A DNA stretch of 57,125 nt, from positions 1 to 57,125 of the IMG/VR virus record IMGVR_UViG_3300027712_000036; one strand, written 5' to 3'. A program made the translations under genes and the position numbers. The notes beneath the pieces were generated by a model that saw only the letters and a list, made by a program, of their open reading frames with translations, was not told the origin of the DNA and made no database searches. Below, one piece after another: positions 1 to 57,125 of this stretch; within the stretch, counting starts at the first letter, position 1, and each line of letters starts with the position of its first letter. Origin of the DNA: a virus (lineage: Duplodnaviria; Caudoviricetes).

Positions 1-1879
1 TCTGTTTAAGTTTATCAAATGCCTGGTCTTGTTTAGACTGTTGTGTTTGTTGTAGATAGACATCCCCTTGTTCAGCTCTAATATCATCAGCTGTACCAAT
101 ATCTTCTCCAGACATAATCTTCATAGCAGCAAGATCAAATCCACTCTTTATAAATAGTCCCTTTAGATAGTCTAATATTTTTGACCACCAAGTTTGAACC
201 TTTGCTAATAGCTCAGGTTTTTCTGTAAGGCCCTCTGAACTATTTATAATTTTTTCTGCTAACACCTTAGCTATAGCCTCTTTCTTAAGCTTACGTATAT
301 CTGGTTTACCTTCTTTAGTTTGATAGTTTGGATCTGTTCTATATTCAGCTATCACCTGATCAAGAATTCTATAACCATTTATCTCTTTTAATAATTGGTT
401 AAATAATGCAGGGTTTGTTTGTTCTAAGATTTCAACAACAAAGTGCATTGCTTCCTCAGGAAGAGATTGTGATTCCATACCATCAACCACCTGAACTAAC
501 TTTTGCATAATTAGAGCAGCACCATTAGCATCTTGTTTAACTCCATTTATAACAATGTTTTGTAAAGACTGAACATCAACTCCTATACGCTTTAAGAAAT
601 CTTTAATCATTGCTATTGTCTTAGGAGAAGCTTTTGAGCTTATAGTGGCACCTTGTTTTTGAAGCATTATAGCTTCCTCACTATTAATTTGATTAGCAAA
701 CTCTTGTTCTAATTCATCTTCAACACTTTCTATTCTACTTTTTTCAAGGTCTAATATATTGGTGGCTGTTGCAAATGCCTGAGAGTATAAAGAACTTTTC
801 TTATCTATGCCTATTAATTTCAATATATAATCCATAAGTTCTTCAAAAAGATTCTTATGATTAACATTATCAAGTGCATCAATGCTTTGAAGTTGTTTTA
901 CAAACTTAGAATCTGTAAATAGTCCAACAAAGAATTCATCTATATCATGTGTACCATACCATCCTTCTCTTGTTTCTGGATTGTATTTACCAAGCTTTTC
1001 AACAGCATGATCAAACAGTCTTTTGAAATCTTTTGTAAAGGTGTTATTTTCTCCCTTTATAGAACGATTTGAAAGAGCATGTAATATCTCGTGTAATAAA
1101 AGTTTTTCTGAAAGACCATTCTTTACACTTGCAAATTCAGCAATATGAATAGTGTTGGTTTCTGGATTGTAATATCCACCAGCTTGTTTTATTTCAGAAT
1201 TAACACTAGCAAAATAAGGTTTAGATTCCAATTCAATCTTTACATTGTTTGTATTAGCGTATGTAAGTAGCTGTGTTGCAAGCTTGTTTAATGGATGTAT
1301 AGAATTAGCTATTTTCTCTAATACAGTTGCTACATTTTGTATCAAACCATCACTGAAATATTTACTTCTAATCTTATTATCAGCTGTACGTCCTTCTGTT
1401 TCTGAAGCAATAGGACCTCCTTCATTCTTAATCTCTACAACTTTAACATGATTTGTTCTTGTATCAATGATTCTAAATATATTTGGAAAACTTCTTTGTA
1501 GCTCTTGCATCACTGCTAAGTTTGGCTTATGAACAGTTTCCAAAACTTCTTGCTTCATTACTAAGGAGCCATTGTTCACCCATCCTGATGTAATAAAGAA
1601 TGAACCTTGATATTTATTAATCACTCCCTTTAACAAACCTTTAATTGCATCTGCAGATAGATTAGGATTAATCTTAAGTGCTTTTGTTATTATTGCAGGA
1701 ATTTTTTTCTTATCAGCTGTTAACCAATCTTTCACTTGAACTGCTGTAGGATAGAAGAAATCTTCCTTCATTTTTCTAACATTAGTAGAATATCCTCTTA
1801 CAAAAGATTCAGCTAAATCAGCTCCATAAATCGCAGTTAGTTTCTTAAAATTTGTAATATTTGGATTGATACAGCTCAT
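1..1879 (-). CDS. Large virion cargo/polyvalent protein with zincin-like protease domain(s); partial, runs off window start
   Basis: Not in the ORF track. Manual translation from ATG at 1879 (MSCINPNITNF...) is open to position 1. Contains GGYYNP...HEILH (1079-1093)...DEF and a second degenerate EEAMH module. Starts 2 nt after the RNAP stop, as in crAss-like cargo clusters. Confidence 0.8.
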   Translation of the reverse strand, partial: MSCINPNITNFKKLTAIYGADLAESFVRGYSTNVRKMKEDFFYPTAVQVKDWLTADKKKIPAIITKALKINPNLSADAIKGLLKGVINKYQGSFFITSGWVNNGSLVMKQEVLETVHKPNLAVMQELQRSFPNIFRIIDTRTNHVKVVEIKNEGGPIASETEGRTADNKIRSKYFSDGLIQNVATVLEKIANSIHPLNKLATQLLTYANTNNVKIELESKPYFASVNSEIKQAGGYYNPETNTIHIAEFASVKNGLSEKLLLHEILHALSNRSIKGENNTFTKDFKRLFDHAVEKLGKYNPETREGWYGTHDIDEFFVGLFTDSKFVKQLQSIDALDNVNHKNLFEELMDYILKLIGIDKKSSLYSQAFATATNILDLEKSRIESVEDELEQEFANQINSEEAIMLQKQGATISSKASPKTIAMIKDFLKRIGVDVQSLQNIVINGVKQDANGAALIMQKLVQVVDGMESQSLPEEAMHFVVEILEQTNPALFNQLLKEINGYRILDQVIAEYRTDPNYQTKEGKPDIRKLKKEAIAKVLAEKIINSSEGLTEKPELLAKVQTWWSKILDYLKGLFIKSGFDLAAMKIMSGEDIGTADDIRAEQGDVYLQQTQQSKQDQAFDKLKQ

Positions 1880-1881
1880 AA

Positions 1882-4800
1882 TTATAATTTACATTTTAAT
1901 TCTTCAATATATTGTTCTTCAGAATAATCAAATGGAATCTCATCATATAAATTCATGATTCTTTCCAACGAACCAACCTTTTGATATAATAAAGTTTTCT
2001 GTTCTGAAGAAAGACTGTTGTGCCATTTAGCTAGTTTTGTTGTAGTTTTAACAGCAGGGGCTTCTTTCTTCTCCACTACAGGTGTAACTTTCTCTATAAC
2101 TGGAGCTTCAATTTGTTTTACAGGTTCAACTGTAGGAGTTTCACCAAGCTTAGATAGTTTAGTGTCGTATATATCATTAATCTTATCTATACTCTTAAAC
2201 TGAATCCAAGCAAGTGTTCTTAACTTAGCACTTACATTAGGACCATCCCAATTATCTCTAGTGATATTATTCTCCTTAAGATAGTCATTGATGGTGATTC
2301 CTGTTGGATTTTGGTCATCTGTAAAGATTGCATCTTTTCCAGAGATTTCAATTGTACCACCAATCTCATCATCATATTGTGCTTCTCCTTCAAAAGCAAA
2401 TCCATTTTCTTTAAATGTAAATCTTCTTTGTTCCTCAACCTTTTCTTTTGTTAATCCAGGTTCTACAACTTCAGGAGCAGATTTTATTTCTATTGGCTTA
2501 ATTTCTGGTGTAGCTGCTGCAAGTTTATTTTCTTCTTCCTGTTGCATCATCTGTTGTATTTGTTTTTCTTGTCTAGCTTTATTATACGAAGATATGACAT
2601 CTGAATCTAAAACACCTGCATAATATGAAACTAAATGTGAATCAGGAATCACTTCATTAATTCTTATTGTACCATTATTTACAACAGATGGTTTATTATA
2701 GTCATAATATTCAGAAAGCAATTGACCATCACCTGTTAAATTAACAAGTTTGTATACATGATAGGTCATTGTTCCCTTATATGTTTCTTTTGTATAAGTT
2801 AGTGGGTTCCCAAGAACATCTCTAACTTTTTGATAGCCATAATAGTCTTTAAGAGAATTATCACCAGCTCTCTTCATTATACGATAGTCTTCATCTGAAA
2901 TAGTGCGTCCTGTTCTCATATCAACTCTCACTCCTGTCCAAGGGTTTGTAACCACCCTAGGCACCTTAAGATGATCGTTTGCTAAATAGTCTGAATCATA
3001 TTTTTCACTTAGCACTAAAACTTTTCTATCTGTAGCCTCAATATTATATGCTTCTATGTTTTCAAACAAAGGAGAATAATATTGATAAACCTCACCTATA
3101 ACATCTCCCCAGGCATTCACTTGTATATCTACAGGTTCTTCATCTTTAGATGTTGAAAAGAACATAGGGTTGAATGTAGGCATTATGTTTTCATCTTTCC
3201 AATTGCCTGTAGCAAAAGCACTGTCTGCAAAATGATTAAGATCTTCACTTGCTACTAATGGGGAAATAATAGGAGACACAATAGCACTATAGTCTTCTAT
3301 AGGAACAATGTTTTTAATTGATATAGCTGACTGATATGTTCCTTGTAGGATGGATAATAGTACAATGTTCTTAAACAATTCATTTGTACTAGGATTATCT
3401 CTTAACTCTCTCATCATTCCTGTATAGAGATTCTCATCATATGCTTCTTTTATATTGGCATTTAGTTTTATGCTTTTTGCACCACCTTCTCTATTAGATG
3501 TAACTATCTCAAAGTCTTGTAGAATTTTAATTTCTGGATGGTCTTTTTTAGCAGCAGCTAGCTGTGTATCAATTGATGTACCAGTGGCAACCATAAGTGC
3601 TTGAATATCAATATTAGCTGCTCCTTTAGTTTGTACAATATAGTCAATAAAAGATGTTCTTATCTTATTAGCCACCTTTTCATATTCATCTTCACTCATA
3701 AACTCATTAGCATCTAATATTCTTTCTAATATTGGATCTAATATTCCTCTAAATTCATCCTGCTCAAATTTAAAAATAGCACCCATTGCAGCCATAGAAG
3801 AATCAATCACCAATGATTGTTTTCCTATATGGGAGTTATCTAAAATATTTTGAACAGAAGAAATAATATTTGTATTAAGGGCTTGTCTTGTTCTATATTG
3901 TTTTCTAAACAATGTATCTCCACTTGTAAATTTAGTGGTGTCATAATTTACAGCTTGTGTAAACTTAAAATTATAACTAGCCATCTTAGCATATTTCAAG
4001 AACTCATCTAACACCTTTAACTGTACAGCATTACTTCTACTATCTCCAAATCTTTTCTTTTCACTATATTCTTTAATGTTAGCTTTTAAACCAGCTTCAC
4101 TAACATCTATCTCTGCATTATCATATTCAGCCTCTGTACATATAAACTTAGCCCTTATTGCTTCAAGGTTTCTTTTACCAAACAATCCTTTTTGACCATG
4201 GTTCTCAAGCATTGTTATATATTCAGAAATAATAGGCTGAGCTAAGAAATATGCACCTCTTTCCCCACACCCAATTCTTTCTAATAACATAGTTGTTCCT
4301 ATGATTAGATCGTTTGATATGATTTTAAGAATGTAAGGATCTTTTGACACATCCACAAATGATGTTGCATATCCAGAAAGTCTTGCAGAAATAAGTTCTT
4401 TACTATTTTTAACTGTTCTTCCTGATAGAGAGGGATATTCTACACCATCTATAGTCACTGCATTATGTGGAAGAATCACTCTACCATCTCCTAAAAACTT
4501 CTGATCAAATGCTGAAGCAAGTGCAAATCTTCTTTGATCAATAAACACTTTAGACTTCTGTGAAAGTGCATGATTTGTAATATTAACAGCAGCAATACCC
4601 ACCCATCTCTTAGCTGTAACAAATGCATGTCTAAGAGAAGTCATATAGTTTCTATCTAAGATTCTATTTGGTATAGTTGATTCATCAACATCTCTTAAAC
4701 CATCTAATGTTTTAGCCAGCTTCTTTAATCCAGCATCATCTACAGGAGATATGAGTCTTTCAAAGTTTTCAGGAAGTGTAATCATCTTCTCAAGAGAATC

Positions 4801-7800
4801 ATAGTATTCATTCTCAAGAGCTTTCTTGTACATACTTTTTACAAACTTTTCCTTAAGAGCAGCTTGCATATTTTCATTTCCAAACTCTTCTAGTTGTTTT
4901 GCTATATCACCAGAAAGATCTGAACCATCTGTATATTCTTCCATTAAGCTATCTATCATGTCAGAGTATTTCTCCATAAGACCTTTTGGATCATCAAGTC
5001 CTAATGTCATAATATCTACAGCTTCTAACAGTTCTCCTTTCTTAACTATATTACCTTCAAGCTTTTGATCAAATACAGTGCTGAAGAATTCTTTTGTAGC
5101 TTCTTCACTTCCTTGATATTTAATTAAACGTATATTACCACTCTTATCTGTGTATATGGATTTAAGATACATGTTTAGTTTATCTATATCAAAATCCGAT
5201 CCAGCCTTAGTGGTTATTTCTGAAGGAACTACCACTGTAGCACCCATGTATTGAGGAAGAAAACCTTTCACTCTAAATGTTTCTGCAGAAGATAGAGATT
5301 GTGTAGGAATACGGAAACCTATTCCTCTTAATATACTTCTTCCTTCATCTGTTTTATTTAGGTAGGTTAGTATATCCTTATCAGTTTTATATTTTCCTTT
5401 ACTAAGTTTTTCTTTAAACCAGTAAGGAAGCATGATTTCACAATAAGGATCTTTTTCAGTGTAAAACTTTAATGTATCATCTGTTAATACAACATCTTTC
5501 TTTTGCTCCTCTGTAAGAGAATTGTATTGTGATTGTGAAAGTTTCATCCAGTTTCCTTTATCATCTTTCATCGCAATGCCTCTATTCTTAGTGGCCTTTT
5601 CAAACATTGTAACAGGAACCTGTACGTGAGCACCACCAGCCATCTTTGGACGATCAATAGCTTTATCAACCATTGAATAGATAATACTTCTTATTTGCAT
5701 ATAAGAAGGAGAAGCTTCAAATGGAATTCTAAATTGGTTATTTTCATCAAGCTGTATAGTGTCTTTAGCATTATCTGCCATCTCTCTTCTTAGCATTTCA
5801 TGCATAAGAGTTTCAGAAACAGATCTACCATCCTTCATTATAAACTCACCATTGATTTCCTCAATACCAAGTTTAAGAAGAAGTTCATTATATGCATTCT
5901 CATGCATCATATTTAATAGTTCAACATTACGATTGTATTCTTTTTGAGCTGCCTCACTCGCAACACCATTATCAAAAAGATCCATACTTGCAATCTTCGT
6001 AAGCTGAGATCCTCTAGTTTGTTGTTTCTCACCCTCTTGTGTAGTTTCCACCTGAATACCATAGATTTTCCAAGGAACCTGTATCTTGTTATTGAAAGCA
6101 GACTCATTAAAAGAACCATCTGTATTATACAATGAATATAATTCTTCAGCACCTTCCTTTCTACCACTCTCCATAATGATATATCCTGTATCTCTTTCTT
6201 TCATCTTCAGGTATAACTTTTCAAGATTGGTGTCTTCCACCATGCTATAATAAATAGGCATCTGAGAAAACTTATCTAACACCTGATCAAAGATGTTTTT
6301 ATTGTGCTTGTTTCCAGATACAATAGGTTTAAGAACTTCTATTGTATATTTAGGAGAATCTTTCTCAATCATCTTAGCATCTTGTTTCTTAAGAGCTTCG
6401 TTTGAATAAGTGTATTTTCCTTTCTCTGCAAGTTTGTTTCTTGTGTAAGCCATTTGCCATTGATGAAAAGCTTCTGCTTCATCAGACCATTGACCGTTCT
6501 TTTGTTTAATCTCTCTGTATGTACCATCCATAAGCCATGACATTGCATCAGCTTCATTTGTACGTCCATATGCAGAAACTAATGCAGCCAGACTACCAGC
6601 TACATTCACATCCTTAACTGTAACAGTGTTAGTGTAAGACTTGTGTTGATGATATCCAAAATCTTTAGGAGTTAGTTTAATGTCACCTGCTTTGTTATAT
6701 TTATCATTGAGATGATTATTAAACTCAGGAGAATCAAATGTAGTTCTTCTAGGAGAAAGGAAAGATTTAATACGCTTAGTTTCCTCTAGCTGACCATCCT
6801 TAATAGCAAATTGAAAAGGATCACCAAATAAGATTTTATGATATTCTATGTTATTAATTATATAGTTTGCATTTGCAAAGCCAATAATGCTATGTAATTC
6901 TTGTTCTGATAATTTATTCTTATTTAGTCTAGATTGTCTTCCTTTACTTTCTCTTTGTAAAAACTTATCATCAAGACCTTTATATGACCAACCTTCTTTA
7001 GTGGATAACACTTGTTGACCTTTTTGAAGAATGTCTATTGTCTCATCTACAGTGTTTGCTATATAGGTTTGTATAGATTCTTGAATATCAACTAAATTAT
7101 CTTTAATAAACTTATCAATTTCTGCCTGTGTAGCATTTGTAGAAATTAGATTATTTACACCAATTAATGTTTTTGGAGAAAGAATATCCTTAAAGAAACG
7201 TAATTCTTTAGCTCTGTCTTTAATACTTTTTAAACGTTCTCTATTTTTAAAATCCATTGCTAATGCAATATCATCTCTTAAATATCCAATAAACGTAGTG
7301 TTAATCTTATTTGTAGCTCTACCAGTTTCAAAATCTAAGAAGCTAATATTGTTTCCAAGATTCATCATCCATTCTGTAGAACCATCTGCAGGAATTAATA
7401 TATAATAGTCACCATTTAGATTTTGATTAATCTCTTGTGTAAATCTATCTCCTATAGTTAGTTTAGAAGTTACAATTCCTTTATCTTCATCCAACTCTTT
7501 TGTACCTTGGATGTATTTAACTTTCATTGATTTAATTCTAACACCAGCACTATTAAAGAATAGCCCACCTGGTTTAAGCACTTGACTTCCTCTAGAGAAA
7601 ACATCATTTAGTTCTGGTCTTGTTATAAGGAGTTCAGCAAGTGTTTCACATTCATTAAAATCATTCTCAAATGAAGATGGAGCATTATTATCACTAAATG
7701 ATTGTCTTCTCTTACCATCAACACCAAAATAGGTGCTATCCTGATTAGGGTTTAGCACCCTAACAAGAAGTTCAGCAAGTGTATTCATTTGGGTGTTAAC

Positions 7801-10800
7801 TCCTAATGTAGCTCCTGTAATACTAGCTATAGGTATGTCACCAAGTTCATCTTTTCCTAAATAAGTGAATATTGCACTTACAGCATCATTGAACCTTCTT
7901 CTCTGGTTTTCCTTTCCTTCAGTTTTTAGTTTGTTATAAACCTCTAATGGAAACTCTATACCAAGGCTATTCAAGAAATCAATCTGCTGTTGAGGAGTTT
8001 TAATACTCACATTAGCTAACTTTTCTCTATTAACGTTGTATGTTCTATTTTCTCTATCTTGGAATATTACAGAATCTTTTTGTTTAGATAATGCTTTAAC
8101 ATTCTCAACCCACTTGTTCTGTGTTTGTTTAATCACTCCATATAAATTAGCAGGAGCTGTATAAACCTCATCACCAGTTTTATATTGTATTAACGCATCA
8201 GGTTTTTGTTTAGCAAATGTTTGCATAAATTGTACAAACAATCTCCAATCTTCTTGTTCAAATTTAGAAAAATCTATAGTGGCATTATTTAAATCTCCAC
8301 CAAGTCTATGAAAAAATCTAACATAATTTGCATCATATTTAGCAAGATCTATAAGTTTATCTACAGCCTTTGTCACTTTATTAGTATTACAAATCTTATC
8401 TATCACTGTAGCAAATGCTCTACTAAAATTTAATAATTTATATCCTTTAGCATAAAAACTAAACTTAGCCTTAGGCATTTTTAAAGAGTTAGGAGTTTCC
8501 TGATTAGTTGCTTCTGTTTCAACAAGAGTTCCTAATGTAAGTTTAATTGCTCCTGGAGACTGCTTCTTATAATCTACAGAAAATGTTTCAGAAGCATAAT
8601 CGTTCTTATTTGAACTCTCATCATTTATGTCACCTCTTCTTTCTGGATCAAAACTAATTCCTAATGGACGAAGATTTTCTTTTGTTCTACCAACAAATTC
8701 AAACCAATCAGCATCAGACATCTGTTGTCTTTTACCTTCTTTAATAAATTGTTTTTCTATTTGGCTAAATACATCTAATGTTGTAAAATTAACAATATCA
8801 AATATTGCTCTTTTAGAACTACCAAATAAAATAAAAGAAGCTCTAGCTGACATATCATCTATAAACTCATGAGTTTGTTCCTCTGTAAAGTTTCCCACTC
8901 TTCTATATTCAGCAGCTTCATTTATTGTTGTAGGATTTAATGTTCTTTCTTTAAACTTTCCTGTATCAATTGCTTTGAACATCTCTGTTTTTAGAGATGG
9001 TTTTGAAAAGAATGATTTAACAAATTCTAAAATCCTTCTGAAGAAGTTTACAATCTTTTCTCCCAATGATCTAGCAGGAAGTTTACCTAGTCTAAAATCA
9101 GCAAAGTCATCAGCTATTCTTTCTTTGATTTGTCTATCTGTAGCTTCAGAATATTCAATTTGCTTACCAGTTTCTCTATCTAGGAACGTACCACTCTTAG
9201 ATTTAAACTCATCAATAAGTGCAGTTCTTTCTTCATCTGTAAGCATTCCTTTCCAAATACCTTCAAATATCTCATGGTATTCTGTACCTCTTAACCCACC
9301 ACGAACAAACTTAGCTACACCATTCTCATACACACCCCAAGCTTTCTCTCCATCATATGTATCAATTAAGTTTTCTAAAACCTCCCAAGGAATATTAGGA
9401 ACATTTTCTTGAGCCCATGCTTTAAACAATTGAATCTCAGCATCAGTCATTCTCTGCTGTGTACCCTTTCCCACTCTTCTGTATTCTTCATCAGGATCAG
9501 ATGTTTTATTAGGATCGTATGCAGCTGTAGGTTGTACAACCACTGGAGCAGCTGGTGTAATAATAGGAGTAGCTGCTAACTCTGCAGCTTTTTGCTTTTC
9601 TAAACGATCATTTAAAGCTATTGTTATAAACTTTAAAAGGATTTGTTCATTTGTATCTGTAAGACTATATGCACTGTTTCCTTCACTATCTTTAAGTCCT
9701 TCTAAGAATTTAATGTAAGGAGTGAGTTTTGCATCATCCTTTGCCATCTCCTTAATAAGAGTGTTAGTGATTGGTGTTACAGATACATTACCATTTTCAT
9801 CGTATGTTGATGTAAACTGTATATCTCCAATAGATTTTATGTTTTCTGTATTCACCACTTTACCCTCCATATCATTATTTCCTATCTTAGTGGTGATAGG
9901 AGGTGTTCCAACAACTGGTGTAATAACTATAGGAGCAACGACTGTTTGTACAGGAAGTTCAAGTCCTTCTAGAGTGGCATATTTTTGTTTGTATGAATAT
10001 GGAACTGAAGGTGATTGTTGTGCTACAGATGTTGACAAAGGAATATTCTCAACAGATCTTTTTGATCCATCAGGATTCACTTGTGAAAGTAGATAGGATT
10101 GATAATTGTCCCACTCTCTTTCCTGTAATGTATCACTATCATCTAAATAGTATTCGTAAAACTTATCATTAAACTTCTTTGTGAGAGAGTCATTATTAAT
10201 ACTATTGAATGTATCTTTTAGTTGATCAGTTATTTCTTGTTCCTTATTAGCAATATCAGTTACATCATAGGCAGTTTTACCTAAATATAGAGTCATAGTG
10301 TCTGTATCTATATAGATTTGATTACCACTTGTATCATTTGTTTTTCTATAATATAATACATTTTGTAAGAATTCTACACTTGCTCTATCTAATGTCTTAT
10401 CTTTTGTAAGAACTTCTGACATTTTCTTTATCACCTGATAGATTGTAGCAGATTCTTTACTATTAAACTTTCTGTTATTTAAGAATTGTAATGTATCTCC
10501 ATATTGTAATACAGGTCTTCCATTAGGAAACTTCAGCACTTGACCATTATGAGAAATGCTTCCTGCTGTAGGGATAACTATCAGTCCTTCCTGACTACCA
10601 ATCTTATCTTCTGGAATTAATAAATTTCCTACAGCATTTCTTTCTTTCACTTTAATTGTCTTTCCTGTAGCATCTTTTTCTTCTGTAACATTTTCAATAG
10701 GAATACCTCTTGAAACAGTGAAGCTGTATAACTTATATTCATTTGCAGGGGCTGCAAATAACGTAGCTCTTGTAAGTTTCCATGCAGCTGCATGTGCTTT

Positions 10801-13800
10801 AAACTGAGCTTCCTCATTTTGTCTAAACCTAGGAACAGGATTTCCTTTAGCATCTTTGAAATCATAATATATCTCAGTGGTGGGCATAGTTTGAAATATC
10901 ACTTCTGACATATCAACTTGCTCACCTATCTTACTTAATCTCTTACCTTCTTTATTTACAAAATATACATCATTACCAACTTGTTCAACAAATACTTGTG
11001 CGACAAATCCTTTGTCTAAATCAGTTGATGTAGACATATCATTTGTTCCATAAGACAGTTGTGTAAGTCCATCCAACCCTAATGCTTTCTCTTGATTAGG
11101 AGTGACAAGGATTGCTCTGATGCTTCCTCTATTTTCAAAGTTTTTAACATTGTTTAAAAACACTCTAGAGTTTCTTACATGAAGAGGTTGTGTAAGAGCA
11201 TTTATATTATCTTCTGATTCTGATATTCCAGATATAAAGAATATTGGTGTGGGCTTTAACTTACCCTCTTGGTGAAATGCTTCTGTGCTAGGATTTCCTG
11301 TAATAGTTGTACCAGAATTAAGTTGTAATTCTACTTGTTCTTTCTCTATCTTTTCAGCAAACTTCTGTAACTTCTCTTGTTCAGATTCTAACTTCTCATA
11401 TCCCTGTAATTTATCAGCAGATATGTTTTGAATATTACCAGCAAGATCTTCCACCTTGAATGTACCATCAGGATTGAGAGCTAACACCTTCACTTTAGCA
11501 AGATCTGCAAAGTCTTGGTTTAATTCATCAGCAGCCTCTTTAGCTTTAGCTTCTGTGTCATGAAATGTAATATCTCCATTAGGAGCTGTCACTTGCCATC
11601 TATCATCAGCAATTTTATCTATATTAGCAATTTTAGAAGAAGGTATTTGATATTCTCTTCCCACTTGTCCTATTTCTTTATCTCCTGCTTTGTTTACAAA
11701 TACATGAGCTGCATCATCAGGAACAATAGGTTCTGTTGCAGCAGTTGTAGGTTCTTCTGTTTTTTCTTTTGGTTCTGCATAATATTTTTCAAAACCTTCC
11801 TTACTTGAAAGAACATCATATGCTGTAGCAGCAATTGCTTTTCTTTCTTTAAGATTATTAACATCATTTCCAAAATTATGTAAATCAACTAGATGTTCAG
11901 GAGAGATGACATCATCTTTTGTAAAATCTTGATTGTTCATTTCAAAATTCAACAATTTACTAAATGTCTTAATATCAGGAACTTTATTATTAATATCAAT
12001 ATTAATTCTTTCAGAAAGACTACGTAAAGCTTTTATTCTATCTTTAACATTCTTTCTTTCTTCAGGAGTGGTTAAGTTATTAATTGTTGCACTTAGTTGT
12101 GTAGCTTGTTCCTCATAAGACTTTCCTAACTCTTTTAAAGACTTTGGATCTGTAAGTGTAGCAAGTAGATCATTATTTAACAGAGCATTTATTCCAGAAA
12201 CTTTTTGTTGAATAGATGATAGTCTATCTTTTGTATCTTGATTGATACTTGATTGATATAATAGTTCTGTTTTCCAATCATTAAACTTGTCATGCTTTAT
12301 TGAATCAAGTTTTTCATCATCAGTTTTAGGATTTATACTTTTCTTAAATGGATTTTTAAATGTATAGTTAATTACATCTGAAGATTTTTTAATACTGTTT
12401 GCTTTAGTGACTAATGCATCTACATATTCAGCAACAGTTTTTTTATTTGATTCATTAAAATCCATTCCAAAGTGCTTTTCAAACTCCTCTTTAGGAAGAT
12501 CTTTAAGCATATTCAACTGTTCAAGTGTTACATCATGCATGTCAGAACCTAAACGTGAATTAACAAAGTTGAAGAACATATCATGTTTAAAGTTTTTATA
12601 CTTAAACACATTTTTGTTTTTAACAGCATCTTGCATATCAGCAGCAATACCTAAACTGTTAACTGTATCCTTATATTGATTTGCTAATATTCCTGTTAGT
12701 CCATGTTGGTTTAATATGTTAATGGAAGCTTGTAATCTTTTTTCTCCACTTTCTCCTTTTATTCTATCTATTGCTTTCATTCCTGCACCTGTAACTAGTG
12801 CAGAAAGAGCACCTACAAACATATTTTCTATACCATCTTTGCTACCAAACTGATCTGAAAGTCCTTTTCCTGTAGAAGCAATAATTTCATTAAGTGTATC
12901 CCAATGATCAGCCTTCTTAGGATCTTTGTTCTTTGATTGATTATATCTTCTAGTGTAGTAGTCAAGTGTACCTTTTTCAGCAGCATACTGTCCACCTTCC
13001 TCATATACACCTTCAGAAAAGATGTTAGCTATTTTAGGTTTTACAAAGTCCCATATCTTACCAGGAACTCCTTCTGTAGTTTTCTTTTCAAATACATCTA
13101 AAGATCCTTCCTTAAGACCAATCTTTCCAGCTTCTTCTATATCTCTTGTAATAGAACTTGTGAATCCTTTCTTACTAGCAGATGTAAATGATTTAAAAAG
13201 ATTATCAAACTGAATAGCATTACTCACTGTAAGAATAGCCATATTAATACCAAACCTAGTATTCATAGCATTTGTTGCAGCATCTTCTATATCCTGTAAA
13301 TCTTTACCAACTGGTTCTTCACCATTATTTAATGGATCTTCTTTAAATTGTTTAACCAATTCATTCTTCACTTGGTTATATCCATCTCTTGCCTCAACAG
13401 CAGCCTCTGTTCTTGCAGATCCATAAAGACTCATTCCATATCTAAATCCACTTGTAAGTTTTGTATATTTACCAACTTCTTGAAGTTTCTTAAGATCTAG
13501 TAATTTTTCTCCTGTAATTCCATCTTTAGATGCTTGATTTAATAAAATAGAAAGATCAGATTCTCCTGTTGAACCAAGAACTCTTCCTAATTTACCTTCA
13601 GCAGAGAATAGTTTATTAAGATAGAGAGATGCTTTACCAATTTGATTTCCTATTAATGGAATCTCTCCCAATCCTTCTGTAACAAATCCTAAAGCAGCAT
13701 CTTGTACAATAGCAGAACCAATAGCACCAGCAGTAAAACCTATATTCTTTATCACCTTATCACCCCAGAAGTTAGCAGAACCTTTAGCAAATGGAACAGC

Positions 13801-14328
13801 TGCCCAATATGGATGTTCTGTTTCATGTTGTGTATAATAGTTAGGAAACTCATCTTCTAAGTTCTTAGTCCAACTATCTATAGCTGCTTCATAACCATCT
13901 GGTCCTCCTGATAAATTAGCAGCTTTACCATTCTTTAATGCAGCAATTGTATTAGGAAGTGTGGCAAAACCTTGAAGGAATGTTCCTACAGCTGTTCCAG
14001 CCATTTTAACTATACCATTAGCAAGTTGATCTACAGCACTTTGTCCATATCCTGCAAAATCCTCATAATCATCTATTGTAGGATTGAATGTACGATATCT
14101 TTTATTTTCTGATAATTCCTTATTAGTTATAAATACACCTTTTGCATTAGGATTGGAATTTCGTGTATCAGCATTCAACTTATCAAATATGCTAAGTTGA
14201 TCTGTACCTACAGCAGGTTGTGCAGTGAATGATGGACTATATGGGATAGGTGCACGAGAAGTGAAATCAAATTGTTTTGGTGGTGCAATTTTGATTGTTG
14301 GGGCTAACTCTTTGTCAAAATCAGGCAT
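1882..14328 (-). CDS. Giant virion-packaged DNA-dependent RNA polymerase polyprotein (crAss-like vRNAP) fused to an N-terminal helical/membrane-like cargo region and a degenerate zincin domain
   Basis: 4148 aa. Catalytic GSDFDIDK motif (5182-5196) preceded by GFRIPTQ, typical of phi14:2 gp66-type RNAPs. HEIFE zincin-like motif at 9262-9276. Gly/Ala-rich hydrophobic helices in the N-terminal 500 aa. Confidence 0.9.
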   Translation of the reverse strand: MPDFDKELAPTIKIAPPKQFDFTSRAPIPYSPSFTAQPAVGTDQLSIFDKLNADTRNSNPNAKGVFITNKELSENKRYRTFNPTIDDYEDFAGYGQSAVDQLANGIVKMAGTAVGTFLQGFATLPNTIAALKNGKAANLSGGPDGYEAAIDSWTKNLEDEFPNYYTQHETEHPYWAAVPFAKGSANFWGDKVIKNIGFTAGAIGSAIVQDAALGFVTEGLGEIPLIGNQIGKASLYLNKLFSAEGKLGRVLGSTGESDLSILLNQASKDGITGEKLLDLKKLQEVGKYTKLTSGFRYGMSLYGSARTEAAVEARDGYNQVKNELVKQFKEDPLNNGEEPVGKDLQDIEDAATNAMNTRFGINMAILTVSNAIQFDNLFKSFTSASKKGFTSSITRDIEEAGKIGLKEGSLDVFEKKTTEGVPGKIWDFVKPKIANIFSEGVYEEGGQYAAEKGTLDYYTRRYNQSKNKDPKKADHWDTLNEIIASTGKGLSDQFGSKDGIENMFVGALSALVTGAGMKAIDRIKGESGEKRLQASINILNQHGLTGILANQYKDTVNSLGIAADMQDAVKNKNVFKYKNFKHDMFFNFVNSRLGSDMHDVTLEQLNMLKDLPKEEFEKHFGMDFNESNKKTVAEYVDALVTKANSIKKSSDVINYTFKNPFKKSINPKTDDEKLDSIKHDKFNDWKTELLYQSSINQDTKDRLSSIQQKVSGINALLNNDLLATLTDPKSLKELGKSYEEQATQLSATINNLTTPEERKNVKDRIKALRSLSERINIDINNKVPDIKTFSKLLNFEMNNQDFTKDDVISPEHLVDLHNFGNDVNNLKERKAIAATAYDVLSSKEGFEKYYAEPKEKTEEPTTAATEPIVPDDAAHVFVNKAGDKEIGQVGREYQIPSSKIANIDKIADDRWQVTAPNGDITFHDTEAKAKEAADELNQDFADLAKVKVLALNPDGTFKVEDLAGNIQNISADKLQGYEKLESEQEKLQKFAEKIEKEQVELQLNSGTTITGNPSTEAFHQEGKLKPTPIFFISGISESEDNINALTQPLHVRNSRVFLNNVKNFENRGSIRAILVTPNQEKALGLDGLTQLSYGTNDMSTSTDLDKGFVAQVFVEQVGNDVYFVNKEGKRLSKIGEQVDMSEVIFQTMPTTEIYYDFKDAKGNPVPRFRQNEEAQFKAHAAAWKLTRATLFAAPANEYKLYSFTVSRGIPIENVTEEKDATGKTIKVKERNAVGNLLIPEDKIGSQEGLIVIPTAGSISHNGQVLKFPNGRPVLQYGDTLQFLNNRKFNSKESATIYQVIKKMSEVLTKDKTLDRASVEFLQNVLYYRKTNDTSGNQIYIDTDTMTLYLGKTAYDVTDIANKEQEITDQLKDTFNSINNDSLTKKFNDKFYEYYLDDSDTLQEREWDNYQSYLLSQVNPDGSKRSVENIPLSTSVAQQSPSVPYSYKQKYATLEGLELPVQTVVAPIVITPVVGTPPITTKIGNNDMEGKVVNTENIKSIGDIQFTSTYDENGNVSVTPITNTLIKEMAKDDAKLTPYIKFLEGLKDSEGNSAYSLTDTNEQILLKFITIALNDRLEKQKAAELAATPIITPAAPVVVQPTAAYDPNKTSDPDEEYRRVGKGTQQRMTDAEIQLFKAWAQENVPNIPWEVLENLIDTYDGEKAWGVYENGVAKFVRGGLRGTEYHEIFEGIWKGMLTDEERTALIDEFKSKSGTFLDRETGKQIEYSEATDRQIKERIADDFADFRLGKLPARSLGEKIVNFFRRILEFVKSFFSKPSLKTEMFKAIDTGKFKERTLNPTTINEAAEYRRVGNFTEEQTHEFIDDMSARASFILFGSSKRAIFDIVNFTTLDVFSQIEKQFIKEGKRQQMSDADWFEFVGRTKENLRPLGISFDPERRGDINDESSNKNDYASETFSVDYKKQSPGAIKLTLGTLVETEATNQETPNSLKMPKAKFSFYAKGYKLLNFSRAFATVIDKICNTNKVTKAVDKLIDLAKYDANYVRFFHRLGGDLNNATIDFSKFEQEDWRLFVQFMQTFAKQKPDALIQYKTGDEVYTAPANLYGVIKQTQNKWVENVKALSKQKDSVIFQDRENRTYNVNREKLANVSIKTPQQQIDFLNSLGIEFPLEVYNKLKTEGKENQRRRFNDAVSAIFTYLGKDELGDIPIASITGATLGVNTQMNTLAELLVRVLNPNQDSTYFGVDGKRRQSFSDNNAPSSFENDFNECETLAELLITRPELNDVFSRGSQVLKPGGLFFNSAGVRIKSMKVKYIQGTKELDEDKGIVTSKLTIGDRFTQEINQNLNGDYYILIPADGSTEWMMNLGNNISFLDFETGRATNKINTTFIGYLRDDIALAMDFKNRERLKSIKDRAKELRFFKDILSPKTLIGVNNLISTNATQAEIDKFIKDNLVDIQESIQTYIANTVDETIDILQKGQQVLSTKEGWSYKGLDDKFLQRESKGRQSRLNKNKLSEQELHSIIGFANANYIINNIEYHKILFGDPFQFAIKDGQLEETKRIKSFLSPRRTTFDSPEFNNHLNDKYNKAGDIKLTPKDFGYHQHKSYTNTVTVKDVNVAGSLAALVSAYGRTNEADAMSWLMDGTYREIKQKNGQWSDEAEAFHQWQMAYTRNKLAEKGKYTYSNEALKKQDAKMIEKDSPKYTIEVLKPIVSGNKHNKNIFDQVLDKFSQMPIYYSMVEDTNLEKLYLKMKERDTGYIIMESGRKEGAEELYSLYNTDGSFNESAFNNKIQVPWKIYGIQVETTQEGEKQQTRGSQLTKIASMDLFDNGVASEAAQKEYNRNVELLNMMHENAYNELLLKLGIEEINGEFIMKDGRSVSETLMHEMLRREMADNAKDTIQLDENNQFRIPFEASPSYMQIRSIIYSMVDKAIDRPKMAGGAHVQVPVTMFEKATKNRGIAMKDDKGNWMKLSQSQYNSLTEEQKKDVVLTDDTLKFYTEKDPYCEIMLPYWFKEKLSKGKYKTDKDILTYLNKTDEGRSILRGIGFRIPTQSLSSAETFRVKGFLPQYMGATVVVPSEITTKAGSDFDIDKLNMYLKSIYTDKSGNIRLIKYQGSEEATKEFFSTVFDQKLEGNIVKKGELLEAVDIMTLGLDDPKGLMEKYSDMIDSLMEEYTDGSDLSGDIAKQLEEFGNENMQAALKEKFVKSMYKKALENEYYDSLEKMITLPENFERLISPVDDAGLKKLAKTLDGLRDVDESTIPNRILDRNYMTSLRHAFVTAKRWVGIAAVNITNHALSQKSKVFIDQRRFALASAFDQKFLGDGRVILPHNAVTIDGVEYPSLSGRTVKNSKELISARLSGYATSFVDVSKDPYILKIISNDLIIGTTMLLERIGCGERGAYFLAQPIISEYITMLENHGQKGLFGKRNLEAIRAKFICTEAEYDNAEIDVSEAGLKANIKEYSEKKRFGDSRSNAVQLKVLDEFLKYAKMASYNFKFTQAVNYDTTKFTSGDTLFRKQYRTRQALNTNIISSVQNILDNSHIGKQSLVIDSSMAAMGAIFKFEQDEFRGILDPILERILDANEFMSEDEYEKVANKIRTSFIDYIVQTKGAANIDIQALMVATGTSIDTQLAAAKKDHPEIKILQDFEIVTSNREGGAKSIKLNANIKEAYDENLYTGMMRELRDNPSTNELFKNIVLLSILQGTYQSAISIKNIVPIEDYSAIVSPIISPLVASEDLNHFADSAFATGNWKDENIMPTFNPMFFSTSKDEEPVDIQVNAWGDVIGEVYQYYSPLFENIEAYNIEATDRKVLVLSEKYDSDYLANDHLKVPRVVTNPWTGVRVDMRTGRTISDEDYRIMKRAGDNSLKDYYGYQKVRDVLGNPLTYTKETYKGTMTYHVYKLVNLTGDGQLLSEYYDYNKPSVVNNGTIRINEVIPDSHLVSYYAGVLDSDVISSYNKARQEKQIQQMMQQEEENKLAAATPEIKPIEIKSAPEVVEPGLTKEKVEEQRRFTFKENGFAFEGEAQYDDEIGGTIEISGKDAIFTDDQNPTGITINDYLKENNITRDNWDGPNVSAKLRTLAWIQFKSIDKINDIYDTKLSKLGETPTVEPVKQIEAPVIEKVTPVVEKKEAPAVKTTTKLAKWHNSLSSEQKTLLYQKVGSLERIMNLYDEIPFDYSEEQYIEELKCKL

Positions 14329-14340
14329 TCGTAAAATTAT

Positions 14341-16920
14341 TTAAAGATTTCTAATTTCTTCCTTCCAACGTTCTGGAACATTAGGATTAGCTAAATATAA
14401 TAGTTTAATATCCATGTCTGTCAAAGACCCTATTCTATTTATTGCAGTTGGAACATCCATAGGATTATCATCAAGCTGTAAGTTTTTCCAACCACTAGGA
14501 GTTTTTATATTTAAGTTGATATAACTCAATCCACTTCCAGGACTTGCATTAGCATTAAGATCTGCTGTTACACTAAGATTTCTAACATTTACAAACTTAT
14601 TTGTTTGGAAATATGAGTTCTCAGGACGACTTGTAACATTTGTATTTCCACCTCCTAATTGCTGAGCATATTTTACATCAACTTCTTGTTGAGATGGTTC
14701 ATTTTTTGATTTTGGAAGTCCTTTTGCTTCTTCTGATGTAAGGGGAACCAACACTTGTTTAGATCCCAATAGCATCAATGCATAAGTTTTATCTCCCTGT
14801 ATCACCTTTTTATATTGAATATTATCTTTGTCTTTACTTGCTAACATGTCTTGTGCAGCAAGTGCATCACTATTTGAAAGTTCTGCAGAACCACCAGGAG
14901 TTCCTCCAAAAGGATCATTATATTTAAGTAGTACACTTCCAATTATTCCTTCCATATTATCTCTAGAAAGAGCACCATCTTTATTACTAACATTTATATT
15001 AGCTACAGAAGGAATATACTTACCAGCTTTTGTTCTTATCTTATCTGCTAAGGCAGTGTTATATGCAGTGTTATATGCATTAAACTTAGGACCTAATTCA
15101 TTATAGCTAGATAGTACATCAGATACAACTTGTTGATTTTTATTTTTAGGTAGTCTATCACGATCTACACTATATCTAGTGTTACCAAGTATACTATAAA
15201 GAGCTTTTTCTTTTTCATTCAATCCAGACTGATCTATAGATAAATAATCACCACCAGCAGTTTCACCAACACCTCCCACCACTTTTTCTTTATTTATATA
15301 TTCCCATAATTCTTTTGGTGTAAAATGTTGCATCTTTCCACTAATAGTAATATCTAATCCTCGCTTACTATTAAGAGATGCATTAAATGTTTTACTGCTT
15401 GCTGCTATTGTAGGATCTGCATTAACTTCATTTTCAGCAGTTTTAATGGCTGCATTTATACTAGCAGCTTTAATTCTACTATCTCTAGCAACATCCATTT
15501 GTTCTCTATATGTAACATCAATTGCAGTTTTATCTCCTCCTATAAATTTTTTATAATCTTCTTCAGCTGCTGCTATTGTTTTTCCAAACTTCTTTGCATA
15601 ATTTTGTATCACTGTATTAGCAGTTAGATCTGCTTGATTAGCATCCATTTGCATTGCTGTCTTGGGATCTTTTAAATTTGTACCTTCTCCAAGATATGTT
15701 GTAAATCCTGATGCACTACCATATAGCTTACTTATTTCAATATCTAGTTTTTGTCTCTCTATACCTAACTTTTCTCCATCTATCCATTTTGTATAACCAA
15801 ACTTATCTCTTTCAAGTTGAGCATTTGCCACTTGTAATCCATAAGTTTTTTCCCAATGAGCAGCTTCTAATTCAGGATTAGTCATTTTTTCAAGAGTACG
15901 ATGTTCCCAAGAGAATGAATTTGCAAATTCTGAAATGGCTCCATCTTTATATATATCTCCTTTTGCTTGTTCTGGGTTTGCAACTATGTCATCAAATCTA
16001 GTTTGTAAACCTTTTGACATTTCCACTTTTTTAGCATTCAGTTCATCAATTGTTGTAAGTGCCTTGTTTTTTAAAACTGGATTTGATCCACTTGAATTTA
16101 CAATTCCTTGAAGACCTACTATTCTACTATCAAGAGTTTTCACTTCAGAATCGTATATATTTTGATAGTGTTTTTGTAATTGTTCTACAGATGCTCCTCT
16201 AAATTGATATCTACCATCTATAGTCATTTGATCAATATCATCTGGTCTAAGACTAGATTTAATTGCATTTTCTATCTGAGTTGCAGAAATTCCTTCATCT
16301 TTCACTCTTGTCATAGCTGCTGCAAGTTTATTATGGTCAACATTCCCATTAGCATCCATTACATTAGTTATGTCCTCCTGTGTAAGATTTGAATGTAACT
16401 TTCCAAGAATATCAGTCCACTTCTTTTGGTAGTCTGTATAAGGAACATATCTCTCTGAGAATGTATCATCTAAGTTTTGTGAGGAAATATATTTACTTGC
16501 TTTATTATTAAAATCCCAAATATTTGATTGAGAAGACTTTCCCTGCTTTATTGCAGATTCCATTTCCTGAGCTTGCTTTCTATACCAAGCTGTAGAACCA
16601 ACAGCATTTTGTACATTCTTATCTCTAGTGATTTGTTTAGCCATACCACCAACAGAGTTAACTAATTGAAAATCAGAGAAATCTCCAGCAGCTATAGTTC
16701 TTAAATTACCACCAAGTTCATTCAGTTTAGATTGAAGATAGTTCTTATCTACATCTCTTAAAACATCCATACCAGCCACATTATCTATCTGAGATTGTAT
16801 TTTCTGTACACCCTGTTCATATTGAGCCTGTTTTAGTTGACCCACCTTCACCATTGCATCAACAGGAAGTGTTGATACATAGGGATTAAATTGTGTTATT
16901 GCGTCTGTCCAGCTTGCCAT
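14341..16920 (-). CDS. Virion cargo (ejection) protein
   Basis: 859 aa, helical/coiled-coil N-terminus (PYV..LP...M..VG..KQ..Y). Lies between cargo genes and the vRNAP, as in crAss-like phages. Confidence 0.65.
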   Translation of the reverse strand: MASWTDAITQFNPYVSTLPVDAMVKVGQLKQAQYEQGVQKIQSQIDNVAGMDVLRDVDKNYLQSKLNELGGNLRTIAAGDFSDFQLVNSVGGMAKQITRDKNVQNAVGSTAWYRKQAQEMESAIKQGKSSQSNIWDFNNKASKYISSQNLDDTFSERYVPYTDYQKKWTDILGKLHSNLTQEDITNVMDANGNVDHNKLAAAMTRVKDEGISATQIENAIKSSLRPDDIDQMTIDGRYQFRGASVEQLQKHYQNIYDSEVKTLDSRIVGLQGIVNSSGSNPVLKNKALTTIDELNAKKVEMSKGLQTRFDDIVANPEQAKGDIYKDGAISEFANSFSWEHRTLEKMTNPELEAAHWEKTYGLQVANAQLERDKFGYTKWIDGEKLGIERQKLDIEISKLYGSASGFTTYLGEGTNLKDPKTAMQMDANQADLTANTVIQNYAKKFGKTIAAAEEDYKKFIGGDKTAIDVTYREQMDVARDSRIKAASINAAIKTAENEVNADPTIAASSKTFNASLNSKRGLDITISGKMQHFTPKELWEYINKEKVVGGVGETAGGDYLSIDQSGLNEKEKALYSILGNTRYSVDRDRLPKNKNQQVVSDVLSSYNELGPKFNAYNTAYNTALADKIRTKAGKYIPSVANINVSNKDGALSRDNMEGIIGSVLLKYNDPFGGTPGGSAELSNSDALAAQDMLASKDKDNIQYKKVIQGDKTYALMLLGSKQVLVPLTSEEAKGLPKSKNEPSQQEVDVKYAQQLGGGNTNVTSRPENSYFQTNKFVNVRNLSVTADLNANASPGSGLSYINLNIKTPSGWKNLQLDDNPMDVPTAINRIGSLTDMDIKLLYLANPNVPERWKEEIRNL

Positions 16921-16934
16921 AATAATTGTGTTAG

Positions 16935-16965
16935 CAAATGTAATTTAAAATATTATAATTACCAA
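16935..16965 (-). promoter_or_regulatory. Bacteroidota primary-sigma promoter for the cargo/vRNAP genes
   Basis: Minus strand TTGG-N19-TACATTTG, versus consensus TTTG-N19-21-TAnnTTTG; 14 nt upstream of the ATG at 16920. Confidence 0.7.
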
Positions 16966-17006
16966 GTGATATAATGAGTTTTGGTAATCTACTATAATTG
17001 AATTGG

Positions 17007-20000
17007 TTATAAACCTTTGATGGCTTTTACAATAGATCCATTTCTAGATTTAATCTTAACACCATTTTTACCAGTTTCATCTTTTGCTTGTTTCTTTGTA
17101 CCAATAATATTTCCAGAAGCATCATATGTAAACTCATATCCAGGAGCAATTCCACCACTTGTTTTACCTGTTCCTGAACCACCAAGAGCTACATCAAACT
17201 GTTGAAGAGGATTGTAGTTTTGTATTCTACCACTTGGAGAATATCTATAGTTGTATGTATTTTCATATACAGCTAATGTTTTATTTTCCAACTTGTTTTT
17301 ATCAATTTTATCAGCTATTGATTTAGCCACTTCTATAGCCTGTTGTTTAGTTTTAGATTTAGCTTCTGCTTGTCTACCATATTGAGTATCAAGGATTCCA
17401 AGATTTTTAAGTTGAGCATCATTGAGAGATGCTATGTTTTGATTATAAACACCCATTCTCTGACCTTGGTTTTGTCTGAATTGCTCTCCTAATATTTGAC
17501 TCTTGCTACGATTTGCTTGAGCCATTATAGCTGCTGCAGCTGCAGGATTTTGTCCAGCCATTCTTTCTGCTTCTCTACTTTGAGCAGTCACTTCATTTAA
17601 CTGATCCTGATAAGAAACATCATAGGGTGTTAAGAGTTGAGGATGATAGAGTTGTGCTTGAACTGGTTCTAATTGATTCATAGAAAGAGCAGTCATTTCT
17701 GGATTTAGATCAACTCTATAATCAAGATCACTAGGTCTTGCATATGGAAGAAGTTGATTAGCAGCATCTATCCATTTGTTTCTCTTAAGAGGTTCCACCA
17801 TATCTAAAGGAGGAAGAGTGGTAGTTGGTGTAGTGGTAGATGTTTTTAATGGTGGTGTAACTGGTGGTGTTTGTATTGATTTTTCTAATTTAGCCATATA
17901 CTGTTCTGTTCTTGGACCAAAGTATTCATCTACATTTGTTGAAAGAACATCCTCTATAGGAGCTTTCTTTAAATCTTCTATTGTTTTATATTTACTTTTT
18001 CCTTTTGATGTCACACCTTCAGGACTTGAAAGAATAACTTCTTTAGCAAAATCAGGAAAATATTCATGAAACTTCTTTTGAAACTCTGCTGTTTTTTTAC
18101 TCTTCTTTCCTGCTGCTTTAGCTTCTTCATATAATTTCTTCACCTCAGCATACTTAGCAGGATCTATAGTTGATGGAATTGTAGAAGCTGCTGTAGGAGC
18201 TGCAGCTACAGGTGTAGTTGCTGGTGCTGATATAGGAGCACCATTTTCATCTACATAAGAAGCAATATTACCATCAGCATCATATACAGGATAGGTGACA
18301 CCTGTTTGTGCTTTAAATATTTCCTTACCAAATTTAGCTTGTTGTTTCATAGCTTCTTTGTCTTTAATGTGTTTACCTTTAGCAAGATGATCTGCATCAA
18401 GTCCATGTTCTGTTGCTGTATCATTAATTGCATTTTGTACAGCTGCAGCATTCATTTTATAATCTGCATATTGTTTAAGGTTCATATTTGCACCTATTAT
18501 ATTTGCTTGATGAGCATCCAAATTTAGTTTATCAAATGGTGTATAAACATTTAATTCATTAATACTATTTGTAGATTTATCAATTATCTTGTTTTGTTTA
18601 GCTTCCTTTTTAGCAAGATCAGCTACATAGTTTTTAAACTTCTTACCTTTAGCATTTGGATCTCCTATATGGTTTAATAACTGATTAGGTATTTGAAGAT
18701 TGCCAAATACCACCATATTCTTTTGTCCTTGACCATCTGTCATTTCTGTAGCTGGCTCACCTCTTTCCACTTCAACATCAGCATCTGCACTTTCACTTCC
18801 AAACTCAGCATAATCAGTCATCTTACCACCATCACCATACTTTACACCTATTCCTGTATGTCCATTACCATCACCTTCATCATGACTCTTTCCTCTAAAC
18901 ATAACTGTTTCTCCTGTTCCAGGCATATATGGATTTTGAGACATGGGTTCTGCATATCCACCCCATGTAGTTTTAAGTTCACCACCTAAAGCCATAGTGT
19001 CTAAAGCTCTTTGACTTGGTTCTACATAATCTTGACTAATGTGTCCACCAGCTCTCAATGTATTCATCATAGGATCAGGTTTTAAAAGATCACTCATCTT
19101 ATGCTCACCAAAAGTTGCAATAACTTGTGGCTGCCAATCATGAGAAACCCATCCACCTTCTTCATAAGGAACAAGACCACCATCTCTTACAAATGCTGAA
19201 TTTTGTGATTGTAAAGCCTGAGCTCCTGATTGAAATGCTCCTGTTTCTACATTCTTTTGTGTAGCTTTCTGATTAGCTGCTATCTTCTTACCTTTCTTAT
19301 CTAAAAGACCACCAGTTAATGAACCAAGGGCACTACCTATAAGTCCTCCTATAGGTCCTCCTATTAAACTTCCTGCTGCTTTACCAATTCCTCCACCCAA
19401 CTGAGAACCAGCATTTTGTTTAAATCCACTTCCACCTATTGCACTACCTGCTGCACCAAATAACTGACCTGCTTGATCAGCACCCCCTGCACTAGAATAA
19501 TCTGATAGTTGTTGAAATCCACTCTGTGCTCTTGGCATAAATCCACCAGCTCTGTATTGTTTTACAATTTCAGAATCACTAAGTGGTTCATATCCAAGAT
19601 CATCATATAGGTTATTAGGAGCATAGGTGTTTTGTATCTCTCCAAGATTACCACCAACTTGCATACCATCTTTTGCTGTAAGAACATTTGTACCCACTCC
19701 ATAGGAAGGAAATAATTGTTCTGGTTGAACCATTGCATCTTCTGGTCTTACATATTTATTTTTAATCTTTTCTGGTCTCATGCTTGTAGCCTGAAGAGTG
19801 AGATTACTTAAAGCCTTATCTTGTTCTGATTGTTTTAATTTTTTCTTTTCTTCTTTCAGTCCTTGAATACCACCTATTATAGCAGATGCTGTTGATGCAA
19901 TTCCTCCTACACCACCAAGTTTACCTAATAAGCCAGTGGTGCTCTTGCCTATTGATTGTAAATTTATACCTTTTATAGAATCAGGTGTCTTACCACCTAA

Positions 20001-20399
20001 TGCACCAGGTTGTTGAATGTTTGCTCCTGTTCCATACATCTGCAATTGATTTGTAGCATTTGTAGCAGCAGCATTTGGTGTTAAGTTCATCACTCCACCT
20101 TGAGGATTATTTCCCCCAATTTGTGGAACTGCTGGATTATATAGATTATTAGGAGTTGGAGTTTGCTGTGTTATAGGAAGAGGATTACCCCACATATCTA
20201 ACTGTGCACCTGTTTGAGCTATAGGAGGATTACCAAAGTCTGTAAGTTGTTGAAGTTGTGTCTTCACCATCTTACTTCCCATAGCAGCTTTCTTAAACTC
20301 TTTCTTATGAGCTTTCATAAATGCTTCTTCTGTAGGGTATTTAGAATAGAATTGTTTCTCATTCTTTACACCAGCAATTTTTAAGATTTCAGCCTTCAT
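17007..20399 (-). CDS. Virion cargo protein (C1-like) with Gly-rich predicted membrane segment
   Basis: 1130 aa. GGPIGGLIGSALGSLTGG hydrophobic Gly-zipper, G.SH..G...EVERGE module and many xxxGG motifs. Located just downstream of the muzzle cluster. Confidence 0.65.
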   Translation of the reverse strand: MKAEILKIAGVKNEKQFYSKYPTEEAFMKAHKKEFKKAAMGSKMVKTQLQQLTDFGNPPIAQTGAQLDMWGNPLPITQQTPTPNNLYNPAVPQIGGNNPQGGVMNLTPNAAATNATNQLQMYGTGANIQQPGALGGKTPDSIKGINLQSIGKSTTGLLGKLGGVGGIASTASAIIGGIQGLKEEKKKLKQSEQDKALSNLTLQATSMRPEKIKNKYVRPEDAMVQPEQLFPSYGVGTNVLTAKDGMQVGGNLGEIQNTYAPNNLYDDLGYEPLSDSEIVKQYRAGGFMPRAQSGFQQLSDYSSAGGADQAGQLFGAAGSAIGGSGFKQNAGSQLGGGIGKAAGSLIGGPIGGLIGSALGSLTGGLLDKKGKKIAANQKATQKNVETGAFQSGAQALQSQNSAFVRDGGLVPYEEGGWVSHDWQPQVIATFGEHKMSDLLKPDPMMNTLRAGGHISQDYVEPSQRALDTMALGGELKTTWGGYAEPMSQNPYMPGTGETVMFRGKSHDEGDGNGHTGIGVKYGDGGKMTDYAEFGSESADADVEVERGEPATEMTDGQGQKNMVVFGNLQIPNQLLNHIGDPNAKGKKFKNYVADLAKKEAKQNKIIDKSTNSINELNVYTPFDKLNLDAHQANIIGANMNLKQYADYKMNAAAVQNAINDTATEHGLDADHLAKGKHIKDKEAMKQQAKFGKEIFKAQTGVTYPVYDADGNIASYVDENGAPISAPATTPVAAAPTAASTIPSTIDPAKYAEVKKLYEEAKAAGKKSKKTAEFQKKFHEYFPDFAKEVILSSPEGVTSKGKSKYKTIEDLKKAPIEDVLSTNVDEYFGPRTEQYMAKLEKSIQTPPVTPPLKTSTTTPTTTLPPLDMVEPLKRNKWIDAANQLLPYARPSDLDYRVDLNPEMTALSMNQLEPVQAQLYHPQLLTPYDVSYQDQLNEVTAQSREAERMAGQNPAAAAAIMAQANRSKSQILGEQFRQNQGQRMGVYNQNIASLNDAQLKNLGILDTQYGRQAEAKSKTKQQAIEVAKSIADKIDKNKLENKTLAVYENTYNYRYSPSGRIQNYNPLQQFDVALGGSGTGKTSGGIAPGYEFTYDASGNIIGTKKQAKDETGKNGVKIKSRNGSIVKAIKGL

Positions 20400-20417
20400 A
20401 TTTTTATTTTTATTATG

Positions 20418-21887
20418 TTAGTTATATTTATCCAACCACCCACCATTTTTCTTTTTCTGTGGATATTCAGTTACTGTCCTACCTTTAAATGTATATTCTT
20501 GATCTGGATACATCATTTGACGATCACCTGCATCTGAAATTCCTAATACAGGATAGTCTACCCCTTTCATTGTTATTTGATTAGAATTGATCTTTGTTAT
20601 CTCTCCAGGATGAGCCCATTGACCCATGTCATCTTCTATCACAGAACCATTCTTACTAATCATCTTTGGTTTCCAATCTAATCCATTTTGGTAATAAGTC
20701 ATTCCTCCATTCTCTTGTTTTGGAAAAATAGATTTGCCACCACTACTGATATAGTCTTCATACAACCTAGCTTCTCCTTCAAGAGTTGAAGGATTTTCAT
20801 ATATACGATCTCCAGCACCTACAAAAGACTTTTGACCTTTCTCATTAGGTTTTGATCCACTTATTAATTTACTTTTTGGAATAAATTGCAGTCCTGGATT
20901 AGACTTAATCATTTCATTCACTTGATTATCTACCTCTTGTTGCCTTCTTTCTTTAGGATTTCTTCCTGATAAAGTTTGAAGATGGTGATATTTCTCATGC
21001 TCTAACCACCAAGGATTATTTATATTTTCAACTTCACTATTAGGATCATAGTTAATTACACCATTGCTATATCCATAGTGACCTTCTGAATTTAATCCTT
21101 CAACATATTTAGGCTCTTGCCAATTTTCAACTTTTTCAGGTAGGTACTTTTTATGAATTGTTCCATTCTGTGCACTAGCTTTTGTCTTCTTAGCATATGG
21201 ACCATTAGAAGGAGCAGCACCTTGTGTACGTGCATATGTAAATCCTACAGAACCAGGGATAGAACCACCCATAGCAAAATCCTTTCCCCATCTTCTTAGA
21301 GGTGTAGGAATATCTTGTCCTTTCTCTACATAAGGATGTCTTACATTTCTTTCCCATTCATCAGCTTCTTGCCATGTTTTAAATGGACCACCAAGATGTT
21401 CTCCTGTTTTTCTAAACTCAGCACTTGCATCCTCTAAAGGATGGCCATATTTAAATGTAGGAATTAAAAAAGCAGGTTCTCCATCTTCACCACCTATAGA
21501 TTGAGCAAGTTCTGAACTAGGTACATTACTTGGAATATTTGCATATCCTATTGGTAGTTTAGAACTAGTTGGTTCAAGGAATGTAAGTTTACCACCCATT
21601 TGAAACTGTCCACCCCATGCAGGAGAATAGTTTCTTCCCTTTGTATTATATCCTACACCTACAAATCCTGGAGGATAGGATGTTGTATTATCATTATAGT
21701 TCTCTTGATGCTCTTGCATTCTTCCACCTTCTGCATATTTCTCTAACCATCCTTTTTTAGCTTGTATAGGAGCACCACCAGCTATAGCCCCAAAGAACTT
21801 ACGTTGTTTATCTGTAAGAGGATGCCCATGCACACTCTTATCATGAAGAATTTCTTTAGCTTTATTTGATGTTAGTTTCTTTGCCAT
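20418..21887 (-). CDS. Mosaic internal virion protein with zincin (HExxH) domain
   Basis: 489 aa. HEKYH followed by a distal EGEAR glutamate. Small modules separated by xxxGG motifs; GWL[ED]KY near both ends. Confidence 0.6.
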   Translation of the reverse strand: MAKKLTSNKAKEILHDKSVHGHPLTDKQRKFFGAIAGGAPIQAKKGWLEKYAEGGRMQEHQENYNDNTTSYPPGFVGVGYNTKGRNYSPAWGGQFQMGGKLTFLEPTSSKLPIGYANIPSNVPSSELAQSIGGEDGEPAFLIPTFKYGHPLEDASAEFRKTGEHLGGPFKTWQEADEWERNVRHPYVEKGQDIPTPLRRWGKDFAMGGSIPGSVGFTYARTQGAAPSNGPYAKKTKASAQNGTIHKKYLPEKVENWQEPKYVEGLNSEGHYGYSNGVINYDPNSEVENINNPWWLEHEKYHHLQTLSGRNPKERRQQEVDNQVNEMIKSNPGLQFIPKSKLISGSKPNEKGQKSFVGAGDRIYENPSTLEGEARLYEDYISSGGKSIFPKQENGGMTYYQNGLDWKPKMISKNGSVIEDDMGQWAHPGEITKINSNQITMKGVDYPVLGISDAGDRQMMYPDQEYTFKGRTVTEYPQKKKNGGWLDKYN

Positions 21888-22756
21888 TATTTATAAGAGA
21901 TTTGACTTGGTGTAGTGATGAATCCTGAAACTAAATGAGCATCACTTCTATTATCTAGAATGTGTCTCACCTTTAAGAACTTAGCTCTTAGAGGTTCCTT
22001 TTTAAAAGATCTCTTGCCATAGTCCATATTTGCTTGGTTTATAATTTTATCTATAGAAAGACTTTCACAACTTGTTGTAAACAAAGGTATGGATTTATCT
22101 TTTACCATAGACCAAAATGTATTATATTGATAAAAATTATCACTCTTTGTATATGTAATTGTTTTACTATCAGCATTATATATAGGGTATTTTAAATACT
22201 CTTTTAGATTGTGTAGAGGTTTAGGAACTAGTTCTAATACACCAGAACACTGTTGTCCATTAAATAGAATAGCTTTATTAAACCATCTATCATCTGTATC
22301 TATTCTAGTATTATAGTTAAATACACCATCTACTATTTTAATATATTTATAAGCTTTTGTGTAGTCTTTTACATTTTGTAAGATTTCATCTTGAAAATCA
22401 TAAGAGAATGGATATTCTATTATATATGGTTCTATGTTTCCATAGTAGTAGTTGTAATTCACTATATCAGTTAGATGTCTCCAGATAGATGATGTATTTA
22501 TCTGTTTAAACGTCATTGCTGCTATTTGACATGTATCAAGTGTTGATATAGGGAGATTCTTTTTAACATGACATTTTCCTATAGATTCAACAATTATAAC
22601 TGTAACAGCATCATCAACTATGTATGTTATTCCCATGATAAGAGTGGTCTTTAATACATTAGTACCAAGAACATTTCCAAGATTATCGGAAATATTAAAT
22701 GGTCCAGTAACTCTATTACCAGCACTTGCTAATTTTATGATTATTGTTTTTGACAT
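21887..22756 (-). CDS. C-terminal piece of the muzzle/stabilisation protein, with an extra N-terminal ~65-aa beta module
   Basis: IWRH...NYYYG..EPYIIE...FNKAILFN..Q.SG...LRAKFLKVRHI resembles the C-terminus of crAss-like stabilisation proteins. The N-terminus resembles that of ORF 33679-34878. Confidence 0.6.
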   Translation of the reverse strand: MSKTIIIKLASAGNRVTGPFNISDNLGNVLGTNVLKTTLIMGITYIVDDAVTVIIVESIGKCHVKKNLPISTLDTCQIAAMTFKQINTSSIWRHLTDIVNYNYYYGNIEPYIIEYPFSYDFQDEILQNVKDYTKAYKYIKIVDGVFNYNTRIDTDDRWFNKAILFNGQQCSGVLELVPKPLHNLKEYLKYPIYNADSKTITYTKSDNFYQYNTFWSMVKDKSIPLFTTSCESLSIDKIINQANMDYGKRSFKKEPLRAKFLKVRHILDNRSDAHLVSGFITTPSQISYK

Positions 22757-22766
22757 AGTTTAATTA

Positions 22767-25226
22767 TTAAGAACATCCTCCACTTGGTGTTGTTACCACT
22801 CCACCAGATATTTCATATATAGTAACATATACACCTGTAGGTTTACCATTTACATCAAGATCACTTTGTATTTTAAAGTTATTTACACCATCTAGACTAT
22901 CTGTAATTGTTACAGCATTGTGGAAGAAATGGAAAGCTTGATAATTAGGAGAATTATAATACCAACCATTAGTTAAAGGAGCAGCATACACTGGTGAATA
23001 TGGAGCAATATGATCACCACCAGCTGCTGAATAAAGAAAAGTAACTACAGGTGCTGTTTGTTCATAATAGTAAGCAGCTTGAAACTTAACTGTTGTTGTT
23101 GTTCCTATAACCACTTTATTAGTTACACTTGCTGCATAATTATTATTTTGCTGCAAAAGATCAAGAGCAGCACAACTACCAGCACATGCTCCCACTGTTG
23201 CAAAGAAAGGTGATCCATCAACTGCAGTTATAGTGAATGACATTGTTTGAGCAATAGAATCAAATGTCACAGGAGTGAGATAGTGCATCATATATGCATC
23301 ACGACTTGTTCTTGTATCACCACAATTATCATTAAGATATTTAGTAACAAATGTCTGAAGGAATCTATAATAGTTAATATCAGATGAAGGTGGTGTAGGA
23401 CCTGCTGGTGTTACCCATGCTATATTATCATTATACTCAGATTGATATTTATTATAGTCAGTTATACTACTAAACTGGAATACAAAACTTGGTCCTGTTT
23501 TAGTTACAGTGATAGTTCCTGCTGCTTGTACACAGGTTTCATTATAATTATGAATATGATTTCCATAAGAACAAGACTGTTGTCCATTACTAAATGATTG
23601 TGAAAAAGTTGGAGTAATATTTGTTACTCCATTAGTGTCATAACTAGTAACTAGATATTTATAACGATCTGTAGTTTTATTATCATTGAATGTTGAAAAT
23701 CCATAAGTAAGATTATATGCACAAAGTCCTGTGCTATATGTCATCACTGCACTACATGGATCTATTACAGCCTTTGTCCATGATGTATCAAATGTTGTTA
23801 AACATGCAAAATATGCTGTCCAGTTTGTATTTGGATTAGTTGGAGCAATATATCCAGCTGTAATATCAATTAATATATAATCCCCTACTGCATAAGTTAT
23901 TGCTGTAAGATCTATAATATATTTACTATAAGATTGATTAACTTTTTTAATTACTCCTGTAAAATCAGTTGCTGGTATATCTGTTCCAATTGCAAAGTCT
24001 TGCATTAAAGTAGATGTAGCATTTAAAGGACTAACGTATGTGAATGTTATTCTATCAGATATAATATTTCCAGCAAAATACCATGCCATATATTGTGTAG
24101 ATCCATCAGAATTAAGATCAAATCCTAATGATTTACTAGCATCTGAAGGACTTGAAACACCATTAGTGTAATTAAATTTATGTGTGTATTGTTCAAATCC
24201 AACATCTGTATTTGTACCATTTGAACAATTTAAGTTAAGTACATTAATTGGTGTAAGACATGTTGCAAGATCACTAGCATATGAAGCTCCTGGAGTTATA
24301 GTAGAAGTGTATTTTATACTATCCAAATAAGCATATCTTATTATAGGAATCCAAGATCCTCCTATAGAAGGTCTTGCACTTGCTCCTGTGAAAGGATGAA
24401 ACTGTTGTATAGCTGGATCTGTATTTCCAGTGTTACCAGATGTAAACTCTATAGGGTTAAGTATACTATCAACATACCAATCAATTACATAATTACCAAG
24501 TGTACATAGACTAGAAGTCATATTACCAACACTTAATAAACCAACACCATTATCTATAAAATCAGTTAATATTGGAGCACAATCAACACATTTAGCAAAG
24601 TTTTGTACTGTGGTTGATGTACTAGTTGTTGTAGGTGGTATAGTGGTTGTTGTACTTGTTGTAGAAGTTGTACTAGTGGTTGATGTAGTGCTAGTGCTAG
24701 TAGAAGAAGTGCTTGTTGATGTACTGGTGCTTGTTGATGTGCTAGTGCTACTTGTTGATGTTGTTGTTGGAGGAACAGTAGTGGATGTAGAACTAGTTGA
24801 TGTACTAGTAGAAGTAGAACTTGTACTAGTAGATGTAGATGTTGATGTGCTAGTGGAAGTACTAGTTGAACTACTACTTGTTGTTGTTGTAGTGGGGGTT
24901 GGAGGAAGTTTAATAACAAAACCTTCCAATACACAATCTATAAACACTGTTGTTGTAGAAGTTGTTGTTCCTGGTTTTAAATTACTTGTTGTAGAAGTTG
25001 TTAGTGTACAAGGAACTTCTGATATTGCAAGAAGTTCAAGATCACATCCTCCATTAAGTCCTGAATAAAAGAAGTTATTCTCACCTATATAAAAGTTTGG
25101 GATGTAGCTATGGAAGCTCACCCAACTTTTGGTGTTCATATTAAATGATAGTGTCCAAGACTTGTTACAGAAATAATTAAGATCTGTAAGTTCTACCACT
25201 TTTCTTCTTTTGATTGTTTCTGACAT
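22767..25226 (-). CDS. Middle piece of the muzzle protein fused to a Thr/Ser stalk and a ~600-aa beta-rich adhesin-like domain
   Basis: The first ~55 aa (YFCNKSWTLSF...WVSFHSYIP..Y..NNFFYS) are stabilisation-protein-like. They are followed by ~95 aa of T/S repeats and a Cys/Thr/Tyr-rich domain. Confidence 0.6.
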   Translation of the reverse strand: MSETIKRRKVVELTDLNYFCNKSWTLSFNMNTKSWVSFHSYIPNFYIGENNFFYSGLNGGCDLELLAISEVPCTLTTSTTSNLKPGTTTSTTTVFIDCVLEGFVIKLPPTPTTTTTSSSSTSTSTSTSTSTSTSTSSTSTSTSTSSTSTTVPPTTTSTSSTSTSTSTSTSTSTSSTSTSTTSTTSTTSTTSTTTTIPPTTTSTSTTVQNFAKCVDCAPILTDFIDNGVGLLSVGNMTSSLCTLGNYVIDWYVDSILNPIEFTSGNTGNTDPAIQQFHPFTGASARPSIGGSWIPIIRYAYLDSIKYTSTITPGASYASDLATCLTPINVLNLNCSNGTNTDVGFEQYTHKFNYTNGVSSPSDASKSLGFDLNSDGSTQYMAWYFAGNIISDRITFTYVSPLNATSTLMQDFAIGTDIPATDFTGVIKKVNQSYSKYIIDLTAITYAVGDYILIDITAGYIAPTNPNTNWTAYFACLTTFDTSWTKAVIDPCSAVMTYSTGLCAYNLTYGFSTFNDNKTTDRYKYLVTSYDTNGVTNITPTFSQSFSNGQQSCSYGNHIHNYNETCVQAAGTITVTKTGPSFVFQFSSITDYNKYQSEYNDNIAWVTPAGPTPPSSDINYYRFLQTFVTKYLNDNCGDTRTSRDAYMMHYLTPVTFDSIAQTMSFTITAVDGSPFFATVGACAGSCAALDLLQQNNNYAASVTNKVVIGTTTTVKFQAAYYYEQTAPVVTFLYSAAGGDHIAPYSPVYAAPLTNGWYYNSPNYQAFHFFHNAVTITDSLDGVNNFKIQSDLDVNGKPTGVYVTIYEISGGVVTTPSGGCS

Positions 25227-25238
25227 TCTATTTTATTA

Positions 25239-28200
25239 TTATGGTGGTGGTTGTTGAGTACAAGCATCTACACAAGTTGCATGTGCAAATGGAATCATTA
25301 TATATCCAGCAGGACCTGAAGTTCCTGAAATCACTTTATAAGCTATTGTATCAACAAATCCTTCTATTCTAAAATAAGAACCTATTGGTAGTGTAAATGG
25401 ATCAGCTGTAGTTACCACTACAGTTCCTGTAGGTGAAGAACATCCTAATGGTGCAGTGCATTCATAAGTTTCTGCAGTGTATGAAAAACTATAAACTGGA
25501 CCAGCAGTTGTTGTAGTTGTTGTTGTGCTAGTGCTTGTAGAACTTGTAGAACTAGTGGTTGTAGAAGTAGAACTAGAACTAGTTGTTGTTGTACTGCTAG
25601 CTGGGAAGAATGGAAGTTCTTCTTCTATATAAAATTCTTTTGTCTCAGGATCATATTTAACTCTATCATCTACAGGAATATAATCTAGTTTTGTTATGAT
25701 GACACGATCATATTTAGAATCATATACACCATGAAGTCCTATTCCATTAAAATGATTATCTATATCAACATTAGGAAAATATCTAAGAATTTCAAAAGCC
25801 AAATGATCTGTAAAGAATCTATTCATTCCTGAACCAAATGCAGAAAGATCTGTTGCTTGGTTACCAGCTATTAGAAACACTTGTCCTCTTTTAGCATCAG
25901 CACTGATTTGTCCCTGAGGAATCTTTAAAAGAAACTTATGTTGACTTCCTACATATCCAAGATCTGTTTCTGCAAAATCAATTGGAGGAGAACTCTTGAA
26001 CAATGTACTATTTCCTAAATAAGCAGCCTGTGGATTACTTGTATCCACTGTAAGAAGAGTGTTATATAAAAGACTCTTGTTTTCAAATCTAGCTAACACT
26101 GCTCTGTTCTGTATACCATCTAATGAAGTGAGCTTACCAAAGTTTTGAGGAAAATCAAAATATGATGCAGCACCATAGTTTAACCAGGCATTCACTTTAT
26201 TATTAGGATTGGAATCTTGAGAATCAGAATATATTGCTCTGAATGGATAGTTTGTAAAACAAAGTTGTGCTTTCCAGTCTGGAGGAAGATGTGAAAAATA
26301 ATCTTCTTTATTCTGTTTAGAGAATGTTACATTATAATAGTAGGTGTTATCTTGTTGTATTGTTACAAAGCTTTCCTGAACCCAATCATCAGGAATACTT
26401 GTGCTTACATGAGGCCAGAAATCTCCTTCTTTATTATTAAATGCCTGTCTAAGATTTACATTATATGAACTTTCACAATAGAAATTAGGAACACCATATG
26501 CAAACAGATACATCTTTCCATCATAGAAAGTTCTATTAAAACTTCCTGATACAAGATTTTGTGTATTTGGACAATCAAATCTATGTGCTTTATATGAAAT
26601 AATATTTAAAAGATTTGTACTACTTTGATTTACATAATAATCATCTAAATTAGATCTTGATGAAAACCAATATCTAGGATAGGCAACATTACCTATTTCA
26701 TCATAGAATATGTCTGAATCATCAGGAGCATTTACACGATTGTCTATAAAGAATGGAAGCTTTGTTTTAAATGCAAATCTTGTAATAAATGTATCACCAC
26801 CAAACACTGTATCAATACTACTACCTACAACAGGATCAATACTTCTTTGAAATCCTGTATCAATTGTTTCATAAGAATACATCTGTCCCCATTGGTTGAC
26901 AAATATATTCTTCAATGATCCATAGTATGAAACTACAGTGATGTCTTCTTCTTTTCCAGGATTTACACAATTTCCTTTTTCAGAAATTATAAATCTTGAA
27001 TTATCAGATATAACAGAACTTCCTGCAAAAATCAAACTAGGTGTTTCACTAGGATAGGGAAGAGAAGGAGTGGGACCAGTAATATTTGCAAATCCTGAAG
27101 ATGTGATAGTTATAGAATAATTAATACTTCCTGATACAAATATAGGATAGGTTGTTGAATCATAACTGCTACAAACACCTGGAGTAACAAGTACATTTTG
27201 TTGTCCAGTGGTAGGATTTGTTATATTAAATAGTGATGTAACAAGTATATTATTATTACAAATTTGATAGGTGTCATATGGTATTAGAAAATCATCAACT
27301 TTATCTGTTGTTTTTATATAAACAGAAGACTCTCTATTCCAATTATTGATGTTATGATTGTCACCAATACTTTGAACACCAGGTATAATATATTGAGCTA
27401 TATCAACAGTTCTTTGTTTTACACCAATGTTATTCTGTATATCAGCACTGTAGTCATAACTAGCTATAGAGTTGAATGAATATGTATAGTTTCTTCTTGT
27501 TATTCCATTTATGTATATTGCTAAATATGCCTGGTATGCTGTGAACATTGCTGATGCACTAAAACTAGATCCTGTTCCTGTAATTGCACCTAATGCAGCA
27601 CTTGAATCTAAAGCATCTTGTTGAGCCTCCTTGGTAAGAAGTTTATACAATGCATGATTTTTCACTTGTACAAAGTGTGCACTTCCAGCACCAAACATTA
27701 CATTCTCTAGTTTAAGAATATTTCCTAAGAATGGTTGTCCAAAAGATGTTTCAGGAGAGTTGAATACATGTCTATATTTTTGATCATCACTTTCAAAACC
27801 ATATAGATAGTCTTCATCTGAACCACAATTTAGTGGACCTCTAACTTTATTAAGTTCAGTTATTGTTGATATACTGGATAGTGTAGGAAAAGTGACTTGT
27901 ATAGGCTTAATTGTTGATGCAACATCAGGATAACCAGGTGATCCTGTACATGTATAATCAGGAATAACTATTGTTCTAAATCCATTATCTGTAGGACCTG
28001 TTCTAAAAGGAGTGATATAACTAAATAAAAGATTGATATTAAAAATAGGATTAAAAATAATATGAGTATTACAAATTCTCCATACACTATAATCAGCTAT
28101 AGAAACTGTAGCAGTGGTGTTAAGAGTTGGAATAGGTAGGTCAATTGAACAAAGATAAAAAACACCATCTGCTAAAAGAAATGGTTTAGTAGCTGCTTGA

Positions 28201-30131
28201 TTAGTGTCACAATCTACATAATTTATTGTACCATCGGCAGATGGTGTAATCATGTAAGAAGTACAATCTATAGAATATGAATTACTTGTAGCAAGTAGAA
28301 AAGGATCTTTCTTAATGTCATTATATGGATAGTTGGGATAGTAGTAGTCTGTTTGTTCTCTTGTATACTTTCCTACATTTCTAAGAATACCTTTTGCTAC
28401 AATAGATTTATTTGTACCACGATTACCCCTTACAATCTTGAATGCAACAATATCATTCTTCTGATCACTAGTGAGAGATGATATAGTTATTAGTCGTCTA
28501 ATTTGTTCAAGATCCACTCTAACTCCAATAGGGAATATAGCATCATTTTGCATCACAGGAGTGATTGGTCCAGATACACTATATGTAGGAGATTCATATA
28601 TGGGGCTTACAAGAACATCAGGAAACTTATGATGTCTTATAGGAGTGTCTGAAAGATCTCCCCATACATCTGTATTACAAGGATAGAGTTCTGTTGATTC
28701 CCAATAAGCAAAATCACCATATTGGTAAGCTCCTTTATATCCTGTTCCTCCTGTATATTCTGGAGCATATCCTGTAACATTTGCTGTGTTATATATTTTC
28801 CAATAAGGACTATATCCTATTCCTCCCACCTCATAATCAGGCTCACCAATAAAATCAGGATTTGTATCTGCTACATCAGGAATGTTTTCATTATTGTTTC
28901 TAGTTCTACCAGGAATATGAAAACCATCTGTTTGTTTACCATTTCTTAAAAGAAACACTATTTCAAATGCATAAACCTCATCTCTTAGATATCCTCTAAA
29001 ATTTGTAGCATTTATCTCATCTGAATAGTCTTCTGTATTTGGAATTCTATATGTCTGCCAACCAAGAGTTATTTGACTAGCAATACTTTGATAGTTAATC
29101 CTATCTATAGATGTAAGATCGTCCCATACAAGAACATCTTGAACTGTTGTAAGATCTTGAGCAATATCATAATAAGGATATTTCTCATAGATGTCACTTG
29201 TGGTTAAACGTATTTGTGTTTGATTCTGACCAGTGTATGTAATATTTCTTTCTATTTTATCAATAAAATATGTACCAACTAATTCTACAGAAGTGATGTC
29301 ATTTATTGTTTTAATTACAGCAATGTTGAAATATTGAAACTGTCCTGTAGCATCTAAGTTAGTGACATTTAATACAATAGACTTACCCACCTCATAATTA
29401 AAATTAGGTGTGGTAAGTTGTATATTTGCAATTGGTGTAGGATTGGTTATAGAATAGTAGGAAGTGTAAGGATTACCTGAAGCATCTGAATACTGAATAG
29501 CAAATTGATATGTACCAGCAATAAGGGCTCCACCAGTTGTAACATCTGTTACATTTAATTGAGGAATTTCAAAGTTGGGTTGTAATTTTAATTGATTACA
29601 ATCAACTTCAGTGGTTGGTGTTGGATCACATAATTCAGATCCAGGTCTTAGGATGTAAGGAATCATATCAATATCCAACCATCTTCTAGGATTGAATCCA
29701 TCTGTCCAATAAATCTCTGTAGTGCAGTTTGTAATCTTATGTACAATTTTATGTATAGGATATTGTATATTAAAATTAAGACATGGAGCATCTATGAGAG
29801 GTCTGTATATACAATCATTGTTCTCCATATATCCTATCTGAGATTCTGATGTATCAGAGTTTGCTAAGAAGAATATGTGTTTATTTTTTTCATTTATAAA
29901 ATGTGTACCTATTAACTGATAGCCCATAGGAAACTCTAAACATAATTCATTACCTGGCTCATTCTGATAGTTAACAGAATTAGAGTCAAAGTTTTCAACA
30001 GCTGCATTTAATGCATAAGTGAGCATACCCTTAGGAACTTGATTTACGGAATTATCCATATTCATCCCTGTAGTAGCTGTATTATATTCAATCTTAATAT
30101 TACCTTGATTAGTTGTTTCTTCTCCAGCCAT
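25239..30131 (-). CDS. Tail muzzle/stabilisation protein (P22 gp10-like), N-terminal and main part
   Basis: 1630 aa. GMNMD...YALNA...NEPGNE, IYWTDGFNPRR, GTYQFAIQY, RDEVYAFEIV, IRHHKFP, GGDTFI, GYVGSQH and GVYD.KY.RVIIT motifs of crAss-like muzzle proteins; synteny. Confidence 0.8.
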   Translation of the reverse strand: MAGEETTNQGNIKIEYNTATTGMNMDNSVNQVPKGMLTYALNAAVENFDSNSVNYQNEPGNELCLEFPMGYQLIGTHFINEKNKHIFFLANSDTSESQIGYMENNDCIYRPLIDAPCLNFNIQYPIHKIVHKITNCTTEIYWTDGFNPRRWLDIDMIPYILRPGSELCDPTPTTEVDCNQLKLQPNFEIPQLNVTDVTTGGALIAGTYQFAIQYSDASGNPYTSYYSITNPTPIANIQLTTPNFNYEVGKSIVLNVTNLDATGQFQYFNIAVIKTINDITSVELVGTYFIDKIERNITYTGQNQTQIRLTTSDIYEKYPYYDIAQDLTTVQDVLVWDDLTSIDRINYQSIASQITLGWQTYRIPNTEDYSDEINATNFRGYLRDEVYAFEIVFLLRNGKQTDGFHIPGRTRNNNENIPDVADTNPDFIGEPDYEVGGIGYSPYWKIYNTANVTGYAPEYTGGTGYKGAYQYGDFAYWESTELYPCNTDVWGDLSDTPIRHHKFPDVLVSPIYESPTYSVSGPITPVMQNDAIFPIGVRVDLEQIRRLITISSLTSDQKNDIVAFKIVRGNRGTNKSIVAKGILRNVGKYTREQTDYYYPNYPYNDIKKDPFLLATSNSYSIDCTSYMITPSADGTINYVDCDTNQAATKPFLLADGVFYLCSIDLPIPTLNTTATVSIADYSVWRICNTHIIFNPIFNINLLFSYITPFRTGPTDNGFRTIVIPDYTCTGSPGYPDVASTIKPIQVTFPTLSSISTITELNKVRGPLNCGSDEDYLYGFESDDQKYRHVFNSPETSFGQPFLGNILKLENVMFGAGSAHFVQVKNHALYKLLTKEAQQDALDSSAALGAITGTGSSFSASAMFTAYQAYLAIYINGITRRNYTYSFNSIASYDYSADIQNNIGVKQRTVDIAQYIIPGVQSIGDNHNINNWNRESSVYIKTTDKVDDFLIPYDTYQICNNNILVTSLFNITNPTTGQQNVLVTPGVCSSYDSTTYPIFVSGSINYSITITSSGFANITGPTPSLPYPSETPSLIFAGSSVISDNSRFIISEKGNCVNPGKEEDITVVSYYGSLKNIFVNQWGQMYSYETIDTGFQRSIDPVVGSSIDTVFGGDTFITRFAFKTKLPFFIDNRVNAPDDSDIFYDEIGNVAYPRYWFSSRSNLDDYYVNQSSTNLLNIISYKAHRFDCPNTQNLVSGSFNRTFYDGKMYLFAYGVPNFYCESSYNVNLRQAFNNKEGDFWPHVSTSIPDDWVQESFVTIQQDNTYYYNVTFSKQNKEDYFSHLPPDWKAQLCFTNYPFRAIYSDSQDSNPNNKVNAWLNYGAASYFDFPQNFGKLTSLDGIQNRAVLARFENKSLLYNTLLTVDTSNPQAAYLGNSTLFKSSPPIDFAETDLGYVGSQHKFLLKIPQGQISADAKRGQVFLIAGNQATDLSAFGSGMNRFFTDHLAFEILRYFPNVDIDNHFNGIGLHGVYDSKYDRVIITKLDYIPVDDRVKYDPETKEFYIEEELPFFPASSTTTTSSSSTSTTTSSTSSTSTSTTTTTTTAGPVYSFSYTAETYECTAPLGCSSPTGTVVVTTADPFTLPIGSYFRIEGFVDTIAYKVISGTSGPAGYIMIPFAHATCVDACTQQPPP

Positions 30132-31038
30132 ATCTATTTGTTCTATTTGGTAATTCGTACATGTTAAATCTGTTCAGGTCATTTATGATTCTTCTCTGCT
30201 TAGCATACACATCTTGTTTCTTAATTTCAATGTCTGCCATGATAAATGCTTCTTCAGATAGTTGTTTGTAATAAACAAGTTTCTGTTGTATTTGAGCAAA
30301 GGTTTCATCTGTTAGTTGGTTAGAGAGCATCTCAAACACTTTGTATTTAATGAATGCTTCTATGTATTCCCTAATACGATAGTTATCTGGAATCATTTGA
30401 TTACCACCATTATCATATTCTGTGGCATAAAATATAAGACTCACCACTCCATTTCTGAAATTAGTTACAAACTTATTATCTCTAATGTCAAATGAATCAG
30501 CAGCAGAACTTCCAAGGTTTGCACAATCTAATGTGCAATTAGCTCTAACACTAATATTACCTGGTTTAAGTAGGTAGGATTTAGTGTAAGCATTTTGAAA
30601 TGTGTTATTTGTTTTATATACAGCTTGTATTATTTCAGGAAGACATGTTCCATCACAACCTGGAAGATTGCATGCTGTATTATTACAAGGTACACCATTT
30701 GTAATAATAGGTGACACTTGTATAGATGTTTGTGAAGATGCTTGAGAGTAAAAAGAGTTGGCTGATTGATGAGGAAGATTTGCTACATCTGTACATAACC
30801 AAGCCTCTCTTACAGCAAAAAAGTTGTCTGGAAGTCTTGCTTGAAAATCTTCAATGAATAAATGTTCCTCAGTAATGACATATGTTGCTCTACCTAATTT
30901 TCTAAGACATTTATCTAAGTAGGTTGGGAACATAAGATCATCAATTGCTCCTGTATCAAAATAGCTTTTAAGCTCTTCCTTTACAGTGGAATAGACTATC
31001 TCTGGAGATGTGAAATTATATTTATAATAATAGCTCAT
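30109..31038 (-). CDS. Tail ring/tubular protein
   Basis: 309 aa directly upstream of the muzzle. ARLP..F, FVTNFRNG.V...YA...D....IPD and a helical C-terminus fit crAss-like ring proteins. Confidence 0.6.
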   Translation of the reverse strand: MSYYYKYNFTSPEIVYSTVKEELKSYFDTGAIDDLMFPTYLDKCLRKLGRATYVITEEHLFIEDFQARLPDNFFAVREAWLCTDVANLPHQSANSFYSQASSQTSIQVSPIITNGVPCNNTACNLPGCDGTCLPEIIQAVYKTNNTFQNAYTKSYLLKPGNISVRANCTLDCANLGSSAADSFDIRDNKFVTNFRNGVVSLIFYATEYDNGGNQMIPDNYRIREYIEAFIKYKVFEMLSNQLTDETFAQIQQKLVYYKQLSEEAFIMADIEIKKQDVYAKQRRIINDLNRFNMYELPNRTNRYGWRRNN

Positions 31039-31053
31039 AGTGTAATATTTATA

Positions 31054-31530
31054 TTAGTGTTTCCATTCTCTGTAGATGTGTTGGTATTTATCATTGGTTT
31101 TAATATAATGTGATAGTAGTCTGGAGGTTGTTCTTGTAGGTTTAAAATACCAAAGATCTGTATGTTTTAATCTTGCAGAATCTTTAAACCACATCCATCC
31201 AAAGAAATATCCTTCTGTATGATAGTTGAAATTATATATGTATTTTCCTTTCTCTTTTGTCTTTTGCCAATCTATAGGAAGATTGACAAACTCATCACTA
31301 AGACCTTTTTTCTTTCTTCGCTTCTTCTTGTTAATAGAAAACTCTCCAAATCCAAAAGGAAGCTTAGCTTTTTCTCCAGTTTCTAATATATAGTTTTTGA
31401 AAGATTCATTATAAGAATAGATGATGTTTCTCCATTCATCAAAAGAAAGTTTTATAGATGAATGTTTCTTACAAAATACATTGTAGTTTTCTCTGCTAGC
31501 ACTTCTCCAATCTATATGAACTCTTGACAT
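31054..31530 (-). CDS. IHF/HU-like DNA-binding protein
   Basis: LPFGFGEFSINKKK motif, basic, IDW.KT; occupies the conserved crAss-like position between ring genes. Confidence 0.6.
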   Translation of the reverse strand: MSRVHIDWRSASRENYNVFCKKHSSIKLSFDEWRNIIYSYNESFKNYILETGEKAKLPFGFGEFSINKKKRRKKKGLSDEFVNLPIDWQKTKEKGKYIYNFNYHTEGYFFGWMWFKDSARLKHTDLWYFKPTRTTSRLLSHYIKTNDKYQHIYREWKH

Positions 31531-32258
31531 TATTTTCCTGCTGGAGCATTTGGTGATTGCCCATCTATTTGATCTTGTGTAAGATCTGTTTTCAATGCAA
31601 AATATGTGGAAAGAAGTTTTTGAGAAGTTAACTCAAGAACTTGTTTCTCCAGATAACCAGGGAGGGCATATTCCTTATCTAGAGGATTTTTGCAATAATC
31701 TTCGTCTGAAGGTTGAAAGTCTCCACATCCACATTCAGGATACATTATTTCATTTGGAATATCTTCCTCAAAGAAGGCAGCTATTCTAATTGCTTGTAAT
31801 AATGGATTACTAACATACAGATAGTCATTCATAATCCAATAATAGTATTCATTCTTTATAATAGGAAGTTTTAAAAGATTGATATATCTATTAACTGTAA
31901 TTTCTTTTAGCTTCTTACCTATTCCACTCATTGCATTAATTGAATACACACCTTGAATAAGGTATTGATAATTTCCTTCACAAATACGTGGAAGTTTATA
32001 TTTACTTCTTGCTATTGTACAAGGATCTACATATTCACAACATTCTGAAATAGGAACTTCCACCATCTCTAAACAAGGAATGGTGGTGAAGAGAGTTGAT
32101 GTAGCCCAAAGCTTTCTAAGATTTGTTTCTCTCTTAACAAGTAGGAGAGTGTTATTTCTAATTTCAGATGCAATCACACGATCTGTTATAAGATTGTCTG
32201 TAGACAAAAGTTTATGCATTGAGCGTACATCTGATACTAATTTTCTTAATGTTGACAT
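31530..32258 (-). CDS. Tail ring/tubular protein
   Basis: 242 aa; MSTLRKLV.DV, CLEM.EV, RSKYKLP, YLYV, EY.LP pattern; synteny. Confidence 0.6.
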   Translation of the reverse strand: MSTLRKLVSDVRSMHKLLSTDNLITDRVIASEIRNNTLLLVKRETNLRKLWATSTLFTTIPCLEMVEVPISECCEYVDPCTIARSKYKLPRICEGNYQYLIQGVYSINAMSGIGKKLKEITVNRYINLLKLPIIKNEYYYWIMNDYLYVSNPLLQAIRIAAFFEEDIPNEIMYPECGCGDFQPSDEDYCKNPLDKEYALPGYLEKQVLELTSQKLLSTYFALKTDLTQDQIDGQSPNAPAGK

Positions 32259-32263
32259 AATTG

Positions 32264-33499
32264 TTATATTCTTGATTCAAATTCTCCTATCTTTCCATAG
32301 ATAGGATCATATATAAGTGCTAATCCAGCTCTTATTGAATTTACAAAGTTATTATCTAGATGCCATCTATCTGTTCCTGATAATGAAGGCATTTGTTGTA
32401 TTCTCACTCCCTTCACTTCTTTAGCCATATAGTGATGTTTATCACCTGTATGTATCTCTCTATATTTAGCATTTCCAAATAAAACACTATCTCTACCTGT
32501 AGCAAACAATAGAGGAAGATCATCTATTTTACAATTACCATGATGATATCCAATAAATGTGTTTCCTATCATTATAGACTTAGTTGTAGAATGTTCTCTT
32601 TGGAAACTAATAGAAGATTCACTTTTAAAGAAAACTTCTAAAGCATGTGCAAGATAGAATGATTTAGTACGATCGTGATTACCTTGAACTAAAATCACTT
32701 CTATATTATCTGCATGAGATTTTAAATAACTAATTGCTGTAACTAAAAGATCAAACCCTTCCTCATATTCATTATCATATCCTATAAGTACATCCTGAGG
32801 AGTACCTGCTGTAGTTTGATTCTGATAGTTGTCTGTATGAAAAAAGTCATTTGATATAGGAAATACAATCTTATCTATATGAAAACTTATTCCTATTTTA
32901 TCTATAAGATCTATAAGAACATCTATGTATTGTTGTTTCTTTTCTTGTATTGTTTCTCCTTCTAATGTCTTTTTTGCTAAATGAAAATCAGCTATAGAGA
33001 TTTCAACATTAACCACTTTCTTATAAGAACCTTCTCTATTATATGTTAAATTTGAAATATTCTTTGGTGTATAGCTCTCAAGGAATTTAGAAAAGTCTTC
33101 AGCTGTATAATCCTTTGGTTTTCTGAGAGTTGCAAATACTGAACTAGTAAATTTACCATTTGATTTCTGTTTAGTCCAGTAGTTAGAAATCTTATACTTA
33201 TCTAGATTAATCTTATGTAGTTTAGCTAATTCAAGATCATCTTTAGGTTCAAATGTGGTTTCTATTGTAGATTCTAATGTACCCTTATCATTATTCACTT
33301 TCACTATTAGTTCCTCTAAAATAGTAATATAATCTCCAACCTCAGCATCATCTCTCACCTTATCTTTGGTTCTTAACTCTTTTAACAACTCATCAATCAC
33401 TTCTTCTACAACACCTAGTTTTTCTGCATAAAATTTTCTACTCTTTTTCCAATGTAACATTTGTTCTAATTGTTCTAAGAGATGCTGGTTTACTGACAT
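32264..33499 (-). CDS. Calcineurin-like metallophosphoesterase with N-terminal HTH-like segment
   Basis: ADFH, NDFFH, GNHD, HHG and GDKHH metal-ligand motifs in canonical order. Confidence 0.8.
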   Translation of the reverse strand: MSVNQHLLEQLEQMLHWKKSRKFYAEKLGVVEEVIDELLKELRTKDKVRDDAEVGDYITILEELIVKVNNDKGTLESTIETTFEPKDDLELAKLHKINLDKYKISNYWTKQKSNGKFTSSVFATLRKPKDYTAEDFSKFLESYTPKNISNLTYNREGSYKKVVNVEISIADFHLAKKTLEGETIQEKKQQYIDVLIDLIDKIGISFHIDKIVFPISNDFFHTDNYQNQTTAGTPQDVLIGYDNEYEEGFDLLVTAISYLKSHADNIEVILVQGNHDRTKSFYLAHALEVFFKSESSISFQREHSTTKSIMIGNTFIGYHHGNCKIDDLPLLFATGRDSVLFGNAKYREIHTGDKHHYMAKEVKGVRIQQMPSLSGTDRWHLDNNFVNSIRAGLALIYDPIYGKIGEFESRI

Positions 33500-33527
33500 A
33501 TATAGGCTAGATTAATTAAAAATATAC

Positions 33528-33560
33528 TAAAGATACGGTATTCTTTTTAAATATACCAAA
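33528..33560 (-). promoter_or_regulatory. Bacteroidota-type promoter
   Basis: Minus strand TTTG-N21-TATCTTTA, upstream of the phosphoesterase/tail operon. Confidence 0.65.
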
Positions 33561-33604
33561 TTAATTTAACTAATTTGATTATATAGTTTAACTAAACTAG
33601 TTAT

Positions 33605-33638
33605 AAATAAAAAACTCCCAGGGTAGAAACCCTAGGAG
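33605..33638 (-). terminator. Intrinsic terminator
   Basis: Minus strand CTCCTAGGGT-TTCT-ACCCTGGGAG stem followed by TTTTTTATTT, after ORF 33679-34878. Confidence 0.8.
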
Positions 33639-33678
33639 AGTACCCTGTAAAACCAACAAAACAGGATTTTTAATATTA

Positions 33679-34878
33679 TTAAACTTGTGTTACACAAACA
33701 TTATCTATAAATATATAATTAAAACTACCAAATCTGCAATTGTCAGAAGCACTTATTGCAAATAAGGTATTATCTGCACATGTTAAAGTTAGATCAATAG
33801 CAGTTGTTCCAAAAGTACCTATCCATGGAGATGTAGTTGTACCAGCTGAAACTTGAACAATTGATTGATCAGGACCACATCCACCATCTATTATAGTAAG
33901 GTCAAATGTTATTCTGTATGTGCTTCCTGGTGTAAGAATATTTTGTCCTATTGATCCTATAACATCTCCACCATGCCATGCAGCAGAACCTCCATAATCA
34001 GGAACCCATATCCAAGAAGGCTCTCCACCTAATATCCATCCATCAAGATTTGCATCAAATGTAGGATTAGCATTTAAACATGTTACTTCGGTAACACAAA
34101 CATTATTTACAAATAATATAGTTGGGTCTTGTACTCCTCCATTAATGCCAAATATTCTAAAAACTCCATTTCCTGTACAAGTAAGAATAATATCAACTTG
34201 ATGAAAACCATCAGTATTTGGTAAAGCACCAGAATCTGCAGTACCAGCAAAAACTGCTATGTTATTAAATCCCATATTATTTACAAAATAATAATCAAAT
34301 GTAATTCTATATGAAAGGCCTACAGTTAATATATTTTGGCTTAAATTTCCACCTCCATCAGCTGCATTATATACAGCTGAACCACCATAATTAGAACTCC
34401 ATAACCATGCATCAGCATCAGGAAGTATTGTCCATCCACTGAGATCAGTGTCAAATGTAGGATTAGCATTCAAGCATCTAGCAAATGGATTAGTTGTAGT
34501 AGTAGTAGTTGTTGAAGTACTTGTACTTGTTGTACTAGTAGAAGTGCTTGTTGTTGGTGGTACTGTTGTAGTGGTGGTGGTTGTAGAAGTGGATGTTGAT
34601 GTTGTAGAAGTGGATGTACTTGTGCTAGTTGATGTAGAACTACTTGAAGATGTAGTGGTTGTAGTGTTAACAAGAAGTATAATGTAATTTACACATCCTG
34701 ATACAGACTGCACTTTTATTGTAGTGGTTCCATCAAGTACAACTGCTGTATATCCAGCTAACATAGTTGCTTTACTAACTCCTACTGCAAATGCAGATGT
34801 ATAACCATCTACATCTGAAAAGAGAGCAAATGGTCCTGCATCTGTTCCAACTACAGTTAATGTTATTAATACATTCAT
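33679..34878 (-). CDS. Fibre/decoration protein: N-terminal beta module, T/S stalk, two tandem CBM-like jelly-roll domains
   Basis: Two ~130-aa repeats, each starting CLNANPTFD..L.GW, containing QNILT.G.[ST]YRITFD and ending NVCVT.V. Confidence 0.6.
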   Translation of the reverse strand: MNVLITLTVVGTDAGPFALFSDVDGYTSAFAVGVSKATMLAGYTAVVLDGTTTIKVQSVSGCVNYIILLVNTTTTTSSSSSTSTSTSTSTSTTSTSTSTTTTTTTVPPTTSTSTSTTSTSTSTTTTTTTNPFARCLNANPTFDTDLSGWTILPDADAWLWSSNYGGSAVYNAADGGGNLSQNILTVGLSYRITFDYYFVNNMGFNNIAVFAGTADSGALPNTDGFHQVDIILTCTGNGVFRIFGINGGVQDPTILFVNNVCVTEVTCLNANPTFDANLDGWILGGEPSWIWVPDYGGSAAWHGGDVIGSIGQNILTPGSTYRITFDLTIIDGGCGPDQSIVQVSAGTTTSPWIGTFGTTAIDLTLTCADNTLFAISASDNCRFGSFNYIFIDNVCVTQV

Positions 34879-34890
34879 TTATTATTGGTT

Positions 34891-35853
34891 TTAACAAGCT
34901 CCATCACCAAGTAGTATTGTGAAAAGAGAAGAAATTGGTACTGAGTCATTTACAAGTATACCAGGTAGTACAAAGTTTCCATCTCCTGGTAAATCTATAC
35001 AATTTAGTGTACCAGCTGAATCAATGATTGTTATATGCTGTGGTCCTGATGTACCCACTACTGAAACTGTTACAGTGTATATACCATTTAAATACATTGA
35101 GTATGCATCTCCTTGTGGTATAGGATAGATTGCAGGTGCATCTAATGGTAATTGTGTAATATCAAATTTTATATTGCTTATAGTTGTTCCAAGATTTGAA
35201 ACATTTGTTATATATATAAGTGTTTGAGCAAAACATCCTTCACCAAGTTCTAATGCTGTTACACCAACAGGAAGAATAAGTGAATTTCTTAAAGCACATA
35301 ATTGTTTAACTTGTACTCCTGCTAAGTTTGTACTTTTTAATGTAGATGTACAATCTGTAAACTGTATAGTTTCATTTGTTATATTTTCATTAGTTATCTC
35401 ATATGTAACACATACAGGAAGTGATGTAGATGTTGTTGTAGTACTACTAGTTGATGTAGATGTACTGGTGGATGTACTTGTAGAGGTACTAGTGGATGTT
35501 GATGTACTTGTAGATGTACTTGTAGATGTAGAACTGCTTGATGTAGTTGTAGTGCTAGGTACTGGTATACAAGTATTTACAAATGTACAAAATATATTGT
35601 TTAGAGAAGGATTTGTAGATAGAGCTGAGAAAAAAGCCATAGCTATATTCTCAGGACTTAATGCATTATCAATATGTTGTAATGCTAAAGTGCTACTATC
35701 ACATGTGCCTATATCTATATTTGGTAGGTTAGCTCCTGTATAGGATACTAGATCTGTACTTGTTTTATGTACATGACATGGATCAATTCCACATCCTCTT
35801 GGGTAAACTACACGTCCACCACCATAACAAGGCATACCAGGAATACAAGACAT
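34891..35853 (-). CDS. Tail fibre-like protein with T/S stalk
   Basis: N-terminal YTG.NLP...I.T.DS anchor-like domain, ~45-aa T/S repeat, Cys-bracketed module and C-terminal beta domain. Confidence 0.55.
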   Translation of the reverse strand: MSCIPGMPCYGGGRVVYPRGCGIDPCHVHKTSTDLVSYTGANLPNIDIGTCDSSTLALQHIDNALSPENIAMAFFSALSTNPSLNNIFCTFVNTCIPVPSTTTTSSSSTSTSTSTSTSTSTSTSTSTSTSTSTSTSSTTTTSTSLPVCVTYEITNENITNETIQFTDCTSTLKSTNLAGVQVKQLCALRNSLILPVGVTALELGEGCFAQTLIYITNVSNLGTTISNIKFDITQLPLDAPAIYPIPQGDAYSMYLNGIYTVTVSVVGTSGPQHITIIDSAGTLNCIDLPGDGNFVLPGILVNDSVPISSLFTILLGDGAC

Positions 35854-35872
35854 CTATTGTTGATTTAAATTA

Positions 35873-37018
35873 TTAAGGAATATACATTATATAATAGCAA
35901 GCATAAACAGGTTGCTTATTATCATGTGCTCCACCACCACCTTGTGAAGCATTTGTTACACCAACTGATATTGTTGTAGGACTAGTTTTTCCTAATGTAG
36001 GAACTGTAGTGCTTCCAGAAGCAAAATAATCAAGAGCACCAGCACCTGTTAATTCTCTAGCTGTATAATTTGTAGCAGATACAACAGGAGCTCCACTACC
36101 TACAACACTAGTGTTAAATATAAAGTGATCATGAGAACTAGGTGTAACCACTGTTGTAGCAGCATGTGTATGAATAGGCATTTGAGGAACATCTAATACA
36201 ACAGAATTAGAACCAATATTATTAGTTCCTAATGTATAGTTTGGATTAAATACTGGATTCACTGCAGGATCAACTGTTGGAGAAAGTCCACCACCAAACA
36301 TTCCATTGATTGCTGTAACAAGAACTCTACCTCTAAGATCAGGAGTACCATTATTACCATTACAAAGATATATTTTATCAAATCCATTTGCTAAAAGACC
36401 AGCTCCTGTATTATCAAAGTTACCATTAGATCCAAAATATGGAACCACTGAATAAGGAACCATCCTTGCATTATACTGTGTTGTTGGAGTTAAGCTATCA
36501 AGATATGCCTGAATAAGAGTGTTAAGATTAGCACTTAGTACATATCTAAAATCTGCTTCTAAAACAAATGCACAGAATGCATCAATTGTAGCTTGTAGAA
36601 TAGCATGTGTTCCACTATTTGCACTTACACCTGTAAGACAGCTTACATTATAATTAGCCTCAATTACATCTACTTCAGCTTGTACATTAGTAACGTTATT
36701 ACTAACTATAGTAATTTGATTTTGTAAATCACAAGCAGATTTAATAAGGGCTTCAAATAAAACAGTGGCAGTGATATCACCACATGTTGGTAGATACTTA
36801 GTTACTATCTCACAATATGATGCTTGTGGAATTGTAATTACAATACCAGAACCATCTAATGTAGATGTAAGAAAAGTTATTAGAGCTTGCTCCACATAAG
36901 AAAGAGAATCTCCAGTTTTAATTCCAAGAACAGGAATATCTATTCCTGTATATCTAATACATCTGTCAGAAACTATTTCTGTACAGCCATTATAACAATT
37001 AGAACAATTAGTGCTCAT
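35873..37018 (-). CDS. Tail fibre with phage tail-collar domain
   Basis: YLCNGNNGTPDLRGR, G.N.V.L...QMP.HTH and AH.N.QP...C.YIM are tail-collar/short-fibre signatures. Confidence 0.75.
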   Translation of the reverse strand: MSTNCSNCYNGCTEIVSDRCIRYTGIDIPVLGIKTGDSLSYVEQALITFLTSTLDGSGIVITIPQASYCEIVTKYLPTCGDITATVLFEALIKSACDLQNQITIVSNNVTNVQAEVDVIEANYNVSCLTGVSANSGTHAILQATIDAFCAFVLEADFRYVLSANLNTLIQAYLDSLTPTTQYNARMVPYSVVPYFGSNGNFDNTGAGLLANGFDKIYLCNGNNGTPDLRGRVLVTAINGMFGGGLSPTVDPAVNPVFNPNYTLGTNNIGSNSVVLDVPQMPIHTHAATTVVTPSSHDHFIFNTSVVGSGAPVVSATNYTARELTGAGALDYFASGSTTVPTLGKTSPTTISVGVTNASQGGGGAHDNKQPVYACYYIMYIP

Positions 37019-37284
37019 TATTTAAATTTTAAAAGTTTAACTCTACTAGCAATCATCTCAACAGTGTATGCACGAGCATAATCTTCATTACAAAGTTTAT
37101 ACGTTAGTATTCTTTTGTAATTTAAAAGATCATTTATTGCAACTCCTGGTACAGGACGATTAAGGATAAATACAACATTATTATATAGATTGTTAGATAG
37201 CTCAAAAAGCTTGCAGTCTATATCTGTTAAAAGTGCAGATATACTAGAACATTCTATACAATTTGTAAGTCTGGGTGATAACAT
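37018..37284 (-). CDS. Small structural protein (tail hub B-like), 88 aa
   Basis: The start is more plausibly MLSPRLTNCIEC at 37284 than the track's 37341, because the extension overlaps the 50-aa Cys-rich ORF; synteny. Confidence 0.5.
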   Translation of the reverse strand: MLSPRLTNCIECSSISALLTDIDCKLFELSNNLYNNVVFILNRPVPGVAINDLLNYKRILTYKLCNEDYARAYTVEMIASRVKLLKFK

Positions 37285-37396
37285 TTTTAAATCGTTTAGT
37301 TCCTTGTTTAATAGCAGCATTACATGCTGAACAAAGGCCATTAATTAATTGACATCCACAGCCAAATTTTGCTCCACAATTTTTACAGTTTGCCAT
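37244..37396 (-). CDS. 50-aa Cys-rich (Zn-ribbon-like) basic protein
   Basis: Manual translation: MANCKNCGAKFGCGCQLINGLCSACNAAIKQGTKRFKNVITQTYKLYRMF*. Starts 1 nt after the upstream stop. Confidence 0.7.
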   Translation of the reverse strand: MANCKNCGAKFGCGCQLINGLCSACNAAIKQGTKRFKNVITQTYKLYRMF

Positions 37397-37397
37397 A

Positions 37398-37955
37398 TTA
37401 TTGAAAGTTGGTTACATAATTATTACCAGAACAATGACAATCAGATTTAATAAAATTATTTAACATCTTATTTGCCTGATTGTATAGTTTGTTTGCTTGA
37501 TCAACAGCACAGTTATTTGCAGCTGCAATTGCTCCCTGTATGAAGAAATATATACTATTCAACTCAACTTTTGATTGTGTTTTAATAGCAAGGTCACATT
37601 CCATCATATCAAGTTTCATAAATGCAGCATCAAACTTTTCTTGTAATTGTTCAACACGAATTATTGTTCTATCTACATAGTTTATATATGCAGGAGTGAT
37701 TGAATACTTTAAATAGTAAACTCCATCAGGAATTGGTAAAAGATCATCAGTAGGTCCTGTTATACCTAATATTGTAGAATTAAATAAATTAAAATCGTTG
37801 GGTACAAATGGAAGAGTGACTATTCCAAATCCTGGAACAGTTATTTCAATTGTAGGAGCAGATGGGGTTGATGGATATGTGGATGCATCAGCAATGCCTA
37901 ATGTTAATGTATTATATGTAGGAACTACTAATATATCTAATTTTAAGTCTGCCAT
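37398..37955 (-). CDS. Tail hub A-like structural protein
   Basis: 185 aa; I.DAS.YP, IEITVPGF and PDGVY.LKYS motifs; synteny after the auxiliary capsid gene. Confidence 0.55.
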   Translation of the reverse strand: MADLKLDILVVPTYNTLTLGIADASTYPSTPSAPTIEITVPGFGIVTLPFVPNDFNLFNSTILGITGPTDDLLPIPDGVYYLKYSITPAYINYVDRTIIRVEQLQEKFDAAFMKLDMMECDLAIKTQSKVELNSIYFFIQGAIAAANNCAVDQANKLYNQANKMLNNFIKSDCHCSGNNYVTNFQ

Positions 37956-37970
37956 ATTATTTAAAATAAT

Positions 37971-38012
37971 TATGCCAGAGGATTGAGTTTTAATCCTCTC
38001 ACCTCTGGCATA
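37971..38012 (-). terminator. Strong intergenic hairpin (partial terminator or mRNA stabiliser)
   Basis: 11-bp inverted repeat TATGCCAGAGG/CCTCTGGCATA downstream of the auxiliary capsid gene; weak U-tract. Confidence 0.55.
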
Positions 38013-38037
38013 GGTTATATGATTTCTACTTTTCTTC

Positions 38038-39201
38038 TTATGGAATCAAAGTAGATGTTGTTGAAGTTGAAGGCCATACTGTAGTGGTACTAGATGTAGT
38101 TGTTATACATATATTATCAGCAGATACAGTATCCAAAGCAGCTTCTAATATTGGTTGAACAGTAGCAGTTAATGCTTGAGGCACTGCAATGATCACCATA
38201 GAATCTTCCATGATATAATCACCCCACTGATAAGCTGATCTATCATAATTATTGAATTTAATATAGAATGTATCATATGTAACACCATCAGTTACCCAAG
38301 ACTCAAAGTTCTCATTGTAACCAACCATTCTATAAAGATGCTTCAAATATCCAGCTTGGTAGCTGTAATAGTTCTTCTCTAATTGTTGAATCTCAGTAGA
38401 TTGACCAGTTGCATAAGATGAACGCTGTGTGATAATTGGAGTTGCTACAAGGTTACAATTGTCAGCAACAATAAAGTCAGCTGTAGTTGCAGGACCAGAA
38501 TAAACGAATGTTCTAAAATACATTCTGTCATATTCGTAAGGAAATGCAGCAACATCACAAGGTTGACCATAAATAGTTAAAGGCTTACCAGAGATACGTA
38601 AGATTGCATTCTCATCATTACCAACTCTTTGGAATTGATAGAAATTGTTGAAGCTAATGTTATCAGGGTTGATACCAGGTGCTTGTTGTGTAAGCTTAAG
38701 AATGAAAGAATCAATCAAAGCAGGAACATCAACAGTAGTACAAGGATCTCCACCACAATCACAGCAAGGAGCTTGAACAGTTACTGAACGTGTGAAACCA
38801 TTGAAATACAATGTATCGATGTAAGATGAATGTGCACGAAGTGTAAGAGTTACAACTTCACCACATTTAGCTGTCCAACCAGATACATCTGTTACTTGGT
38901 TTGCAGGAGTAGAACAACCTACTACAGCATACCATTCTGTTACATTGTTTCTAGCATTACCACCTGAACTTAAAGCACCAGCAATCTTATCAGAACGCTT
39001 AGAACCTTGAAGATAAGTGTTAACTCTACCTTGAGCAACATAGAAATAAGGAGAAGTACCAATTGTACCTGCTGTAGCAAATGTGTAATCATTTAAGAAA
39101 AACCCCACTTGACCAGGAAGTAAATCTTGCGTAGAACCAGAACTAGCAATTGCACTGCCACTGGGAACTACGAAGAGCGTAGTTAATGAAAAATCAGCCA
39201 T
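38038..39201 (-). CDS. Auxiliary capsid/structural protein
   Basis: 387 aa, beta-rich, high-expression-like codon usage, T/S-rich tail; third gene after the MCP, as in crAss-like phages. Confidence 0.55.
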   Translation of the reverse strand: MADFSLTTLFVVPSGSAIASSGSTQDLLPGQVGFFLNDYTFATAGTIGTSPYFYVAQGRVNTYLQGSKRSDKIAGALSSGGNARNNVTEWYAVVGCSTPANQVTDVSGWTAKCGEVVTLTLRAHSSYIDTLYFNGFTRSVTVQAPCCDCGGDPCTTVDVPALIDSFILKLTQQAPGINPDNISFNNFYQFQRVGNDENAILRISGKPLTIYGQPCDVAAFPYEYDRMYFRTFVYSGPATTADFIVADNCNLVATPIITQRSSYATGQSTEIQQLEKNYYSYQAGYLKHLYRMVGYNENFESWVTDGVTYDTFYIKFNNYDRSAYQWGDYIMEDSMVIIAVPQALTATVQPILEAALDTVSADNICITTTSSTTTVWPSTSTTSTLIP

Positions 39202-39228
39202 TTTATTTATATTTAATTGTTAAAAAAA

Positions 39229-39960
39229 TTATTCGTTTGTTTGTATTCTGTATGTAGCACTTTGAACAGCAGATTGATTTTCTGTGTACATTGCTAAGTT
39301 TTGAACTGTAAGATCTAAGAGTTCATCTTCCAAATAGGTTTCAAGTTCACAATCTTGATCAAATGATGGAAGACCATCTAACATTATATATCCATCTTTA
39401 TTTATGTATTGAGGATATCTCATGTAGCTTATGTATATTTTAGTTGGTATAAATTCACCATCTGTAAATATAGATATTTCATCAGAGGACAGAAAGTTGA
39501 ATGTTTCTTGATATTCAAAAGATGGTCTGTAGTGAACATTGTTTAAACAAAACTGAAGATCACCATGTTTAGCCAATTCTCTATTTATCCAAATTTTTCT
39601 ATCTTTACATCTTCCTTTATCAGCTAATACATAACTATCAATATAGAACATGTATTTTGGTGTAAGAAGGTGTATGTTAGCAGCCCATTGGTTCAATTCA
39701 GCGTTCTTTACAAAAAGATCTAAAGGTTGCTTATTGTATGTTACAACAAGGCTCTGTAGGTCCTCATAACGCTTCTTGAAAGCATCAAGTCCTAATCCAG
39801 AATTTGTACTTTGACCATCAACTTTTTGTTTTATCAACTTAATCTGAGCTTCATTCAAAGCTAAGATTTTATCTTCCAGTTGAATTTGTTGATGCTCATT
39901 AGTTGATAGTTTATTTAGTTTTTGATCTATTTTATATAATAAACTATCTACTGGTATCAT
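39229..39960 (-). CDS. Tail ring/head-tail connector protein
   Basis: LNEAQ...IKQ, KRYEDLQSLV, YMRYP and CEL..YL..ELLDLTV pattern of crAss-like ring proteins. Confidence 0.6.
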   Translation of the reverse strand: MIPVDSLLYKIDQKLNKLSTNEHQQIQLEDKILALNEAQIKLIKQKVDGQSTNSGLGLDAFKKRYEDLQSLVVTYNKQPLDLFVKNAELNQWAANIHLLTPKYMFYIDSYVLADKGRCKDRKIWINRELAKHGDLQFCLNNVHYRPSFEYQETFNFLSSDEISIFTDGEFIPTKIYISYMRYPQYINKDGYIMLDGLPSFDQDCELETYLEDELLDLTVQNLAMYTENQSAVQSATYRIQTNE

Positions 39961-40925
39961 ACAGACGCTAATTTCTTAGTTTTCAATTTTTGTTCAAGTG
40001 TGATTAGTTCATCCTGATTATCATCATCAGCTAAGAACTTAATCAAATCATCTTCATCTTTAGCTATTTCAAATTCACCTTCATAGACTTTACCTGTTGG
40101 TTTAATTCTATAAACTGAATGTGCTACAGCTTGTTTTACAAGATCTTTTATATGGAGCAGATTTTCCTTCATATCAGCAAATCTATTGAACACCTCTACA
40201 GGGTTAAGTCCTTGAAATTTACCATTTTTGAATTCTGTTTGTTTCAGCATATTATCCACTTGGTTGTAAACAACTTCTTCTTTAGTGTCTTCTGTTACAG
40301 GAAGTCCTAATAGTCTTGCAACTTTTCTCTTCTTCTCAGGAGTCATAGAATCAAACTTAACAATAGCTTTATTAATAAGTTGTTTCTTTTTAAAGATCAC
40401 TGCATTCTCAATCTCATCATCAGCTACATAAAATTGTGTATCTGCTGGAAACTCACCTCTTTCCCATGCCTGATAAGAAGAAGCAATTGTTGGATGCACA
40501 CGCAACCAAGAGAATGCTAATTCCTGAAAAGGAATAGTGAGATCAAAGTAATTGTCACCATCTAACAATTTAACTGGTTGTACATGCATTGAATCTTCTG
40601 TAGAAGTTGACAATCCATAATTCCAGAACTGAGAACGAGGTCCAAGATCAACATCTCCTAAAGCAATTTCTAACTTTTTTCTAAGTGCTGTTACACGCTC
40701 AGTTTCTAGTTCTCTTTCTAACTGATCTCCAATCCTGCGAATGTATGCAGCATTAGGATCTAGTCCTGTTCTATACTGACCATCAAGTTCCTTATAAGGA
40801 TACTTAAAAACTCCTGTACCAGGAATTCTAGTTAAGCCTTTCTGTGAAAGACCACCTTGCATTGTTTGCAACTGAGAGTTGTTGTACTCCTTTTTTAGTG
40901 TGGAGATTTTACCTGTTCTGCCCAT
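39957..40925 (-). CDS. Conserved crAss-like protein encoded downstream of the major capsid gene
   Basis: 322 aa; R.PGT, YRTGLD, FW...V.L.DG.N.FDL and HP.IA motifs; synteny. Confidence 0.55.
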   Translation of the reverse strand: MGRTGKISTLKKEYNNSQLQTMQGGLSQKGLTRIPGTGVFKYPYKELDGQYRTGLDPNAAYIRRIGDQLERELETERVTALRKKLEIALGDVDLGPRSQFWNYGLSTSTEDSMHVQPVKLLDGDNYFDLTIPFQELAFSWLRVHPTIASSYQAWERGEFPADTQFYVADDEIENAVIFKKKQLINKAIVKFDSMTPEKKRKVARLLGLPVTEDTKEEVVYNQVDNMLKQTEFKNGKFQGLNPVEVFNRFADMKENLLHIKDLVKQAVAHSVYRIKPTGKVYEGEFEIAKDEDDLIKFLADDDNQDELITLEQKLKTKKLASV

Positions 40926-40952
40926 AATGTAGTTATTTATTTGGTTTTATTA

Positions 40953-41100
40953 GCAGAGTGGATCCATTGAAGGAAATGCGATTAACATTTAGTCAATCCA
41001 TCACTCTGTATATTTAAGAAGAGCTCCTTAGGGTAGGATTATAAAGGAGCTCTTCTTGGTAGGGTTAACTCGAAGCAGTTCTTATGGTATGCTTTTGAGT
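40953..41100 (-). other. Three tandem hairpins 3' of the major capsid gene
   Basis: Stems at 40953-41009, 41016-41057 (perfect 14 bp) and 41068-41100. Confidence 0.7.
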
Positions 41101-41104
41101 ATTA

Positions 41105-42664
41105 TTAGAATTGTGGAATCTCTTCGATTAACACAGTACGTGATAAATCCTCAATGAATACATCACAACGGTCTTTCATCCAGATTTCATAACCAGGGAA
41201 TTTGTTTGCAGAACTCATACCTTGAGACTTAGCAAAACCTAAGTGGTGACGAGTACCATCAATATATCCCCAAGTCATAGAAGGAGCACCTTTCATTCTT
41301 ACTTCTCTGATGTTATTAGTCATAGAACCATCACTCATAGGACTAACATCAAATACCATAAATACTGGAGTGCTTTTCTTGTTTTGACCAAACTCCAAGT
41401 TTGATTGTGGCAAATCAAGTTCTTTCAAGTGAATAAGTTCAACACGACCTGTTTCACGAGTAACCATTGCATCAAATGCAAAGTTATAAGTGATGTGTTG
41501 ACCTTCTCCTTGCATGTAACGATTTCCAGAATCAGCCATGAAAGTCAAACCTGAATTAAGAGCATCGTTCTTCAAAGCTTGTTGAAATACATCAAACCCA
41601 GCTTCATTTGTATACATCTTAACTTTACGATCTTTAACATCCACACGTCTGTAGAACAAATCTCCAAACACTGAACGAATCAAATTAGCAGTGAACTCAC
41701 CACGATTATATTGTACTAAGTTACCATTGTTACGCATTCTGTGATAAACACCAGCAGATGTACGCTTCAATTCTTGCTTAGAACCATTTGTTTTAACAGT
41801 ACCTGGCTTAGACCAAATCATACGCTTAACTTTTAATTCAAGCATACTTTTACGCATCCAGAACTCAATGAATGGTTCCCATTTAACATCATTACGAGTT
41901 AAAGGAAGTTGATTTCTACGTTGAGGAGCATACACTAAGATATCAAGAGGTTTGCCAGAAGCATCAACCATCATTTTATCATCAGCCCACTCAGTGATTT
42001 TGTGCTCATAACCATATGCAGAACCTAAAGATTCAAACATTGTAATTTGCTCACCCAAACGAGGAAGACCTAATAAGTCTTGATCGAATTCACCAATAGC
42101 AGCATCAACTAATTCTAATTCAATACCTGTTTGTAAGAAAGTAGAACTTACGAAATCTACAGTTGGATTATCAGTCACCAAAGTGAAACTATATAAATAT
42201 CCCATGTTCCAAGGAACTGGATCTTTAATTACATAGAAACGAGGACCATACTGACGAGAACCTACAGAAACAATTGCATTTTTAGAAAACTCATTAGTAT
42301 CAAGAACAAGAGAAAACTCTTGACCATCAATACCTGGTTTTCCTAAAGCGTTATTTAATGTGCTATCAGGAATGTCAATGATCTTAGGGAATTTGTAAGG
42401 AACAGCTACTTGCCATTTCCAAGCATCACTATTATTATCAATATAATAAGGAGTGCTTTTATTAATCATGTCTAAGAAGTCATTGCTATACAATGAACTT
42501 TGAGTGTAAAGACTGATGATTTTTTTATCATAGTCAGCAGGTTCTGTACTGTGGAAGCTTTCTAAGTGATTAGAGTCTGTAAGTTTACCTACAGCACGCT
42601 TATCCATAGAAGCGACCCTTGCATACGTAAAACCAGTTAAGCCTGGGATTGTTTGAATTGCCAT
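41105..42664 (-). CDS. Major capsid protein
   Basis: 519 aa; follows portal and scaffold; distinct high-expression codon bias (CGT, TTC, AAC); size and TNEAG/G...GT motifs fit crAss-like MCP. Confidence 0.85.
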   Translation of the reverse strand: MAIQTIPGLTGFTYARVASMDKRAVGKLTDSNHLESFHSTEPADYDKKIISLYTQSSLYSNDFLDMINKSTPYYIDNNSDAWKWQVAVPYKFPKIIDIPDSTLNNALGKPGIDGQEFSLVLDTNEFSKNAIVSVGSRQYGPRFYVIKDPVPWNMGYLYSFTLVTDNPTVDFVSSTFLQTGIELELVDAAIGEFDQDLLGLPRLGEQITMFESLGSAYGYEHKITEWADDKMMVDASGKPLDILVYAPQRRNQLPLTRNDVKWEPFIEFWMRKSMLELKVKRMIWSKPGTVKTNGSKQELKRTSAGVYHRMRNNGNLVQYNRGEFTANLIRSVFGDLFYRRVDVKDRKVKMYTNEAGFDVFQQALKNDALNSGLTFMADSGNRYMQGEGQHITYNFAFDAMVTRETGRVELIHLKELDLPQSNLEFGQNKKSTPVFMVFDVSPMSDGSMTNNIREVRMKGAPSMTWGYIDGTRHHLGFAKSQGMSSANKFPGYEIWMKDRCDVFIEDLSRTVLIEEIPQF

Positions 42665-42694
42665 TTTAGTTATTTTTAATTATTGTTTAATTGT

Positions 42695-43963
42695 TTATAA
42701 AAACCATGAACTAGAATTCTTTGCAGCTGATGTTGAAGATTTGTTTCCACTTTTAGTCACCTGTCTTGCCACTTCACCAAAAAGCTCATTAGATTTTTTA
42801 CTAATTCCACTTTTTTGTATTGTAGAAAGCGTTGGATCTTTTTCTATAATCTTTAATAGAAGTGCCACTTTAACCTTCATCTCATGATTTTCTGGTCTCT
42901 TCAACTCTAAGATAGTTTTATCAAAATCTGTAAGTGTTTCTCCAGATGCTGTTTTATACTTATCTACCAATAGAAAATCTTGTATCTCACTTGCTAATTT
43001 AGGATTAATGGGAATACCATCAAACTCTTTTGTCTTTAACTTTTCTTGAAGAACAGCTTGGACATTATTTATATACTGACCTTTAATTGATTGTTTCTGT
43101 TGAAGCTCTCTTTCTGCTTGTTGCTCCATTTGTTGTAGCTTAGCAGCTTCTTTCTTCACTAATACTTTATGATGTTTAGCAGCCACTGTTTCAAGATCAC
43201 CGTAGTTCTTTAATCTTTCCACTTCTGTTGTTATATCTTCAGGATCAAACCCTTGTTCAGTTAATGCTTGTTTCAGCACTTGTATTTGATTATGTTCCTG
43301 AGTAAGATCTAATTCTGCAAAACTTGATACATTATTATATGCACTGAAATATTCTTTAGGATCTACACCTTTTACAAATATGGCTTCAAATGCTTGTTGA
43401 TAATCTTCTCCAAATTGTCCAATGAAGTTATTAACCACTTCAATAGCTCCCTTCTTTTTCTCAGCTTGGAATCTTTCAAGGAATTCCTCAGGAGTGGAGA
43501 TTGTTACATCTTCTTCATCTTCATCTTTAGAAAATACACCAAGTTTAAATAGATCATTAGAAAGAGCAGTGAATCTACTAACTTCTTCAGGTTCTTCAGT
43601 TTCATCAGCATCTTCAGTTTTTGAAGGTGCTTTTGCCTGAGGAACTATTTCTTCTTCCTCTTCCTCTTCATCAGCTCCTAATAAGAAATCTGATAGAGAT
43701 TTTTTAGAATCATCATCTTCACTTTTTTTATCTGTTGAATCATCTATAGTTTCACCTACAGATTTAACAGCTTTCTTTTTTTCAGTTTTAGAAACAGGAG
43801 GAGCAGCATCTTCTGCTGTCATCTCTTTAATATCATCAGGACTAGTTGTAGAAGTTTCAGGAGCCATTAAATCATTTAAAAGCTCTGCATTTCCAAGTCC
43901 CATTTCCATTGTATTCTCAATACTGAAGTTACCAAATGATTGGTTCTCTAAATTTTCAGCCAT
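42695..43963 (-). CDS. Putative capsid scaffolding protein
   Basis: 422 aa; very acidic low-complexity N-terminus and coiled-coil; immediately upstream of the MCP. Confidence 0.65.
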   Translation of the reverse strand: MAENLENQSFGNFSIENTMEMGLGNAELLNDLMAPETSTTSPDDIKEMTAEDAAPPVSKTEKKKAVKSVGETIDDSTDKKSEDDDSKKSLSDFLLGADEEEEEEEIVPQAKAPSKTEDADETEEPEEVSRFTALSNDLFKLGVFSKDEDEEDVTISTPEEFLERFQAEKKKGAIEVVNNFIGQFGEDYQQAFEAIFVKGVDPKEYFSAYNNVSSFAELDLTQEHNQIQVLKQALTEQGFDPEDITTEVERLKNYGDLETVAAKHHKVLVKKEAAKLQQMEQQAERELQQKQSIKGQYINNVQAVLQEKLKTKEFDGIPINPKLASEIQDFLLVDKYKTASGETLTDFDKTILELKRPENHEMKVKVALLLKIIEKDPTLSTIQKSGISKKSNELFGEVARQVTKSGNKSSTSAAKNSSSWFL

Positions 43964-43992
43964 ATGTAGTTGTATTTATTTGGTTTGTATTG

Positions 43993-44023
43993 TAAATGTA
44001 TATTAAAGGTTGTTAATAGCAAA
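43993..44023 (-). promoter_or_regulatory. Bacteroidota-type promoter for the scaffold/capsid operon
   Basis: Minus strand TTTG-N19-TACATTTA. Confidence 0.7.
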
Positions 44024-44081
44024 GAGATGTAATGATATATAAATCAATATTTTGCATAATATAGCATTAATATTTTTTACT

Positions 44082-44612
44082 CTAATCAGCTTTGTTTGTA
44101 ATTACGTCATTTATTAGCCTGAAACTCCTTATTGGAGCCACATCTGTTAATGTAACCTGCTGAATTTCAACTCCCCATTTCTTTGCTTCCACCCTTGCTT
44201 TCTTTGTAAGAATTACATCAAGTTCAGGATCTATGCATTTTTCTGCAGGAATTGATATCACAATATTTTTTATTATACTCATAGTCATATCTGATAGAGC
44301 ATCTTTAGCATCATACACTTCTAGAAGAAATGTTTTGACATCAGAGATTTTATATTTAATCACACCCTTCACTACAAAGTTCTGTTTATCAAGGGTATAT
44401 AAAGATTGAGCAGGTAGACTGATTGTTGTTACAACAACATGCTGTCTTAGTATTTCATCAGCAAAGGGAATCTTAAAATGTATTCCTGGATGTAAAACCT
44501 TTCTAAACTTACCAAAACTAAGCCTTACACCTTCTTCATAAGAAGGAATAATTACCACTGGAAGAAGTTGTTCTATCCATTGTACAACTAAGTCTACAAG
44601 TTTATCAAACAT
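44082..44612 (-). CDS. SPFH/band-7 (stomatin-like) domain protein
   Basis: II.SYE.GV...FGKF...L.PG.HFKIPF...Q...T.D...V.G.I.YKI.D...WGVEI..V.LTD is the SPFH signature. Confidence 0.85.
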   Translation of the reverse strand: MFDKLVDLVVQWIEQLLPVVIIPSYEEGVRLSFGKFRKVLHPGIHFKIPFADEILRQHVVVTTISLPAQSLYTLDKQNFVVKGVIKYKISDVKTFLLEVYDAKDALSDMTMSIIKNIVISIPAEKCIDPELDVILTKKARVEAKKWGVEIQQVTLTDVAPIRSFRLINDVITNKAD

Positions 44613-47197
44613 TATTTAGATTTTTTGTTTCTACCTTTTGCATTCTCTTTAGCTACAGCAAGATCATTAGCTTGATTTTCTCTAGCCACCTGAAGCTTTT
44701 CTCTTTCAATACTCATTTTATCAGAAGCTTGCTTGTTCTTAGAATTAATATCTGCAAGTTTCAATTCATAGTCTTTACTAGCTTTCACTTGCTCATGAGT
44801 TAACTTACTCATTTCCAATACATCAGGAACAGCATTTTGATTAACATCTTCACTTTCCACCTTACCATATCCTGTTGCAGCAATGATGGCAATCTCTTTC
44901 TTATTAATACGATCAAGTTCTCTTTGATAATCATCATGAGCAAGTTGTTGTTCATGTTGTTGTTGAGCTTGTTGTATTTGAGCTTGCTGTTGTTGTTGCT
45001 GAGCTTGTTGTTGTTGCTGCTGTAATTGCATTTGTTGATCTTGCATTTGCTCTTGTCTTTCCTTAAGTGTCTTAAACACCTTCTTCATTTGTCTTACACT
45101 CTTAGTACTGTAAAGTTCAATGATGTCATATAATGAACCACCATTCTGAATAACAGCCTGAGATAATTGTCTAATTTCTTGGAACATTTGTTGATCTTCT
45201 GGTCTATTTGTAGTGAACACTTTAAGATCTCTAAATCTAAGTTCAGAACCATTTATTTGTACAAATGCTGATTCTCCTTCAGACGTGATGTATGAAAGTG
45301 TGGATTGTGGTTTTTTAGCTTCTACATATAATGCTGCATCAATGATTGCTTGATATAGCTGACCCATTACATATTCATGTGCTACAAATAAAGGTTCTGT
45401 TTGAGAATAAGATTGTTGTATAGCTGTGTTAGTTCCTGTAGCTGATTCTGAAGCTGATACACTTCCCATTCTTTGTTTAGACATACCTACAAGTTCCCAG
45501 CACTCATTCTTCAATTGCATAGCAAGTTGATATCTAGATTGTATCTCTTGTGTTCTTGTAAGATCTATATCTCTAAACTGGTTGAATGAACTAGGACTCT
45601 TTAAGTTTTCTGGAGAATCATCAATAAACATAACCCCTCTATTACGTGCTTCCATTTCCCAAACATCTAATGCATCTTGAGCATCACCATCCTTAGGAAT
45701 AGGAATATGTCTTATAGATGTTAGATACACTTTACCCACCTCTTTTTCTAAGAGTTTATAAAGCTGGTTCATACATACATTATATAAAACTTGGAAAGGT
45801 TTCATTAAATCTACAAGAGATTTAGCCTCTGTATTCTTCACCTCATGTGTAAGTCCAAGGATTGGACAGTAGTTAAGTAGTTTGTATGGTTTAATGTGAT
45901 AGATGTCTGGACCAATCTTAATTCCTTGATACCACTCATTTATCCATCCCCATTCTAAAGAAATTTGTGTAGGAATAGTTCCACTCTTATATGTCTCATC
46001 AACAAGCATGGATTGTTCATTGTCCATTTCATCTGTATAGATGAGTTTTCCTATCTTCTTTTTAGAAATCCAATAAGCTCTAACCACTACATATTTATAA
46101 CCAAAGGAAGATACGTTTGATGTAAGTCCTAAGAAATCTTTAAGACCATCATTGTTTTCTTTCATCTCACTCTCAATAATCATTCTTGTCTGAAGGACTA
46201 ATGGATCATATGTATCATACATTACAGAATCTTGACCAGGAATAGCATCTGGATTTCCAAGATTGGATTCTCTAACATTGATCAATCCATAATCCTGGAG
46301 AGAAGATCTAAGATGATCTATCTCATCTTTTGTAATATCAGGAATGCTTTCAATGATTTCTGAAAGCTCCATCACCTGAACTATACCAGCTGCATAAGCT
46401 CCCTGAGCTCTACCAGTAGGATCAGAAATATACTTTCTATCAGGAGTGGTGAGGAACCATGTGTTCTTAGGATTAGCAACTTCAATGTTGAATCCAATTT
46501 TTGAATTATCTTCATATATATGATAGTATTCTCTTGCTGAAATTAATAAGTCTCTAAATGCATCTTCACTTTTTTCCTTTAGATTGAAGTCAGCTTTCTG
46601 ACATGTAAGAATATGATTGGCCCACTTCTCAGCTACAGATGTATAACTATCAAGTTGATCTTTCACATTTTCCATTGTCATCTGTTCCACCTGATCATCT
46701 TCTAATTCTTCTCCTTGCATTTTAGCTTTTTCTAATATCTTTTCTTTTGCCTGGTTCATTACAAACTCCTGGAGAATATTAGTCTTATATTCAAGCTCTT
46801 CAGCTTTAGAATCATCATCAAATGCCTTCACTCTAAATGTATCAGGTCTCTTGGAGATTTCTCCTACAAGTTCATTGATGGGAGTGGTGATGATGGAATA
46901 GTGTTTTACATATGCAGGAAGCTGAAGATCTGTAGTGAGCATATCTGTAAAACTCTTCACCTGTGGTTCCTGATAGAAGTCTTCCATACGTAGGATTCCT
47001 TTTACCAAGTCATAGTTTTTTACAAATGTATCTCTATTCTTTACATATTCAGCATAAGCTTTATTTGCAAAGTAGTCCATTGTATTTTTAATCCAACTTT
47101 CATCCTGCTTTTCTTTGTCAGTTTTAAACTGATCAGGGAATATATTTAAATACGCATAGCGTATAGTTGCATCTTTTGTATACCTTATAATTGCCAT
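44612..47197 (-). CDS. Portal protein
   Basis: 861 aa, coupled to TerL; HY.II...IN.LVGE, W.W.NE...G.KIG, SLVDLMKPFQ.LYN and G...QR.G motifs of crAss-like portals. Confidence 0.85.
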   Translation of the reverse strand: MAIIRYTKDATIRYAYLNIFPDQFKTDKEKQDESWIKNTMDYFANKAYAEYVKNRDTFVKNYDLVKGILRMEDFYQEPQVKSFTDMLTTDLQLPAYVKHYSIITTPINELVGEISKRPDTFRVKAFDDDSKAEELEYKTNILQEFVMNQAKEKILEKAKMQGEELEDDQVEQMTMENVKDQLDSYTSVAEKWANHILTCQKADFNLKEKSEDAFRDLLISAREYYHIYEDNSKIGFNIEVANPKNTWFLTTPDRKYISDPTGRAQGAYAAGIVQVMELSEIIESIPDITKDEIDHLRSSLQDYGLINVRESNLGNPDAIPGQDSVMYDTYDPLVLQTRMIIESEMKENNDGLKDFLGLTSNVSSFGYKYVVVRAYWISKKKIGKLIYTDEMDNEQSMLVDETYKSGTIPTQISLEWGWINEWYQGIKIGPDIYHIKPYKLLNYCPILGLTHEVKNTEAKSLVDLMKPFQVLYNVCMNQLYKLLEKEVGKVYLTSIRHIPIPKDGDAQDALDVWEMEARNRGVMFIDDSPENLKSPSSFNQFRDIDLTRTQEIQSRYQLAMQLKNECWELVGMSKQRMGSVSASESATGTNTAIQQSYSQTEPLFVAHEYVMGQLYQAIIDAALYVEAKKPQSTLSYITSEGESAFVQINGSELRFRDLKVFTTNRPEDQQMFQEIRQLSQAVIQNGGSLYDIIELYSTKSVRQMKKVFKTLKERQEQMQDQQMQLQQQQQQAQQQQQQAQIQQAQQQHEQQLAHDDYQRELDRINKKEIAIIAATGYGKVESEDVNQNAVPDVLEMSKLTHEQVKASKDYELKLADINSKNKQASDKMSIEREKLQVARENQANDLAVAKENAKGRNKKSK

Positions 47198-49224
47198 TAT
47201 GTAAACAGTTTACGTTTTTTATTATTAAACATTCCTCTCGATTCTGTAAATAGTGTGTTTTTCTTTTGTGATGCAAACATTGCTTTCACTCTATCATCTC
47301 CTGAACCACCTGCTCTTCCCATTATAGGATCCATCTTAAGTGCTTGAGCAATAGCTAGTTCTGCTGCTACAATTCTATCAAAGTTACCCTGATCATTATA
47401 TTGTATTATTTCTTCTAATAATGTAGGATCAAATATCTTATGTACACCTAATGTTTCTTTTATTATATTTCCTTCATCATCCTTTTCAATATGTACCACT
47501 TCTTCCATATACTTTTTAATACAATTGTGAAGATAGTCAATTATCTTCTGAGAACTTCTATGGACACCATATTCTCTTTTCACTGTTGTATTAGGAACCA
47601 CTTCCATAAGCCACTGTGGTTGTTTCTCAAGATAGTGAGCATCTCCTTTGGCCTTCATATATTCAATAAATGATATATCATCATTCTCACATAGTGTCCT
47701 TGCATTATAATACTTAATAAGAAATCTAGCTTGTTCTTCCCATGTTTCCTTCTTATCAGGTCTAGCTACATACGAAGCTACGAACATATCTTGATATTTC
47801 TCTCCTGTAAGATCGTGCATTCTTTTATAAACATAAACAGCTCCTAGAGAAGAACTATATGCAGACTTACCTTGTCTATAAGGATCCACTCCTGCAACAT
47901 ATAGTCCATATGTAGGATTGTCTATGGGAAATTCATATATAACAACAGGAGCATCCTTCATGTCACTATTCTTTAAAGGGAAGTTTGTTATAGGTCGTTT
48001 GTCTGTAAACTCATGACCTATTTTACCATCCTCATTGCTGAATAGAACAACAGGAGTTCCTGTTCTTTCTAATTGTGATAGTCTGTTCTTTTGTCTCTTA
48101 GCAGATTCTATATCAAAGATGTTTGTATCTTCATTCAGGAATATGTCATCCACTTCCTGAGGATAGTACATCTTCTCTTTTAAATAAGCAATCCTATCCC
48201 CTGCTTTTTTAAGTCTTTCTAGATTGGCATTTGTAATCTGTGTAGCTTTCTCTTCATCACTTACAAGCATACTTACATTATGAAGATCACTTTTAGTAGG
48301 TTGATTTAAATAGGCTCCAAGTGTACTTTCATTCTTGGCCTCCATTCTATACTTGTGAGAAATGAAAAGTCCATGCACACGTTTCTCATCCTTCTCATTG
48401 TTATATGTAAGGAAGTTAAAATTGTCCACGTCAAACATCAAGCTCTTTGCATCCATGAATTTCTTCATATCTCCACCTGTACCTGTAAGAATTGGAGAAC
48501 ATCCCCAACCAAATGGTGTAGTGAAACCTGGAACAGCAGCCTGTAATCCTCTTAAGAAATTCCCTTTACCTATCTCATCTATAATAAGCTTACGAGGTTT
48601 TGTACCTGCAATAGCCTCTTCATTATTACCCTCATCTAAGTTCCTGATAAGAATCTGTGAGAATGGTATTCTCTCTCCTGATTTAGTCTTTATACCTAGT
48701 GTCACTTGGTTCTTCCAGTTATCCTCTATCCTCTGCCACCTCCAAGCTTCTGGTAGGAAGTTGAGTCCTTTATCAATCTTATCTGTAATCAGTTTTATAT
48801 CTGGAGCATTTAGTCCTGCTATAATATTCTGAGAGTTTTCATCAAATGTAGCACCCCATGATATATAAGATGCTTCTATTACAGACTTTGCAAAACGTCT
48901 TATTCCTAATATAACTAGTCCTCGTTTCTCCTGTTGAGCCCTATCAATTTCATTTGTAACCACCCATTCATTATCTCTGAGGAATGGATTGGCATATTTC
49001 TGAGAGATGCGTCCTCTATCATCTATAATATCAACCTCTGTATGCCAGATGTTTAAGTGCCAATAGAGAAAGGGGTTAATATAAACCCCATTCATCATAG
49101 CTCCATTTAAACACAGCTCTTTATGAAAATCAAAGAATGCCTTATGTTCATCACTTTCCTTATCAGGAATACGTTTCTGATTTATAAACCAATCTTTATA
49201 ATCTATACTTTGTAGTTCAATCAT
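47197..49224 (-). CDS. terL: Terminase large subunit
   Basis: Walker A-like RRFAKS, Walker B LIIDEIGK, coupling motif GTGG, RNase H nuclease GVDPY and distal NFDR. Confidence 0.9.
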   Translation of the reverse strand: MIELQSIDYKDWFINQKRIPDKESDEHKAFFDFHKELCLNGAMMNGVYINPFLYWHLNIWHTEVDIIDDRGRISQKYANPFLRDNEWVVTNEIDRAQQEKRGLVILGIRRFAKSVIEASYISWGATFDENSQNIIAGLNAPDIKLITDKIDKGLNFLPEAWRWQRIEDNWKNQVTLGIKTKSGERIPFSQILIRNLDEGNNEEAIAGTKPRKLIIDEIGKGNFLRGLQAAVPGFTTPFGWGCSPILTGTGGDMKKFMDAKSLMFDVDNFNFLTYNNEKDEKRVHGLFISHKYRMEAKNESTLGAYLNQPTKSDLHNVSMLVSDEEKATQITNANLERLKKAGDRIAYLKEKMYYPQEVDDIFLNEDTNIFDIESAKRQKNRLSQLERTGTPVVLFSNEDGKIGHEFTDKRPITNFPLKNSDMKDAPVVIYEFPIDNPTYGLYVAGVDPYRQGKSAYSSSLGAVYVYKRMHDLTGEKYQDMFVASYVARPDKKETWEEQARFLIKYYNARTLCENDDISFIEYMKAKGDAHYLEKQPQWLMEVVPNTTVKREYGVHRSSQKIIDYLHNCIKKYMEEVVHIEKDDEGNIIKETLGVHKIFDPTLLEEIIQYNDQGNFDRIVAAELAIAQALKMDPIMGRAGGSGDDRVKAMFASQKKNTLFTESRGMFNNKKRKLFT

Positions 49225-49553
49225 TTTCTATTTTTAAGGAAGTCTTCAGCCATAGAGCTAAGTTCTCCCTTGCCTCTCACTTCCACCTTACTCTCTTCTA
49301 TTGTTCTAAGCTTCTCCACCACTTCCACTAGTGCAAGATAGTTCTTCATTGTCTCTTGAACAAATTTTCCTTGAGCTTCTATAGAGGCAATCACCATTGG
49401 TAACATTCCTCCTTTAGCTGTAGGCTTCCATTCAATCCTATCCTTCAGTTCATGAAGTGGATTGGCATTAACATATGCTTTCCAGGATGTAAGCTGTTGC
49501 TCTGCCCAGTCTAGCTCTGTATTAATGTATGTAGTTTTTTTTATCGTTGCCAT
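49221..49553 (-). CDS. Conserved helical protein upstream of TerL (possible small terminase subunit)
   Basis: 110 aa; overlaps the TerL start (ATGA); assignment by position only. Confidence 0.4.
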   Translation of the reverse strand: MATIKKTTYINTELDWAEQQLTSWKAYVNANPLHELKDRIEWKPTAKGGMLPMVIASIEAQGKFVQETMKNYLALVEVVEKLRTIEESKVEVRGKGELSSMAEDFLKNRK

Positions 49554-49554
49554 A

Positions 49555-49941
49555 TTAACATTTCCATTTTCTGAGACTCTTATTAATTCTACTATTTGGA
49601 TCGTTAGCTGTCTTGGATGATGTGAGTTTCTTTTTCATACCACTCATCCTAGCACAGAATGATCTTTTCCTAGGACCACCTCCTGGTTGTGGAGGTTTAA
49701 TATTATGTCCTTCAGCTTTTAATGATGCTCTACCTTTTGCATTCAATCCACCAGAAGGGCTCTTACCTTCTGCTCTTTGCCATGCACCTGTTCTAGCTTT
49801 CTTTATTTTCTTTTCCTGCTTAAGCATTTCAGCTGTGGGCTTTTTACCAGAACCTTTATTAGCTCTGATATTATCCCAAAGTCCTCTTTGTGAATAAGAA
49901 CCATCAGCTCTTTTAATCATTTGTTTCTTAATAGTCGCCAT
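49555..49941 (-). CDS. Highly basic phage protein (DUF6321-like C-terminal domain)
   Basis: AWQR.EGK.P.GGLN.KGR...R.SFCARM.G...DPNSRIN.SLR.W.C, plus an N-terminal GLWDNIRA module. Confidence 0.6.
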   Translation of the reverse strand: MATIKKQMIKRADGSYSQRGLWDNIRANKGSGKKPTAEMLKQEKKIKKARTGAWQRAEGKSPSGGLNAKGRASLKAEGHNIKPPQPGGGPRKRSFCARMSGMKKKLTSSKTANDPNSRINKSLRKWKC

Positions 49942-50215
49942 TATCTTCTTCTTTTAATATGTTATCAAGATCCATTCCTTGTTTAATAATTTCATCTATT
50001 TCAAAATCATCTGTATGTGGAACATCCATTTCAAGTTGGTTCTTATACTTAGTTATAGCAAACAATAGTTCTTTGTCTGTTATTCCCCATACATCTCCAT
50101 ATTCATCAAGAGATGTTGCAAGGTGTCTACCCATGTTATATTGTGGATAGAGAGATTGTAGTTCCTGTAAAATCTGTAATACTTGGTTGTAGTGGTTTAT
50201 TTTTTTCATAATCAT
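49928..50215 (-). CDS. Hypothetical conserved phage protein
   Basis: 95 aa, YP.YNMGRHLAT motif; overlaps the next gene. Confidence 0.6.
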   Translation of the reverse strand: MIMKKINHYNQVLQILQELQSLYPQYNMGRHLATSLDEYGDVWGITDKELLFAITKYKNQLEMDVPHTDDFEIDEIIKQGMDLDNILKEEDNGDY

Positions 50216-50221
50216 AATTCT

Positions 50222-50401
50222 TTATAACAAAATACCACTACTAGATGCTGTAAGTTTTACTAAGCTTGGCTTAATCACATTGGTGAGCAAATGCTGTATT
50301 TGTTCATTTGCTATTTTCTGTGTGTCTTCTGAGATTCCTGGTGTTGCACATAAGGCTGCCATTTTCTCAATTACAATAAATGCTTCTACTGATGGGTTCA
50401 T
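50222..50401 (-). CDS. Hypothetical 59-aa protein
   Basis: Manual translation MNPSVEAFIVIEKMAALCATPG...SGILL*; ATGA overlap with the upstream gene; fills the gap. Confidence 0.65.
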   Translation of the reverse strand: MNPSVEAFIVIEKMAALCATPGISEDTQKIANEQIQHLLTNVIKPSLVKLTASSSGILL

Positions 50402-50673
50402 GTTAGTTGGTTTAAGTCATCATCTGACAGTTTAATATCTTTTTTAAATTCTTTTTCTTCATTATCTAGAATGTCATCTAGTTCTTCCTCAAAATTACTC
50501 ATCATCTCTTCAGACATATAATCTCTATTGTACATGATTCCTATTACATCCTGTTCTGCATCTGGAGTTCCCACAATGTCAATGTATTCCACACCAAAGT
50601 GATACAGATCAAGAAGTGTGTCAAGGAACACCTTCAGGGGAATCTTATGCAGTCTCACTTCATTCTTTTTCAT
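50398..50673 (-). CDS. Hypothetical acidic protein
   Basis: 91 aa, overlaps both neighbours within the operon. Confidence 0.6.
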   Translation of the reverse strand: MKKNEVRLHKIPLKVFLDTLLDLYHFGVEYIDIVGTPDAEQDVIGIMYNRDYMSEEMMSNFEEELDDILDNEEKEFKKDIKLSDDDLNQLT

Positions 50674-50956
50674 TAATCATTTTTTTAAATTGTTCTTCCT
50701 CCTCATCTGTCAATATAGCCTTCCACTTATCTAATGGACAGCTACAAGAAAGACATTTAGTTTTAGCTGCCAGTGTACATCCACAATTTGTACAATGATT
50801 GTCTGGTCTTGCTGTCTTATGCCACCTAGAATGATGGGGACAATTAAGACATATATTAATCCTTTCTTCACCTGTTGCTTTAATCAAATCTTTTAAATGA
50901 GCAGGGGGAACAATGTTATTTCTCCAGCCCTCATAAATCTGGGAAAAGTTAATCAT
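50660..50956 (-). CDS. Zn-finger protein
   Basis: R..IC..C...C..CGC.L.AK......CP..KW. Confidence 0.75.
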   Translation of the reverse strand: MINFSQIYEGWRNNIVPPAHLKDLIKATGEERINICLNCPHHSRWHKTARPDNHCTNCGCTLAAKTKCLSCSCPLDKWKAILTDEEEEQFKKMINEKE

Positions 50957-51296
50957 GAATTCTCTGTTTTAATGTTTCAATATCTATTTCATTATTGTTC
51001 CACTTATTCTGTGCAGAGATTCTTTTCTGTTCAGAGGTTTCAGGATTGTCAATAACATTCTGAAAAAAAGCTCTCTTTGAAAGCAATGTCTCCATCCTCT
51101 TAACAGCCTTCTTGTGGTTGAAGAAAAACTTTCCAAACCCACTTATTTCTATAGAATCATTTACACGAAGGGCATCATTGGCAGAACTAAACTGGTGAGC
51201 TACAACAGTGTCAACCACCTTTTCATTCACCATCAACTTCACTGCCAGTTTCCTAACAAGATAGTCTCTCATTGAAAGACTCTGTGGCTTATCCAT
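50949..51296 (-). CDS. IHF/HU-like DNA-binding protein
   Basis: Two N-terminal helices followed by IEISGFGKF. Confidence 0.65.
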   Translation of the reverse strand: MDKPQSLSMRDYLVRKLAVKLMVNEKVVDTVVAHQFSSANDALRVNDSIEISGFGKFFFNHKKAVKRMETLLSKRAFFQNVIDNPETSEQKRISAQNKWNNNEIDIETLKQRIHD

Positions 51297-51630
51297 GTAT
51301 CAGTTTTATTTCTAATGTAACGTCTTTCTCAAAGGGAAGAATAATCATTGGATTCACCTTCACCTTTGTTCCATCCTTAATAAGAATGTTCACCCTCTTG
51401 AGCTTGGAAATTATGTTATTAATCGTAGGACTTGTACTTCCATACCTATCACAAAACTCCTGTCTAATGTTAGAATAGGAAATGTTTCCCTTAATAGCTG
51501 TAAATGCTACAAGCTGTATTTCCCTATGTGTCAGCTTAAGAGAATTAACAGCTGAGAGAATAGAATAATACTTCTCTGCTAGAGAAAAACTATCCTCTGA
51601 TGAATTCTTAAGCTTCTGTAACATTGCCAT
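51289..51630 (-). CDS. Winged-HTH (RepL-like) DNA-binding protein
   Basis: LT.RE...F...T...TINN.ISKLK...ILIK...VNP; first gene after promoter 51650-51680. Confidence 0.65.
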   Translation of the reverse strand: MAMLQKLKNSSEDSFSLAEKYYSILSAVNSLKLTHREIQLVAFTAIKGNISYSNIRQEFCDRYGSTSPTINNIISKLKRVNILIKDGTKVKVNPMIILPFEKDVTLEIKLIHG

Positions 51631-51649
51631 AACTCTTATTTAGTTGATG

Positions 51650-51680
51650 TAAAGATAGCACAATATCATACAATGTCAAA
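51650..51680 (-). promoter_or_regulatory. Bacteroidota-type promoter for the packaging operon
   Basis: Minus strand TTTG-N19-TATCTTTA. Confidence 0.7.
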
Positions 51681-51712
51681 TACAAACATTAAATCTATTG
51701 CTATATTATGCA

Positions 51713-51961
51713 TCAAATCTTTTTTATAAAGATGAACACAACATTAATAAAGAACAACCCTATAACAAAACATTCTTCCAATATCTCTTTCCCTTCTTCA
51801 TCTATACCTTCCTGACCATTAAAAGACATACCAAGATCAAAATATGGATGACCATAAGATTTAATCTCTAAAGATATTTCCAACTCATCAAATCCTATAA
51901 ACCCACAAACCATAGACATTACAATCAAAAAACTAACAATAAAAACAATTGAAACAACCAT
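51713..51961 (-). CDS. Small membrane protein
   Basis: 82 aa; hydrophobic N- and C-terminal segments. Confidence 0.55.
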   Translation of the reverse strand: MVVSIVFIVSFLIVMSMVCGFIGFDELEISLEIKSYGHPYFDLGMSFNGQEGIDEEGKEILEECFVIGLFFINVVFIFIKKI

Positions 51962-52025
51962 AACAATATATATTTACACATTTGATATTCAGGAACAATT
52001 AATTCTTAACCCACCCACATCTCCC

Positions 52026-52058
52026 CAAAGTTACAAACTATATATAATACAAACCAAA
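52026..52058 (-). promoter_or_regulatory. Bacteroidota-type promoter at the left side of the divergence point
   Basis: Minus strand TTTG-N21-TAACTTTG, a perfect consensus match. Confidence 0.7.
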
Positions 52059-52265
52059 TCTTTTTTCAAATATATGTTCCACATGAAACACATCCCCATA
52101 CATTTTCTAAAATTTTATATAGCCCCCCTCCCTTGACATACAAAAAATATTTTATATTGATGTGAGAAGAGCCTACTCCATCTCAAAGACCCAGCCACAA
52201 ATTGAGCGGTGGGGATATCCTCCTGTAGTCACTTGCTCGAATCATTATTTAAACGAACATTTTTT

Positions 52266-52664
52266 ATGAACACATTAGTTATTACTGGTGGAGCATTCAC
52301 CAAAGAGAAGAATTTTAGCGGTTACACACCATCTGGCAAACGTGTGCACATCTTTGCAAAGCAGATGAGTGGAGCAGGATTTACGAAGGATGCTGATGTC
52401 ATCTTTCCATTGTTTGTCACAGCAGAAGAACGCACTTATACTGCTTCCAAAGATGCGAACGGTAAAGTGATACCATTTGCTGATGGCTCAACAACTATGA
52501 CCAGATTGACTGCTGGTGCTTTGTTCACTACCAAAGCGAAGCTTATTGAAGCACACGTTCTTGAAGCATCGATTGATGGAGAATTATCTCATCACGTTAG
52601 CCAAGCGGTTTCTCAATACAGCATCACAGGTGCAAGTGTTGCTCAACTGGAAGAACTTGCTTAA
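52266..52664 (+). CDS. First early-strand gene, hypothetical (132 aa)
   Basis: ATG at 52266 after an AT-rich leader (MNTLVITGG...); the track's upstream GTG start is unlikely. Followed by a terminator. Confidence 0.7.
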   Translation: MNTLVITGGAFTKEKNFSGYTPSGKRVHIFAKQMSGAGFTKDADVIFPLFVTAEERTYTASKDANGKVIPFADGSTTMTRLTAGALFTTKAKLIEAHVLEASIDGELSHHVSQAVSQYSITGASVAQLEELA

Positions 52665-52670
52665 GAACTT

Positions 52671-52700
52671 TGGGGATTACCAACTGGTAGTCCCCATTTT
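52671..52700 (+). terminator. Intrinsic terminator
   Basis: TGGGGATTACC-AACT-GGTAGTCCCCA-TTTT. Confidence 0.7.
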
Positions 52701-52923
52701 CTATCACCATTATATATATAAGGGTGGGTAATGATGCATTATTACGTAGGGTGGGGAATATTATTGCACCAATGTTGGACACAAATGAGGTGCTGTGGAT
52801 TCACATTTCCTTGAGAACCAACAAAATACAATAACAATAAACCAATTTTTAAAACATAGATATAGCATTAAGTTATAGTTTTACATACACACATAAAAAA
52901 GAGTTTGTCCTCTATAAAAGATA

Positions 52924-53187
52924 ATGTTTATTATGAATAGTATTAAAGTTATAGGAAAGATTACACTTCCTGATGCTCCTAAAAAGCACAAATGTGTATG
53001 TCATGATTGTGGTAATGTATTAGATGATTCTTGTGGTGATCCAAGACATAAAGTTGTTACAGGTTGGACTGATGGTAGGAAAGAAGAGAGAATGATATGT
53101 GATTATTGTGCTGATGAGCAGTTTGGAGACTATGAACCATGTAGTATATTTGATGGTACACCAGATTGGATGAGATATTGTTATTAA
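52924..53187 (+). CDS. Small Zn-binding early protein
   Basis: C..C...C..C motifs; the start may be 52933. Confidence 0.6.
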   Translation: MFIMNSIKVIGKITLPDAPKKHKCVCHDCGNVLDDSCGDPRHKVVTGWTDGRKEERMICDYCADEQFGDYEPCSIFDGTPDWMRYCY

Positions 53188-53205
53188 GGACTATTATAGT
53201 CCTTT

Positions 53206-53401
53206 TGTTTAATGCACCAATTCCACGCAGATATATATAAAACTGCACTGATTAATAAGTAGAGCCTTGCAGCCAATGATGTGTTGAAACACACATCTCT
53301 TTAATCAGTTTCCCAAGGGTGGACAGATGTAGTAGACAAATTGCTGTGAACTTCTGAATGTTAATCACGTCAATCTATTACATCTGAGTGCAGAGGGAAC
53401 A
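53206..53401 (+). ncRNA. Twister self-cleaving ribozyme, type P1, with large insertions
   Basis: P1 UGUU/AACA, UAA, P2 UGCA/UGCA, T2 CC/GG, P4 UCCAC/GUGGA, L4 core UUCCCAAGG, 13-bp P5 and L1 GAGGG, all in canonical order; intergenic. Confidence 0.75.
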
Positions 53402-53431
53402 TTATTATTCACACACATTAAAAACAAGTTT

Positions 53432-53620
53432 ATGGAAAGTATTAAACAAATGGTAGAATTAAAGAATATACTATCAGAAGTAAAAGAACTTAGACTTAAA
53501 AGGTATATACAAGATTTGGATGAGGTGTATAATAAACTTAATTCTCTTGTTAGAGATGAATTGGATACATCTTTAGAACAATTCTTAGTTGATTATTACG
53601 AGCTTAAGAAAAATAGCTAG
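53432..53620 (+). CDS. Hypothetical early protein
   Basis: 62 aa, A-rich leader. Confidence 0.6.
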   Translation: MESIKQMVELKNILSEVKELRLKRYIQDLDEVYNKLNSLVRDELDTSLEQFLVDYYELKKNS

Positions 53621-53621
53621 C

Positions 53622-53757
53622 ACAGTGTAGGACAAAAGTCTTGTCATAGTCTTACATTGTTTAACACCCAGCCACTGTAAGGTCAAAGACCTGGTGTGGA
53701 GATAAGAGCTTCAACCTGCTAAACGGTGGGAGAGGGTACCCAAGCCTCTCAATTTTT
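53622..53757 (+). ncRNA. Structured intergenic RNA, twister-like but incomplete/unclassified
   Basis: 12-bp hairpin, UAA...GC, a branched stem CCACUGU/ACGGUGG and hairpin GAGGG-UACCCAAGC-CUCUC. Confidence 0.45.
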
Positions 53758-53783
53758 ATTCACACATATTAAATAATTTAATC

Positions 53784-54083
53784 ATGGAAGAAACAATCAT
53801 TAAGGGTAAAAAGGTTCATAATTTAGAGATTAGAAGTCCTAAAGTAAGAAAGCTTTTAGAAGAGCTTTGTGTTAATTATAAGATTGATCCTCATGAAAAT
53901 GTAATTTTATTTGATTTTAAAGGATTTGATTTTTCCATTAAGAGAGCTAATGGGTTGGATTATTTTATAACCAAAATGTTAGACAAGGCTTATAAAGATG
54001 GATATAGAATAGGTTGTAAATCATTAGGACGTTCAATTGTAAATACAATTATTGAAAAAAACGAGTATAATAATTCACTTTAA
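53784..54083 (+). CDS. Hypothetical early protein
   Basis: 99 aa ORF. Confidence 0.6.
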   Translation: MEETIIKGKKVHNLEIRSPKVRKLLEELCVNYKIDPHENVILFDFKGFDFSIKRANGLDYFITKMLDKAYKDGYRIGCKSLGRSIVNTIIEKNEYNNSL

Positions 54084-54094
54084 AACTAATAACA

Positions 54095-54343
54095 ATGGCT
54101 ATTAACCTTATTAAAGAGAAACTTGAGAAGCAATTAGAGCTTCTTGAGGAATTAGAAGTGGCATATTCAGCAGAATTATGTAAATACGTAGTTAAATATG
54201 AATACAATGAAGGAGATAGGAAAGTTTATTCTCTATATGATAGAGAAGAAGATAAGCTTATTAAAATGGACAAGCATGAAAGGATTATGTCTTGGTTCAA
54301 TGTTAGAAACATCGATCTAAACAAAGTAAAATTTATTAATTAA
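54095..54343 (+). CDS. Hypothetical early protein
   Basis: 82 aa ORF. Confidence 0.6.
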   Translation: MAINLIKEKLEKQLELLEELEVAYSAELCKYVVKYEYNEGDRKVYSLYDREEDKLIKMDKHERIMSWFNVRNIDLNKVKFIN

Positions 54344-54361
54344 AAATAAAAACTCACACAC

Positions 54362-54559
54362 ATGAAAAAAGGATTTTATTTATTTATGACAATTTTTATG
54401 ATTATTGTCACAACAGGAATGTTATTTGCTGGATTTGCTGTTCTTCCTGTTAGCAGGATTAACTTTATGCTTATCAATGCACTATCATTAATGGGCTATT
54501 TAGGAGCATTTTGTTATTTTGATTCATTCATCAAAGTTAAAACACCAACAAAAAAATGA
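54362..54559 (+). CDS. Small two-TM membrane protein
   Basis: 65 aa; two hydrophobic helices. Confidence 0.65.
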   Translation: MKKGFYLFMTIFMIIVTTGMLFAGFAVLPVSRINFMLINALSLMGYLGAFCYFDSFIKVKTPTKK

Positions 54560-54693
54560 CAACAGAAAAAATAACAATATCAGATGAGCACTATTGGCTT
54601 ATTGATGGACACAAAATTTGGGCTGAGACATTACAAGATGCTCTTGCCCTTCTTCCTATTATGGAAGACCTTGAGAGATTAACGTGGGGTTAA
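54556..54693 (+). CDS. Hypothetical 45-aa protein
   Basis: Manual translation MTTEKITISDEHYWLIDGHKIWAETLQDALALLPIMEDLERLTWG*; ATGA overlap. Confidence 0.6.
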   Translation: MTTEKITISDEHYWLIDGHKIWAETLQDALALLPIMEDLERLTWG

Positions 54694-54705
54694 TTATGGA
54701 AGGAC

Positions 54706-54738
54706 AGGCCTGATGTTTCTACATCTGGGCTTTTATTT
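54706..54738 (+). terminator. Probable intrinsic terminator
   Basis: Imperfect stem around GATGT-TTCT-ACATC followed by TTTTATTT. Confidence 0.5.
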
Positions 54739-54777
54739 AAACAAATAAACATACATTTATAAACAAAACACACAAAC

Positions 54778-55143
54778 ATGAAAAAAATCATTTATTGGCT
54801 ATTATTAATAGCTACAGTTGTATTTGTAGGAGTATTTATTTATCATTTCTTCTATTCTTGTAAAGAAATAGAACATTATATAATCATCTTAATGGGAGCA
54901 TTTGCATCCTTTATATTGATGATTATGTTTAAATCAAGACCAATGGACACAAAAGAAGAAATCATATACAACGATCTTGTTGAACTAAAGGGAGTGACAG
55001 CTCTTCTCATCATTGCAGCAATTTGTATGTTCTTGCTTGCATGTCTATCAGGATGTTCACACAATGGATATGGATGCCATGGTAATTCAAGAACAATGAC
55101 TGGTGAAGGAATAAAGAAACATAACATAAGACGTTCTTATTAA
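54778..55143 (+). CDS. Multi-TM membrane protein with internal lipobox-like LSG-C
   Basis: Three hydrophobic segments, the last ending LLACLSGC. Confidence 0.6.
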   Translation: MKKIIYWLLLIATVVFVGVFIYHFFYSCKEIEHYIIILMGAFASFILMIMFKSRPMDTKEEIIYNDLVELKGVTALLIIAAICMFLLACLSGCSHNGYGCHGNSRTMTGEGIKKHNIRRSY

Positions 55144-55214
55144 ATAATTATGTGTGAAGGGTCTCCTGAAATCTATTTAGACGTAGGGAGAACTTACACA
55201 TTAAAACAAAACAA

Positions 55215-55382
55215 ATGAAATACATATTATTATTGTTGTGCATATATAGTTGTACACCTCAGTATTCTTACATTCCTAGTAAAAGGGAAATTAGAAGAGA
55301 TACAAGAAGATATATGAGACATCATAATACAGGGAACTACATAATTCCCAATCACCCAACATATCAAGTTTCAACCCATTAA
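55215..55382 (+). CDS. Small putative lipoprotein (55 aa)
   Basis: Manual translation MKYILLLLCIYS|CTPQY...VSTH*; signal peptide II-like. Confidence 0.55.
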   Translation: MKYILLLLCIYSCTPQYSYIPSKREIRRDTRRYMRHHNTGNYIIPNHPTYQVSTH

Positions 55383-55393
55383 AACAAATTATT

Positions 55394-55909
55394 ATGTATC
55401 AGTTAGCAAAGCTTGTATTAAAATCTTACATGCCAAGATCCCTTGAGAAAGGAATGTTGTTCTATACTAATGTTGGACAACAGCTTAAAGTGATAACTCT
55501 TGAAGATGTTCCTCGTGACCATGAAGAATATATGAGAACACATGGTGCTCCTGTTGAATTGTACATCATCTCACACACCAATCCTAACACACCAGAATAT
55601 TACATCATTGCACAACCTCATCAAATAGGTTGGATTGATGAAGGTGACCACACTGATGAGTTGAGAGATATTACAATAACAGATGTTAACACTATTATGG
55701 AAGATTATGATGGATTTGTAAAGGTGGATGTTATTGAACACTATACAGATGATGATGAAGTTCAATATGATGACATGTATAAACTTGTTCCTAATATATA
55801 TATGGAAAAAGCAATCATTGCTCCATATTATGAATATTACGATCAACAAGAATATATATTAGAGGGTGATGAAGAGTGGATTGTTGATGATGATTCTGAA
55901 CAAAATTAA
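55394..55909 (+). CDS. Hypothetical acidic early protein
   Basis: 171 aa; SY.P..LEKGMLF, HGAPVE.YII and QIGW.DEG motifs. Confidence 0.7.
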   Translation: MYQLAKLVLKSYMPRSLEKGMLFYTNVGQQLKVITLEDVPRDHEEYMRTHGAPVELYIISHTNPNTPEYYIIAQPHQIGWIDEGDHTDELRDITITDVNTIMEDYDGFVKVDVIEHYTDDDEVQYDDMYKLVPNIYMEKAIIAPYYEYYDQQEYILEGDEEWIVDDDSEQN

Positions 55910-55920
55910 ATTAATTAGTT

Positions 55921-56073
55921 ATGAAAACAATTTTAATTAAAATCATATTTGGTGAGAGTAAACCAATTGATTCATGCTCAACAGGAGTAACAACAGTCAC
56001 ACCAGATGAACAACTATCATTCAATCAATGGTGTATTGCATTAAACGTAAGTAGATATTACGGAAAATATTAG
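55921..56073 (+). CDS. Hypothetical 50-aa protein
   Basis: Manual translation MKTILIKIIFGESKP...LSFNQWC.ALNVSRYYGKY*. Confidence 0.55.
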   Translation: MKTILIKIIFGESKPIDSCSTGVTTVTPDEQLSFNQWCIALNVSRYYGKY

Positions 56074-56093
56074 TTTGTGTGTATGTGTGAAAT

Positions 56094-56127
56094 GCTCTTG
56101 ACATTAATTTGTCAGGAGCTTTTTTTT
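56094..56127 (+). terminator. Intrinsic terminator
   Basis: GCTCTTGAC-N8-GTCAGGAGC-T8. Confidence 0.85.
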
Positions 56128-56150
56128 AATTCATTAAAAATCAATTAATT

Positions 56151-56591
56151 ATGAAGATTTTAAAAATTGAACACCATTATTATTTAATGGAAGAGTCAAG
56201 TATTACAGAAGGGAATTATATGTGGAATGGTGTTATTATGTATAAAATCATAAAGAACACATCTATGCCTCAAAGAGGATGGAAAATCATTGGGACAACT
56301 GATCATTTAGAAGACCTTCCAAAGATGGATATACAAATGTTAGAAAAACCCACTCCTACACAGTTTAATTCAGCAGATGTAATACATTATTCTAATTGGG
56401 TGTTGAGCTGGTGTTCTACAAACAAATATAGAAAAACAGGTGATGGTGTACAACCATTTGGAATAGGAGACAGTATAACAGATGAAAAACTATTTGAAAT
56501 GTATTTAACATCTATTTCTCCTAATAAGACAGAATGGAATGATGTAGAAGCTACAGTGCATGGAGATGTTGTGATCATCACTAAACTATAA
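56151..56591 (+). CDS. Hypothetical early protein
   Basis: 146 aa; KIIGTT...L..LP motif. Confidence 0.65.
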   Translation: MKILKIEHHYYLMEESSITEGNYMWNGVIMYKIIKNTSMPQRGWKIIGTTDHLEDLPKMDIQMLEKPTPTQFNSADVIHYSNWVLSWCSTNKYRKTGDGVQPFGIGDSITDEKLFEMYLTSISPNKTEWNDVEATVHGDVVIITKL

Positions 56592-56594
56592 ATA

Positions 56595-57125
56595 ATGGCA
56601 GAAAGAAAAAAAACATACATCAATGCATTCAATAAACATAAATGTAGGGAGTTTTTATTCTCTTTATTTGCTGAAAAACAGATTAATAAAATTGTAGGGT
56701 TAGCTGGTCCAGATATAAATGATTATGTAAAATTTTGTAAATCAAAAGGTTATACAGAGTTTGAAATATATGAAAACCATATTTCTACAATATTTGATCA
56801 AATTAGGTTTTTAAGAACAAAATCTAAAGTGAGTCTTACATATGGAAATATTCTTAATGCAGATGTTAATAGAAAGAATGTATTATTTGATCTTGATTAT
56901 TGTGTAACAACAAAATACATGAATTTACATTTAAAAAAGTTTAATAACAACTTTATTATGACATTTTCAAGAAGAATTACTAATAAAGAAACATTTGATT
57001 CATTCTTTAAAGCAAAGAAAGAAACATTAAAATCTATACTCACTGTATTTAGTCCTATTAAACATTCTATTCTGACCACAGAGAATGGAAATACATATTA
57101 CTATGTGGAATATCGTGACACATCA
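56595..57125 (+). CDS. SAM-dependent methyltransferase-like protein, partial
   Basis: Not in the track. Manual translation MAERKKTY...IVGLAGP...FEIYE...YGNI...FDLDYC is open to the window end; spacing fits Rossmann MTase motifs I-IV. Confidence 0.5.
   Translation, partial: MAERKKTYINAFNKHKCREFLFSLFAEKQINKIVGLAGPDINDYVKFCKSKGYTEFEIYENHISTIFDQIRFLRTKSKVSLTYGNILNADVNRKNVLFDLDYCVTTKYMNLHLKKFNNNFIMTFSRRITNKETFDSFFKAKKETLKSILTVFSPIKHSILTTENGNTYYYVEYRDTS

Follow-up and report, generated by a model that had tools for sequence, protein, structure and literature searches.

A putative twister ribozyme lineage of phages in which a two-helix domain is inserted between P4 and L4

Introduction

Twister is among the best-studied small ribozymes, and the class was reportedly described by Roth et al. 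in 2014. In the accepted picture, extra stems occur only at P0, P3 and P5, and L4 is a small terminal loop that forms both pseudoknots. A twister is defined by the helices P1, P2 and P4, the pseudoknots T1 and T2 and some ten nucleotides of L1 and L4 that are conserved, with P0, P3 and P5 as optional stems (PMC5408937, PMC6154101). P3 is present in 78% of annotated twisters and P5 in 1% (PMC6154101). A high-throughput study from 2024 treats L4 as a loop and, in its available portion, discusses P0, P3 and P5 as the only auxiliary stem-loops; it also reports that L4 positions 1 and 9 tolerate imperfections, that P1 is dispensable and that the 5' strand of T2 follows an 'NC' rule (PMC11662667). 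A search for new twister permutations published in 2023 found none (PMC10085705).

An original prediction, made from the letters of a viral contig, had proposed an atypical twister ribozyme carrying two hairpins at the P4/L4 junction. Here we describe this element, its relatives and the conservation of its core and of its insert.

Results

Genomic setting of the element

By the window we mean the whole stretch of DNA analysed, 57,125 nucleotides in length. It is a linear viral contig (57 kb; completeness estimate 49%), in which a long run of structural genes (terminase, portal, major head protein, large virion proteins) forms a minus-strand block and a plus-strand block of small ORFs starts at about 52 kb. 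The terminase is closest to that of Leptolyngbya phage Lbo-JY46 (39.7%), with the Cellulophaga phages phi17:2 and phi4:1 next best (33%) and crAss-like phages at 27-30%. Three freshwater metagenome runs contain at least half of the contig's sampled words, and one of the three is possibly the source run. The element sits on the + strand in a 244-nt intergenic gap with the following neighbours:

52924-53187, + strand: upstream ORF, 87 codons, Cys-rich
53186-53204, + strand: upstream hairpin AAGGACU-AUUAU-AGUCCUU, then a U-rich tract; P0-like and terminator-like
from 53432 (ATG), + strand: downstream ORF, 62 codons

The hairpin at 53186-53204 ends 5 nt 5' of the predicted cut site.

A twister core in the window

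Positions 53206-53401 of the + strand contain P1, U^AA, P2, CC, AAU, P4, UUCCCAAGG, a long P5 and GAGGG, which is the order of a twister:

53206-53209, + strand: P1 5' strand UGUU, pairs with 53398-53401
53210-53212, + strand: U^AA, with the scissile bond predicted by homology at U53210/A53211
53213-53216, + strand: P2 5' strand UGCA, pairs with 53389-53392
53217-53218, + strand: 5' strand CC of the putative T2 pseudoknot, predicted to pair with GG 53317-18
53219-53221, + strand: L2 linker AAU, no P3
53222-53226, + strand: P4 5' strand UCCAC, pairs with 53319-53323
53310-53318, + strand: L4 strand UUCCCAAGG, with CCC 53312-14 as T1 5' strand and GG 53317-18 as putative T2 3' strand
53319-53323, + strand: P4 3' strand GUGGA, pairs with 53222-53226
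53324-53386, + strand: P5, long auxiliary hairpin with base CAGAUGUAGUA / UAUUACAUCUG
53389-53392, + strand: P2 3' strand UGCA, pairs with 53213-53216
53393-53397, + strand: GAGGG, with G53393 as predicted catalytic guanine and GGG 53395-97 as T1 3' strand
53398-53401, + strand: P1 3' strand AACA, pairs with 53206-53209

The core elements that had been proposed for this region are thus present base for base, and the minimum free energy (MFE) fold agrees with them: folded without constraints, 53206-53401 gives P1, P2, P4, both insert helices, the inner hairpin and P5 at -53.8 kcal/mol, compared to -40.2 +/- 3.7 for 200 shuffles (z -3.66), none of which was equally stable. The catalytic role of the G of GAGGG is taken from the literature (PMC5408937), and the cut site U53210/A53211 is predicted from homology. 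L2 linkers in the family read AUU, ACAA, AUAA or AAU.

None of the Rfam twister models matched the window at the gathering threshold or at E<=10 (the gathering cut-off of RF03160, twister-P1, in Rfam 15 is 67.2 bits), and the same holds for 14 related loci, single canonical members and 5 whole records. In fact, searches of the window, of a long-form element (see below) and of compact insert-less members gave no match to any Rfam family at E<=10. The expectation that covariance-model scans miss the element was therefore correct, and since no Rfam twister model reaches E<=10, class membership rests on the feature-by-feature comparison. This lack of an Rfam match is also what one would see if the likeness had arisen by chance in an AT-rich intergenic region, for example where a structured 5' UTR happens to follow an ordinary terminator. 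However, a descriptor of the unpaired core (CCAA, gap, TCCCAAGG, gap, GAGGG) matched once in the 57-kb window and in 0/100 shuffles, and the hundreds of covarying homologues described below already refute chance, to which we give practically no credence. A separate scan for the exact core gave a single match (L002), which was discarded as a chance match in coding sequence.

Two helices are interposed between P4 and L4

Between the P4 5' strand and L4 lie 83 nt (53227-53309) that form two helices, as had been proposed, and these are present in the sequence, in the fold and in the relatives:

53227-53246, + strand: insert helix I, short form, with GCAG 53227-30, loop AUAUAUAUAAAA and CUGC 53243-46
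53247-53309, + strand: insert helix II, ACUGAUUAA 53247-55 / UUAAUCAGU 53301-09, with variable interior
53278-84 / 53291-97, + strand: hairpin inside helix II, GAUGUGU / ACACAUC

With two conserved helices interposed, L4 no longer forms a terminal hairpin loop on P4, and this interposition at P4/L4 is the feature that marks the element as a twister variant. The optional stems known from other twisters are P0, P3 and P5, with no L4 domain among them (PMC5408937, PMC11662667), which supports the original prediction on this point. P4, helix I and helix II follow one another with practically no linker nucleotides, so that L4 can be regarded as one arm of a four-way junction. In crystals, the first (5'-most) U of L4 is paired to an adenine of the same loop and stacked upon P4 (PMC5408937); a branch between both layers would therefore be plausible and geometrically ordinary.

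The insert occurs in two forms. In the short form, helix I is a 4-bp stem with the loop AUAUAUAUAAAA; it is found in the window, L003/L083, L054 and L318. In the long form, the P4 5' strand is followed by G-U(G/A)G (5' half of the helix I base), AUAU(A/G)AAG and ACUUCUUA(N) (5' half of an inner helix), then by a variable hairpin, (N)UAAGAUGU (3' half of the inner helix), GAAA and C(C/U)A-C (3' half of the helix I base). Helix II is then made up of (A)CUGAUUAA as 5' strand, a variable region and UUAAUCAG(U) as 3' strand, after which (C/U)-U-CCC-AA-GG leads into the P4 3' strand. The extra inner helix of long-form helix I shows sequence conservation instead of covariation and has an invariant U-U mismatch. 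Over 116 unique copies, the 5' side G-U(G/A)G-AUAU(A/G)AAG-ACUUCUUA, which is absent from every scan pattern, is 77-99% conserved at non-covarying positions. The distal parts of helices I and II are hypervariable in length and sequence, and the distance from CC to CCC ranges from 55 to 301 nt in the first 61 insert-type relatives. We also considered K-turn, sarcin-ricin and UAA/GAN-type motifs for the helix I loop, none of which fits cleanly.

Homologues in uncultured phages

Homologues of the upstream ORF were found at four loci. Three of them have an insert-bearing element downstream, directly after the ORF in L003 and L006 and after one extra ORF in L005. At these syntenic loci P4 is compensated (UCCAC/GUGGA in the window, CUAUC/GAUAG in L006, CUCAU/AUGAG in L005), and P5, P1 and the insert interiors also differ among them and the window. 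At the fourth locus, L004, a tRNA-Arg(TCT) occupies the slot of the element; a tRNA is also a processing site, which fits the idea of cutting, as a single case. A more general association with tRNAs, suspected in the flanks of elements or inside L171, was dismissed after ARAGORN detected none within 100 nt of, and none inside, 158 parsed elements.

Two pattern scans extended the family. Scan 1, anchored on L4 and the 3' core (both fixed), returned at least 119 stretches in viral contigs. Among the 126 matches listed outside the window, UAAUGCA precedes the L4 motif by 18-20 nt in 86, which are, judged by these features, ordinary twisters of the P1 type with a long P5; in about 27 of the 126, the P4 5' strand and L4 were read by eye as separated by an insert. 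Scan 2, anchored only on the junction of helices I and II with the 3' side of helix I fixed, returned 76 stretches in viral contigs and at least 120 in metagenome contigs. When the search was started from the insert motif alone, 317 loci gave 173 strong hits, of which 132 were chained; after 21 duplicates and 9 with a missing anchor had been left out, at least 102 unique, fully parsed copies stood among the matches listed. Unchained motif hits lacked a 5' block (20), a 3' block (16) or an L4 block (7) and are partly incomplete loci. The contig records assign the at least 102 unique insert copies to several habitats, on viral as well as metagenome contigs. The element occurs two or three times on several contigs, in part back to back, and when DNA contigs of related strains are compared, they break or diverge within the element.

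In 185,579 species genomes the core pattern gave 10 hits, two of which are real, one of insert type on a MAG contig (L189) and one canonical on a Sediminibacterium MAG contig (L191); the other eight were chance matches in coding sequence. No chromosomal reservoir was evident in these genomes, and neither 3 kb of the window nor a long-form element had a blastn match in the GenBank phage collection. Given two real hits in species genomes and none in GenBank phage records, the lineage appears, on this evidence, to live in uncultured phages.

A stand-alone existence of the insert domain was likewise considered and rejected. Motif hits lacking a recognised core but with enough flank still have the downstream L4, P4 and P5, so that no case of the domain outside a twister was found among them. 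The 5' core is intact, though divergent, in L173 and L147 and degenerate in others, while L159 is a threshold miss and L301 a chance hit.

Judged from their sequences, the relatives represent a large, phage-borne lineage without P3, with a long P5 and usually with an upstream P0 hairpin, in which roughly a fifth of the members, among the matches listed, carry the structured insert. The 45 nt 5' of the cut site form more stable folds than a control segment taken another 80 nt upstream (Wilcoxon p 7.7e-9, n=148), with -9.8 vs -5.8 kcal/mol in insert-type and -7.8 vs -6.3 in canonical elements; the upstream hairpin of the family corresponds to the known optional P0 stem (PMC11662667). Element interiors are non-coding (same-strand ORF cover 2%). 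With respect to the flanking ORFs (n=96), the elements are co-oriented with the upstream ORF in 77 cases and opposite in 9, and with the downstream ORF in 92 cases versus 1.

Core and insert are conserved and covary

The four blocks of each element were located with nhmmer profiles and the paired positions read at fixed offsets from unpaired anchors, so that sequences were not chosen by their own pairing; the set of 102 was assembled without reference to the core. The core is nevertheless retained: among the matches listed, the 102 insert-anchored relatives have the U of N^AA in 96 and its AA in 101, the U of L4 in 101 and its AA in all 102, and the GA of GAGGG in 102/102. In the same 102 listed relatives, the pairs of P2 are Watson-Crick in 100-102, with the variants CACA/UGUG, UGUA/UACA, UACA/UGUA, CGCA/UGCG and CGUA/UACG, and those of P4 in 95-101, with variation at all five. 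T1 has one U-G at pair 1 and C-G throughout (102/102) at pair 2, while pair 3 is C-G in 95, A-U in 4, U-A in 1 and C-U in 2; T1 covariation consequently comes from 5 sequences, beside 2 one-sided mismatches. Helix I pair 2 is G-C in 61 and A-U in 40, and helix II is largely Watson-Crick.

The same structure is supported by a MAFFT alignment of 59 insert-type elements, namely the first 61 less L094 (a different insert) and the mis-chained L079:331-728. Here, 92.2% of the cells are paired, compared to 85.5% after shuffling (0/500) and 35-44% in slid controls; double changes occur at 31 of 50 pairs (14.5 in shuffled alignments), and the covariation score is 0.216 vs 0.097 shuffled. P1 is weak in the family (61% of cells paired vs 35-44% in slid controls) and measures 4 bp in the window. 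In the other helices the paired fractions are 99.2% for P2, with compensatory changes, 98.3% for P4 (5/5 pairs covary), 98.9% for T1, 98.8% for helix II (double changes at 6/9 pairs; its strands in L003 read ACUGAUAG / CUAUCAGU) and 95.1% for P5 (double changes at 8/11 bp). The four pairs at the base of helix I (n=59) are G-C in 58/59, U-A in 56 and C-G in 3, G-C in 34 and A-U in 25, and G-C in 58. Without any structure supplied, RNAalifold recovered P2, P4, helix I, helix II and P5, with double changes at 26/33 pairs. The search for homologues and covariation suggested by the original prediction has yielded compensatory changes in P2, P4, T1, P5 and both insert helices.

For T2 the picture is different from what had been assumed. 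The CC/GG pairing is indeed present in the window, but its reading as a compensatory double change has to be refined: it fits the 'NC' rule mentioned above, and in the family the outer pair shows no covariation. Among the 102 listed relatives the inner pair is C-G in 101, and the outer pair is C-G in 81, C-A in 11 and U-G in 10, with no double change. CC/GG is also not special to the window copy, since it is the norm across the phage lineage. RNAalifold pairs the L2 nucleotide of the outer T2 pair with the base 5' of the P2 3' strand instead (C-G 52, U-A 6 and U-G 1 of 59), and this alternative fifth P2 pair covaries, the L2 U facing an A in 9 of 11 cases among 202 elements.

A minority of relatives lack UAA and/or GAGGG and look inactive (for example L134/L163, L177, L128, L130 and L263), so not every copy is under selection. 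These copies could be taken to suggest that the window, too, holds a non-cleaving derivative, in which the insert or other changes have disabled catalysis and left a structured 5' leader, a spacer or a decaying relic; L4 insertions can lower cleavage in high-throughput data (PMC11662667). However, the window keeps every conserved core nucleotide, as do 96-102 of the 102 listed relatives, and a kept core together with compensatory changes in P2, P4 and T1 is unlike a relic. We consider loss of cleavage quite unlikely for this element.

Insert-less relatives and the question of gating

Members of the lineage without the insert (L102:80-201(-), L007:2136-2239) have a near-identical core and an ordinary 9-nt L4 hairpin loop. 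The first of them is an insert-less twin of the window element, with the same P1 5' strand, P2, CC-AAU, P4 UCCAC/GUGGA, UUCCCAAGG, P5 base and GAGGG. The CC-to-CCC distance in insert-less members is 12-14 nt in all 90 that were parsed (90/90). Since this twin exists and 6 of 64 linker/P4/P5 core backgrounds occur both with and without the insert, elements seem to have acquired, dropped or swapped the module several times, and the core can evidently function without it, as far as such sequence comparisons tell.

These relatives also bear on the proposal that the ribozyme is allosteric or protein-gated. The insert would then be a sensor, and its occupancy by a protein of phage or host, or by a small ligand, would decide whether L4 docks in T1/T2, thereby timing cleavage during infection. 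Sequence conservation beyond the needs of pairing is typical of binding or docking sites, and the long form offers such conservation in the internal loop of helix I, in the inner helix with its invariant U-U mismatch and in the 5' side described above, which was conserved in 116 unique copies while lying outside all scan patterns. The insert moreover adjoins the strand that would form both pseudoknots. One may imagine a natural control module in which the helix I loop binds a phage or host factor, or a metabolite, and sets the docking of the adjacent UCCCAAGG strand into T1/T2, although we regard this version as unlikely. The window copy itself is of the short form, without the inner helix and most of the loop, as are L003, L054 and L318, and the two helices vary strongly in their distal parts. 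Searches of the window element and of a long-form element brought up neither an Rfam aptamer nor any other family at E<=10, inspection by eye revealed no way for insert and core to pair alternatively, and the insert-less twins suggest that the core works on its own. No support for gating emerged from our analysis, and on balance we think it unlikely.

Discussion

Sequence, fold, homology, covariation and co-orientation with neighbouring genes are established here for an element that probably is a functional P1-type twister of a phage lineage, in which the L4 loop has become part of a four-way junction, with a predicted mRNA-processing cut at U53210/A53211 and a peripheral insert. We infer cleavage, its site, the role in mRNA processing and the role of the insert. 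In this proposed architecture, the two-helix module would open the 9-nt L4 loop on its 5' side, giving the order P4-5', helix I, helix II, (C/U)U-CCC-AA-GG and P4-3'. L4 would then be a single-stranded arm of the four-way junction and free for T1 (CCC:GGG) and T2, which would build the active site. The insert itself is most likely a peripheral structural module, serving as a folding aid, in tertiary bracing or in contact with a partner, while the chemistry would be independent of it.

The putative substrate of the ribozyme is a polycistronic phage RNA. Once the + strand operon is transcribed, the RNA would cut itself at U53210/A53211, with a 2',3'-cyclic phosphate and a 5'-OH as the new ends, and so divide the message of the 87-codon ORF from that of the downstream ORFs. 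The P0 hairpin and the cyclic phosphate would form the end of the upstream message, and the downstream message would carry the 5'-OH and a folded ribozyme leader starting 30 nt before the ATG at 53432. The original prediction had placed the cut in an early transcript, and nothing in our results speaks for this timing.

The element is best read as an apparently new architectural variant of the twister class: neither a structured L4 insert nor the phage lineage was described in the article texts searched. A natural lineage with at least 102 unique copies splits the L4 loop by a covarying two-helix domain and keeps the catalytic nucleotides, which would mean that a branch where P4 meets L4 is tolerated, and perhaps even exploited, by the twister fold. 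The insert-plus and insert-minus members provide matched natural pairs for mechanistic comparison. Because current covariance models miss this entire phage twister lineage, censuses of phage ribozymes appear to be incomplete. Should the insert prove to regulate cleavage, the element would count among the rare self-cleavers that are gated in nature and would time mRNA processing in the course of infection, and the insert would represent a fourth auxiliary site in the twister fold, by which a pseudoknotted hairpin loop is turned into a four-way junction.

Comparison with known systems

Among self-cleaving RNAs, the glmS ribozyme has its cofactor in the active site. Engineered twister aptazymes resemble the gated reading in concept, as their folding is coupled to an appended domain, but they are artificial (PMC5052635). 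For the element described here, our analysis points to no ligand or switch. Twister-sister is similar in having multi-helix junction forms and a P4 loop that resembles the twister L4, but lacks the double-pseudoknot fold and the cleavage-site nucleotides of twister in the model given in PMC6154101. In our element, by contrast, T1 covaries and U^AA and GAGGG are conserved.

The closest described system is the P1 type of twister with optional P0 and P5 (RF03160), with which the element shares P1, N^A-A, P2 and a two-nt putative T2 strand ending in C, followed by the linker, P4, L4 with U-CCC-AA-G-N, P4', (P5), P2', GAGGG and P1'. The T1 pseudoknot, the putative T2 pseudoknot and the upstream P0 hairpin also have counterparts in known twisters, and L4 of the window matches L4 of the rice twister, whose P4-L4 loop is UCCCAAGC, at 7/8 letters (PMC11662667). 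Unlike RF03160 members, neither the element nor its insert-less relatives score at E<=10, and unlike most annotated twisters (PMC6154101) the element has no P3 and a long P5. Its main difference from known twisters is the 83-nt two-helix domain between P4-5' and the U of L4, by which L4 is a strand following two helices rather than a terminal loop.

Structure and variation of the insert

Among relatives of the predicted twister ribozyme (window 53206-53401, plus strand), the P4/L4 site holds more than one kind of two-hairpin module. Insert-type copies carry helices I and II at this position; two loci serve as examples:

L020:11194-11442, minus strand, insert-type copy with a long-form insert
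L094:12554-12722, copy with a different, shorter insert of about 42 nt at the same P4/L4 position

In the long form, helix I contains an internal loop, AUAU(A/G)AAG facing GAAA, followed by an inner helix in which a U-U mismatch is invariant. Both parts are conserved in sequence over 116 unique copies, and neither was assigned to a known motif. The insert of L094 also comprises two hairpins (GAGG/CCUC and AUCAAUC/GAUUGAU), unrelated in sequence to the insert-type module, and suggests that the site has accepted two-hairpin modules more than once.

The window's own element varies among related strains. A contig from run X3, a related freshwater sample, departs from the window within the element from 53220 onward, with a P4 strand, CUAUC, unlike that of the window and a short-form helix I in which UGG/CCA replaces CAG/CUG; these differences are compensatory variation at strain level. 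Contigs from two further runs end or begin within the element.

Core pairing and degenerate copies

Covariation in alignment A3, a MAFFT alignment of 59 insert-type elements, links the first C of the T2 (L2/L4 pseudoknot) strand with the base immediately 5' of the P2 3' strand:

Alignment columns 13 and 626, covarying pair, corresponding to C53217 and G53388 of the window

The pair is C-G in 52 elements, U-A in six and U-G in one, and no compensatory change was seen for the outer T2 pair. Such a pairing would lengthen P2 to 5 bp, in competition with the outer T2 pair.

In some insert-type copies the UAA motif of the cut site is missing (CUCUUUGCAC, for instance, replaces UAAUGCACC) and/or GAGGG is changed; these copies are probably inactivated:

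L134/L163, L177, L128, L130, L263 and L280, copies with a degenerate core

Genomic context

The window also carries very large ORFs:

1882-14328, minus strand, ORF of 4148 codons, adjoining other very large ORFs of 1630, 1130 and 859 codons

Among these neighbors, only the 1630-aa product matches a PHROG family (virion structural protein). A canonical, insert-less lineage member, whose contig was binned with a freshwater Bacteroidota genome, hints weakly at host range:

L191, 59-kb Sediminibacterium sp. MAG contig

Predicted ribozymes also occur in tandem:

L149:9876-10277, minus strand
L178
L138/L182
L113:758-1629, minus strand
L086:7250-8185

Within this group, an insert-type copy can lie immediately 3' of a canonical copy; one tandem locus has three canonical copies inside 900 nt, and at another, 630 nt separate two insert-type copies. 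If both copies of such a tandem cut, discrete small RNAs bearing 5'-OH and cyclic-phosphate ends would be set free.

A tRNA gene takes the ribozyme's place in one syntenic relative out of four:

L004:3276-3348, tRNA-Arg(TCT), 3' of the conserved ORF (87 aa) and of the hairpin belonging to it

The tRNA and the predicted ribozyme are alternatives at one slot, both being RNA-processing sites.
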